From Raja brachyura (taxonomy: Eukaryota): a DNA stretch of 64,000 nt. Positions 1 through 64,000 of this stretch are shown here, one piece after another. The position numbers and the translations under genes are program-made. The stretch lies in contig OY740802.1 in assembly GCA_963514005.1 (NCBI GenBank), positions 19,654,001 through 19,718,000 of the forward strand, read 5' to 3'. How positions within the stretch are numbered: the first letter of the stretch is position 1; every line of letters starts with the position of its first letter. The notes under the pieces were generated by a model, which was not told where the DNA came from, searched no databases, and saw only the letters and a list, made by a program, of their open reading frames with translations.

Positions 1-1061
1 ATTGATTTAAAAATGTGCATGCACATTAATGCCATCGTGTCCTGCAGTGTATCTGAGAGAGGCGCCCCCTCCACTGACCTAGCAAGGGCCGTGATGCCCG
101 AGGTGAGTAGCCGGAGTGCTCTTTCGAATTTAACCTCTTGGGCTCGGACGCCCCCTCCAATGTGCCCCCAATTGGCCTGATTAACAATGGGGACACTCAG
201 TGAGGCACAGTTTAGTGAAGTGTTGTACCTGGCAGTGGTCTCCTCCATCTTTTGTTCTTGCAGTGGATGGGAAGCCATGTAATTAATGTTCACAGCGAGC
301 TCTTCATCCAATAACTCACCTGTGAGGGCTGGGACCGCAAATTTGGATGCAATAGACAGTACTCCTGATGGTCCCTGTAGCCCAACTGTGCCTCCGTACT
401 CTGGGTCGGCATAGTAATGACCTCTTACGCTCCCGTCATCTGACATTGAGATATTATGCAGCCCTGACACAGACGCTGCTGCCTCGGGTTCCATATACTC
501 CCCGGGCTCCGATAGCTTCATCCTTTGGAGCATATCGTGCTGGAGTAACCTCTCCACAAGGCTCTCCAGATGGGCCAGCCTGCCGGCAACACTGCCCTTA
601 GAAGGAGGGGGCTCTTCCACCTCTTGGCCCGGCTCCCCTGAGTACAGGGCCCTCACAGACTTTTTTGTGGCTTTTCTCCCCCTTGGAGTAGCCAAGGTGC
701 TTTCTGGCAGCACCAAGTCTGTAGCCGCTGGCTGCTGTGCCAGCGGCCCTGCAGGCGAGTAGGGCGCTCGCACACTGCCCGCAGGCGTGGTCTTCCGCAG
801 CCGGTTTGGTCGCGGCTCGCCTCTCAGATATATCTCCCGCAATCTGAAGCTGAAAATACGTAAAAACGAAACACACTCCGGACCGGGAGCAATGACTTCA
901 GCTAAGTTTTTTAAAACACTTACCTGAGTCTTTTAAATTTACCCGCTGGAAGGAGCGACGCGCCCGCCAGCCAGTCGTTGCGCAATGCGTCAGACGTAAA
1001 GACGCGCATGCGTGGGGACAGCCTTCTTCACGTAGTCACTCACGTGACTCCGAAGTAAAAT
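1..1061 (-). mobile_element. DIRS1-like retrotransposon, left end with gag-like remnant (continues beyond window start)
   Basis: 1025-1060 TCTTCACGTAGTCACTCACGTGACTCCGAAGTAAAA is the exact reverse complement of the left terminus at 49601-49636. Minus-strand translation of ~320..3 gives GELLDEELAVNINYMASHPLQEQKMEETTARYNTSLNCASLSVPIVNQANWGHIGGGVRAQEVKFERALRLLTSGITALARS..LQDTMAL, resembling vertebrate DIRS1 Gag. Confidence 0.85.
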
Positions 1062-2404
1062 ATATATTTACATTTTATGATATCAAGTGCCTTTAAGACT
1101 TTATGTGTTTTTTAAATGTTTAAATTGTAAATATAAATAATTATTAATATTTCGTTCCGTTTGACAGTTTTTGACAACTTTTTAAGGCAGGAGATGTAGC
1201 TTAGTCAACTTTTGTGATCTTTTACAGCTATTTTTTGTGGCTAGGGATTATTTGTCACTTCCTAGTACTTCTTCCCCAACACTGTGATTTTGTGACCGCA
1301 TGAGAGCAGGTCAGACACTGTGCACATCCTTGCTGCCTGGTTTCAGGCCAAGTTCTCTCTTAATAGGTTTTCAGTAATAGAATCACTCAAAGCATCTTTG
1401 ATATTTTTTCATCAGTCAGCAGCAAGGTCAGTCTATGTGGTATGACCAATTGCATAAACATCAAATTGACCAGGCATCTTGCTCTTTGTTCGTGAACGCT
1501 ATTTTTATCGACTTCCATAAATTCATGCACAAAACGATTTTTGACATCAGTTTTTTCTGTCTACAGAAATATTCAGTTCCCTTTGATCATTTCACATTTT
1601 ATGTTCTCTTATGATGACAAAGAAGGCAATTTGGTCCATCACGTCTATGCCATCTCTCAGATCAATCCCATTCCCCCACTTATTTCCCTAAGAGCTGTTC
1701 TCTCTCACATGGATACCACTCTGATTCTTCCACCAGCAACTCAGACGAGGGGTATTTAGAGTGGAAAATTAACGGAATACCAAAACATCCAATGGATTTA
1801 GGGCCCAGTGGAAGCTAATTCTATTACAGGAAGATTATGCAAACACCATGCAGACGAGAACCAACAACACAGAATTGAAACTGGGAAGCTTAATCTGTGA
1901 GACAGCAGCACTACCTTTATGTATTCCCTAACTGATGACCTGTTCAACATTATGATTAGTGTTACATGGTCTGCTATTGGAAGTCAATTAAAACAGATTG
2001 AATGTATGTCTAGAATTAACAACCAAGTGTGTGAGGTAATTATTTCTCAATATATTGACCTGACATTTTAATATTCTGTTTATGTATAACACCATATGAT
2101 ATGTTGGGAACAATAGCACAATTTATTTTGCAAATTGAGAGGTTCAGATTAGGTCTATTATTGGCACATGTATTGAGGTACAGTGAAAAGCTTTGTTTTG
2201 CATGCTATCCAACCAGATCAGATATACCATACATAAATATAATCAAGTCAAACTAAGTGCAATGGTTAGGGCAAAGGGGAAGATCCAGAGTGCAGAATAT
2301 AGTTTTCAGTATAATAGTGCATTGTATTTCCCTTAAACACAGACACAGTCCAATTCCTCAGTTGAGTAGAGATGAATTGGACAGTAACCTAGCTAATGGA
2401 AGGA

Positions 2405-3095
2405 CCAATGTGCAGGTGCATGGTTCCTTGAAGGTCGAGTCGCAGGTATTAAGGTGGTCAAAAAGGCTTTTGGCACATTGGCCTTCCATCAGTCCAGAGT
2501 ATTGAGTATAGAAGTTGGGAGGTCATGTTGCAGTTGTATAAGACGTTGGTGAGACCACATTTATAGTATTGTATTCAGTTCTGGACACCATGTTATAGGA
2601 AAGATATTGTCAAGCTTGAAACGGTTCAGAGAGGATTTACGAGGATGGTGCCAGGACTAGAGGATCTGAGCTATAGGGAGAGATTGAGTAGGCTGGGTCT
2701 CTATTCCTTGGAGCGCAGGAGGATGGGAGATGATCTTATAGAGGTGTATAAAACCATGAGAGGAATAGGTCAGGTAGATGTACAGAATCTCTTGCCTAGA
2801 GTAGGGGAATCGAGGACCAGAGGATATAGGTTCAAGGTGAAGGGGCAAAGATTTAATAGGAATCTGAGGTAACTTTTTCACACAATGTGTGGTGGGTGTA
2901 TGGAACAAGCTGCCAGAGGAGGTAGTTGAAGCTGGGACTATCCCGATGTTTAAAAAGCAGTTGGACAGGTACATGGATAGGCAAGCTTGGAGGGATATGG
3001 ACCAGGCACAAGCAGGTGGGACTAGTGTAGCTGGGACATGTTGGCCAGTGCGGGCAGAAGAGCCTGTTTCCACACTGTGTCACTCTATGACTATG
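2405..3095 (+). mobile_element. CR1 LINE 3' fragment (HER1-like)
   Basis: ORFs GLEDLSYRERLSRLGLYSLERRRMGDDLIEVYK and VGVWNKLPEEVVEAGTI match the CR1 ORF2 C-terminus; tail CCTGTTTCCACACTGTGTCACTCTATGACTATGA. Confidence 0.9.
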
Positions 3096-3096
3096 A

Positions 3097-3770
3097 CCAT
3101 TCAGAAGCCTGATAACAGAAGGGAAGAAGTTGTTCCTGAGCCAGGTGGTGCACGTTTTCAAGCTTCTGCACCTTCTGCAAGATGGGAGCAGGGAGATAAA
3201 AGAATAAACAGAGTGGGACATGTCTTTCATTATGTTGACTGTTTTTCTGAGGCAGCGTAAATTGTAGGTGGAGTCAGTGGCGGGAAGTGTGGTCTGTGTG
3301 ATGGATTAGGCTACATTTACAACTCTGCAATTTCTTGTGGTTCCCAAAGCAGAGCTGTTCCCAAACTAAGCTGCATTGCAACCTAACAAAATGCTTTCTA
3401 TGGTGCGTCCGTAGAGGTTTGTAAGTATCATTGAAGACGTTGGATGTCCTCAGGCTCCTTGGGAAGTAGAGACATTGGTTTCCCTTGGTTGTCTCATCAA
3501 TGTAATAGGCCTACGACAGATCATTGGTAATATTACGGACAAGGAACTTGAAGCTCTCCACCACTTCCACTTCCATACTATTGATGCTGATTGTGTCATG
3601 TTTGCTGACATTGAGGGAGAGGTTTTGTCCTGACACTATCTCTATCTCTGTCCTGTACAGTGTCTCGTCATTGTTCATGATTTGCCCCATCACAGTGTAT
3701 CCATCACAAACGTAGATGGAATTAGAATCAAATTTGGTCATACAAATAAGTATATGAGAAGAGTAGAGAG
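3097..3770 (-). mobile_element. Rex1/Babar-like LINE RT fragment; its 3' part probably lies at ~2150-2400, split by the CR1
   Basis: Minus ORF ..NNDETLYRTEIE..NLSLNVSK..EVEVVESFKFL..ITNDLS, followed by the typical 3' ORF end. Confidence 0.75.
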
Positions 3771-4810
3771 AGTAAAAATGTCTTAACATTTCTGTAGTAT
3801 GAAATGATTTTATTCCTCCTGAACCTTCTGCTGTGGCAAATTATTTTAAACAATTTATTTGACATTGGCGAAGGCCATATCATCAGCCCAGCATATCTCC
3901 AGGTCAATTCAGTGACAGACATTGTAATGAACATACTTAATCTGGCCCTGTCATGAAGAGATTGTCAGACACTAGGTGTGAACAGACTTGGAGGTGCAGG
4001 TATAATGCTCCCAATTGGCATTCTGCCTAGATGCTGCAATTAACTGGAATTCAGTAGCCTCTCCAAAAATATTTCTTTGCAGTTAAATTTTATTTAAATA
4101 GCAAACATCTGTTAGGTTAGCTATTCTACTGTGAACAACACAGCAGTCGATGTGACATTCATCTCCTTTATTAGCGTACAAATCCATGAGACCTGTAGTA
4201 TATAGTGCATTTACTTTACACATTTATTGCCCATATATATGACTGAATCACAGGAAGAAGAGGTGAAACGATAAAAATAATTACATTTTGCATTTTGACC
4301 GCTACCTCTCTGTGTCTCATGAAATTCTACCTGCATACTAATCACATCAGGGCAGAATTTTACACTGCTCTTCCACGCTGTATATACCCAAGAGGGATGA
4401 CCTAACTGAATGCTTATGGCATTTCTCTCAGGGTGTTTCTTTTGTTAAATGAGAGATCAGTAGAATTTACATTGAAATTTTATCCATGCTTAAAAGCATC
4501 TTGGACACTGAGAAATACAGAGTTATCATATTTTGCAGAGGGGCATTTGATAAGATGTATTCCAGATTATTTAGGGTCTCATGGGATTTTTTAAAAAAGA
4601 TACAGCATAGAAACAGGCCCTTTGGCCCACCAAGTCCATGCTGACCATTGATGGTATGGTATGGTACTTTAATTTTCACATGTAGCGAGGTGCAGTGAAA
4701 TTCATTTTTGGATACAGTCCAGTACAAGTATCACTATACATAAGCCCTTAGATACATCTTAGATAAGCATCTGAGATACAGTACAAGTGTATGGCAGTAG
4801 TACACTGAGA

Positions 4811-4903
4811 TCAGTCTGAAGAAGGGTCTCAACCCGAAACGTCACCCATTCATTCTCTCCAGAGATGCTGCTTGTCCCGCTGCGTTACTCCAGCATTTTG
4901 TAT
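4811..4903 (+). mobile_element. Penelope-derived short unit with minimal hammerhead-like motif
   Basis: CTGAAGA-AGGGTCTCAACCC-GAAACGTC; 11-bp TSD GTACACTGAGA at 4800-4810 and 4904-4914. Confidence 0.8.
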
Positions 4904-5346
4904 GTACACTGAGACAACATACAGAGTCGCAGTATGGCACCATTTTCAAGTCCCAGTTGTAAATGCAAGGTTCTTGATCTGATCATGAAGGCCCGTTGTC
5001 CTGGCGGTGTTGCAGGATCAGCCTGGCCAAGCTTAGCCGTGGTGTCCTCTGCCGCTACTCCACCGCTGTAGGCCACGTGCAGTCCACATGCTCAGCCTCT
5101 TCGAGCGGCGCCCAGACCAGCCGAGCCCCAGGCTATTGCAGGGGCTCCAGCGGCCCACTCCCCCGTTGAAGCCGTGCACTCCCTCCAGCAGCCTTACCTG
5201 TTCACATTAGTTCTATGCCATCCTACTTTGGCATCCAATGCCTATACATCAGGGGAAATTTCTGGAGTCCAATTAACCTACAAACCCACACGTCTTTGGT
5301 GTTTGGGAGGAAACCGGAGCACCCAGGGGAAATCCAAGCAGTCGCA

Positions 5347-5902
5347 GGAATCTATCCCAGGTTATTGAGAGAGGCAGGAGAGGAGATCGCCGGGGCCTTG
5401 ACAAAAATCTTGGTATCGTCTCTAGCCACAGGCGAGGTCTCAGATCAGAGAGTAGTCAATGTTGCTCTTTAGTTTAAGAAGGGAAGTAAATATAATACAG
5501 GAAAGTATAGGCCATTGAGCCACATGCCATTGGTAGAGAAGCTATTGTAGAGAATTCTTTGGGATGGCATATATTTACATTGGGAAGAGAAGGAACTAAT
5601 TAGAGACAATCAACATGGGTTTGTCTACGGTAGATCACTTCTTACGTTTTTGAAGAGATGACCAGTAATTGATGAGGGTAGGGCAGATGTTTGCTACATG
5701 GATTTAGTAAGTAATTTTGATAAAATCATTCAGGGTAGGCTGGTCTAGAAAATTAAGATGCATGGGATCCACGGTGACTTGGTTGTTTCATTTCAGAACT
5801 CATTTACTCATAGAAGACACAGGGTTGTGGTGGAAGGATATTATTCTGGCTGGAGGTCTGTGACCAGTGGAGTTTTACAGGGATCTTTCTAGGTTCTTGT
5901 TA

Positions 5903-5958
<56 letters not shown>

Positions 5959-6280
5959 AATGACTTGGACATAAATGTAGTTTAGTTGTTTAATATGTTT
6001 TCAGATGAATAAGGCTGTCATGGTGAATAAGGCTGTAAAAGTACACAGTGGGACAGAGATCAGCTGCAGAGATGGGTGGTGAAATGGCAGATGGAGATTA
6101 ATCTGAACAAGTACATTGGGAAGTTGTATATAAGAGGAACACATACAGATGCTTAACAGCGAGATCTTGGGGTCCAAGCCCATAGTTCCCTAAAAGTGGC
6201 AACACAAATGGAGTAGTAAAGAAGGTGAATGGTATACTTGCCTTCATTGGTCAGGGGATTGAGTATAAGGAAGTCATGTT
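5347..6280 (+). mobile_element. CR1 LINE RT-domain fragment, degenerate, containing (TA)n at ~5908-5956
   Basis: IYPRLLREAGEEIAGAL..; decayed QHGF and VTSGV..GS motifs. Confidence 0.85.
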
Positions 6281-6368
6281 TGGTAGTGTTCACAGAAATC
6301 TTATTTTCCCCGGCACCCTTGCCACCCCCCTGGGGTGATAGCCCATCCCTCGTGTAAGGGACATCTAA

Positions 6369-6525
6369 GGGCAGGGGAGTGGGGGGGGGAGTGGGGGGGG
6401 CAGGGGGGGGGGAGTGGGGGGGGGCAGGGGGGGGGAGTGGGTGGTGGGCGGGGGGGAGGTGGGGGGGAGGTGGTGGGGGGGGGAGTGGGGGGGGGGGGAG
6501 GTGGGGGGGAGGTGGTGGTGGGTGG
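6369..6525 (+). repeat. G-rich low-complexity tract (G4-prone)
   Basis: Consecutive G-runs separated by AGT/CA/AGGT spacers. Confidence 0.9.
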
Positions 6526-7577
6526 TCACATTTGGTTGGCCGCAGTTAGAAGTAAGCATCCAGACTAAATCACCATTCAGATCCTTATAGAGCTGAGCTA
6601 TTGTTACTGACTGCAAGTTTAAATCTGCACCGGCTGTCACCGAGAATAAATCAGTATTATTGACTTATAAATCAGCTGACACAGTCTGTAGAATGAGTTT
6701 TGAATCTGCTTTCCCAGTAAGAAGTCAGATCTGATGGACTGCAAAAGGATTTTCATTTCAAATCCCAAAACGATTTGGATAACTCATTTACATAATAAAA
6801 TTAACAATACCGCATATCTTTTCTGATAAAAAGCCTTCCTTTCCATAACTTAAAAAAAAAAATGACTGCACCCTCCTTGCAATGAACTTGAACTGATCTC
6901 TCCCCCCTCCTGAACATTAAGGCACACTTTTTTTCAGGGAACTGATTTATGGAAGATTTTACTTTTCTGCATAAGATGTGGGTTCTGTCCAATAAATATT
7001 TTTTCTCAGGACTTTTGGCATGTCTGGTCTATCTCAACAGCTTGAGTTTCGTAATCTGTGTGGAGAAATAATGCAGGTGTCTGAATCTGAAGGCCATGAC
7101 CTCCATGCTGAGACAACGTTAGGCGGTCAGACAGTTACTACTAGGGTGAGGTCAATTTGGCCTCTCTCTATTGATAAGAGTGACCACTGATAGCTTTTAC
7201 TGAGTCAGTCTCATCTTCACAATATGGCACCTTCAACATAACCTAGCTTTAACTTTAGCATGTTGTTTCTTTCATTGGGTTAGTCAAGTGCAAACAACCT
7301 GCCTGTGAGTGGCAATTGCACAGGTAAATCGATGGTTCGTTAGAACAGGTTATCTGATAATTACTGCAGTACTAAGTCAGTCCTTTGGCACTTGTGTTGG
7401 TGTAAATACTGAGGGTTTTGCTCATGGTTGACGTATGTATTAGTATTGGTATATTATTGTCATGTGTACCGAGATAGAGTGAAAAGCTTTTGTTTGCATG
7501 GTACCCAGTCAAATCAAATCATACGATACATGAGTACAATCAAGCCATGCACAATTTTGTCAGATATGTGCCATGTA

Positions 7578-7880
7578 AAAACAAGGAACTGCAGATGCTG
7601 GTTTACCAAGGAAAGACACAAAATTGTGGGGTAACTCAGCAGGTCAGGCAGCATCCCTGGAGAACATAGATAGATGACGATTTAGGTCAGGACCCTTCTT
7701 CTACATGTACCATATAGTACAATGCTCTCGAGTAATATTTTTACATTATTGGAAACAAATCAAATCTACGCAGATTCTGGACAATGTAAAATTAAGCCAT
7801 AAAATACTGGAAATACTCAGCAGGTCAGGCAGCAACTGCAAAGAGAAATAGCCAACGTTTCAGGTCTGGGACCCTTAGTT
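7578..7880 (-). mobile_element. Two degenerate Penelope/hammerhead-type units
   Basis: GGAACTGCAGATGCTGG..ACTCAGCAGGTCAGGCAGCATC..GACCCTTCTTC at ~7578-7701 and a second copy at ~7800-7876. Confidence 0.7.
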
Positions 7881-8169
7881 CTAATCCTGCAGTAGTAAAA
7901 ATTCTAAAGCCCTGATTAAGCTCTGCTGGCAATTATTACCAGATTACCTGTTCTAACTAACCACCTATTTGTTTTTCTCCCTCTCAGTTTTGATTTCCAA
8001 CATCTGCATTTTTAAAAAGAACATTTCATTTTTGTAAATACGTTTACTGTTTTTATTTTAATGTTCTGAAATAGTCCAAAATTCAGGATCCCGGAGAGCA
8101 GGGTGAGGGATTGAAGGCATATGAAGAACCAACAGTGGCAACACAGGTCAGGAGATTGAGGGGCAGATG

Positions 8170-8790
8170 GAATCAGAATCAGAATCAGAATTAATTTATT
8201 GATCAAGTAGGTGCAAATGCAAGGAATTTGACTTGGTGCTTTGCTGATACATGGTTAAAAACACAATATATAGCAGACAATTAAAAAATAACATTATAAT
8301 TTAAAAATGTAACAATAGAGTGCAAGAGTAACAAAGAATCAGCTTTACTACATATTGCACATGTAGATATCTAAAATGCATTTTGAGAGTTTATCAGTGT
8401 TTGGCTTACAGACCAGAATGTATTGGTGTAGTGTGGCTGTTAAGTAGAGCTACCGCTCGTGGGAAGAAACTGTATTTATGTCTGGATGTGGAGATTTTGA
8501 TAGTCACGAGTCACCTCCCACAGGGGAACACTTTAACGATTGTGGCCAGGGTGAGAGGGGTCAGAAATGATCTTACCCGCTCGCTTCTTGGGCCTTGCAG
8601 CATACAGTTCGTCGATGGGAGGAAGGTTGCATCCAATAACCTTTTAAACTGAGCGAATGAGGGGCTGCAGTCTCTGGGTGTCATGTTTGGTGGCTGAACT
8701 GAACCAGACCATGAGGGAGAAGGTGAGGACAGACTCTATGACAGCAGTATAAAACTGGACCATCATTGCTGTGGCAGGTTGCGATTCCTC
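8170..8790 (-). mobile_element. Rex1/Babar-like LINE 3' fragment
   Basis: (AATCAG)n tail at ~8171-8191; decayed minus-strand coding similar to other Rex1-like copies. Confidence 0.6.
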
Positions 8791-9238
8791 AATTAAAGTA
8801 ATACATGCACATCATAAGAAGGCAGGAAAGTAATTGACTGGTGAGTGCTAAAGATTTTGGTCTCACTCTGTCTCACATGGGCCTCATTGGCCACCTCACA
8901 ACCCACAAAGGTTGAGTGGAAGCAAGTCATTATCTAACCTGGGGGTCTGTCAAACAAACAAGTAACAAGTTTAGAGAGTCAACTCTCCGATTTGAAAAAG
9001 GTAAAGACGAAAATGATTTACTTCTTTCAAAATTAGTTTGTTTTACATCATTGCTTTCAATGCTGTTTTAGTGCGATACATTTAATTTTTGCTAACGTTA
9101 ATTTTTTGAAAATGTTGGGAACAGTTTTATTCATCTATACATAACTCCAAAGTTTAGTAACAAATGACAAAGCCTACTACCTATCCTAATAGCTTTGCCA
9201 GCTGTCAAAGGTAGTTAAGAACATACTGTATGTATTCT

Positions 9239-9436
9239 GTTAAAGAAGGAACTGCAGATGCTGGAGAATCGAGGGTTACACAAAAAGCTGGAGAAACTCA
9301 GCGGGTGCAGCAGCATCTAAGGAGCGAAGGAGATAGGCGACGTTTCGGGTCGAGACCCTTCCCGAAACGTCGCCTATCTCCTTCGCTCCTTAGATGCTGC
9401 TGCACCCGCTGAGTTTCTCCAGCTTTTTGTGTAACC
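9239..9436. mobile_element. Fold-back (inverted) Penelope/hammerhead unit
   Basis: Perfect 78-bp inverted arms at 9272-9349 and 9361-9438; 13-bp TSD CTGTATGTATTCT at 9226-9238 and 9437-9449. Confidence 0.88.
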
Positions 9437-9523
9437 CTGTATGTATTCTCATTGCTCTCTGAAGATTTGACCACCATTCAGATCATAATACTGGACTTTA
9501 TTTTGTAGAGACCAGCAAAGTAA

Positions 9524-9953
9524 AGGGCCTGTCCCACTAGGCGATTTTTTTAGGCGACTGCCAGCGACTCTCATAGTCGTAGCAGGTCGCCGAAAAATCA
9601 GCGACTGGACTGGGCCTGTCCCACTTAGGCGATTTTTTTAGGCGACTGCCGGCGACTACGACAATGGAATTCACTGAAGTCAGCACCGGCGACAACGTAC
9701 GTCACCTGGCGACCACCTACGTCATGCTGCCAATAACCTACGCAATCCTGGCGACAACCTACGACAACCTACAACAGCACCTATGTCAGGAGAAGACAAG
9801 CTATGACAAGCCCCCGGTCGCTGAAAAGTTTTGAACATTTCAAAATCCAGCGGAGACCAGAAAAACATTACGACTCTTTGGGTGACTGAGGAGACTACTC
9901 ACAACCATACAGGCGACAGTCAGCTAAAAAATTGCCTATGTGGGACAGGCCCT
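9524..9953. mobile_element. PIF/Harbinger-like MITE
   Basis: TIR AGGGCCTGTCCCAC...GTGGGACAGGCCCT; TAA TSD at 9521-9523 and 9954-9956; internal second copy of the left end at ~9612. Confidence 0.85.
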
Positions 9954-10507
9954 TAAGAGTTAAGCAATAAAGCACACTGGCAAGGCAAGTATAGATATCG
10001 AGAGAAGACAGGCAGCCGTCTTTGCAGAGAGAGTGGGCTCGCAAGATCGGGTCCATTAAATAAGATAAACATAGCAAGGGAGGATATAGTAATGGGTTTA
10101 TCATCTTTGATAATGGATATGTATCCCAGCTTATTGAAAAATGCATGGAAGGAAATCATGGAAAATCTGACACTCATTTTATAGTCCTCTTTGTCAGGAA
10201 GAGTGCTGCTAGAAAACTGTAACACTGCTAACTTGTGCTGCTAACGTACTGTAATTTAAAATAGAGTGAAAGGTTGAGTAATTACAGGATTTCTGATGTT
10301 TAGGTTAGTTTAATTTACTTTAGTTTAATTTAGTCTTGTTTAATTTATTATCATGTGTACCAAGGTTTTTGTTGTGCGTTATCAAAGAAAAGACTATACA
10401 TGATTACAATCAAGCCATTCCCAGTGTACAGATAAAGGATATAGGGCACAGCATTTAGTGCAAGATAATATGTGGGAAGTTTGTTTCTTTTTGGAAGAAA
10501 AACCTTA

Positions 10508-11077
10508 AGGGCCTGACCCACCAGCATGCAACTCTATGCGATGAACGCGATCAAACTAGAAGCGGGGGCTGCGCGGAGGTCGGGTGATCCCCTGTACAGG
10601 GCCGTTCCCACCAGCATACGCCTGCATGCGGCAAGTGCAACCAAACCGGCAGTGGGGGCCGCGCGGAGGTCGGGTGAGTGGCGCAACGCGGCGCAAAGTG
10701 AGGCGAACTTGGAGCGAACTCTAAGGTAAGTTCGCCAGGACAGAGAGGGGCACACAGAGAGGGGCACCGATGCACACACACACACACAGGGCCACGGAGC
10801 CACACACATAGAGGGTCACGGAGGCACTTACAAATAGGTTCACGGAGGCACGATGTTGGGGCAGTGTCTAAATGTCGAGGCGACTGCGAGCCGACAAGCC
10901 GGAATTTTTGGACATAGTCAGTTTTTCGGAGCCCCGCGCGATGTCGGGACGAACTCCGCACAATTCCGCACAGCTCCGGCGATCGAAGTGGGACCGGCCC
11001 CGCGACGCCGGACGGCTCAAGCGACCACGTTAGGTCGTGCTAATCGCATAGAGTTGCATGCTGGTGGGACAGGCCCT
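10508..11077. mobile_element. PIF/Harbinger-like MITE
   Basis: ~35-bp TIRs AGGGCCTGACCCACCAGCATGCAACTCTATGCGAT / ATCGCATAGAGTTGCATGCTGGTGGGACAGGCCCT; TTA TSD on both sides. Confidence 0.88.
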
Positions 11078-13269
11078 TTAGGTGGCCAAGCTGGTCCTAG
11101 GATAAGCTTTCAATCACATATGCAAATCATGGTCAAAACTGCCCCAATTCTCTTCTGTAACATCAGTAGCGGTTGTCCCTGCTTCAGGCCATCTGCTCCT
11201 GAAACATTCTTCCAAGTCTTTTTTTATGCCTAGATTTGATCCAGTGTGTTCCTATTTTCTGTCAACATGAATTTAAACTCTGCTTAAACTCTGCTGATTG
11301 TATCCTAACTAACACCACATTGTCATCCGTTGAGTTGCTGATCTTCTTTAGCTACTCATCTGAAAGTATCCTGAGGTTAAAATGGTCATCTTTGTTTTCA
11401 AACCCTTCCATATTTCCAGATTTCCTTCCATCACGTCATATGGAAATATGGAAACTTGGAGGACATTTAGCCCAAACATTGTATGCCAGCTCTGAGCAAT
11501 CCTATCTGTTGCCTTCACCAACTCAGCGACATACAGCATGGATACAAGCTGCCTTGAATCTCAGATTTGGATCCAACACAACTGAAGCTCCCTGAACATC
11601 TTTGCCATGCTGCCTTCCTTGAAAAGGTCCTTAAATCCAATTTCTTTCACCAAGCTTGGTGCCAAACATTTTTTGATAATGCTTTTATTTTAAAAAATGC
11701 CTTTTGACGGATGCCAATTGTTACACTTGTTAATCTCCCCATGTGTTGATAGCCTTTGTGCCAAAGTGAAGTTGGTCAAAATGTAGTTGCTTCGTCAAGA
11801 CAACTTCATGTTGGGAAACACAATGATAATTATGTGGTCAACAAAGTATTCTATCTATTGCATCATTGTGAAACAAAAGCAATGCAATCCACTTTTCTGG
11901 GTACAGCTCAACTGAGAATTGACAGCATTCATCTTATTGCCTTGCAGACATATGGGATTCTTCTATCTGGCAAAAGAAAATCGTGTTCAATTTTATGTTG
12001 ATGCTGTGGGGTCCTTGACAAACAGATGTTAACTTGTTTTCTTCATCAAAACATATGTTACTTGTGCCACACACTGGGAGATGCATGCTGGACTAATCCT
12101 TGTATCCCCTGCAGGAAGCAAGTCAGTTGACGCAGCCGTAACATTTTAGTGCACTATTTAACATTGAATCCACCTGGGTCGCTGGCTATGGGTTTCCTGT
12201 ACTTGATGACAACATAACGATTTACAGGTAGGTCAACACCACTGAGTTAAGTATATTTTCTCACTGTCATTACAGGCTCGGTTATTGTTGTACTGACACA
12301 TTTCACCATGTTAACCTTCAGCCTCTGTGCCTCCATGTGATCCACATTACCTCTGCTCTGACACTCGCGCTCATACCATTCTGACCATTGTATCAAGACC
12401 AAACTACACTGGCCATAATTCCGTGAGAGTGTTTGCAGCCTTGCGCTGGCTAATTCTGTTGTGATGACATATGTCTGTAACAGAGTGAAGATGTAGAGTA
12501 CTTGCCATCTGTTTCTTTTCTCAGCAGTCTGGATGTCTGGTGGTGATGTTCTAATGGGTGTGTACCAGCCGTGGACACATGTTGTTTGAAGGCAGCTGAA
12601 GAATATTCTGCTGCTGTCAATTGTCACTGTGCCCATTTTTTGTATTAATGGACAAACACAGTTTGGTAGAGACACAGTTAGCACTGAGAAACCCAGGGCA
12701 AACAGAGGTCCTAATCATGGTGGATGTGCTCCCGGTGTGAATGTGCAAGTTTCTGGATGATGGTGATCTTCTCAATATAGTGCTTAGCAAAGTGTGCAGT
12801 CTTTGGTTACTCAAGGGTGAAATGACTGATTCCAGTTTATGCTTAGCTTTTTATTTGCACTATGATTGTGCAAGTGGAAGAGAGAGATCTCTGTCTTGTT
12901 TGGAATGGCTGTATGGTAATCCATCAGCCAGGCTGGTGTAGCGTGGATTAACATCTAAATGAAGAGTGAGTTATGCTTCCAACCAACAGGTCCAACACAG
13001 TTAAAATTTAGATTGTGGTCAAACAAGGCTGTGTCAGTTCTCCAACCCTCTGTTCTATTTTCTTTGTGCAAAATTGCTCTTCGCCTCATACAAGCTTTGT
13101 GTTGGTTTGGAGCTAATTGACAATATGAATGGGAAAACTTCGGGAAGTCTTTGCATCCTTCCCTTCAGAAACAAGGTTACTTCAACCTTTAAAGAACAGA
13201 TGAGGTTTATCAATAGCCAAGTTCCAAATGTTGATTCATTCTGAAGCATATGTCTAAGTTTTCCTTACA

Positions 13270-13600
13270 CTAAACATGAAACAAAGGCTCACTACTCATT
13301 TGCCCTGTCTTTCAACACCACTCTCAGATAATAAAGGTTCACACAGGGAAAACATGGATGGTTTTCCACATTTTCGCCCTGGGATGAGATTTCAACCACA
13401 TGTGCCTGGCATAGCCAAAACCGGTCACCACCTCCTCCTACATGCCAGCACAAGATTTGTGACCTGTAGAAGAAATGAATGTCCAAGGATCAAGACTTCA
13501 TGTTTGCAAGAAAGCAGTGATTCTGCCTTTGTGTATGCTTCAGAGACATGCAGGCATATTAAAACACTGGCTGGATAACCAAACCAATATATTTGGTCTC
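13270..13600 (+). mobile_element. RTE-clade LINE remnant
   Basis: ..SAFVYASETCRHIKTL resembles the RTE LLYGSETW..RHIKKL motif. Confidence 0.55.
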
Positions 13601-13924
13601 TCCCCAGAGCTTGGAGGTTTTACTATGCGTACTAGCTCCAATGTACAGGAAATATCATCCACATATTGATACTGAATTCCCAAACCATGGTCTCTGATTA
13701 ATATCCCTTAATATCTTAATTTTTATATTAAGATATAAAATGTTCTGGAAAACTGGGAAATCGGTTAAAACATTTGCTTGAAAAATGGAGCTTCCATCAA
13801 AAATTCTAACATCCTCAATTATGTCCTGAACTAATTGTCTCACCACAATATGAAAATGGCAGATGAAACACAGAACCACCCACATAACCCCTTCACCTCT
13901 GCCACCCCGACTCTCTCGCTATTT

Positions 13925-14720
13925 ATATTAGAGCTTGCCAAACCCGCATCATCCATCGCAGAATCCACAGAAGTGGAGTGCAAACTCTGAATACTTGCAC
14001 TCGGTCCACCAACGTCTGCTGGATCTCTTGGTTGCTAACTATTTTAACTCTCCTTCCCATTCCCATACTGACCTTTCTGTCCTAGGTCTCCTCCGTTGCC
14101 AAAGTGAGGCCAAACTGGAGCACCTCATGTTCTGCTTGGGTAGCTTACAACCTAATAGTATGAATATTAAATTCTCCAATTTTAGGTAACTAACTGACAA
14201 ACAACCCTCCTCCCCCCTTCTTTTCCCCCCCATCTCTTCCCTGAGCCCCACCTGGATTTTGCATCCATTTCTCTCCTTCACCCTCTCCAGTTCCATTCCC
14301 TCTATATTTCTTCCTCCGGCCTCACAATTCGCCCCTCTTCTATCATTATCTCACACCTTTTGTCTTTTCATCCCTGGCCTTTGTCCAACCAACCAACCCC
14401 CTTCACCTGTATCCACTTGTCACTTGTCTGAAGAAGGGTCTTGACCCGAAACGTCGCCTATCTCCTTCGCTCCTTAGATGCTGCTGCACCCACTGAGTTT
14501 CTCCAGCTTTTTGTTTAACCCTCCACTTGTCACTTGCCAGGCTGTGTCCTGACCCACTTCCCTTCCAGCATCTCCCCACTCTCACCCCCCCCCCCCCCCC
14601 CCCCCCCCCCCCACACCACACACCACCACGACGATCTATCTGAACCAACCGAAAATGTCACGTATTCTCCAAAGATGCTGCCTGACCTGCTGAGTTACTC
14701 CAGGACTTTGTGTCCACAAA
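13925..14720 (+). mobile_element. Penelope-like element 3' fragment (GIY-YIG C-terminus plus 3' region), with a nested hammerhead unit at 14427-14521
   Basis: ORF VANYFNSPSHSHTDLSVLGLLRCQSEAKLEHLMFCLGSLQPNSMNIKFSNFR; nested unit flanked by 15-bp TSD TCCACTTGTCACTTG at 14412-14426 and 14522-14536. Confidence 0.85.
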
Positions 14721-14744
14721 TAGATGGCTACTTTGGTTTCTGAA

Positions 14745-15840
14745 GGGTCCTAATTTCTCTTTAATTACCATTTTTCCCTTAAAATACTTTTGAGGTTTCT
14801 TTGGATTCTCATTAATATTACCTGCCATTATATTGACTCCTTTTTGCTTTGCTTATAATGTTCTAAAGCATTCTCTACTCCTCCAGGATACACAATCATA
14901 GCTGTCCATATCAGAGCCATGCCTCCTTTTCCTGACAACAGTCTCAATTTCTCTCATTATCCAGGGTTTATTACTTGCCTTGCCCTTCAAGCTAACATGA
15001 ACAAGTGTAGCTTGATCTCTCACCATCATAAGTTCCTGTCTAACACCAACAAAAATGGCATTGCCCTAATTTAGAACTTTAACTTGTGGGCCCGACCTGC
15101 CCTTATCCATAAGTAATAGACAGTGGCCACTGGTCTCAAAGTGCTCACCCATTGACACTTCAGTCACTTGCCTTGCCCATTTCCCTAAAAGTAAGTCAGT
15201 TTTGTCCTCTCTCTTGTCTGGCCCTCAAAATATTGACCCTTTCCTGAACACACTTGACAAATTCCACACTTTCTAAGCCCTTGGCACTCTGGCAGTCCCA
15301 ATCTATATTGGGAAAGTTAAAACCCTCCATTATGACAACCTATTAGTCTTGCAGCTGTCTGCAATCTATGTCCTCCTGATTAAATATTATTGATTGTATG
15401 CTGCATTGTCACCTTCCCCTCAGCTAACAATGAACCATTCTACGTTTAATTATCATCATCTGCTTTGATCTATTCCTTTCACACCTTACTCTTCCATACC
15501 TCTGGTCTTCCTCTCCACTCACCTTTAATCTAACAAACATCTGAAGACCCAAACTGTCACACATTCCTTCTCTCCAGATAAGCTGCTTGTCCCACTGAGT
15601 TACTCCAGCATTTTGTGTCTATCCCAACATATTAGTTCTTCTAATTCCCATTAACTATTTGCAACCTTATAGTACAAACCCCACAAAGTGATCAACCCCT
15701 ATTTATTTCTCAGCTCCACCATTATAGCCTCACTGAACAACCCTTCAATAATGTCATCTTGGACTAACGCTGTGATGTTCTCTTAAATCAATGAATGCTG
15801 CCCATCCTCTTTAACCCTCACCTATAGCTCACCTGTAGCC
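14745..15840 (-). mobile_element. Old CR1 endonuclease-region fragment, interrupted by a Penelope-type unit at ~15375-15625
   Basis: Minus strand reads IADSCKTNRVVIMEGFNFPNIDW, a decayed GDFNxPxIDW motif. Confidence 0.65.
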
Positions 15841-16290
15841 CATGGACCCAATACTTTGCAGTGAAATCTTTGTAACTGAAGTAAAGATGGAAAGGTTTGG
15901 TTGTACAGCAGGGTGGAAATGATGATAACTGTTATAGATAATGTGGGATTCGATTCATGATAAGCTTTCAAATTAGTGTGGTGATGTCGTTGCTGACAAA
16001 AGTGATATTCAGGTTGTTTCCTGAGTCTACTTTTGGAAGAGCTTGAGATCTTGGTCATGAGTGTGGCTCAGCTTGTTGGCCTTCACCCAGGTTCCTCCCA
16101 ACTCACCATCATCATTGTTGGTGTTGCATTCAAATTTGTTACTTTTGCTCTGAAAGCCATAAATTTTTGTTTTAGTTTTATTTGGGTGTAACCTCTAGAA
16201 TTCAAAATTTCCCATTGGATGATTTCTAGACTGACTTGATTAACAGTTTTTCAATCTTTTACATTTAACGTCTCATAGTTGTGCAGCATT

Positions 16291-17960
16291 AATAGTAAGA
16301 TTAAATGAGAACTTACCAGTTTGAAGTTTGATCCTCATTTTATGAGGAGTTACGATGAGGGATTACGTGAAGACCCCGCCAGCACGCATGTGCGACATTT
16401 CTTCAAAGCAGCGGTGTGAAATCACAGATAACAGAAGTTGACTGAATGTGTAGTAAGATAAGAGAACTAAAATATCAGTTGATATTTATATAGAGGGTTG
16501 GGAGCGGAGGGCACGTACTCCCTCATCGTAACTCCTCATAAAATAAGGATCAAACTTCAAATTGGTAAGTTCTCATTTAATCTTACTATTTTACTTCGGA
16601 GTCACGTGAGTGACTACGTGAAGATTTCAAAGCTCTGTGATTTCATGCTGTGGAGATGAGTCCATGCATCACACATTGTCAGCGAAGAGCTAATCTTAAT
16701 AATGCATTCAGACATGACATAGGTGTAGACATGTTGATGCTATAATGGACACATAGTGATAATAGTAACCTCCTACACCCGGGAGGAACTATAACACAGT
16801 CCTAAAAGAATTGGCAAATACCCCTGGTCTGGCAAAGGGTATTTCTAAAATATTTGGAATTGTTCGTAAGACCATCCTGCAGCCGCCAGGATGTGGTCCC
16901 GCAAAACGTCCATCCCCTGTTGCTGATATAGTTGCAGCCTGGGTGGAGTGAGACTTGTATGTCAGTGTTCACTCCTGTATCCCAGAAGCCAGAACTACAG
17001 AACCGGGCGATGGTCTGTAGTGAAATTCTCTTATGAGGCTTCATGTGACTAACAATCATCGTTAGTTCAGAGTTCCTAAGGCTCTAGTGACCTTATCATA
17101 CTGGTGTAGATGTGTGGCCACATACAACCAAAGGTCCATGGGATATGCCAGCAATTCTAGTTTGAGACCGGATGCCCCTGGTGTATTCTGCTGATTAAGT
17201 CATAACTCCGGGGTTATCCGTCGGCGGGAAATTCCTCCGCAGGTGGTGAATCTTAGAGCCCGGACCCTCCGAGTCTACGGGCTTGTCCGCCTGCTGTATA
17301 TTCGCAGCCCGGACCCTGCCAGGTCTCTGGGCTTACCGTCGGCGGTATATCTCTACTGATATGCCATACATGGATCATATCAGGAGGGAGCATTAGTGGG
17401 ATGAGCGCTCTCTGACGCTATCCATGCTCCTCATGGGTAAACGGCCGAGGATGTTCCCATATTGGAGGGGACCTCCCTGGCCTGCCCAGGCCTTTCAGAC
17501 TCTATTGCCACTAGAGTCTGAAAAAATGCCGCCGGCTATCCGCACTTCTGCGGTCCGCAACCGTGTCTTCACATGGTCCTTGCGGCTGGGATTCCCCGAG
17601 CCGGGTTCATCCCACGGTTTGCCTTCCTGCGGTTCCTGCGGCCAGGTTTCCCGAGCCGGGTTCATCCCGCAGCTTGTGTTTTCCACGCGGTCCCCGCGGT
17701 CGGGTTTCCCCCCCGCCGGGTTCATCCCGTCGAGAATCTTCCCGCGGTCCCTGACGTCTGGGTTTCCCTCCAGCCGGGTTCACTCCGCGGCCAGAATGTT
17801 CCCGCGGTCCCCACAGCCGGGTTCACCCCGTGGCCAGATTCTTCTCGCTCATGGTTCCACGCCGATTGCAGTCCGCGGTTTGCACAGCCGGGATTCCCTC
17901 CGCGGTCCCTGGAGACGGGATTCCCCGCGAAGTCTGGGGTGGGGTTCCCCATACACCCCC
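16291..17960 (-). mobile_element. DIRS1-like non-autonomous element, right half (terminus, ICR, YR remnant, GC-rich tandem array); left end missing
   Basis: Terminus 16293-16370 is complementary to ICR ~16512-16624, which contains the circle junction ..CTTACTATTTTACTTCGGAG..; YR remnant IVSHMKPHKRISLQTIAR..GVNTD at ~16800-17060. Confidence 0.88.
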
Positions 17961-17962
17961 CC

Positions 17963-18720
17963 CGATACATTATTCCAAATCAAAATTACATAGAATTTTT
18001 TCAAATATACCAGCCATATGTGATAAATGTCAACATTTAGAAGCTAATCTAACGCACTCATTCGTAAACTGTATAAAAATTACTACCTTTTGGGCAGAAG
18101 TTTTTAAGATAATCTCGAATGTTGTTAATACAAATTTGCTTCCTGACTCAAAATTAATAATATTAGGAATATTAGAAACAGATCAATTAATAACAATAAA
18201 TCAAATAATTTTTATTGATTACAGTTTAATAATTGGGAAAAAACTTATATTGAAATTTTGGAAGGGTCCTACATCCCCCACAATTAAAATGTGGATCACT
18301 GGAATGTCGGAGACACTTCATCTTGAAAGATTAAGACTTGTCCTTCTGGGCAAGTTGGATCAATTCAGAGGGATATGGTCTCCATTTATTGAATATTTAA
18401 AGGGTCAAAGTGGTTCGGTGCGAGAACCTGACTGATGCCTGAACGAAGAAATAGACGAAGATTTACATATAATAACCCATGATATATCTCCAATGATGTA
18501 CAAACTGCTTAATACTTCATTCATTTTTCTGAATCTCTATCTTTATTTTATTTTTCTCTTATATATCCTATCTCTTATATATGAAAAACTCATAGAAGTA
18601 CAAATTAGAAATAATTGTTAATATTAATAATATTAAGAATGTATATGACATGCATATCCTTATCTTGATATGTACCTACTTCTAATAAAAAATATTTAAC
18701 AAAAAAAAAAAAAAAAAAAA
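17963..18720 (+). mobile_element. 5'-truncated L1 LINE (ORF2 C-terminal CCHC region, 3'UTR, polyA)
   Basis: IHYSKSKLHRIF..CDKC..THSFVNC..FW..WSPFIEYL open to the stop at 18435; AATAAA at 18684; A20 tail at 18701-18720. Confidence 0.9.
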
Positions 18721-18959
18721 GAAATAGATATTGGAATAGTTGACAGGGAGCATTTGGGACCTGCAGGATTTGGATTTGAGTGTTGGATAGATTTGGGAAT
18801 TGGTAAGGTCTGGATTGTCGAACAGTGATGGGAACCTTTGGAGGCTGGATTGAAGAGCTGGGGAGCTTTGGGGAATTTCATGCTTTGGATTGATTTGAAT
18901 TTCTTGGTTCGGGTTGAGGGGTAAGAAATGATGAGGATATTTAAGATCTGAATTAGTTA

Positions 18960-19230
18960 AGGGCCTGTCCAACTTGGCGATTTCGCCGGCATCATATCAG
19001 TGTCACCAAAAGAAATTGAACATTTCAAAATAGTGTTGCGACACTTGAAAAAACACTGCGTGTCATAAGTCATCGCACTGCGTCACCGCCGCGTCGTACA
19101 TCATCACGCCCTGCCATCACCACGTCATACCTTATCACGCCACATCACGCCGTGTATTTTTCGGTGACCTGATACGTCAGCCGATGATGCCGGCAGTCGA
19201 CAAAAAAAATCGCGAAGTGGGACAGACCCT
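18960..19230. mobile_element. PIF/Harbinger-like MITE
   Basis: AGGGCCTGTCCAACTTGGCGATTT ... AAATCGCGAAGTGGGACAGACCCT; TWA-like flanks, imperfect. Confidence 0.8.
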
Positions 19231-20149
19231 TATAGTAAAACAAATTGGGAATTTGGATTGAGAGATGAAGAGCATTAGCGGTTTTAAGAATTTGGATCAG
19301 AAGGGAGGTGACAGGCGCAATGGAGACTTAGGATTCAGGAGACCTTGGGCATATTAACACTTTACATCAGGAAATCATGGTGCATTAGGGAATTCTCAGA
19401 TTAGAAGCAGATTGGGCAGCATTGGGGACTTTCAGTGTTTAGATCTTGGGTTGGGGCTAGAGTTGTTCTTGCTGTTTCTTGCAGCTGGTATAAAAGTGAT
19501 TGGGAAGAGTTAGATATCTTTCAAGAGTTGTTGGCTTTGTGTTGGTGGGAGAGCAGGGGGTAAGGCCCACTATGAATGTTAAACTAATTTACCTTGTGGA
19601 TTGAGTGGGGTCAAACTCTGCTGTTTCACCTAACACCTAAACAGTGCGATAAAGCCAGGTACAATGGGCCAAATCACATTTACCTTTTATTCACAGTTCC
19701 AAAATGCATTTCACTTCATCACTACCTTTCATGCTGATGCATTGCAACATGAAAATTGTAGAGTGGACATATACTCACAATATGTTTTATATGTTGTGGT
19801 AATTGGATTGAGTCACACATAAAATCACCGCACTACACACTCCATTTCCTCGGCCCCGCTGCTTTAAGAATTTAGACATAAAACTCATATTCTCATTTTA
19901 TCTGTTTGAGAATTGCTTCAGAAGTGCAATGGCAGCAAACAATAACTGCACAGCCAGACTTCATAGTTTTTATTTAAATTATTCTTTTGAATTGAATGTT
20001 ATTTTTTGCCTGCGTGAGATTTTGACTAGATCAACAGGAGCAAAATAAAACTTGCATGAGCTGCACCAAAAATCCAAAGAGGGAAATATATGAGAAATAT
20101 TCCTTCACCTGCAAAATTTGCAATTTCTCACTCAATCCTTTTCTGAAAG

Positions 20150-21205
20150 GGGGTGGCACGGTGGTGCGGCGGGAGATGGGTCTGTCCCACTTAGGCGATT
20201 TTTCAGGCAACTGCCGCGACTGACAAGTTGCCAGCAGTCGCCTGAACAACCGGCAACTGGAACGGCGATTGTCAGAGTGGAACACACACACATACACACA
20301 TCGCTTCCTTCACCAGCCCGTTATGCAGCGGGGGACAGGGCAAGCGGGGGGAGCGCTGTCTGAGTGAAATTCACACGGTGCAAAGCCAAGGTGATACTGT
20401 AATTGCCGCTGTAATTAAGACGGTGAAAGCATAATGTACGGTAAGTCCTTTAAGAGAGGGAGGAAGGGGGGAGAAGGAGTGGAGACAAGTTTTAAGAAGC
20501 CAGGTACACGACTGTGAATCTCAGCGGACATAAACATTAATATTACCGGTCAGTTATCCTTGGTTCTGAAAACGACTGCTTTTTTTTCCCAATGAACCAA
20601 TGAAATTCACCGGTCAGCACCGGCGACAACCTATGAGAACATACGAGAACCTCCTGGCAACCCACTAGGACCTCCTGGCAACCCACCTACGGCACGAGAA
20701 TTCTCGCTATTCTCCATGGCGGCTTAATTCTGGTCGCCGCTAATTTTTCAACATGTTGAACAATTTGCGGCGACCATAATGAGGCCGCGACTAGTTCACA
20801 GAATGTGGTAATTCCTCACGATCATGAAGGCGACTACCCGGCAACCGTGGGCGAACAGGTGGCGACCATGCGCCGACTGCATAGTCTCCCGCAGTCGCCC
20901 AAAAAGTCGCATGAGTGGGACAGGCCCATTACGGCACCAGGGACCCTGATTCGATCCTAACCTTTGGTGCTGTCTGTACGGACGTACGTTCTCTCCGTGA
21001 CGGTGTGGGTTCTCCCGGGTGCTCTGGTTTCCTCCCTCAGTCCAAAGGTGTACAGATTTGTAGGTTAATTGGTTTCTGTAAATTTCAAATTGTCCCAAGT
21101 GTGCAGTGTAATGCTAATGTACGAGGTGATTGTTGGTCGGTGCAGACTCAGTGGGTCGAAGGACCTGTTTCCATGCTGTATCTCTAAACTAAACTAAACT
21201 AAACT
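20150..21205 (+). mobile_element. tRNA-derived V-SINE (HE1-like) split by a MITE
   Basis: Head GGTGGCACGGTGG at ~20152; body resumes at 20929 with B-box-like GATTCGATCC, V-domain GCTCTGGTTTCCTCCC, CR1-type tail and (CTAAA)n. Confidence 0.8.
20177..20928. mobile_element. PIF/Harbinger-like MITE nested in the SINE
   Basis: TGGGTCTGTCCCACTTAGGCGA ... TCGCATGAGTGGGACAGGCCCA followed by TTA. Confidence 0.85.
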
Positions 21206-21864
21206 ACACTAATCAGTGTTGTTTCTACAACCTAATAACACGAATCAAGAGACATTTATTGTAACATGCACCAATTGATACAGTGTCATTTGTGGTCACC
21301 AGACAGCCATACGAATAAAAAAGAACACAGCACACGATAGACTTTAACATAAACAGCCCCACACAGCGGTATGAAAGTTTCCCAAAGATGTTGCTATTGC
21401 CCATAGAGTAGAAAATTCACTGATGTATGGCAAAACATGGTATTGTAGAATCATAGGATCATTGACGAGGACATTCAGGCCATTGTAAATGTGTCAGTTG
21501 AAAATATTTAATCAACTTAAACTCACCTTGCAGTACAAGCTGCTTTGTCCTGAAGATTATGGCTCTTGAGATATATATCCAAGTACAATTTGAGTGTGAA
21601 GAGGGTTCTACCTCCAGTGTCCTTTCAAGCAGTGACTGCAGAAGTGCAAGTTCTTGACTCCAACTATCCTCAGTGAAACAATTTTCCTCAGCTCCCCTCT
21701 CAGTCTTTTACCAATTATTTTAAATCTCGGCATTGGATTTGAATCCACTGCTAAATAAATTAGTCCTCTCTATTTATTCTGCTAAGGCCCATCATAATTT
21801 CATACATTTCAACTAAATCTTGTCTCAGTCTCCTTGGTTTCATTGCAGACAAACCTATCTTATA

Positions 21865-21996
21865 TGTTTAGGAAAGAACTGCAGATATTGGAAAAATCGA
21901 AGGTAGACAAAAATGCTGGAGAAACTCAGCAGGTGAGGCAGCATCTATGGAGTGAAGGAATAGGTGACGTTTCGGGTCGAGACCCTTCTCCAGACT
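21865..21996 (-). mobile_element. Penelope/hammerhead-type unit
   Basis: GTGACGTTTCGGGTCGAGACCCTTCTCCAGACT is the reverse complement of the motif. Confidence 0.8.
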
Positions 21997-22867
21997 GGAT
22001 CAGAGGTTCTTTTCATGAGTATACATTTGGGTTCGTCCTCTCAGACTGATACAATACGATTAGTATCACTTGGTGACAAATTTGCTGGGAGAGTTCATGA
22101 AATCAGATATTGTCTGCATGTAATTTAAATGAGAGTGTTAGAACTCATTCCATATTTTGTTTTTGTTTTGCTCTAAGAAATGCAGGCAATGTTTTCAGTT
22201 GTTTAATCAAGCGGTGAAACTTTCTCCAGGAAAGAATTACATTCCCGGTGCCTTTTCTCATGCACATTATCTCTCCTGCATTTTGTAAGTGGATTGAGCT
22301 CTTACATACATACGAGTCCATGTACACAGTCCACGTTTGATATCATATTGCTCAACTCAGTCAGCCAGTGCTTCCCGCTGGTCTCTGTCAGCACAGAATA
22401 GACCTAACAGCAATGCCCCTTTGCTAATGTTCCATGGCAAATTGCCTCAAAATGAAAAAAAGAGAGGAGAATTAGATGGAAGAAGCAAATGTTAATGTAA
22501 TATTTGTCTTCCCATCTCAATACCATTACACATTTACAAATAGTTTGTTCTTAGTCACGGTCATATTGTTTTGGGATGAGCAATGCATTTCACTGTGGCT
22601 ATTACAACATAATAATATTCTCTATTTTCCTTTTTTTTAATATCACATTTGTGAAACTTTTTTGTGTCTGCCCTGTGGTAGCATTGCAGAGCTGCACCTC
22701 GTCCAAATACCTCCATTTACATTTTATCTCTGTGAATCTCATTAAAATTACACTCAATGCTCAGTCATAAATAATTAAGCACAAAGCAAACTCATCTATC
22801 ACTTGCATTACCCATCATTCCTCAAGCAAAGCTTCCTCACAAACAACTTCACTGCCTCTGTGTTAAC

Positions 22868-23187
22868 CAATGTTGAGGGAGTCCAGAACCAGGGGCCACT
22901 GTCTAAGAATAAAGGGGAGGCCTTTTAAAACTGATATGAGAAAAAACGTTTTCACCCAGAGAGTTGTGAATTTGTGGAATTCTCTGCCACAGAAAGCAAT
23001 AGAGGCCAATTCACTGGATGAATTTAAAATAAAGTTATACAGGGCCTAGCGGAATCAAGGGATATGGGGAGAAGGCAGGCATGGGTTACTGATTGTTGAA
23101 AATCAGTCATGATCACAATGAATGGCGGTGCTGGCTTGAAGGGCCAAATGGTCTCTTCCTGCACCTATGTTCTATGTTTCTATGTTT
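22868..23187 (+). mobile_element. CR1 LINE 3' end
   Basis: GESRTRGH..FTQRVVNLWNSLP coding remnant; (CTATGTTT)-type tail. Confidence 0.88.
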
Positions 23188-25639
23188 AACCCTTTGCCTG
23201 CTGAGAGAATAAAACAGCCAATGCTGGAATTGAGAAAGATAAATGATCAATTCTGGTGTGATCTTACATCAGAATAATAGGATATCTTAAAACACTAACC
23301 TGTAATTTCCTTTCAAATACAGACTTCCTTAGTAATTCCAACATCTTATACTTTTTGCAAAAATATTTATTATGATTATTATGATTACTGTATATAAGTA
23401 TACTATCTCACATTATATCTAGAATTAAACATTTGATATTTAATGCAGTATTTATCTGGGATATATCATAGAATGTCAAGGATGTTCTCAGCTACAGAAA
23501 GCTCCTTTTTAGGAAGATGGTTAATTCTCCCATCTCTCTATCACGTCTACAGAATATATCTTGTTGATTAGAACTGAGTCCACTGAGAAATGATGGCTTT
23601 TGAAATTGGTTTGAGATTTTTTTTTAAAGGTGGAAGTTTTGTGAATGTAGATTTGAAATCACTTTTCCACCCAGTATCATTGTTATGTGTGTGGTTAGGA
23701 AAAATACACATGGACCATAGGCAGGATGGAGATATCTCTGTTTTATTTCAGTCAAGTTCCTTCATCAATAATCTCAGGTCACACTCACATTTGTCCCAGT
23801 GTTACATTTTCCTGCTTGTCACATCTCCCTCCATCAAGACCTTGCAGAGAATATTACATTTCTGTATTCTGTCCAAAGATGCCTCAGGAAGGAATAGTCG
23901 CAGCACTTTCATGTAGAGGTTACTGAGACAACTGAGAGAGGGTACAGGTATCCACAGATCTTGGCGGCTTTTGAGTCTAATTCCAGAAATACAATCTATT
24001 AAGCCCCAGCCCCAATCTTCCAAAATGTTAAAATCTATTAATATAGACTTATAGGAATTTATATTTAAATGTAAGTGTCGTTGTTGGGTCATTATAAGTA
24101 CGGAAAATTATTTGCAAACTGCTGTTCATTACACAAAAATATGCTTCTACACTTTATGAAGTTGCAGAAAATAAATCAATGTAATATTTTTATAACAATG
24201 CAAAAAATGCCTCTGCTGAAATCCCACTGACAAGCAGTGTTCATTCAGGTCCCCCAGTACATGTTAAAAGGCTAGTCAATGAAGTCTCCGTACATTGCCT
24301 GTTTTGTTATGCATGTACCCATATTTGTGCAAAGGGACATATTAGCAATGCTGTAAACAGCCAGACAACATTTACCCGTGAGAAAGTCATCTCCAAGGAA
24401 AAGCAAGCCACCAGAAACTATATCAGCTTAATGATCATTCTCCAAAGATTACATTTGACTGAGCATAAAATCATTTTAATTTAGGCCCTCCAGGCTTTGT
24501 TAGAAAGGATGATGCAATTTCTATTGCTCATTATGATGATTCACTGTGTCCCTGATGGTCTTTAAATTGTGAATATCTAATATAGTAGCTGCTACTTTGC
24601 TCCTGTATATAAATTATATGGTAGGAGCATTGCTTATATTTATGTTATGCACTGCAGTGTGAATTCACTTCCGAGAGCATTCATCCTGGAGGACAATTTC
24701 TTTACACCGTTGCTGGTGTGGAGGGAAAGGAAGATTCAGTGTTGCAACTGCGACAGTCCCCATCTAAACTAGGACGTTTCTTAGCCGTCAATCAAAATGG
24801 AAGGAAAGAGGTGAAATAACATTGCTGCAGAGCAACCTCACAGACGAAAAATAAACTTACCTAAAAAAAATACCTTACCCTTTTTTGATTTGTTTTTAAA
24901 AAATATGTTGCTTTTGAACATCCCATTTCCAGGTTTATGCCATGCACACAAAATCACATTTATACATTCTCTAATTATTCTTGTGTCTCAGTGGGTTACA
25001 GAGGTACTGGTGTAACACTAAAGCATATGGATCAGAAAGTGCCCCAGCATAATTTCCAGTCTGTTGCCTGATGATTATTGAGTTGGTTGCTCTCAAGCAA
25101 GATAGTTGCTGTAGCTGTCATCCCTCATTCCCCTAGGACAGTGATATATGGACAATAGAAGTTTACCTTATGGAAAGCAGCCATTTGTCCCATTCATAAA
25201 AATGAATAAAACAAAACCTCCTGCGTCTTTCTCTTTCCACAGCTCTATGACTCCTTCTGTTTTATATTCTTAACCAATTTCCTCTTTAAAAACACTGCAA
25301 AATGACAACATTCATTAGCAGGTTCTGAATGGAAATTGAAAAGGACATTTGAAATAGAACATTTCTAAAAGTACGTGGGAGAGACAGAGGAGTGAAACCA
25401 ATGGTAAAATCCTTTCATGCTGTGCTGAATACTTCTCTGCGCCTTGCCAGCCAGCAATACTGCAACTAATGGGGAGGCAATTTAGGACATAGATGTCAAA
25501 AAAGTCCTTCACATGATGAGTGGTGAATCTTTGAATTCTCTAGATCTGTGGCTCTGGAGACTTGGCCACTGAGTTCTCTCTAAACCCAGACTGCTCAATT
25601 TCTAGATATTGATGGTGCCAGAAAATGATACTGACGAAG

Positions 25640-25965
25640 AGGGCCGTGCAGTGGCACAGTGGTAGAGTTGTTGCCTTACAACGCCAGAGACCAGGGTTCG
25701 ATCTTGACTATGGGTGCTGCCAGTACGAGTTTGTACTTTCTCCTCATGACCGTGTGGGCTTTTTCCGGGTGCTCCAGTTTCCTCCCATGTGAAAAATGAC
25801 ATTCCAAAAACGTACAGGTTTTTAGGTTAATTGGCTTAGGTAAAGATTGTAAATTGTCCCTAGTGTGTAGGATAGTGCTGCTGTACGGGGGTCTCTGGTC
25901 TGCTTGGGCTCAGTTGGCTGAAGGGCCTGTTTCGTGCTGTGTCTCTAAACTAAACTAAACTAAAA
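25640..25965 (+). mobile_element. Full-length tRNA-derived V-SINE (HE1-like), inserted in an old CR1 3' end
   Basis: A-box-like GTGGCACAGTGG, B-box GGTTCGATC, V-domain, tail GAAGGGCCTGTTTC..(CTAAA)n. Confidence 0.85.
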
Positions 25966-26133
25966 GATAGTATATGCTCTTGATGAATGGGGGACCAGAT
26001 GGAATACTCCTACTTCTAATTCTTATGTTTTTCTCGCAGAAATGAAATTCAGGAGTAAGCCTGGAACCCACAATATTCCAAGAGAATGCTGTCAACAGGG
26101 ACAAGCTGAAGATTTAATTAACATTAATTAATT

Positions 26134-26187
26134 ACACAAAATCTGTTATTTTACCATTAATTAATGGTAAAATAACAGATTTTGTGT
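26134..26187. repeat. Perfect 54-bp spacerless palindrome
   Basis: ACACAAAATCTGTTATTTTACCATTAA|TTAATGGTAAAATAACAGATTTTGTGT. Confidence 0.95.
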
Positions 26188-27329
26188 GTTTTTTCACTTT
26201 GTTCCAGTTGTGTAATTTAAGAAACATTTGACGACTGAAATATTTAGCCTCAAAGAAGGCACTGTAAATTAAACACTGATAAATGGATCATCCATCACAG
26301 TTCGATCGCCAAGAAGGATTCTGCAGTTCTTTAGGTTTCTAATGGAATTTGAATGAGTGCCATTGTTCTTGGTTTAAATAACTCCAATCAGGCTTATGCC
26401 CTTACCATTGTAGACTAACAGCTCTAATCAATTGAGCTAAACATCCCTTAAATGATTATAAAATTGAATAGCACAGAAATGAGCCCCTTCGGCCTATTTC
26501 ATTTGTGTCGACAGTGATGACTAGCTATCTACTCCAATTTATCTGCATCAGCCACTTATCCTTCTACCCTTCAATGATCCAATGATAACCAGCAAGGCCC
26601 TGCAAAGGCTTCTGCGTCAGCCCCCTGAATGCCTCTAGTATCCCTCCAGAATCTATTCTTGTTCCCCTCTTATTTTTTTTTATCTTCGTGCTGCTCCATG
26701 GAAGCAACAACTGATATGGTCCCGATGAGACGTTAACTCTACTATCTTTCCATCAATGCTGCCTGACATGCTCAGTGTTTCTAACATTTTCATTTTTTAG
26801 TTTACATTTCCTGCAGTGTTTTTTTGTTTTCAAGTTAAACACGATGTCATTTTCCACATGTCCACTGATGATACTCATGCTTACTGCACTGCCACCTCTT
26901 TTAATCACACCACACTACATTATCATGGATGTGACGTAATTTTGCCCAACCAAACATTGGAAAGACTGTAGATACTGACTGATCTCAACACAAACTCTGC
27001 CTCTTGGCCTCTGAATTTTTCTCTTTCCCTGGCAAAAGTCTGAAAATTAACCAGACAGCTTGCAGCTTTGATATCAATGTCATAGAGCTGTCTACACAGA
27101 CAGGGCCACGTTGTGCCACCATGTTGACCATCATGTGCCCATCTCAACTAATCTCACTTGGTCTGTAGGTTTCTCAGCTTTATTGATTCAAGTACTTGCC
27201 CAGATACTGTTTAAATATTGTGAGAGAATCTGCCTCCATCACCCCTCAGGCAGTCCATTCCATTCTTATGTCCTTGGGATTTATATGTCTCTTTTATGGG
27301 GAAATCTTTCTCACCCTGTCTATGCCGCT

Positions 27330-27660
27330 TGGACACTTAAACCTGAGTTGAATTTGAGCCATCGTATCTCTGATGTGGGTGAGTCTGTTTATTTCTATCT
27401 GCTTAACATTGCCCAATTCAGCCCCCATCTCAGTTCATCTGCTGATGAAATCTTAATCCATACATTTATTCCCTCTGGCCATGAATGTTCCAATGCCTCT
27501 ACAGCTATCTCTTTTCTCTGCAAATTTGATGTCGCTCCAAATCGTCTATTCATGTCCTCACCTGCACTATCCTGGTGACTCATCTTCATGACCTGAAATG
27601 CTCCCAGTTAAATAACAACTTGATTTTAAAATTCTTAACTCTGTTTTCAAATCTCACCCG
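27330..27660 (+). mobile_element. L2 LINE ORF2 remnant
   Basis: FYLLNIAQFSPHLSSSADEILIHTFIPS.. resembles the L2 LRNIARIRPxLS..AExLIHAF motif. Confidence 0.7.
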
Positions 27661-28204
27661 ATAAAATGCTGCCAACGGACAAGTTAAACATTCAAATAAA
27701 AATGATAAATAACATATTTTAGAATTTCTTTCAATGTGCAAATTATGTAATCAAAGAGTCTATTGAAGGCTAAAATATTTAACTTCATGAAAGGCATTGC
27801 AAATTATATATTCATGAGGGGTTCTCACATTCTGATTCAGTTGCTCAGAACTGTGTCCCAGTTTTTGCATGAAATCTGAAACACTGACTATTGCTAAAGA
27901 AGTGCAGAAGGACTTGGGAGTGCTGGTATTGGTAGTAAGGAAAACAAATGCAATATTAGCATTCATTTCAAAACACAATATAAAAGCTTAGGCTACATAA
28001 GGCACTGGTCAAACCTCATTTGGAGTATTGCGGCAGATTTGGGCCCTATATTTGCAAATGTAGGGTTGGAATTAGATCAGCTCTGCCATGATCTTAAATG
28101 GTGGGGAAAGTTGAGGGGACAAGAGACTTCTCCAGCACCAAATTCAAATGTTTTTTTGTCCATATATAGTCTTCCTATTAACTACAAATTGCAAAGTAAC
28201 ATTC

Positions 28205-28302
28205 GTCTGAAGAAGGGTCTCGACCCGAAACGCCGCCTATTTCCTTTGCTCCATAGATGCTGCCTCACCCGCTGAGTTTCTCCAGCATTTCTGTCTACCT
28301 TC
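28205..28302 (+). mobile_element. Penelope/hammerhead-type unit
   Basis: CTGAAGAAGGGTCTCGACCCGAAACGCC followed by the conserved downstream block. Confidence 0.8.
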
Positions 28303-29089
28303 AATAGAACCCGATCATCCTATATTTGAAGTAAGGATGTAGGAGGTTAGTCATTGCATCAGGAATATTGTTGTGACAGTTATTATTGGTGGACCATTGG
28401 AATCAAATACATTTAACCCACAATGTCCATTGTCTGTTGTGGCAGCTGTTGTGGTTCTTTATCCTTGAAGTTACAGAGGCTTAAAGCTTTCAGATTCACT
28501 GTTATTGTGAGCTGCAAGGCTACAAGTGTTTAGTGCTGATTCAATTCAACCGTGCCCTTTGTGATAAAGTCAGTGGGATCCTATTCAGCTTGGATTATGA
28601 CTGGAAATCCCAAGATGTTCAAACGCACCTGTGACGATATAATAGGAAGTGAACCATAGCAGATTCATTTTCACTTTAATTTACCTCAGATCTAAAAGTA
28701 ATATTAATATGCTGGGAGCTTCCATTTCAGTGGCAATTTTATTTTGGCTTGCCTGTTTTCTTTTAAAATATTGATACTATATTAGAGATGCTTAAATTAA
28801 CTGTCAATTATAGACTCTTTGGTGCCTGATAGTGATTACTTGGAAGCTATTTCAATTTACATTATGCGGCCAATGTAGTACAGCATTTCTCAGGCTGCAT
28901 GACATGGAATTAATGTTTCATCAAAAACACAACATGTTTCATGTCTTCTCCTGCACATAGGTTATCTTGTCAGTTGTATTTAGCATCGTACCTGCTTGTT
29001 TGGGAGTTGTGCTGTTTTTAGCTCTATCTCTACCCCCCCACCTCTCCTCAAAGTAATAAGCAGAAAGAATAAGAAATAAAAAGAAAAAA

Positions 29090-29610
29090 CAAACATCATC
29101 AAAGACTCACAGCATCCTGGCCATGGTCTCATCTCGCTGCCACCATCGGGATAAAGTTAAAAGAGCCTGAGAACTTTGACTTTCAGGTTCAAGAATAGCT
29201 TCTTCCCAGCAACCATCAGGGTTTTGAACCAAACTGCACAACCTTAACCACAACTCTACCTCAGCAACTATTTACGGTGGGCTTTTTTTTGGTTACACTT
29301 TGGTTTTTGCACGATTATCGTCTAGTTACCTAGTATTACTGATCAGTAATTCATTGTATTATCGATAATTATACATTTTTTGTTGTGTTATTACATTCAT
29401 GAGCCTGAAAAAGCTGCAGCAGGTAGGATTTCATGAGGCAAGTGTATTTTATTATCATATGTCCCAGATATATGATCATATTGAATGGCTGAATGGCCTA
29501 CTCCTGCATCTATTTTCTATGTTTCTGTATCTATAGAACAATGAAATTCTTACTTGGATTTCAGTGGATTTCCACTGTTCCCAATACATGTGACAATGTG
29601 CCAATTAAAC
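29090..29610 (+). mobile_element. Rex1/Babar-like LINE 3' remnant
   Basis: IIKDSQHPGHGL..LPSG..RFKNSFFPATIR coding remnant. Confidence 0.65.
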
Positions 29611-30109
29611 ACACTTAACTCATCTTTTGAGAATAGTCATACGGATAAATAATTGGAGCACCTTAACACTGTGTTTATCTTCAATAAGAGGCATTTGTCA
29701 ATAATCAGATTACACTCCAGAAAATTATTACAGGTCAACAAGTGTCAGGATAATGGCAACCATTACTACTTTTAAAATATAATCATCAGAGATGATGCTA
29801 AATAAATGAATAATTTTTGCCTGTTGAATTTCATTTGGTTGCCTCCAATTAAATACTGGGAAGAGTAAAATTGAGTTTGAAAGACCATTGCAAACTTGGT
29901 GTCTTTCATAATCCATTAATAATCTCAAGAGTCAAAGAGTGTTTTATTGTCATGTGTCTAAAACGCAACAATTAATTTCTTACTTGCATCAGTACTCCTG
30001 ACAACATATTCACCTCATCACCAAAATTGGTGACTTGTGTATCTATAACATCACTCATTTTGTATTTGTGCACCAGGAACACCCATACCACCATTGATCT
30101 TTCTGGATT

Positions 30110-30212
30110 TCTGAAGAAGGGTCCCAACACGAAAAGTCACCTATCCATTTTCTCCAGAGATGCTGCCTGACCCGCTAAGTTACTCCAGCATTTTGTATCT
30201 ATCTCTGGTATA
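30110..30212 (+). mobile_element. Penelope/hammerhead-type unit (degenerate)
   Basis: CTGAAGAAGGGTCCCAACACGAAAAGTCACC plus the downstream block. Confidence 0.75.
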
Positions 30213-31069
30213 AAACCATTTGATTCTTCAAGACTTTATTATTATAGTGCTAACCTAGCCACCTTGTTATGTTTTTCAACTGCTAGAAATTTCAACGCAT
30301 CATTTTAAGTCCCATACCCTAATTCACATGGTCCTATTCACCCATCAACTCTGTACTTTCTAATCTACAGAAACAATGAGTTTAAAAATCATATGTTGGT
30401 TTTCCAATCCTCTATAGCTTCATCAATTTCATCTCTGTAAGTGCTTCCAGCCCTACAACCTTCCAAAACTTTGCACCCTTCCAATTCTAGTCTATTTTGT
30501 AACCCCATTTATAATCATTCCATCATTGGAAGCCTATTAACACTTGTCTTGGGCCTGAGCTTTGTAATTTCCTGCAGGAACTCTCCATTACTCCGTCTCC
30601 ATCATTCTTCAAGACACTTCTAGAAACACACCACAGATTTAGTTTGGTAATGCTCCAATGAAGTTACTTGGGACATGTTACTATGTTAAAGGTATAAATG
30701 CAATTGCTTTTGCCAACATGTATATATTTCTAATTTTTACATACGCACTCTTCTTTGCTTTCTCATAACTTCATTTGTTGTCACTGACATGGCTTCATTT
30801 TGCTTCTGTAACAATCCTTTTTATCAATGATCTGGCAGTGATACTTCCTTTTGAATGTTAAGAAATTGTTAAATATTCTCTGTGCAATCATACATAACAG
30901 GCATTTAATCTAGGTTAGATCATTTTTGGTGAAACAGCCCCATTGGAGTTTGGACCAAGCCTTTCCATGTGCAATTCACTTTGGTGCGACTGACTTTATC
31001 CTGATATTAGTTGTGCAACTGATATTGCTATTAATTACATACAATTTATTTCCTCTTCTCTGGGCTTAA

Positions 31070-31645
31070 GTCATAGTCATATTGTCATACAGTGTGGAAA
31101 CAGGCCCTTTGGCCCAACTTTCCCACACCGACAAACATGTTCCATCTACAATAGTCCCACTTTCCTGCGATTGGCCCATATCCCTCTAAACTGTCCGTTC
31201 CATGTACCTGTCTAATTTTTTTGTAGTTTAGCTTAGAGATACAGCATGTGAACAGGCCCTACGCCCACCGAGTCCACACGACCAGCGATCCCCGCACCTT
31301 AACACTATCCTACATACAAAAGGGACAATTTACACTTATACCAAATATGCACTCCAAGCCAATTAACCTACAAACCTGTAGGTCTTTGGAGTGTGGGAGG
31401 AAACCAAAGATCTTAGAGAAATCTTCTCCTACATGGCCATGGGGAGAATGTACAAACTCTGTACAGACAGCACCCATAGTCGGGATCAAACCGGGCCTCT
31501 GGCGCTGTAAGCATTGTAAAGGCAGCAACTCTACCACTGTGCCACAGTGCCACCCTAATTGCTTCTCAAATGCTGCGATAATCCCTGCCTCAACTACCTC
31601 CTCTGGCATCTCGTTCCATGCACCCACCACCCTTTGTGTGAAATG
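31070..31645 (-). mobile_element. CR1 3' end split by an HE1-like V-SINE (~31223-31556)
   Basis: Minus ORF VGAWNEMPEEVVEAG runs into the SINE head GGGTGGCACTGTGGCACAGTGG; the CR1 tail resumes at ~31220-31070. Confidence 0.82.
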
Positions 31646-32692
31646 CTTTAAGTGTTTTTACCACGCCTATTAACAGAGATACCTGTTCCATAACATTATT
31701 AACATGACTGGGTAAATTTGACTACAAAAGACACTTTTATGGCAATGGTTGTACAGAACGTGTAGGGAACTGTGGGGCAGGAGACATAGTCCTACTCTTC
31801 AGACACTTTACATAATACCTGGATTTCTCAGATACAGATGCACTATAACCTAGTACAGTGGATTCTAGATTAGTCCAATTTATAGTTTTCTCTTAGGATT
31901 AGGTGCTTAGGCCATTGTTATATGCATTATGTAATGACCAAATTTATGACATCTGATTTTTGAACAAGAAGATAATTTGCTGGTTACTGAGTAAGGATAA
32001 ATATGCAAATGCTGCTGGCAAATGATGAAGTAAAGATTACAGGGTGCTCATGAATAATTCATTCACATGAAACCTGGCCAGAGGAGAACTGTCGGCTTTG
32101 AATAGCTCTTCCTTTTTATCCTCCTCTATTTACATGCATTTCCTTCTCTGTCACTTTCTGCATCCCTTTTGTGTTTCTATATTGTGACCTCTCCTTGAAT
32201 GTTTGGTGGTAGGTTTAATTTAGTTTAGTTTAGTTTAGAGATATAGCTCGGATACAGGCCCTTTGGCCCACTGCGTCCGTGCAGACCAACGGTCCCCGCA
32301 CACTAACACTATCCTACATTGTTGTAACTACAATGACATTCCTTTCTAGCAGTGAAGTTATGGAGCATGTAACACATTGATGCATTCATCTCTGTATTGC
32401 AGGGGTTCTTCAAAGCAAGCCAGGCAGCAGGAGTGGTTACATCCGGATGGTGATGATGGTCTGTAACATTCTGTAAGGCAGCAAAGCTCCCAATATAGGG
32501 TGTACATCTTCCAGAGTGGAGCAGTCTGTTCATCATGTGGCTGCTCTTTGATTTTTGATACTCGAATAGAAATGGCATTGACTACTGAAGAATGAAGTAA
32601 TGATGGCAACTGACCATTTGGCTTCATGATATGCTGCTGTCTGTGGGTGCACACCAGCTGCTCACTAAACAGTATAATCTATTTCATTTCAG

Positions 32693-32737
32693 AATATAAC
32701 AATGGCAAAGATTACCAGGCTCAGACCAAACAATGGT
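32693..32737 (+). other. Candidate 45-nt exon of an unknown host transcript
   Basis: Branch-like CACTAAAC, acceptor TTTCATTTCAG, donor GTGAGT, length 3n, two open frames. Confidence 0.3.
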
Positions 32738-34064
32738 GTGAGTCATTTGTACCTGCACTAGAAGAAAGCCTGCATTTTAAGCAAGCCCTTGAGCTTCCTC
32801 TTGTTTCTGATGTGATACAATGCTACTACACTGTTTATTGAGAATGTCACCCATGGTCATTCTGATACACTGTTCTAAAAACCTGTTGAATCCACCAGCA
32901 AAATGGAAAAAGTCAGATGTATAAATTCTCAGTGCCAGATTCAACTTGACAGTCACAGGTACTGACAACTATGCATTACTTTGAAGTTATCAGAAAGCAA
33001 AAACTTGCAGATTATGTAAATCTGATATAAAAACAAAAAAATGTTGAAATATTCTGCAGTCAGGCAGCATCTCACAGAAGTGTAGAGGCATTTAGCATGG
33101 AAACAGGCCCTTTGGCCCATTAGAACAAGGCCAGCCATCAGGCTCCCATGTTGCAGGAACATCATTTTATATCATGGCACTCAAAAGAAATCCATGGAGA
33201 CTGTGCAAACTCCGCACAGACAGCATCTTCATCACAACTCATCCATGCCGGCCAAATCCATCTAGGCTCGTCTGATCTGCATGCTTTAGGCCCATATCCC
33301 TCTAAATCTATTTTCCTTTCCAATCATGAAGCTGTCCAAATGATTTTTGAATGGTTAAATGAAACAGGGCCTTTAGCCCATTCATGCTGACCATTGTTCA
33401 ACTGTTCACACTAGTTCAATGTAATCACACTTTCTTATCCACTCCCTGCACATTAAGGATAATTTTACAGAGGCCAATTAACCTATGAACCCGTACGTCC
33501 TTGGGATGTGGGAGGAAACTCATGCAGTCATAGGCGAGAATGTGTAAACACCACACATTCAGCTACCATGGTCAGGTCACCATGTGAGGCAGCAGCTTTA
33601 CCAGGTGCATCACTGATGTAAGACTGCACTACAATCTTGCTTCATTCTGCTGTTTTGCACTCGTTGTTGTATTTATTGTTGTATCTATCATTATATTGTT
33701 TATTCTGTGAGCTTCATGTGAACAAGTAACTTCATTTCATGCTTGTGTATTCTGCACATAAATCTGAATCCAAACTCAAATCTCTGGACTTGCAAGGCAG
33801 TGGCTCCACTAGATGTGCCACTGCGCTGCCTCTAAGTTGGATGAAAGATTTAATGAAAGACTATCAACCTGAAACATTCATTCTGTTTCTCTCTCCATGT
33901 GTGCTGAGTATTTCCAGCAGATCAGGCGGCTGGACATATAACTAATATAAATAATAAACCTTTCATTCTTATTTTATCATTGAATTTACGTGAGTGGCTA
34001 GGGCAGTCGATAGATTCTAATCATACTCCGTTCAGTGAACCAAAGCTCAAACTTTGACAAGTGC

Positions 34065-34262
34065 CCTGTCAACCTGCCAGGGGAGGCAGTTAAGGCTGGG
34101 ACTATCCCAACGTTTAAGGAACAGTTAGACAGGTACATGGATACGACAAGTTTGGACCAAGCGCAGGGAAGTGGGACTAGTGAAGCGGGGACATTGTTGG
34201 TCGGTGTGGGCAAGTTGGGCCGAAGGGCCTGTTTCCACATTGTATCACTCTATGACTCTCTG
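34065..34262 (+). mobile_element. CR1 3' end
   Basis: LPGEAVKAGTIPTFKEQLDRYM; CTATGACT tail. Confidence 0.8.
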
Positions 34263-35639
34263 ACTTTGGTTTAGTGGGAATCACGCAGGTTTAGTGAGAA
34301 TCTCCTTTCCTTCGCCTCTTTCAGCCTGCTCTGTGTGTCCTCTCCTCATTATCCCACAGAAACAGCCTGGACTGGCTGCTCACATGCTGAAGCATTCTTC
34401 AGCACAAGCTATAAATTAATAACACTCAGCAACAACAAGACCATTCAAACTTCAACCAAGTATAAGAACATTGCAAGAACACATGCAATGTGACCGGCAG
34501 CCAAAAAAAAAAAATCCAGCAATTAACTTTTAAGTGGTTCATGATCTCTTTAAATGGTGCCCTTCATTTCTTTTTTATGGTGCATTCAACTGTGCAAGTT
34601 TAATAAATGTGCTGTCTGCAGTGTTGAGTTCTAACATACCAACATTGCCTTCATATGTATTCCACGCCTAATATATTTACATACTATTATTTTCTCCCTA
34701 TATCATTCTGTCTGGTTTGTCCTTATCAGTCTTGTCTTAAACTATTTCTTCATTCACAAAATGCTGGGGGGCAAAGACGACTGATGTCTGAAGTGGTAAC
34801 GTTAATTAGCACAAGAACAACAGAAAACAGGAGGAAGCATGCCCCTCAATATGACCATGACTGGTCAACCCCTGGTCTCACTGAAGTTATAATCTGCCTG
34901 GGCAGCATGGTGATGTATGTCTTCACTCCTTGAACAAGTGGTTGTTTTGTGTACTTTTCACTGAAAGTGTGCTTGTGCCCCCTTAACCCATTTTAAAAAA
35001 GTATAGGCAAAAAATGTGGCAAATAATTCATAGCAATACTTTTTTTAATCGGCATTAAAAGAAAAAAGAAAACAGAAATACTTTCTCCATTGGAGAGTAG
35101 CTTTACATTTGGAGAAGAAACAAATGTTATAATAAATTATGGAAGGCGTTATGTCAGCCCAGGTACTGAGTACTCCAATAACAATTAGTGTCATTTGAAA
35201 ACATAAAATAAGATTAATTATTTACAAGCTTTACACTGATCTGTTCTTGGGTCTGAGAAACATACTGTAAAGCTTGTGCTATTGTAATGAATAGGGTGAG
35301 TCTTCGGGGCATTTTGGAATTGTCAGGAAACATTAACAGCAAATACAAGCACCGATGTTTAAAAGAGAGTGAATTGGTATTTGCGTAAACACCACTCAAT
35401 GTTGTACAGGCACAATACTTCCACAAGAACACGCAAACAATGCTCCAAATCCTTCATGCTGATTAATTCACAGTCTATTGTGACTAATTAACATAGCTTG
35501 GGCTGACCTACACGAACTAAGCAATACTTTTGTTTCAGTAAACTTTAAATAAAGAATAGTTAAGGATACAGCAAGGTGTCTTGTGATGCAATGCAGTGAA
35601 CATGAAATGGTATTAGTTGCCTCTGTTTAACTTCATAAC

Positions 35640-35940
35640 TTCATAACTGATAGCAGAATGAGGCCATTTGCCCCATCAAGACTTCTCCACCATTCAAACA
35701 TGATTGATCTATCTTTCCCTCTCAACCCCATTCTACTGCTTTCTCCCCATAACCTCTGACACCTGTACTAATCAAGAATCTATCAATTTCTGCCTTAAAA
35801 ATATTTATTGACGACCTGCACATCCTTCTGTGGCAATGAATCCCAGATTCACCAACCTCAGACTAAAGAGATTCCTCCTTATATGCTTCCTAAAGATACA
35901 TCCTTTTATTCTGAGGCTATGGCATCAGATCCAAGACTCT
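35640..35940 (-). mobile_element. CR1 3' end
   Basis: Reverse complement of the CR1 3'UTR seen at 42530-42820. Confidence 0.8.
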
Positions 35941-36544
35941 TTTGTGCGTTTTGTCTCAGGATTTTTGTTTCAATGTCATTTCCTTACATTCATTGAATTT
36001 CTCTCTTGGTTATTTTAGATATATTGCTTTCTGTTTTACTTCCTTCTTTGTGTGTCTTTCTGCTTGTCTATTTCATTATTCATCTGCATTTTATTTTTCT
36101 CTCCATTCATCTGATTTTCATGCCTGATGTATTTACATACCATTCTCTACACTGTCTATAATTACTTCTGGTTTGTCTACATTAATCTTGTTTTGCTCTA
36201 TTTCTTTCAGTCCATAGAAATGCTTTGGGGAGAAGAAGATTGATGTCTGAAGAGGAAAAGTTGGTTAGCATAAGAATTCAGAAAATAGAAGCAAGCTTGC
36301 CGCTCCATTCAACAGGATCATGGCTGGTCTGCCCCAGGCCTCATCTCCTCTTCTGTACTAGTTCCCCGTAGATCTCAATTCCCTGAAACAAAACAAAAAT
36401 AAAATCCACATTCTTTTGAAATACTTCTAAAAATCTAGAAGTCACTATCTTTTGAGATAGAACATTTTAGAGATTTACCATTCTGCAAGAAGAAATTCGC
36501 ATGGACCTCAGTTTTAAATGACTGGTCAATTATTATGTAACTAA

Positions 36545-36905
36545 ACTAACGAATCAACTCACCCTCCCATTCCGAATCCGACCTTTCTGACCTGGGCCTC
36601 CTCCATGGCCAGAGTGAGCACCACCGGAAATTGGAGGAGCAGCACCTCATATTCCGCTTGGGCAGTTTGCACCCTTGTGGCATAAACATTGACTTCTCCA
36701 ATTTCCGGTAGCCCATGTTGTCCCCTCCCCTTCTCAGCTGTCACTCAGCCCACTGGCTCCTCCTCTTCCTTTCTCCTTTCTTCTCCCCCCCCCCACCCCA
36801 CCCTACATCAGTGTGAAGAAGGGATTTGGCCCGAAACGTTGCCTATTTCCTTTGTTCCATAGATGCTGCTGCACCCGTTGCGTTTCTCTCGCACTTTTGT
36901 CTACC
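36545..36905 (+). mobile_element. 5'-truncated Penelope-like element with terminal hammerhead-like motif
   Basis: Encodes SHSESDLSDLGLLHGQSEHHRKLEEQHLIFRLGSLHPCGINIDFSNFR; 14-bp TSD TATTATGTAACTAA at 36531-36544 and 36906-36919. Confidence 0.88.
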
Positions 36906-37498
36906 TATTATGTAACTAAGTTTTCATGTTTGAGACTCTTGCACTAGTTGAAACATCACAACATCTACCATGCCATGCCCCCTTAGAATGTTTCAATATG
37001 ATCGTTAACTTCCAAAGAATATAGGTAACTAGGAACAATTGGCAAAATTAAGACATTCAGGTACATTGCAATCTGGATCATTTTTGCAGGGAAGGCCATG
37101 GTAAAGGACAGATGCATTTCAATATACCACAGTTATTCTTTCTTGCTCAGGAAAAGAACAGCAAAACACAGTCTTTGGCAGTGTTTGGTAAAGCTGTGGG
37201 TATTCCTCAAAAATAACATAGGTTGACAAAACACGCAGAGTTCATCAGGGATAATCTCTCACATTGCTGCAGCATAAAACTCAATTTATGGCTGACCTGA
37301 AGAGGACATTTCTCACTGTCAGTGCTATGCATTGCATTATTCTTAAGCCATCTCCATTTCCTTCCATCCAATATTCAAATAGTTAAATTATGACAAACTC
37401 TGGCATTTATTTGAAAGCAATTGTAATTGTTACCCTGGGTGCACAAAATGCTGGAGAAACTCAGCGGGTGCAGCAGCATCCATGGAGCGAAGGAGATG

Positions 37499-38533
37499 TA
37501 GCAATGTTACAAAATTTTGAGATTAAAAAAAATAAATCAAGTCTGCAATTTATCCCATCAGATAAAGCATAAAAAGAAGTTTAATTTGACACCTAATTCA
37601 CTTTGATATCTTCAGTATTAAGAAAGTTATGACCATTTTCATACTCGGAAATTAGCATCTTGTTCCCCATTGCCTTTCAATTGATTTAACTCAAAAGCTG
37701 TGATCTAGAACAGTTAAAAGCCCATAACTTTCTTAACAATTAAGAGAACTCAATGAAACTTTCAGTTATTATAGATTGAAGCATTCTGAAATAAATATGA
37801 AACAAACTTACTTGGATGACCTGAAATTAAAGCATATAATTAGTTAGTTATCTAATCGTAGCTAATTACAAAATTCAATGAGTAGATCTAAACATCTATC
37901 CATTTCTTAAGAAAAAATAAACTTTTTTTAAATTGCCTAAGTGTCCAAATAACATTCACACAATAATCCACAATATAACATAATTTTTAAATCTCATTTT
38001 CATGAATTTCTAGGCCAAATGGAAGGAATTTAGTGTTAATGCCTGTAAATTAATGGCCATTTAAATCAACTAGCGAGTGGGTTTTAGTGGAATGCGGTGG
38101 ATTGGAACGTTGCGTTTGCGGTGAAGTCGGGAGAACAAATACTGTTGGTTCATACATTTTTTTGGACCCCATTTCGCAACATGAAAATGTGATTAAAGCC
38201 TCCCTACAAACCAACTTTTAATATAAAAAGAAACTGTACCTTTTTTTCTCCCCTATGCAAAATCCTTCCCGTTGTCGGCGCTCACGGCTTTTGAAGGTGA
38301 TTTTTAAATTACTCTAGTTAATAAATAATCTAGCATAATTTAAAAATACCTTCATGAATGAAATGTCGGAGCGATTTTTCTTCCGCAACGAAATCGCCCG
38401 ACATGGATCGATTTTCCCAGTCTGCAGAAAAAAGGCACTTTAAGCTCACCACCCTCTGAAAGGCGCCAAAGTCACGCACATGGGGAGCGGCAGAACTGCA
38501 GCGCTGCTCAAGGTAAGTTTTGTAACATACCTA
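37499..38533. mobile_element. Non-autonomous DNA transposon (hAT-like termini, 7-bp TSD) inserted in a minus-strand Penelope/hammerhead unit (37440-38575)
   Basis: TIR TAGCAATGTTACAAAA / TTTTGTAACATACCTA (14/16); TSD GGAGATG at 37492-37498 and 38534-38540. Confidence 0.85.
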
Positions 38534-39775
38534 GGAGATGAGCAACGTTTCGGGCTGAAACCCTTCTTCAGACAGTTGTTACCCTGCCCTATTCAAATGC
38601 ATTATTCAGCTAATTTTATAATTTTAGAAATAGTTTGCTCACACGTATAAATGTGATTTTCACAGTTTATTGATCTAATGAGGTTAAAGCTTTATATGAG
38701 TTGTGAGATTTAGGTCTGCATCAGACAAGAGCAGATTAAATCCTTGGTCCCCATCATGTGACTTGTCTTAAACTGATTCGAAAAACAGATCCAATTTTCT
38801 CCTTCATCTCAGGAAACTATTTTTTCTTATTGCTGTTTATTTTAACTGCATTTATTCACAACACATTTTTTTTCTATTCTATTAAACTGTTAAATATATG
38901 AGCTCTGGAATTGTACTTCAGACTTTGCTTGTAAACCCAGCCGATGGAATAATAATCTTTTGCTAATCCCCATGGAATTGATGGGGATTAATAGTATCTA
39001 AACCGATTAATGAAAGAGCATTAGAACCAAGGAAGAAATAGCCTTGTCAGATCATGTGTTAGAGAGGACAGAAAATCAAATTATATCATTAACATAAAAG
39101 ATTCAAAATGGAAAGTGTCGGTGATGTGATTTATTAGTCAGTACCATTGTTACCATTTTTGGAGGAATCTGTCATTTGATCTTTGAAAGCATAATAAGAT
39201 GGAAAAATGGTTTTAAAAATTAGAAATGAAATGAGCTTTAAATTGATTAGATCCTTTATGTTGCATGCATTACGAAAGATGACTCATATATTACCGCTGG
39301 CGTAATTGAACTGGGTTTTAAATGGGAATCGTTCAATATTGACACACAGAGTACACTGCCATTGAGGAACATTTTGGAACAAAAATAAATCATAGACTTT
39401 AACACTGATTATGAAGAGATGGTAAAAACAGTCACAACAGGTAAAGAAGCCTTGATATTTGAATGCTCACAAGCAGGAACATTAAACTGAAGTTGTGGTT
39501 AACTCATGCTTATTCATAGTGGTGCAGTTCCGAATGTGAAATTTGGTTGCCATCCCTATTGCAAATGTTTAGTTTTGTTAGAGTGCCAAACACTGCTTTA
39601 AATGCCCTACTGCGCAAATTCTGACAGTATCAACTGTGATTCAGTGCCAAGTAACCTTTGTGCTCCAGTCCTTAAGCAGATTTTCCCCTAAGCCACAACA
39701 CTGCTGAAAGTACTATCTCACTTTGTTGTATCGGATGACTGAATGTTGCAAAGAAGGGATCGAGGCTCCATTTCT

Positions 39776-39868
39776 CTCAAGAAGGAATCTCAACCCGAAA
39801 CGTTGCCCATTCCTTCTCTCCATAGATGCTGTCTCACCTGCTCAGTTGCTCCAGCATTTTGTGTCTAC
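39776..39868 (+). mobile_element. Penelope/hammerhead-type unit
   Basis: 10-bp TSD CTCCATTTCT at 39766-39775 and 39869-39878. Confidence 0.78.
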
Positions 39869-41137
39869 CTCCATTTCTGTCATATGGACCTCCTCGTCTT
39901 TGTGGTGAAGAGGGCAGCAGGGAGCATATCCCCTGAGCCAGTGGCATCCAGATCAGAATGGACGACTAGGTGGAACTGAGTCTACCTGTGAGGTATATTC
40001 ACCTCAAACTTTAACAGTGCCATACCTCAACAAATTCCATTACTTTATAAGACTAACCTTGACAGTACATCCAGAGGTTATCTCTTTGTCGCAGTTCCAA
40101 AAAAACAGAGCATTTGCATATGCACCTTATGAGTGGAGAAAGCCACTGAGACTCTGAGCCTGTGCTAACATTCAACAAGATTACAGCTGATCAAATGATC
40201 CATCTGCTTTAAAAAAAATTCCCAATTCCCAGAGGAGTACCCATGGCACCGTATGAGGAATTGCTTTGGATGCAATGCAGGAAGATATCCAGCTTCCAAT
40301 GGGGATCTCACTGCCTGAACCGCAAGAAAGCCCAGAGTGATCTAACCAGTTCAGCATGAGGGCTTCTGCTCAAGGATGTGAGGAGGGAGGTCTTTCTCCT
40401 GCAACAGAGTGTTGAAAGCATCCTAATAGAGTACCGAAGATTATGAGCTGTAATGCAGGTCAGTTGCCATCTTCTGGGATGATTCAGGGATTTGTAAGTA
40501 TGGTATGACATTAATCTTGTTATCAATGGGAGTAGAGTTAAAGTTCCATATGAAGAGAGTCACAGAACTTTCACCATTGTCTTAAAGCAATCTAGCATTT
40601 AGATGCATTACTCTTTATTAATCTGGAGATATTTGCATGGTGCCTGGGTGTTCCTGGGCAGTGCTCCTCAAACCGTGGCCCAAGCAATATCCTGCAGCCT
40701 GTCCATAAGAAAGCCAGTTAAATTAATTTTGAAATGAATGTATGTGAAGCTCTTTAGGTATGGCTGCAAGTGTGGCTCCCAAAGGCAAACAGGTTGGGAT
40801 GCGCTGTCTTCAATAGCCCCTGCAAACGTGAGCCCTTCATCACCTCCCCATTTGATGTAGTACACCCGGTGTTACAGCATTGGAAGAAACCATGGCAGAG
40901 GAGGCAGCCCGTGGTGGAATGGCAGCACATCTATCTGTGATAAATAGTGACATCCTCTTGAATCACAGGCACCTCCCAGGTGAATGTGAATCAAAGTGTG
41001 AGCAGACCTTTAAATTGTGGACATACAGTGCACAGAACTCTGATAACATGCTTTATTGTTAATGAGCTAGTTTTGGCTGCCAAGGTTCAAAATGAGAACT
41101 GCACTAGGAGGAATGGCCCACATACCTAACATCTGAC

Positions 41138-41263
41138 CTGAAGAAGGGTCCCAACCTGAAACATCACCTATCCACGTTCTCCAGTGATGCTACCTGACTC
41201 GCTAAGCTACTCCAGCACTTTCTGTCTTTTCTTGTAAAGCAGCATCTGCAGTTCCTTGTTTCT
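41138..41263 (+). mobile_element. Penelope/hammerhead-type unit
   Basis: 14-bp duplication ACATCTGACCTGAA at 41129-41142 and 41264-41277. Confidence 0.78.
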
Positions 41264-41879
41264 ACATCTGACCTGAACTGACCTCCTTAGTGACCAGAAT
41301 CACCAAGTTCTGCTCCAAATAATGTGATTTCATTATTTTCCCATGAAAATATGCAAATAATGTCGCATAGTATCTAAACACACAATGATACGTACTCCAG
41401 TTCTTCTGCAAAATTTCTTAATGTTTGATTAAGTACTTCTTGCATACTATTAATATCCTTGTCAGTATTCCTACAGTCCTCTCGGTTCCATTGGAAATTA
41501 AATGATCTTGGACTGCACTCACGTATGACCTACAGCCAATGCTATTCAATAGGATCGGCAAGCTTTTGTGCAAATGGATTTTATGAATTTGCTTTGATTT
41601 ATAAACTATCCACAAGTAGAACATTAAAAAAAATTATGAATGTAGGGATGATGTTTTATGATTGCTTAGTGCTCTAATAGCAAATTAATAGGTTCCTGAA
41701 AATAGCAGTGAGAGGAATTTCAGATGAATATATTAATTATTTATCAACGGGTATGACATGCCCATGAATTTCAAGGCAATACATTTCCTTCTGAATAAAA
41801 TTAGAATAATCCAGTGATTTCTAATATTAACAAGTTAGGAACATAATTAAATAGTCAGCAAATGAAGTGCAATTGGAGG

Positions 41880-42150
41880 GTGGCCTTGCCGAGGCAGTGT
41901 GAGGTGTAAATTGAGTCAATGGAAGGGAGGTTGGTTTGTGTGACGGTTTGATCTGCGTCCACAATTCTCTGCAATTTTTTGTGGTCTTGGTAGAGGTGTC
42001 CCCAAACCATGCTGTGATGTATCTTGATAGAATGCTTTCAGCGGGACATCTGTAGAACTTGGTGAGATTTGTTGGGGACATGCCCAACTTCCTAAATCTT
42101 CTAATGAAGTAGAGGCGTTGGTGTGCTTTCTTGGCCATTACTTTGATATG
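41880..42150 (-). mobile_element. Rex1/Babar-like LINE fragment
   Basis: KKAHQRLYFIRRFRKLGMSP..FYRC..ESIL..ITAWFG. Confidence 0.8.
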
Positions 42151-42367
42151 AACATCTCCCTGTGGGATAACTGAATTTTCCATGGCATTCTGGCTCATTC
42201 TAACACATGCATAGACCTCAACATCAAACTTACAAATGAGTTCAAGGCCTTGCAGTCTTCACAAGGTACACAAGTTAGTCATCTGGCTAATGCCAATGCC
42301 ACATTCAGAAAGGCAAGATTGGCACAGTGAGAGCATGGGAAGCTACGAATAATGGGTGTTTGTTGAA

Positions 42368-43400
42368 TGAAGGAACTCCAGATGCTGGTTTACCAAGAAA
42401 AAAACAATAATACTGGAGTAACTAACTCAGCAGTTCAGGCAGCAACCCTGGAGAACATGGAACGGTGACGTTTCATGTCGGGACCCTTCTCAGACTGATT
42501 GCAGGGGTGGGGAGAAAGAAAGCGAGAAGAGGCCATAGCTTCAGAATTAAAGGACGTTCTTTTAGGAAGGAGATGAGGATAAATTTATTTAGTCAGATGG
42601 TGGGGAATCTGTGGAATTCTTTGCCACAGAAGGCTGTGGAGGCCAAGCCAGTACTTTTAAGGCAGAGATAGATAGATTCTTGATTAGTAGTGTTAGAAGT
42701 TATGGGGAGAAGGCAGGAGAATGCGGTTGGGAGGGAGGGATAGATCAGCCATGATTCAATGGCTGACTGGACTTGATGGGCCAAATGGCCTAATTCTACT
42801 CCTATCACTTATGACCTTATGAGTGGAGGGGCAGGCAAAGCAATACAGCTCGTAAGTGAACATGGGCGAGGGGGGGTGATTGACAGGCAGATGGTTGGAT
42901 AAAGGCCAGAGGTGAACTTACACAAGGTGTGGACAAACGGATTAGAGAGTGCTAATTATGAAGCTAGATGATTGACAATGTGTAACTTGTTTAGGAATGT
43001 AGGTGGAGGGGAGGGGAGAGATAGGTGTCAGGTCAGTTAGGGCTCAGGGGAGGGGAGAGGGGGGAAAGGAAGGGGTAATGCAGACAAAAGGGGGGGGCGG
43101 TGGTTTTGAGGTACGAAGGGAAAGGGGAATGGTGGATGTATTGCAGAGGTTACCTAAAGTTGGAGAATTCAATGCTACCCCAGCAAAATATGGGTTGCTA
43201 TTCCGCCAGATTGTGTGTTGCCTCACTCTTACAATGGAAGAGGCCCAGGACAGAAAAGTCAGTATGGGAATGGGAAGGGGAGTTAAAATTGTTAGCAACC
43301 GGGCAATCCTGCCAACTTTGGCAGACCCGGCACCCAATGTTCAGCGAAACAGTCGCAAGTCTACACTTTGTCTCGCACATGCGCAGAAGGCTACATCGGA
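42368..43400 (-). mobile_element. Penelope-like 3' fragment interrupted by a plus-strand CR1 3' end (~42530-42820)
   Basis: Minus ORF PVANNFNSPSHSHTDFSVLGLFHCKSEA at ~43198-43310; hammerhead-type block at ~42370-42497. Confidence 0.82.
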
Positions 43401-43499
43401 ATGGTTGTTTCCACTAAACAGAATACTTTGAACGTGACTATATGACAAAACCCCAATCCTGGCACAACACCAGTATTGGCTTGAAATCCATGTACTTGG

Positions 43500-45500
43500 C
43501 TTGGTGACAGACTGCAAGGATATCTGCATCACCTGCGTAATGATAGATATGGGTAACTTGGAGTGATAATTCCTGCTCTGTCCTGTTATCCCCATCAGCT
43601 TGCTCCCAAAATGACAGTGGCAATAGAAATACACTAGAAGAAAAGCAATGTTAAAGGTCTCAAGGGCCTACAAAGAACCTCACAGACAACCTGAAGACTC
43701 CCAACCATAAGGAAACACAGTGTCATCAGTGTGTGAGGTCTGCTGTATTCAGCATCTGTGATGATCATTTCTGTGAAAGTGTTTGGATGAGAATTATCAG
43801 AAAACCCAGGAGCTAATTAACACATTCTTTGATTGGAATCTTCACCAGGGGAATAGAAACACCTTTAAGGCTGGTGAGGGTCGTGGTCCAATAAAACAAT
43901 GCACATGACCTTAACAACAGATGTTTGGCAGAATACAGGAGATTAGAACTATGAAATCATGGATGCTTCAGCCTTGTCAAAGCCACCTATAGACGAAATA
44001 CTCAGGGGATCGTCCTGCCAAGAGCTGGATGGGAGGTTTTCAAGGGCTGATATGCAGTCAGTACTTGCTGGAAGAAGGATGTTGAAGGACTCTTGTTGTC
44101 GACTATGACTCTGTCCATGATGCAACTGATTCCAACAGTAAATTATCCATCTGGTCTCACTACTTCAGACAGACAAAATGTTGAAAGAGCCACATCCCAA
44201 TGAAAAACAAACAGGCCTTGCAAGCAAGAAGTACATCTGCAGATGTTCTAAACTTTGATTGAGAAGAACTTTAGATGTAAAGTCACAGCCTTATCCCTTA
44301 TGTCTGGGAAGATGAGGATATGCATGGGAATTTTAGAGATACTGCTATTTCATCCATCCTCATGAAAGAGGATCTATCTCTTTGGGGTGACTGTCAAGGC
44401 TTCTCCCAGTTGCCTGTCACAGAAGAAATCTCTCCCACGGTCCTCCTTAACAATCTCTTCTCAAAGGCTTGACGACAGTAGAAATGCCCCGTGCGTGTCC
44501 CGGGGCGCCGCACACGTGGCGGGAGTGCCCCTGGGGTGCCGCGTAGGCCCAATCCACCCGCTGAACAACCACGGCACCGATTGGAACACGCCCCAGTAGG
44601 CCTGACTCGCCCCACAGGCCTCCCAGGGGACTGCCAGGGTACTGCGGGACTTCGCCAAAGGAGCGGCGGCGGCGATGGGAGCCTTGGCAACAACGATGGG
44701 AGCCTTGGCGGTGGCGTGAGCCTCAGCGGTGGTGTGGCCTCAACGACAATGGGAGCCATGTTGGCGGTGGGGCCTCAGCGGCAACGGAATCTTGGTGGTG
44801 GTGGGGCCTTCTGAGCGACCCGCGATCAGCGGTCGATGAGTGTGAGGGGAAGACAATGGGGACCAGGCGTGGGGGGGATCGCCATAAAGAACAATGGGGA
44901 CCCGGTGTGGGGGGACCACGATGAAGAACAATAGGAGAACAAAGGGGGAACCCGGGAGGGGGGGCACTAATTTATAATCCTCTGCCCAGGGTAAAGTCTG
45001 CGTCTGTTTGTTTGTTCAAGGTTAAGGCGCTGTGCACAGGGCAGCCAGCCAACAGTCGCTTTTAATTTCAAGTTTTCGTTTACCTTGTTGTGTGTTGTGA
45101 CTGTTGGCAGACCAATTTCCCTCTGTTTTATTGTAGTTTATCGTATCATAATGGCAGGGTAGATGTTACCCACAAGAGGCACAAGGGACAGGTTCTTCAC
45201 AGCATGGCAACTTCAAGAGCAATACAGGGAACAGTACCTGACACCAGATACAGCCTTTACTGTTCACGTCACAAACATCTTTAACTGCCAATTGGGAAGG
45301 GATGTAGAATATCCTTCTCAAATTTGTCTATCGTCAGAAAAAAAACTTTCTCCATCGCATCTCTGTTGCAATATGGCAGGATTTTAATCAACGGACCCAA
45401 TTTCAGTGTAGACTGCAGTCAAGCAAGGCTACATCCTGGCACCAAGACTTTGCTACATCTCACCTTCAAAGATTATGCTCCAAATTGGATCTAATCTAAA
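43500..45500 (+). mobile_element. Old RTE-clade LINE remnant, interrupted at ~44390-45150 by a younger GC-rich insertion with a Rex1-like 3' end
   Basis: Decayed WEDEDMHGNFRD..KRGS at ~44300-44390 and FTAWQLQEQYREQ at ~45195-45235. Confidence 0.6.
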
Positions 45501-45560
45501 GGGCGATGGGAACCTGTTAAACCCATGTCATACTCCAGATATGGAGCTACAACACACTTA

Positions 45561-46315
45561 TACCTCTGTCCCACTTAGGAAACCGGAACGGAAACCTCTG
45601 GTGACCTTGCCCATGACCCAAGGTTCCCATAAGGTCGCCAGAGGTTTTGGTCACTCGCCTGGAAAACCTCGACCTGGATCGACCAAAGCGTGAGCTGCAT
45701 CTACTGACCAAAGATCCTATAGGATCTTTGCTACCGACCGCACACACACAAACACATCGCGAAGGTGGGGGCCATGGAGAGTGGAGTAGCGCTGTCTGCA
45801 CGATGAAGAGGAAGGTAAACGGCTGCCACAGAGCACGGTAAGTCTTTTAGAGAGCGCGGGGGGGGGGTTGGGGGTAGAGAGAAGGGGAGGGAGAAGGGGA
45901 GGAGAAGGGGAGAGAAGGGAGGAGACGGGGCTATACCATACAGCCATACAGAAGGAGTGGAGACAGTTTTAAGAAGTTTAATGAAGTTAGCGGGCATTTT
46001 ACCTACCGGCAGGTCTTCTAGGCCCTGAAAACTCCAATGAGCCAATCAAAATGGCCGGTCAGCGAAGGAAATGGCTTTGACTGCCTGTAAGTAAATAGCG
46101 ACCACACTCCACCGGCTTCGACCAAACGGCAACCTATTTTTAGTCGAGGCCGGTTTTGATTTTGTTGAAACAATCGAAGCAACCTAGATGAAGCCTCGAC
46201 CACTTTCGACCATTAGGGAGAGTGACCAAAACCTCCAGCGACCTCATGGAAACCTTGGGTCGCGGGCAAGCTCACCAGAGGTTTCCATTCAGGTTTCCTA
46301 AATGGGACAATGGCA
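45561..46315. mobile_element. PIF/Harbinger-like MITE
   Basis: Long imperfect TIRs (..TGTCCCACTTAGGAAACCGGAACGGAAACCTCTGGTGA.., ~100 bp); TTA TSD at 45558-45560 and 46316-46318. Confidence 0.85.
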
Positions 46316-46439
46316 TTAGGATGCTTGCTTACATTTGCATTTGGTAGACAAAACTCTAAGCCATCATTGACCAGTTCTTTAAAGCAAATGATAGAAAGGG
46401 TCTCGCATTCAATATCTACAAAACAAATATTTACCACCA

Positions 46440-46608
46440 ACCTCCCCTATGATCTCGCATGTTCACACCTTACCATTCCATATCTCTATGTCTCCTTCTC
46501 CCCTGACTTTCAGTCCGAAGCAGGGTCTCGACCAGAAACATCACCCATTCCTTTTATCCAGAGATGCTGCCAATCCCACTGAGTTACTCCAGCATTTTGT
46601 GTCTATCC
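46440..46608 (+). mobile_element. Penelope 3' region and hammerhead-type unit
   Basis: CAGTCCGAAGCAGGGTCTCGACCAGAAACATCACC plus the downstream block. Confidence 0.7.
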
Positions 46609-47184
46609 CTATCATAATGCTTATCATCTACTGGCCATCAGTTATCCTGGCTCTCCTGCATATGTTGACTATTTAACACACTTGAAAGCTCTGAAGGGAT
46701 ACCACTGTCACCACCACCACAAAAACAGGTGCAATGGCACAGCTGCCTCACTGTGCCAAAGACTCAAGTTCAATTAGTAATTTGCATGTTCTTCCTATGA
46801 CCCAAGGACGGTAGCCTTCCACACTGTGAAGATATACATATTGCAGGGTTAATTAGCTGCACTCAATTGTCCCACACATGTGGATGAGTGGTGGAATCTG
46901 GGGAGTTGTTGATAATGTGAGTAGAATATAAAATGGATTAATTGTAAGATTAATGGCGCTTGATCACCCAATGACAATGTTCTCTCCTAGGCCAACATCC
47001 CCATCATTGTGGCCCAAATTGTACTCAGTTGGCTTTGATGAGAAGGACACATCATTTTCATTACAAAATCCAGATTCCTGAATCAAAATCTGTCTGTCAA
47101 TGTTCCTAAAAGACGTTTTAAATTCTCACTGTGTCAGGCAATGGAGGTGTATTTATAATGAAAATGAGAACCATATGCCCCTTA

Positions 47185-47885
47185 AAAGGTTAAGGTTTCA
47201 AAGGTCTTTCATTGTCACATGTACCAATTATGATACAGTGGTATGCAAATTACCATACAGCCATACAAAAAAAACAAGATACACAACTACATAAAGTTAA
47301 AATAAACATCCACCACAGTGGATTCCCCACAAGGTAAAAAAGTCCATACTTCCTCTTTATTCTATCTCAGTTGGGGCAGTTGAATCATCCGTTGGGACGA
47401 TCGAAGCTCCCGCAGCCAGCGGTCGAATCTCCCGTGTCGGGACGATCGAAACTGCCATGTCGAGGCAGTTGAAACTCCTGCGGTTTGGAGTTCCTGAAGT
47501 CGGACTCTGACCAGAGACAGCGAGTTCTGTGATGTTAATTTCACAAGCACCCACGTTAGAGCTCTGAGGTTGATCTTTGGCAAAGGGATCGTGGGCCCCG
47601 CGATGTTAAAGTCCCATAGGCTCCCCTCAGTGGAGCTCTCAAAAGTCGGTCTCCAGCAAAGGCCGCCAACTCCTCGATGTTAGGCAGCAGTTCGGACAAA
47701 GATACGATATGGAAAAATATTGCATCTCCATCGAGGTAAGACATTAGAAAAAGTTTCCCCCACCCCCCACATAAACCAAGTTAAAGAACACTAAAGTCAT
47801 TTATTTAACACAAACTATTAAAACATATAGAAGGAGGGGACAGACAGACTGTTGGTGAGGCAGGCATTGCTGGCACCACCCAGTG
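47185..47885 (-). mobile_element. Non-coding retroposon fragment; a related partial copy lies at ~21250-21385
   Basis: Shared block ..CAGCCATAC..ACAAGATACACAAC..TAAACATCCACCACAG..; superfamily uncertain. Confidence 0.5.
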
Positions 47886-49259
47886 GTTTACCAGGAGTGC
47901 ACGGACCACTCTGCCCCATAAAGCTTGTGTTGCCCACTAGTGACAGAGTCTGCACACCACACCTTGGCTTCATCAACCTCCCCATGACCCACAGAATTCA
48001 GCAAAGGCATGTATTCCTTAATCCTGAATGCCATCAAATAAAGAAGAAGAAGAATTAATACAGGGAACAACAGAACAGAGAGAGCAGTAGAAAAAAAAAT
48101 GTGATTATTTAGAGCGTAGGTCTGCACCTATAAGCTATTTGTTTCTTTTCAAAAGCTACTTGCGGAATCAATCAGGCTGGTAATTGAATCAATCACCAGT
48201 GTGGAGAACTCAGTCTTCTAAAGTCAATAGCCGTGGGAAGTCATGAAAAAATATATCTGGTTTACACTGGGTGGATTATGATATAGGCTCTAATATCTTG
48301 ATGAGTCCATAAACCATATAGGTAATATTGAACTTTGAAATAAAAATGGCTTCAGATTTGAAATACTATCTAATACAGTCTAGTTTATGAAGGAATTTTC
48401 CTTCCAATTCGTAAATACAAATGGAGCTATCCAGGAATTAAACCTGGTGAACTATAACATGTTCTATTTTATCATGTATGAGAGTTGCCATTCCTCTTGC
48501 ACCCAACTGGGTGTAATACAACCTTTATCTTGTGGCAAGGTTATTTAGACTTTCTTCCTCAACTCAACAGTATCAGCCATTTCAATGCGCCTTCCCGGCC
48601 ACATTACCAGCTTTCTCTTCTCCTTAGTCATTCTGATGCTCTCCAACAAGATCTCTGTAATATCCTTTTCTGATTGAGAGGATGTCTCTATCGCTTCATC
48701 CAGAAACTCAAATGAACTAAAAAGTCAGTAGTATTGCGAATATAGCTCTTCGGGCTAACAAAGTCAAGGGATATGGGAGGAAAGCAGGAACAGTGTACTG
48801 ATTTTGGATGATCAGCCATGATCATATTGAATGGCAGTGCTAGCTCGAAGGGCCAAATGACCTGCTCCTGCACCTATTTTCTGTATTTCCATGGGATCTT
48901 CATTTGTTTCAAGAGAAACAAATGGTACATCTTCTAAATATCCATGTGACCACTTCTGGGAAACTATGGTCTATTGCAGTAGATGCAGGAAATTACTGGG
49001 TATAGGAACCACTTGAAGGATGACTGCTGGGTATACACTGCACGATGAACAGACCTGGCCAGAAATAAGTTGGTTCCATGGTTGAGGGCGGGTTTGTGTT
49101 TTGCTTTGGCAAGTGGACAGTTAAGTCCAAATTCTATTTCACTTGATAAGGCTATGTGATGGTTGTGGAACTCTAAAAATACCATATGCAGAAATGTAAT
49201 TCTTGTTATGGCGTCTGACTTTGTGTAACTTTGAGAAAATTGTATGATAAAAAATTAAC

Positions 49260-49599
49260 TGCTGTAAAGGCACATATTAAAGATGTGCATTTATATGAAA
49301 GTTTTCACTGTGTTAGATGTTCCAAAGCACTTCATAGCCACTGAAGTATCTTTGAAGTGAAGGCGCCATTCCATTGGGGCAATCAAAGCAGCCAATTTGC
49401 ATAAATGCTATGAAGAAGTGACTTTTAAAGATGTTAGGTTCAGAGATAAATGTTGGCTCCAACATCAACGTGCATTTCTGCTCTTTTTCTAATCAAGTTT
49501 CGATGAAATCTTTTATGCCGACGAAGCCTTCAATTAACATCTCTTCAGAAAGATGATGTTTCAACTTTCCCTCAGTACTGCACTGAGCTGCCAATCTTG
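49260..49599 (-). mobile_element. Deu-domain SINE (SacSINE1/AmnSINE-like), host of the DIRS insertion; continues at ~54290-54335
   Basis: TGCATTTATAT..CCAAAGCACTTCATAGCCACTGAAGTA..GCAGCCAATTTGC..CCCTCAGTACTGCACTG. Weaker copies at ~23440-23950, 54540-54660 and 55910-56110. Confidence 0.65.
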
Positions 49600-49928
49600 A
49601 TTTTACTTCGGAGTCACGTGAGTGACTACGTGAAGAACCCTGTACAGCCGTTCGTGCGTCAGACGTTTTTCGTGCAGACGGCTGTGGAGCAGCGCAGCTC
49701 CTCCATGGTAAGTCTAAAAAAGTTGCAGGTAAGTGTTATTTTTTCTTACCTGTTCTAGGTCTCCTGCAGGAACCTCCGGGGTTTTTTGCAGTGGATGTTC
49801 GCGATGACCGACGAGGGAACCAGCCTAGGGCTTTGGGGGAAAACCCTGGTCCGACCGCGGAAGCGGAGAGCTGGGAAAGTCGGGTTCGCGATCGGAGTCA
49901 CTGATAACGCGGTCAGTGACTCCACATG

Positions 49929-50436
49929 TTGGGTTCCCGGGGTAGGGGAAACTCAAGAATAGTGCGGTTTTAGACCGCAGTAGTCCCCAGGGGATGGGGA
50001 ATTAACGGACCTGAACGGTCAGCCTGGGTTCCCGGTGGAGGGGAAACTCAAGCATATGCGGTTCTAGACCGCAGTAGTCCCCAGGACATGGGGTTAAAAT
50101 TAATTTAAATGGTTAAACTGGGTTCCCGGTGCAGGGGAAACCCAGGTATATGGGTGGTTCCCAGACCACAGTAGTCCCCAGCGCATGGGGTTAAGACAAA
50201 CCTAAACGGTTAGGCTGGGTTCCCGGTGCAGGGGAAACCCAGGTATATGTGTGGTTCCCAGACCACAGTAGTCCCCAGGTAATGGGGTTAATTCACATAA
50301 ATCATTAGCCTGCGTGCCAGGAGGGTACCGTGGGTATATATTTATATATATATATATTATATTTATATGGATTCCTGGTGAGGGGAAATTCACCTATGGG
50401 GTTCCCAAACTACATTAATCCCCAGGATATGGGGAC
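49929..50436 (+). repeat. Tandem array A inside DIRS: ~95-bp multi-hairpin unit, 4 full copies plus 1 diverged
   Basis: Units start at ~49929, 50024, 50118, 50215 and ~50368. Confidence 0.9.
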
Positions 50437-50501
50437 AACTGACAAAATAGTCAGTACAATTGGGAAAGTTGGGAGATTTCACCTCTGGGAATTAATTTAG
50501 A

Positions 50502-51030
50502 GAGCAGCACTTTTGGGTAGGGCTGCTTCATGGGAATGTCAAGTTATGGCAGTGCCAGCCTATGGGAAAGGCTGTGTCAGCAGTATCTTTGTTTAGGACT
50601 GCTAATGGGGATGCCAAGCTATGGTAGGCTAGCCTGATGGAGAGGCTGTGCCAGCAGTACCTTTGCTCAGGACTGCTCAGGGGGATGCCAAGCTATGGCA
50701 GGCTAGCCTATTGGAGAGGCTGTGCCAGCAGCACCTTTGCTCAGGGCTGCTTATGGGGATACCAAACTATGACAGGCTAGCCTATTGCAGAGGCGGTGCC
50801 AGCAGTACCTTTGCTCAGGACTGCTCTAAGGGAATGCCAAGTTATGGTAGGCTAGCCTATTGGAGAGGTTATGCCAGCAGCACCTTTGCTCAGGGCTGCT
50901 TGATGAGAATGCCAAATCTATGGCAAATACTGGGCTATGGGAAAGTCTGGGCCAGCAGCTACTTTGTTCAGGGCTGCTTCATGGGCACCAGGGGTACCTT
51001 GTTAGGGCTGCTTTATGGGAATAGCAGTTT
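50502..51030 (+). repeat. Tandem array B inside DIRS: ~74-bp three-hairpin unit, ~7 copies
   Basis: CAGYA register at 50505, 50581, 50655, 50729, 50803, 50878 and 50956. Confidence 0.9.
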
Positions 51031-54000
51031 AGTAGGGTATTCCCATTCACAGTGATCATGGGGGATGAGGAGGCATTGTTAGGATAAGGCAAAATAACAG
51101 AATGATGACAAAAGTATTCAAAGTAAACTATACACAGTTTTAAAAGCGCTTGTGCTAAAATCCGCTGTCTAGTCTCAAACTATGTTTGAGAAATTGGGCT
51201 CCTCTATCCAGTTAGATTAAGTCCTATCAAATAGATTTGTAGGATGTTGGGATTTACTTTTAGGTATTCAATTGGCCATGATGCCGGCCTGGGCAACAGA
51301 TTGCAGTCAATAAGACTTTGGTAACAGTTGTTGGTATAAAACAGTTCTAGTCGTTGGATTAATTGTTAAGTGCATAGATGCAATTCAGGTGTACCTGCAA
51401 CAGTTATTTTGTTAAATGGTTAATTAGTAAGTGCCATCTAGGTCATTGTTAACACCAGCTGAAATTAATAATGTCACGATGATGGACAAACAGTGTTCAT
51501 TACTGCTCTAGTAGTTGTTAAGTAAACCTTTTATTCTATTGCAAATTGGTGCTAATGGCCTAAATGGGAAATGGTGTCAGCAGGGCTTTGTAGCAGGCCT
51601 GCTTTATGGCTCCCTCATGTACGAGGTGAGCATGTGGGATTGGTATAGTTTAACGCCGAGTCTGAGGGTATAGCCATAGAGCATGCCCAAGAGATCGGGG
51701 CATGTGCCAGAGGTCTATGCCTGGCAAGAAAGTTACCATCCCAAACACAATATGCAGTGAACACCGCTCTCAGGGGGACATTACAGTTGGCTGCCGAATC
51801 CTCTATTCAGGTAAGACTTTTCCATAGGTGTAACCTGGAGGGCGAGGCACAAGCTATTGGAACAAGCAAGGTTTCATAGTTTTGGCAACAATGCATCCCA
51901 TGTCTTTTTTGGCAGTAGCGGTTCACTGAAGTTGCTGGCAGCATGAAAGCTGGTCAGAGGTTCCATGCACTGGACTTGTGCTACTCTACAATTAAGGGAC
52001 CACTTGCAGTTTGGTAAGGTGTATACTTAGTTATACAGTACAAATGATTGAGACATTATCAGCTACTTTGAACGGTAAATGTAAAATGTACAATATTGGT
52101 TTTCAAGCAGGTTAGAGTGGACAGGTTCAGTATAAGGACCAAGATTGTCTTGCTAGACTGGCTCGGAAATCGGGCCACAGTTGCTATTTAAGGTAGTTAC
52201 CAAGTCGCTGAAAGATCATCTCGAGTTTGGAGATGGAACAGATTTGCATGACTTGCCCAAAAAGTTCTGTTATTAGTATCAACTATTTATAGACTCTACG
52301 GGCATTGTATGGGCTATAGAGTGATTGGACAAATAAGCATATTGTCATGCTCATGTTCAGGTTGATGCATTGTGATGATGGCATATGTTAGTCACGAGGG
52401 TGTAATCGGTTAAAGAATCACTGGAATGGTTACATAGTTTTGTTGCCACAGGAGAATCATCAAGTGTGGGTAATGGCAACACAGAGTTGGTGTTGAATTG
52501 CACTGTATTATGAAATTCTGGTTCAATGGAACACCTAATATGAATATATGTATATGTGTATACATATGTATGTTGGTTTCATGTTTATTTCACTGGTTGC
52601 AAAATATTTGGCATAGCAGTGGTGAAAGATACATTCTCGCCAAAAGGAGCAGGTGGGTCTTTTATGGCTACCTCCATTTTGTCTCATCAATCGAGGTTTC
52701 AAATAAAGTCATTAAGAGCTTTAAGTTCCTATTGTGTGATTATGCAAATTGATTCCCGATTTGTTGCGAATAATTATATAACCTTATTGGTTATTTTAAA
52801 CTTGAATTTGCTTGTTCAGCCTGAGGCTTCGGAAATCAGATGTTGCATGATAAACTCAAATTTATGTTCTGCAGGTCTAACAAACTGTCCTAAGGTTTGG
52901 TTTGTTACATCTATCCTTCTATGTGTTCAAAGTGTTTGCATAGCACCAAACAGCTGAATTTCTTTTCCAGGAGATGAAAGAGTTTGTTATGCTTATGTTC
53001 CATGGAAAATGGTATTGATTGCTAATGTTTCAAGTTCATGCTAAATGATCGTCTGTTACTTATGGAGTTATACGGCCATTAATTGGCTCGATGAGCTTCC
53101 TCATTGAATTGGCTGTAGCAAACAAGACTCGCTGTCGGGCCCACACTGGTTATCAAGGGGTAGGATATCTTCAACATGGGTCCCAGGACCAGTATAATGC
53201 CATATGCGATGTTGATATTTGTGAACACTATTTCACCAGGAGGCAGCAACTATATCCTTAAATTTGGTTGGAGTTTATTAGGTAGTTATCCTTCTGGCAC
53301 TGGTTTAGTGCAGCAGGTTCAGTCGCTAAATAATTGTGATGGTACAGGATGATAATGTCTGTAAATTATAATATATAATATGTTATAAATACTTGAGCAG
53401 ACCAGAAGGGGGTCAGGTCTCAAAATAGTCACAGGCATACCAGGGGACCTTTGATAAGGTAAGCACACATGTACACAACAATATGTCAAGGTCATCAAGA
53501 GCCTTGGAGTTCTGGACTAGCAATGTTGTTAGTCACAAAGAATTTGGGAGAACGTATTGTTCATGGCATTCCAGATGAGGAAAACGGAATTATGTTATGT
53601 ACTAATGGATTCTGTTTCCAGATCTCATTCCACCAGGGCTGCTACAACATCAGCAGCAAGGGTATTTATGTTCCGCTGGGTCGCATTGTTGCGGCTGGAG
53701 CATGGTCCATCGAATGAATCTCCAAACATCTGTAAGGAACCATTGGTGCACCAGGAGTATTGTTAACTCTATTTATGTTCTGGTTATATGTTCCATCTGG
53801 GTGAGAGATGGAAATATTATTGTTTCATTTAAACAGCATCAGCATGTTTTACATCTATGTTATGACTGTATGCATTATGAATGTTTTCCCTTCATTTGTC
53901 AATGAAGCAGCTGTGGTTGTGTATACTCGTTTCACACGGCATGAAATCACAGAGCTTTGAAGTCTTCACGTAGTCACTCACGTGACTCCGAAGTAAAATA

Positions 54001-54704
54001 GTAAGATTAAACAAGAACTTACCAGTTTGAAGTTTGATCTTTATTTTATGAGGAGTCGAGTTGAGGGACTACGTGCCCTCCGCTCCCAGCCCTCATAGAT
54101 TTCATCTGGTAGTTCTAGTCTTTATCTTACATTATAGTTCAGTTCTTATTTGCTGTGATTTCACACCGTTGTTTTGAAGATTGACGCACGAACGGCTGTA
54201 CGGGGTTCTTCACGTAGTCCCTCAACTCGACGACTCATAAAATAAAGATCAAACTTCAAACTGGTAAGTTCTTGTTTAATCTTACTATTATATGCTTAAA
54301 TTCTGAACCCATGACAGGCTACCAAAAACTGATGAGAAAGAATGGACGATCACCAAATAACAATGAAGCAGTTGATTAAGAAGCAGAAAGTGCATGAATA
54401 GCAAAGAACACATTGGAGTTGCACTGACTATTTTAGATATTCTCTGCCCATCAATCCTTAGTCGCAGAGGACATAAGGCTTTTTGAAGGCCCACCTTGGT
54501 TAGATTGTCCTAAGGATCAACAGTCAAACACTCTGAAGGGTCACCTCTGGCTCAGTTGTCAGTGAGAAAGCTATGGGTTCAAGTCTCTCCCAAGAGACTT
54601 GAGCACAATAAATGTTCCCAATATTCAAGTACAACAAGGAAGGAGTGCTATACTGCTGATGGGACTTCATAGCACCAATAATACAGCCATCAGCAATATT
54701 AGAC

Positions 54705-55885
54705 ATAGGTGAGGTGCCGGAAGACTAGAAGGTGGCTAATGTTGTGCCTATATTTAAAAATATAGGCACTGCAAGGAAAAGCCTGGGAATCAATCTAACA
54801 TTGATAAGATATTAGACTCTTACCATCCTGGTAGGCAGGTTACTGGAGAGAATTCTGAGGAATAAGATATATATGCATTTGGATAGGCGGGGCTGGTTAG
54901 GGGTAGTCGGCATGGGAGATTGTTTCTGAGGAATCTGATTGAGTATTTTAGAAGTAACCAAAAAGGTTGATGGGAGCAAAGCCATTGACGTTATCTATAT
55001 GGACTTCAGCAATGCATTTGATAAAGTTCTGCATGGTAGGCTGCCCTGGATGGTTAGATCGCATGAAATCCTGCGAGAGTCTGCCGACTAGATAAAGAAT
55101 TGGCTTCATGGAAGGAATGTGGTGGTGGAAAGTTGTTTTTGGCCTGGGGGCCTGTGACTAGTGGTGTGCCTCAGAGATCGATACTGGGCCCGTCATGTTT
55201 TTGGTTCAAATCAACGATTTGGATGAGAATGTGGGAATTTGGGAAGTCAAAACAGGGCAGGACCTACACAATGAATGGCAGGGCTGTGGGGAGTATTTTA
55301 GAGTAGATGGAGTTTCGCGTGTAGGTACACAGTTCCTTGAAAGTGAGTCACAGGGAGATAGGGTGGTTAAAAAGACTTTTGGCACATTGGCCTTCATCAG
55401 TCAGTGCATGGAGTACAAGTTTTGGATTTTATGTTAGAGTTGTACAAGATTTTGTTTAACAACGCATTTGGAGTATTGTGTTCAATTTTGGTCACCCTGA
55501 AATAGGAAGGATGCTGTTTAGTTGGAAAGAGTGCAGACATATGATTTTGAGGATGCTGCCAGGACTTGAGGGCCTGAGAGAGGTTGGCTTGGCTAGGACC
55601 AGGAAATAGATAGGGTGAATGCATAGAGAATGTTACCCAGAATAGAGGAATCAAGAACCAGATTTAAGGTGAGAGGGGAAAGATTCAACAGGAACCTGAG
55701 GGATAAAAGAGACAAGCTGCCATAGGAGATACTTGAGGCAGGTGCAATAACATAATTTAAAGGTAATTTGAATGGTACATAGATGAGAAAGGTTTAGAGA
55801 GATCAGGGCCAAACATAGACTTGTGGGACTACTGTAGATGGGGCATCTTGGTCATTATGGGCAAGTTGGACCAAAGGGCTTGTTT
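54705..55885 (+). mobile_element. CR1 LINE RT-to-3' fragment, internally deleted
   Basis: GEVPED..VANVVPIFK, YMDFSNAFDKVLH, VTSGVPQRSILGP; CTCTGA tail. Confidence 0.88.
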
Positions 55886-56249
55886 CTGAGCAGTCTGACT
55901 CTGACACCCAATGACTTTTGCACTGCCTTTCAAATAGCACATCATCCTGAAATGCTCGGTCTGCTTAATCAAAAGAAAAACTTGAGAGATTGTGTGATAG
56001 TCGTTCTGTTGATGTGGCCAATATTCATTGTTCATTGAATAAGTTATTTGGTCATTATCATTTTACTAATTGTTTCAGTTTATTGTCTGCTTTCTGACTG
56101 TCGTTTCACAAATCAACTTTCTTTTTTAATCCCTCACAATCACGGAAATTTGCTTCCACTTTATTTCTTGTGTTCTGAGGTGATTGAGAAGACTTGCAGA
56201 TTCTTCTGAAGATGGATTAGGAGATGTTCAACAGGATAGACTTTGTGAT

Positions 56250-56685
56250 ATGGTGCCCTTCCACCACATACGCTGGGCTCTTTGTGTTCCTGGTGCATGG
56301 ACATGAGGGTCTCAGTGCCGTCCCAAATGTTTCTTCTCCACTTTGAGCTGTCATGGGACAGGGATTCCCAGGTGCCAGTGAGGCCGTTGTATCATTTTAA
56401 ATAAACTTTGCGGACATCCTTGTACCATCTCATCTGTCTACTGGATATGAGCTTCCCATCACTGCACTAGGAACAGAGTGCCTGCTTCAAGAGTTTAGTG
56501 TTGAGCATACAAATGATATGGTCTACCCAGTGATGCTGACTGAATAGAATTCCTGTTGATATTGCCTTGGGGGAGGACGCAAATATTGGTTCACTTTTCC
56601 TTTCAATTCATTTGGTAGATTTTGTTCGAAGAGCCTCGGACACTTTGGGATGTCTCCTGTAGTCCAGGTCTCAAAGTATAGCTTA
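56250..56685 (-). mobile_element. RTE-clade LINE 3' remnant
   Basis: Decayed QYQQEF..SITG and RWYKDVRK coding on the minus strand. Confidence 0.5.
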
Positions 56686-56869
56686 TAATTTGGAGCATCA
56701 CTACAATAGTAATCACGCTTCAAAAGTACATCATTGGCTTTGGTGCATCCCAAGAATGATCCCAAATAAATGTAAACTCCTTTTTGATGCAGTCAGTATC
56801 ACAACCCAATGCAGAGATTTACATTAGTGATGATACTTACGATTAGCCACCTAATATGCCAATATATAT

Positions 56870-57092
56870 ATTCATAGAGTCATACTGCATGGAAACGGGT
56901 CCTTCAGCCCAACTTGCCCACACTGACCAACATGCCCCATCCACACTAGTACCACCTGCCTGCTTTTGGCCCATATCCCTATAAACCTACCCTATCCATG
57001 TACCTATCTAAATGTTTCTTAAACATCATAATATTACCTGCCTCACCTACCTCCTCTGACAGCTTGTTCCATACACCCACCACCTTTTGTGT
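56870..57092 (-). mobile_element. CR1 3' end
   Basis: TQKVVGVWNKLSEEVGEAG..FKKHLDRYM. Confidence 0.85.
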
Positions 57093-57889
57093 ACATCTGA
57101 TCATTTTCTGACACTTAGACCTATTCCAACCCATCCAAATACATTTAAAGTTACTGAGATGTAGCACTACTATTTTTAGAAATTCTATTCTCTTTCTCTG
57201 AGTCAAGAATAGAGTATGTTAAATTATTAACGTCTAGAGATTTTTTGTTGGATGAACTCTAATTATCAGGGAAGAAATTTAATTTCTTGTCACATTTTCT
57301 TCGAGGTTACAAAATTACAAAATATGTACAGTACCCGTAGTCAGGATTGAACCCGGGTCTCTGGCACTGTAAGGCAGCAATGCTACCGCTGTGCCACTGT
57401 GCCCTTTGTGTCTTCTGGAGAACACGGATGGGCAATGTCTCGGGTTGAGACCCTGCTTCAGCCTGAAACGTTGCATATCCATGTGAAATGTGTATCCTTC
57501 TATAACCTCAGTGAGGAAGTGATAGCCACATGGCTATTAGCCTTAGCAGTCCTGTGATTACACCATATTCAGAACAGATCTGTATTACTAATAAATTGCA
57601 ACTAAATCAGATCTTCCACACTGTCAACAGTGCAATGCTGAGTGTCAGCTGCCCATCCCTACGGTATTCCTGATTTTCACTGCTGGTGCTAGCTTAAGGC
57701 AGCAGTGGCAATTTCCACCTAGCCCCAATGGTGGTGACTATCTCGAAGCTGGTGGATAGTGTGATCTTCTGCAAGCCACCTGTACTGGGACTCTGACCAT
57801 TAAACGCAGTGGAACACAACATTAATGAAAGACAAGCTTCCCAAGGAAAACTGTTTATATTTATCAAAGTGACTTTCAATAATGGAACG

Positions 57890-58030
57890 AGTCTGAAGAA
57901 GGGTCCCAACCCAAAACATTATCTGACAGTCTGAAGGGTCCCGACCTGAAACATCATCTGTCCATTTCCTCCAAAGATGATGCCTGACCAGTTGAGTTAT
58001 TTCAGCACTTAGTGTTATGCTCAAGATTTC
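57890..58030 (+). mobile_element. Penelope/hammerhead-type unit with duplicated motif head
   Basis: GTCTGAAGAAGGGTCCCAACCCAAAACAT followed by GTCTGAAGGGTCCCGACCTGAAACATC. Confidence 0.7.
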
Positions 58031-59621
58031 ACATATCTACATTTTAACAATATAATTACTGTTACTGTGTAGATAGGTCAACTCTTTTTCTAAATGTAAT
58101 AAAAGTACATTTTTCATTCATTTAATATTTTTTCTACATGCCCTCTGTGTTACTGGATGTTTGTGAGTCACAAACATTCACACTGATTGTACTGACCGCC
58201 CAAGGTTGAGGTAGAGCCCCACTGAGTGAAGACGGAGTCTATGAGAACAACTGTCTGTATCCTCTCCTCCTAGAGGTTTCAGTGAGGTCAAGCTCATATC
58301 TGGAAGATTAATTACAGTTGAGTTATGCTGAAGGGGAAAGAAGAATCATGACATACATCCTTTCCGACCTCAGGATAAAATTGAATTTGGCTATTGCTGC
58401 TAAAGCAACGAACAGTAGAGCGGAAACAGGCCCTTTGGCTCGTCATGCCCATGTGCCTATCTACATTAATCCCGGTTTCCAGCACTTGGCCCGTGGCCTT
58501 CCTTACCATGGCATTTCATGCTACCGGTATCCTGTACTGACGTGTCATCTCATGCATAAACATACATTGATAAGTGGAGGGGCTTAATTTTCTATATTTA
58601 CATGTTCCTCATCCCCTGCTCTGTTCCATCCCCTTCCATTTAAACCCTCCTCAGCAATATTAGTAAACTCCCACGGAAGACTGTTACACTCATTCGAATT
58701 TAGATAAACCCTGTTAGTCTTGCACAGGTCACACTTTCCCTAGAAATGATACCAGTGACATTGTAATCTAAATCCATTCCTGTTGCACCATCTCTTCACC
58801 CAAGCATCCGTAGAGACATAGTCATGGAGTCATACAGCACTGAAACAGGCTCTTCAGCCCAGCATGCCCATGCCGACCAATATGCCCCATTTACACTAGT
58901 CTACATCTTCACTAGTCCACATCTTCACCAGAACGAAATCCTGCTTCACATTAAATATTTAAATGATTGAACTTATTTTGCAATATTGCATCAATTAAAG
59001 CAGAATAACTAGAATGTCTGGCAATCAATTTCAAGTTCATGAGTAGTCTTCTCAGCAACTATGTCAAGCTTCACCAATATTAACACTGGTGTGAAATCTG
59101 CGGCCATATGTTGAGAGAGGAAGCAATGGGTCAGGGGGGAGCAGATGTATGAGCAGGCTGAGATCAGATAACATTAATTTCCCAATTAAGGTGTATTTTC
59201 ACTCATTTTAATGAATGAAAGCTGTGATTTATGCAATCATGATTTCTTTGTGTGCAGATAATGAGTGAACACCCTGGTCAGTAAAAAAAACCTTTACAGA
59301 GTTGGGTGAACAAAGTAGATGTAAGCTATTGGGTTACCAAGCAGAGGATAGTTTAGTATGCTCAGTAGGTCAGACGAGAGACAGACATACTTAATCTTTC
59401 AGGTTGATGACCTTTCATCATCTCTTAAGATAAAATATTATCAGCCTGAAACATTAACTCTGTTTCACTCTCCACAGATGCCCCATGACCTACTGAGTGT
59501 TTTGAGCAACTTTGTTTTTATTTCAGATTTGCACCATCTGCAGTTTTACATTTACTTTTCAGTACAAGACTGGTCTGTGGATACCCTGCATTGGGATGAG
59601 TTGGGGAAGGGACAACAGTCT

Positions 59622-61200
59622 TGTAGTGTAAGGGTTAAACAGCCAATTTCAGCTAAAATGTGGGGGTGGAAGATTGCACCCTTCACGTGGTCCGCCCTGT
59701 TTCGACTAATGCAATCAACTCGACGTGCACAAACGGAAGATCAAATAGAACAAGTTGGCCTACAACTTTAGGCTGTGCACACCACACGAAAGAAGAAGAA
59801 GCTAAATTGGCTGTTTGGCTCGGGGAGGAGACAGTGGCGCGGTCTGCTCTGATAAGAAATGCCATAAAGATTGGTGTTGGGCGCCCTTTCGGTGAGAGAA
59901 CCTCAGCCTTAAATCGTGTCGCGAACGGTGTCTGATGCTCTCGAACAGGACACCCTGTGGCATGCTCTGCTGTGTACTCTGGGTTTGCAAGTGCGTGCGG
60001 GGATATTCGAGGATACGTGAGTGTATGTGCCTTATTTAGTAGTGTAATAAATTACTGAGTGAATCAAAACTCTGTTATCTGAATCCAGTGATTTATCAAA
60101 CCGCCACAATATTTGGCGGCGCCGGCAGGATTCAGATAACAGACACTTAGTAATAAATAATGTGCAAGTCAAAGAAAGCATTGGAGCCTGCAACTTGTTG
60201 GAATCCAGGGTGGGTGGATAGTAATTGCTCAGTCCATCCGGGACGCCCATCGACTGGTCCGATGCACTAAACAAATACTAATGTTACAATTGGACACCAT
60301 TTATTGACGCAGTTAAAAGAGAGCGGATTCCCTGAGGAAAAGGGGAGCTTCAAAGGGAGCTTTAAACCATTCTGGCTGTTACTATCAATAGTTAAATCTC
60401 AACATGAGAATCTTAAACAAAAAGGGCAAGAAGTAAAAAAACTTAAAAGACAAAATTGATAAATTAAAGGAGCACCCACTGACTCTATCAGAGACAGTGG
60501 AGAAATCCAGAAACCGGGTAGCGGGGATGGGAGCTGAGGCGGCTAAGAGCGCGGACTGGCAAGTTGACCTGATTAAAGTCTGTTCATTAATGATAAGGGG
60601 GGAGGACGTTAATACCTGGGATGGGGACACCTAGTATGATAACCACAGTGGGAAACAGGCAGTGGACCAGGGTCCTACCTTTCCCCACCGACAGACTTAC
60701 GACCCCCCCATGGACCACAGCCGAGGAGGGGGCAGTAGCACGACAATGGGCCCTAATTATGTCCTTGAATGATGACGACTGGAATTATGAGAGTCCTGAG
60801 GACTGTGACTTTACTGCCCCCCTCCTTTCTTATTTGGTTATGACTGCAGCTCCTGGCACCAGTGGGGTTGTACTCCTGCTCCTGGGACCGGCAGTTATGG
60901 AATCTGCAGTCCTCAATGCACTCGAGGGATTGGACCATTTGACTGACCATGCCTCCTTGAGGCGACAGTTCGTTTTGCCACCATTTCGGCACTCAGGGCT
61001 TGGATCGCCTGCCCTGCCTCTACTAGCCCCAGAGTGGTCCTATTATCTGTGATGTGGGACATGTGCACAGACCCAGCATGAAGTGCTCACACTCAGTTTA
61101 CATAGGTACGCAGTTTACATAGGTACGCAAAGGTCAGCAGTGGTGGCCTGGAATGACCACGAGACTACGAACTGTGTGTGACCATAAACCTGTCCACCTG
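59622..61200 (+). mobile_element. Truncated LTR retroelement (ERV or Ty3/Gypsy): 5' LTR 59622-60108, PBS 60114-60133, gag-like remnant
   Basis: TGTAGTG...CGCCACA termini; AATAAA at 60046; PBS TGGCGGCGCCGGCAGGATTC (tRNA-Ser-like); coiled-coil-like HENLKQKGQEVKKLKDKIDKLKE at ~60402-60630. Right boundary uncertain. Confidence 0.65.
59658..59799 (+). mobile_element. 142-bp retroposon 3' end with (GAA)n tail, inserted in the LTR
   Basis: 7-bp TSD AGCTAAA at 59651-59657 and 59800-59806. Confidence 0.7.
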
Positions 61201-63177
61201 GACAAAATTGGCAAGGCCCATGTTAAGGATTATATTTGAGAATGCAGAGGTCAGAGTTCTCACCGAGGATAAAGAACTGCACCTGAGTGATAGCCCTTTA
61301 GGCAGCACAGTTTCACAGTGCTGACTGTCCAATGAATAAATCAGATTGTTTTTCTTACCAACGAGATTGAAAATTTTATAGCGGATGAATTTTGTCTGTG
61401 TATCACATTTGACATTAATAGGAAGTGTTTATTGCTGAAGAAAAATGTGAGGAAGAATATAAATACTGCCGAAAGTGACAAAGTAAAATTCCTAATGGGC
61501 ACTAAGGAATTCAGAACGATGTACAAAATTATTCTAATTTGGGCTAATCGAATTTGTAACGGCATGAGCGATTTCTTTGAATTTTAGTGAACAAGTTTCA
61601 AGTCTGTTATGTTTGGGTATATTTCTGCCTCCAATAACACCATGCCTTGTGAATATGATTTAAAGAAGATATCCCCCAAGAGATATTTTGATTTGCCTGT
61701 ATTAAAATGGTGAACTAATCATTTCAGATAACATTCTTGAGAGAGTGAAAACTTATCTTAAGGCCCTTGACATTTAACAAACCAGAAGTAGAAGTAGAAT
61801 GAAACAAGAAAATTAATGAGAACTCACTGAAGAAATTGTAGGTTTATTGACAAATTAAATCACATAGCTTTCAATGCAGGGATATTTAGACATATTAAGT
61901 AACATATTTTTGGATGCAAGTATGATTACTATTGGGAGCAGTCTTGAAGTTTGATATGAATACTAATACTACAAATCTAACTAATCTTACTTTATTTTGC
62001 AAGGTGTTCAACCATTAATTTACCTGAGAAACCACTGAAATGGTATATGCCAAAACATTAGCAATGTTAAGCCACTGCAATGCCTCAGCTGTAAGAGAAG
62101 TGTTTACATTGCAGTTGTATGTCCTTCTTAAACTATGGATGTAATCCTCTGGAAGAGGAGAATTTAATGGTTATGCAAATGTTATCACCAACATGGCTAA
62201 GTGGTAGTGTGAATGATGGGGTATTCCCAGCTGTGTGCAACCATCAAAGTGCCCGAAGATGAATCACGTATTGAAGCTGTTCATTGATTTCTTGAAAATG
62301 AATTTGTTGAAATTGATAACCAAAGGTTCTTCAAAGTTATAAAGATATTGATGCGTTCCTGATGGATTGCTTGAATTGCAGTGGATGTGGGCTTGAAATA
62401 AGACTACAGATATCCATACATTGAGAACAGTTCGTCTGGCTATTAGTGTAAATGTGTTTTCTTTAAGTGAGCCATAAAGGAATGAAATCACTGGAAATTC
62501 AGGAAGATCATATGGCCTAGATATCTGTGGGAAGCTGAGAAGAAATCAAGGGAGCCGAGAAGTGGCCAGTGAGGTTGGTGAGGTTAGGATGTGGAAGTTC
62601 TGTTATTCATGGCAGGATCTCACTACTTTCTACTATCCACTGGATGGCTAAGTTAGCAAAGTGCCTTATATCTGGGCAATTAAACCAGCGATTATTAGCA
62701 ATATTAAGCCCACTGAGGCACCTCAGCTGTATAAGGAAATGTTTGCATTGTAGTTGTACGTCCTTCTTAAGCTATAGACGTAATCTTGCACAGGAGGAGA
62801 ATCACAACTGGGATCCTTGGGAAAGGCACTTTGTAATCCTGGGTTTGTGAGAAAGAGGAGAATGATAGTTAAGTGGCCTTAGAGTGAGATTAGTGACCAA
62901 GGTGGGGTACAAGAAGATTGGGCAGCGAAAGTGGTTGAATGCCTCCTTCAGAGACTGGAGAACTTTCCTGCTCACCTTGGCCACAAGGATGAAGCTGCAT
63001 AAGGCATTCATCCAACTGCTGTGATTCTTGAACATTCGAAGATCAGTAGACGCCTATAAATATGGTTCTCAGTTCCATCCCGGAATCGGGATGTAAAAAT
63101 GAATGAAATGATCCCACACCCTGTTGACACTTATACACAATGTTCCTCTTAACTGGAAGGGTGGTAACAAATATATT

Positions 63178-63596
63178 CATAGAAACATAGAAAATAGGTG
63201 CAGGCTATGCAGACCATTCGGCCCTTCGAGCCAGCACCGCCATTCATTGTGATCATGGCTGATCATCTACTATCAATAACCCGTGCCTGCCTTCACCCCA
63301 TATCCCTTGACTCCACTAGCCCCTAGAGCTCTATCAAACCCTCTCTTAAATCCATCCAGTGATTTGGCCTCCACTGCCCTCTGTGGCAGGCAATTCCATA
63401 AATTCACAACTCTCTGGGTAAAAAAGTTTTTTTCTCACCTCAGTCTTTAATGACCTCCCCTTTATTCTAAGACTGTGGCCCCTGGTTCTGGACTCACCCA
63501 ACATTGGGAACATTTTTCCTGCATCTAGCTTGTCCAGTCCTTTTATAATTTTATATATTTCTATAAGATCCCCCCTCATCCTTCTAAACTCCAGTT
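63178..63596 (-). mobile_element. Young CR1 3' end
   Basis: LEFRRMRGDLIEIYKIIKGLDKLDAGKMFPMLGESRTRGHSLRIKG; (CATAGAAA) tail. Confidence 0.92.
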
Positions 63597-63599
63597 TAG

Positions 63600-64000
63600 A
63601 GAATTCAAAATGGCGGCGGCGCGGGTGCATCGCGGCGCCCCGGGTCTCCCTTGGATCAGCGAACTCTACCTCACCTTACTACTTGTTTTGAGTCTGCTCA
63701 CACAGAGCAGTCTCTCTATCATCCACTATAGCCGGCAGGAACTTTTAAATCTCGGTTCCTGCGGCTATAGCGTTGCCCCGGTCGACTTTCCGGACGAACT
63801 CCGGCTCCCTCCTGCACTCACCTTCACCATGGATCTGCGCGGCGGCGGATCCGCGGGGCGGCGAATCTGTGGAGCTGCGGGGCGGTAGACCTGAGGACCG
63901 CACCAAGTCGGCCCGGGCGTCCGGAGGCGCACACAGATGGTGACGGGCCCGAAAACATTGCCATGGATCTCGAGGTCGGTTGAAGGCAAGGTTGGAGCGA
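63600..64000 (+). mobile_element. Probable 5' end of a Rex1/Babar-like LINE (continues beyond window)
   Basis: CAAAATGGCGGC start, CpG-rich, and a YSRQELLNL motif typical of 5' regions of this group. Confidence 0.55.

Follow-up and report, generated by a model that had tools for sequence, protein, structure and literature searches.

Within a 64,000-nt stretch of the Raja brachyura genome (hereafter the window), short hairpins are repeated in tandem, and one base pair of their main stem occurs in two forms whose two sides change together. The question raised by this locus is what kind of element the array belongs to, where its unit came from, and whether the hairpins have been kept for their structure. 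The array is a tandem amplification of predicted ORF1 hairpins within a non-coding DIRS retrotransposon.

The hairpin array and its non-coding DIRS host

DIRS elements are defined, as described in PMC6681497 and PMC5633606, by inverted terminal repeats together with an internal complementary region (ICR). The array lies in one copy of such an element, here termed family A (Table 1). All ten full-length copies fetched align from end to end at 97.2–98.3% identity and have unrelated flanks, and a query with the array returned 1191 first-look candidates genome-wide, 40 of which were scored; all 40 had 99–100% identity over the array, on many contigs. The inverted terminal repeats (49619–49661 against 54182–54224) are 95% complementary. 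The element occurs, whole or in part, in public runs of ten organisms, and the family may already be catalogued in Repbase or Dfam.

No credible Pfam match was found in the six frames of the family A element, which hold decayed remnants only, and because intact ORF1, RT/RNase H and tyrosine recombinase are absent, it is a non-autonomous DIRS derivative, not an autonomous member. The element resembles DIRS1-like elements in its inverted terminal repeats, in an ICR complementary to both repeats, and in collinear remnants of ORF1, RT/RNase H and recombinase; unlike them, its frames are all dead despite 97–98% identity, its interior is rearranged, and its ORF1 hairpins are multiplied. A coding sister family in the same window (L064), with matches to RT (E 2.3e-10) and phage integrase (E 0.0013) and a faint Dam match, shares its first 38 nt with the family A element at 100%. 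Compared with L064, the interior of family A runs from 5' ORF1 and the arrays to an RT/RNase H piece, then to ORF1 again from the hairpin onward, then through the RNase H to recombinase region to the ends. The match of the RT/RNase H piece to coding L064 has E 7.6e-5 for the window copy and values as low as 8.8e-16 for older copies, and positions 52217–54290 match L064 2605–4809 at E 1.3e-101, with the recombinase remnant starting at 53389. Family A thus consists of dispersed, recent copies that lack coding capacity, with a coding relative that has the same ends.

For a donor-like site in the intron-like stretch (49726–49733), the folds of young and old copies predict pairing with its exact 8-nt complement (49745–49752), and the pairing is weaker in two coding copies; such pairing could hold genomic RNA unspliced. 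None of the 22 runs listed as containing the element is an RNA run. In three runs presumed to be RNA, all represented by contigs, the listed rows show neither a donor-acceptor junction at the intron-like stretch nor an end-to-end junction of the element, which speaks neither for nor against transcription. In contigs of run X15, the depth of DIRS terminal sequence (53897–54057) is ∼200 times that of the family A interior, which is not a copy number and hints that very many DIRS families have these ends in common.

Table 1. Features of the family A copy that carries the hairpin array (positions in the window).
Feature	Positions	Strand	Basis or detail
Family A copy, non-coding retrotransposon of DIRS type (4.69 kb)	49600..54292	+	End-to-end alignment of copies
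Left terminal repeat (minimum extent)	49600..49661	+	49600–49636 complementary to ICR
Intron-like stretch, two GTAAGT donors and AG acceptors	49708..49769	+	Sequence; splicing putative
First array, 94–97 nt, about 4 units	49930..50291	+	TRF; degenerate fifth unit near 50370–50440
Hairpin array	50503..51030	+	Six 74–78 nt units, 36-nt unit (50954), degenerate unit (50990)
Full unit: H1, H2 and H3	within 50503..51030	+	Array 50503–51030
Decayed RT/RNase H frame piece, out of normal order	51163..51600	+	nhmmer to L064 2123–2645
Distal full U-H1-D element and ORF1 remnant	51548..51752	+	Model E 2.8e-12; sequence-only profile E 1e-19
Decayed RNase H / methyltransferase / tyrosine recombinase region	52217..53962	+	Collinear with L064 2605–4809
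Internal complementary region (ICR)	53963..54075	+	Complementary to left-repeat start and right-repeat end
Right terminal repeat	54182..54292	+	Inverted matches; fixed copy ends

An earlier reading of this DNA from its letters (the sequence-only reading) had described seven units of about 74 nt. The period holds (TRF: 74 nt, 6.2 copies, 81% matches, 50519–50985), although the seventh unit is only 36 nt long and a degenerate eighth follows it; the units start at 50503, 50579, 50653, 50727, 50801, 50876, and 50954. H1 is comprised of 5–6 bp, a one-base 5' bulge, 3 bp and a 6-nt loop, and its stem positions had each been placed one base too high. The two sides of the toggling pair (50508/50522 and equivalents, unit positions +5/+19) do co-change in all seven units, being C-G in units 1, 4, 6, and 7 and T-A in units 2, 3, and 5, in the order C,T,T,C,T,C,C rather than in the alternation that had been described. 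The pair is T.G in the degenerate eighth copy (50990) and G-C in a ninth, distal copy (51579). The palindrome reported from the central units, AGGCTAGCCT, is present in units 2–5, and the extra hairpins attributed to most units are generally there, except that H2 is broken in unit 4 and unit 7 has H1 alone. The upper stem and loop of H1 in unit 2 read TCT(ttgttt)AGG; contigs from four other runs have C at 50586 and G at 50772.

The source of the unit in ORF1

The source of the unit is a three-hairpin element, U-H1-D, which lies inside ORF1 (gag-like) at codons A-A-P-x-x-G-L-x-N and is single copy in coding DIRS families. Most coding copies have it about 530–600 nt in from their left end. The array unit has retained U (its H3) and H1, dropped D, and added H2; judged by homology, two of the three unit hairpins (H1 and H3) descend from the ORF1 element. 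This homology rests on a covariance model, R2, built from 16 single-copy ORF1 loci, none of them from family A (an alternative model, R1, contained the family A distal copy), and on a profile made from sequence alone, with 16 coding-type 5' regions. All array matches of the covariance model lie on the plus strand; for six positions E ranges from 1.6e-7 to 0.011, and for the seventh it is 0.81. Two unrelated positions of the window score 0.25 and 0.49 with this model. The profile finds array positions at E 9.9e-7, 4.7e-4, 0.054, and 0.8.

The period had been taken to show that this is not a protein repeat. For the present element this is right (stops in all frames and no Pfam match rule out a protein repeat, and unit lengths in old copies, 36 and 73–80 nt, are mostly not multiples of three), although the unit was derived from protein-coding sequence. 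Likewise, the two arrays of the element are unrelated in sequence to each other, as had been claimed, but both trace to the 5' ORF1 region. For the 97-nt unit of the first array, the trace runs solely via a sister lineage, L169, in which a single-copy stretch upstream of U-H1-D matches the unit at a score of 47–54 (shuffle maximum 29–33). Direct homology of the 97-nt unit to coding ORF1 was rejected, since pairwise alignments were not above shuffles in 6/6 coding loci.

A coding DIRS copy with remnants of ORF1, RT and recombinase is also present at positions 1–1061 of the window (minus strand), continuing in L061; it has a single-copy U-H1-D at 419–519, and its family has 1961 first-look candidates.

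To what extent the source hairpin is held by structure in coding families was assessed at silent sites, by means of a codon-pattern search that leaves all third positions free and fixes the first and second codon positions of H1. The search gave 887 matches (none in the reversed control), and 30 loci were fetched from among the 100 matches listed. The 23 single-copy loci form 6 clusters, and from cluster to cluster the four Watson-Crick third positions of the stem show an identity of 0.93–1.0, compared with 0.43 in the bulge, 0.50 in the loop, and a background median of 0.43 (51 codons, 12 of them at ≥0.9; p 0.011). The fifth stem third position is only A or G, both of which pair with U. Protein constraint is a weak explanation for this, because the H1 peptide is rarely kept: a protein search with ORF1 matched seven homologues (three from little skate), and the peptide is kept in one of these, within the poorly aligned half. 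There is no Pfam family for ORF1.

RNAalifold over 21 loci predicts the three hairpins, with 99.4% of the H1 cells paired. Over the whole consensus fold, 93.5% of cells are paired (reached by 4/500 shuffles), while the two-sided pairs number 2 against 1.2 in shuffles (reached by 164/500). Because two-sided pairs are few and the first two codon positions of H1 were fixed by the search, the pattern in the ORF1 element is read as conservation with one-sided G.U changes, rather than as strong covariation; the one-sided states are A-U/G.U (15/6) and U.G/U-A (11/8). Of ten coding loci, nine have a predicted plus-strand H1. Together, the results describe a conserved, predicted secondary structure in the 5' region of the genomic RNA. 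The suggestion of a structure-selected module is supported in part, mainly by the conservation of the ORF1 source hairpin and by paired changes in other stems, with little added by the toggling pair.

Multiplication and possible constraint of the hairpin

Where the frame through H1 is open for at least 180 codons (24 loci), H1 is always single copy, and 13 of the 33 other loci carry 2–4 H1 copies (L168 and L169 being one element); this threshold was set after the fact, and L169 has 179 open codons. The duplicated units differ in length (138–145 nt, 117–119 nt, and 36/74–78 nt in family A), and coding elements carry one H1 copy, older non-coding lineages two to four, and the youngest family nine. 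Within family A, mean H1 copy number goes from 5.4 through 6.4 to 7.6 from old to young copies (110/111 loci). Copy number is correlated with nearest-neighbour distance (rho −0.81, 57/60 chromosome-1 loci), these loci having been picked by the exact C-G 24-mer and being related by descent, and therefore not 57 independent points. In a tree of 45 5' ends (midpoint root, no outgroup), one clade (100/100) is comprised of 25 single-copy rows and one doubtful two-copy row, and 16 of 17 multi-copy rows lie outside it. The first duplication may have happened only once, with further duplications arising separately afterwards; many independent origins are unsupported by this tree.

Other non-coding lineages also carry duplicated copies. 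L161, L169/L168, L170, and L180 have 3–4 whole three-hairpin copies in units of 117–118 nt and longer, with an apparent RT-region piece between copies in L168/L169, as in family A. L155, L159, L164, L173, L177, and L178 have a second U-H1-D copy 138–145 nt downstream, in which U shows a compensated G-C to A-U change and the H1 loop is mostly longer.

A second non-coding family has also spread (404 candidates), and the U-H1-D model has no match in 13/13 of its loci; it instead repeats an ORF1 stretch further upstream. Since this family spread without the hairpin, H1 is not required by every family. It is represented by a decayed copy at 16291–17950 of the window (minus strand) and by L068 and L069, with a GC-rich 58–60 nt hairpin array after an intron-like stretch, and its duplicated ORF1 stretch includes a 49-nt repeat at 17257–17350. 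Direct homology of the 58–60 nt unit to coding ORF1 was rejected (alignments not above shuffles, 6/6 coding loci). In L146, a hairpin-like ORF1 stretch was noted by eye about 170–140 nt upstream of H1 (codons P-V-D-S-D-E-S-G), and it is probably the piece duplicated in this second family.

The growth of the family A array could be a neutral by-product: the hairpins would matter in coding elements, and the extra copies would arise where reverse transcriptase slips or switches template at them, with the non-coding element tolerating the copies and copying between arms restoring pairing in the absence of selection. Most unit boundaries do fall at the foot of H1, unit number ranges from 3 to 8 among copies, and the adjoining 97-nt array grew in parallel, from 1.8 to 4.6 units. 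Against this, the changes seen among 33 young copies are losses (3 have lost a unit, none has gained one, and 30 match the window in length), whereas the masters gained, and units lose the third hairpin and the spacers while H1 stays whole, even as the sole hairpin of a 36-nt unit.

The toggling pair itself contributes little to a decision. Exact genome-wide 24-mer counts are 1183 for C-G, 909 for T-A, 80 for T.G, and 61 for CxA, with a purine on the 5' side in another 12, none of which is a compensated transversion. Watson-Crick states make up 2092/2233 24-mers where independence expects about half, an excess that follows from the linkage of sites 14 nt apart, pairing or not, and several T.G and CxA units resemble crossovers between unit types. 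C-G is present in 20/21 aligned rows, the exception being the distal copy of family A. The caution that two unit types had been recopied was therefore well placed: C-G is ancestral, T-A is most simply one derived state spread by copying, and the toggle amounts to a single old change in two steps that the duplication of units has multiplied; on its own it proves little.

Other changes within the array were compared among 965 units from 147 loci, with units selected for odd pairs excluded; 780 of the units fall into 17 classes that each comprise six loci or more. Changes as frequent in stems as in loops were to count against structural selection, and at face value private changes show this (0.0068 per site in stems, 0.0054 in unpaired positions); such parity is expected for copies decaying after insertion and is uninformative on the master elements. 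Between classes, extra letters number 21 in 38 stem columns and 30 in 39 unpaired columns (p 0.07, 0.13, and 0.14 at three clustering thresholds), and a hand tally of derived master-level pair states gives 12 that preserve pairing and 6 that disrupt it, the corresponding numbers for private changes being 72 and 93 (p 0.08). One-sided transitions yield a plus-strand G.U in 9/11 cases (p 0.065). Four stem changes are two-sided: the toggle, two H3 pairs (C-G/U.G/U-A and G-C/A-U), and one CxU mismatch in H3, which later became G.U in the youngest subfamily. U.G is a class state at the toggling pair, which is consistent with, and not proof of, a path from C-G through U.G to U-A. These signals all point in the same direction and none is significant alone, so that constraint within the array is borderline.

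This lack of significance speaks for neutral copying. Arm-templated repair at hairpins would convert T.G to T-A, which fits the toggling pair, although templated repair would have made the H3 CxU mismatch into A-U, and the youngest subfamily shows G.U. We consider a neutral origin of the extra copies unlikely.

Candidate roles of the hairpins

Folding predictions differ between the strands. On the plus strand, folding energy is near that of shuffles, with z at −0.62 for the array and between −0.91 and +0.33 for the seven units, while the minus-strand array beats them (z −3.57). The lower stem of H1 is predicted in 7/7 units on either strand, with a probability of 0.44–1.0 on the plus strand and 0.98–1.0 on the minus strand, and in the plus-strand fold of the whole array neighbouring units pair via the palindrome region.

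The minus-strand values, the 10-nt palindrome, and the pairing between neighbouring units would suit selection of the hairpins for a step such as RNA dimerisation, the export or stability of unspliced RNA, or the structure of a minus-strand cDNA circle in second-strand synthesis. The replication model presented for DIRS in PMC5633606, where it is called not fully proven, covers the ends and the ICR and proposes a circular cDNA, without naming any RNA recognition signal. The one-sided changes, however, favour plus-strand G.U both in the array and in the ORF1 element, and the palindrome is missing from the 76–78 nt unit types of old copies; we consider selection at such a step rather improbable. 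Tandem hairpin units within a retroelement could also give rise to phased small RNAs or, like those of retrozymes, serve as ribozymes. Rfam gave no matches at E ≤ 5 over 49000–55000, no hammerhead core was seen in the unit, unit lengths vary from 36 to 78 nt, and the origin in ORF1 is clear; we regard either use as very improbable.

The explanation that we prefer, and to which we assign about an even chance, is that the hairpins would be a cis signal for the capture of helper proteins, in packaging and reverse transcription, multiplied under competition. Hairpins that are kept and multiplied in a non-coding element must, if they help, do so in cis and without translation. Transcription would start in the left repeat and proceed on the plus strand, the hairpins would fold in the plus-strand RNA, and the ORF1 protein or RT of a coding family would bind them by shape, with the stem and 5' bulge kept and the loop free. 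Once the reading frame was lost, duplications would be tolerated, masters with more copies would compete better for limited helper protein, and the stems would be kept via G.U intermediates, the toggling pair passing from C-G through U.G to U-A. In favour of capture are the nearly invariant silent sites of the ORF1 stem, over a peptide that is mostly not kept, the consensus fold, the single H1 copy of loci with long open frames, the higher copy number of younger subfamilies, the master-level stem changes, and the Ty1 precedent described below. The near-zero plus-strand folding z next to the strong minus-strand value, the borderline constraint within the array, the weak covariation across families, the spread of the second family without H1, and a first duplication that may be single all count against helper-protein capture. 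The broader proposal, that DIRS elements harbor an RNA recognition signal embedded in gag, which protein-less parasites stack in an arms race while its stems are held via G.U, is more tentative, and we place it somewhat below an even chance.

Several known systems resemble parts of this proposal. SIRE, derived from VIPER, keeps its ends, has lost its proteins, and moves or is thought to move in trans, according to PMC6681497, and LARD and TRIM are named as non-autonomous retroelements in PMC8498967. Family A has in common with these and with engineered mini-Ty1 that the ends are kept and the proteins lost; unlike them, it is near-full length and amplifies an internal ORF1 structure, instead of having shrunk to its ends. 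In Ty1, packaging determinants are placed in the first 380–580 nt, and act in trans in mini-Ty1 donors (PMC4974528). The likeness lies in structured cis signals within the first ∼500–600 nt, given the position of the DIRS element ∼530–600 nt from the left end, although Ty1 belongs to a different element class and a function in DIRS is inferred only. In shape alone (lower stem, 5' bulge, short upper stem), H1 is like the MS2 operator and HIV TAR. These are bulged stem-loop signals for protein binding; H1 differs from them in a bulge that is A or G and in its free loop, of which the 200 listed rows contain over ten variants. No published DIRS RNA recognition or cis hairpin signal was found in a search of mainly open-access literature.

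If the arms-race proposal is correct, the fossil series within one genome would show the stepwise evolution of multivalent capture. The candidate 100-nt three-hairpin signal comes with natural stem variants and with a natural dose series from 1 to 9 copies, which makes RNA recognition testable, and inspecting what non-coding derivatives duplicate would be a general route to cis signals in mobile elements. If the multiplication is neutral, the locus is a well-documented case of hairpins seeding tandem arrays in retroelements.

Elsewhere in the window, dispersed repeats form near-perfect palindromes at 9272–9438 (167 nt, 96%) and 26134–26187 (54 nt, 100%).
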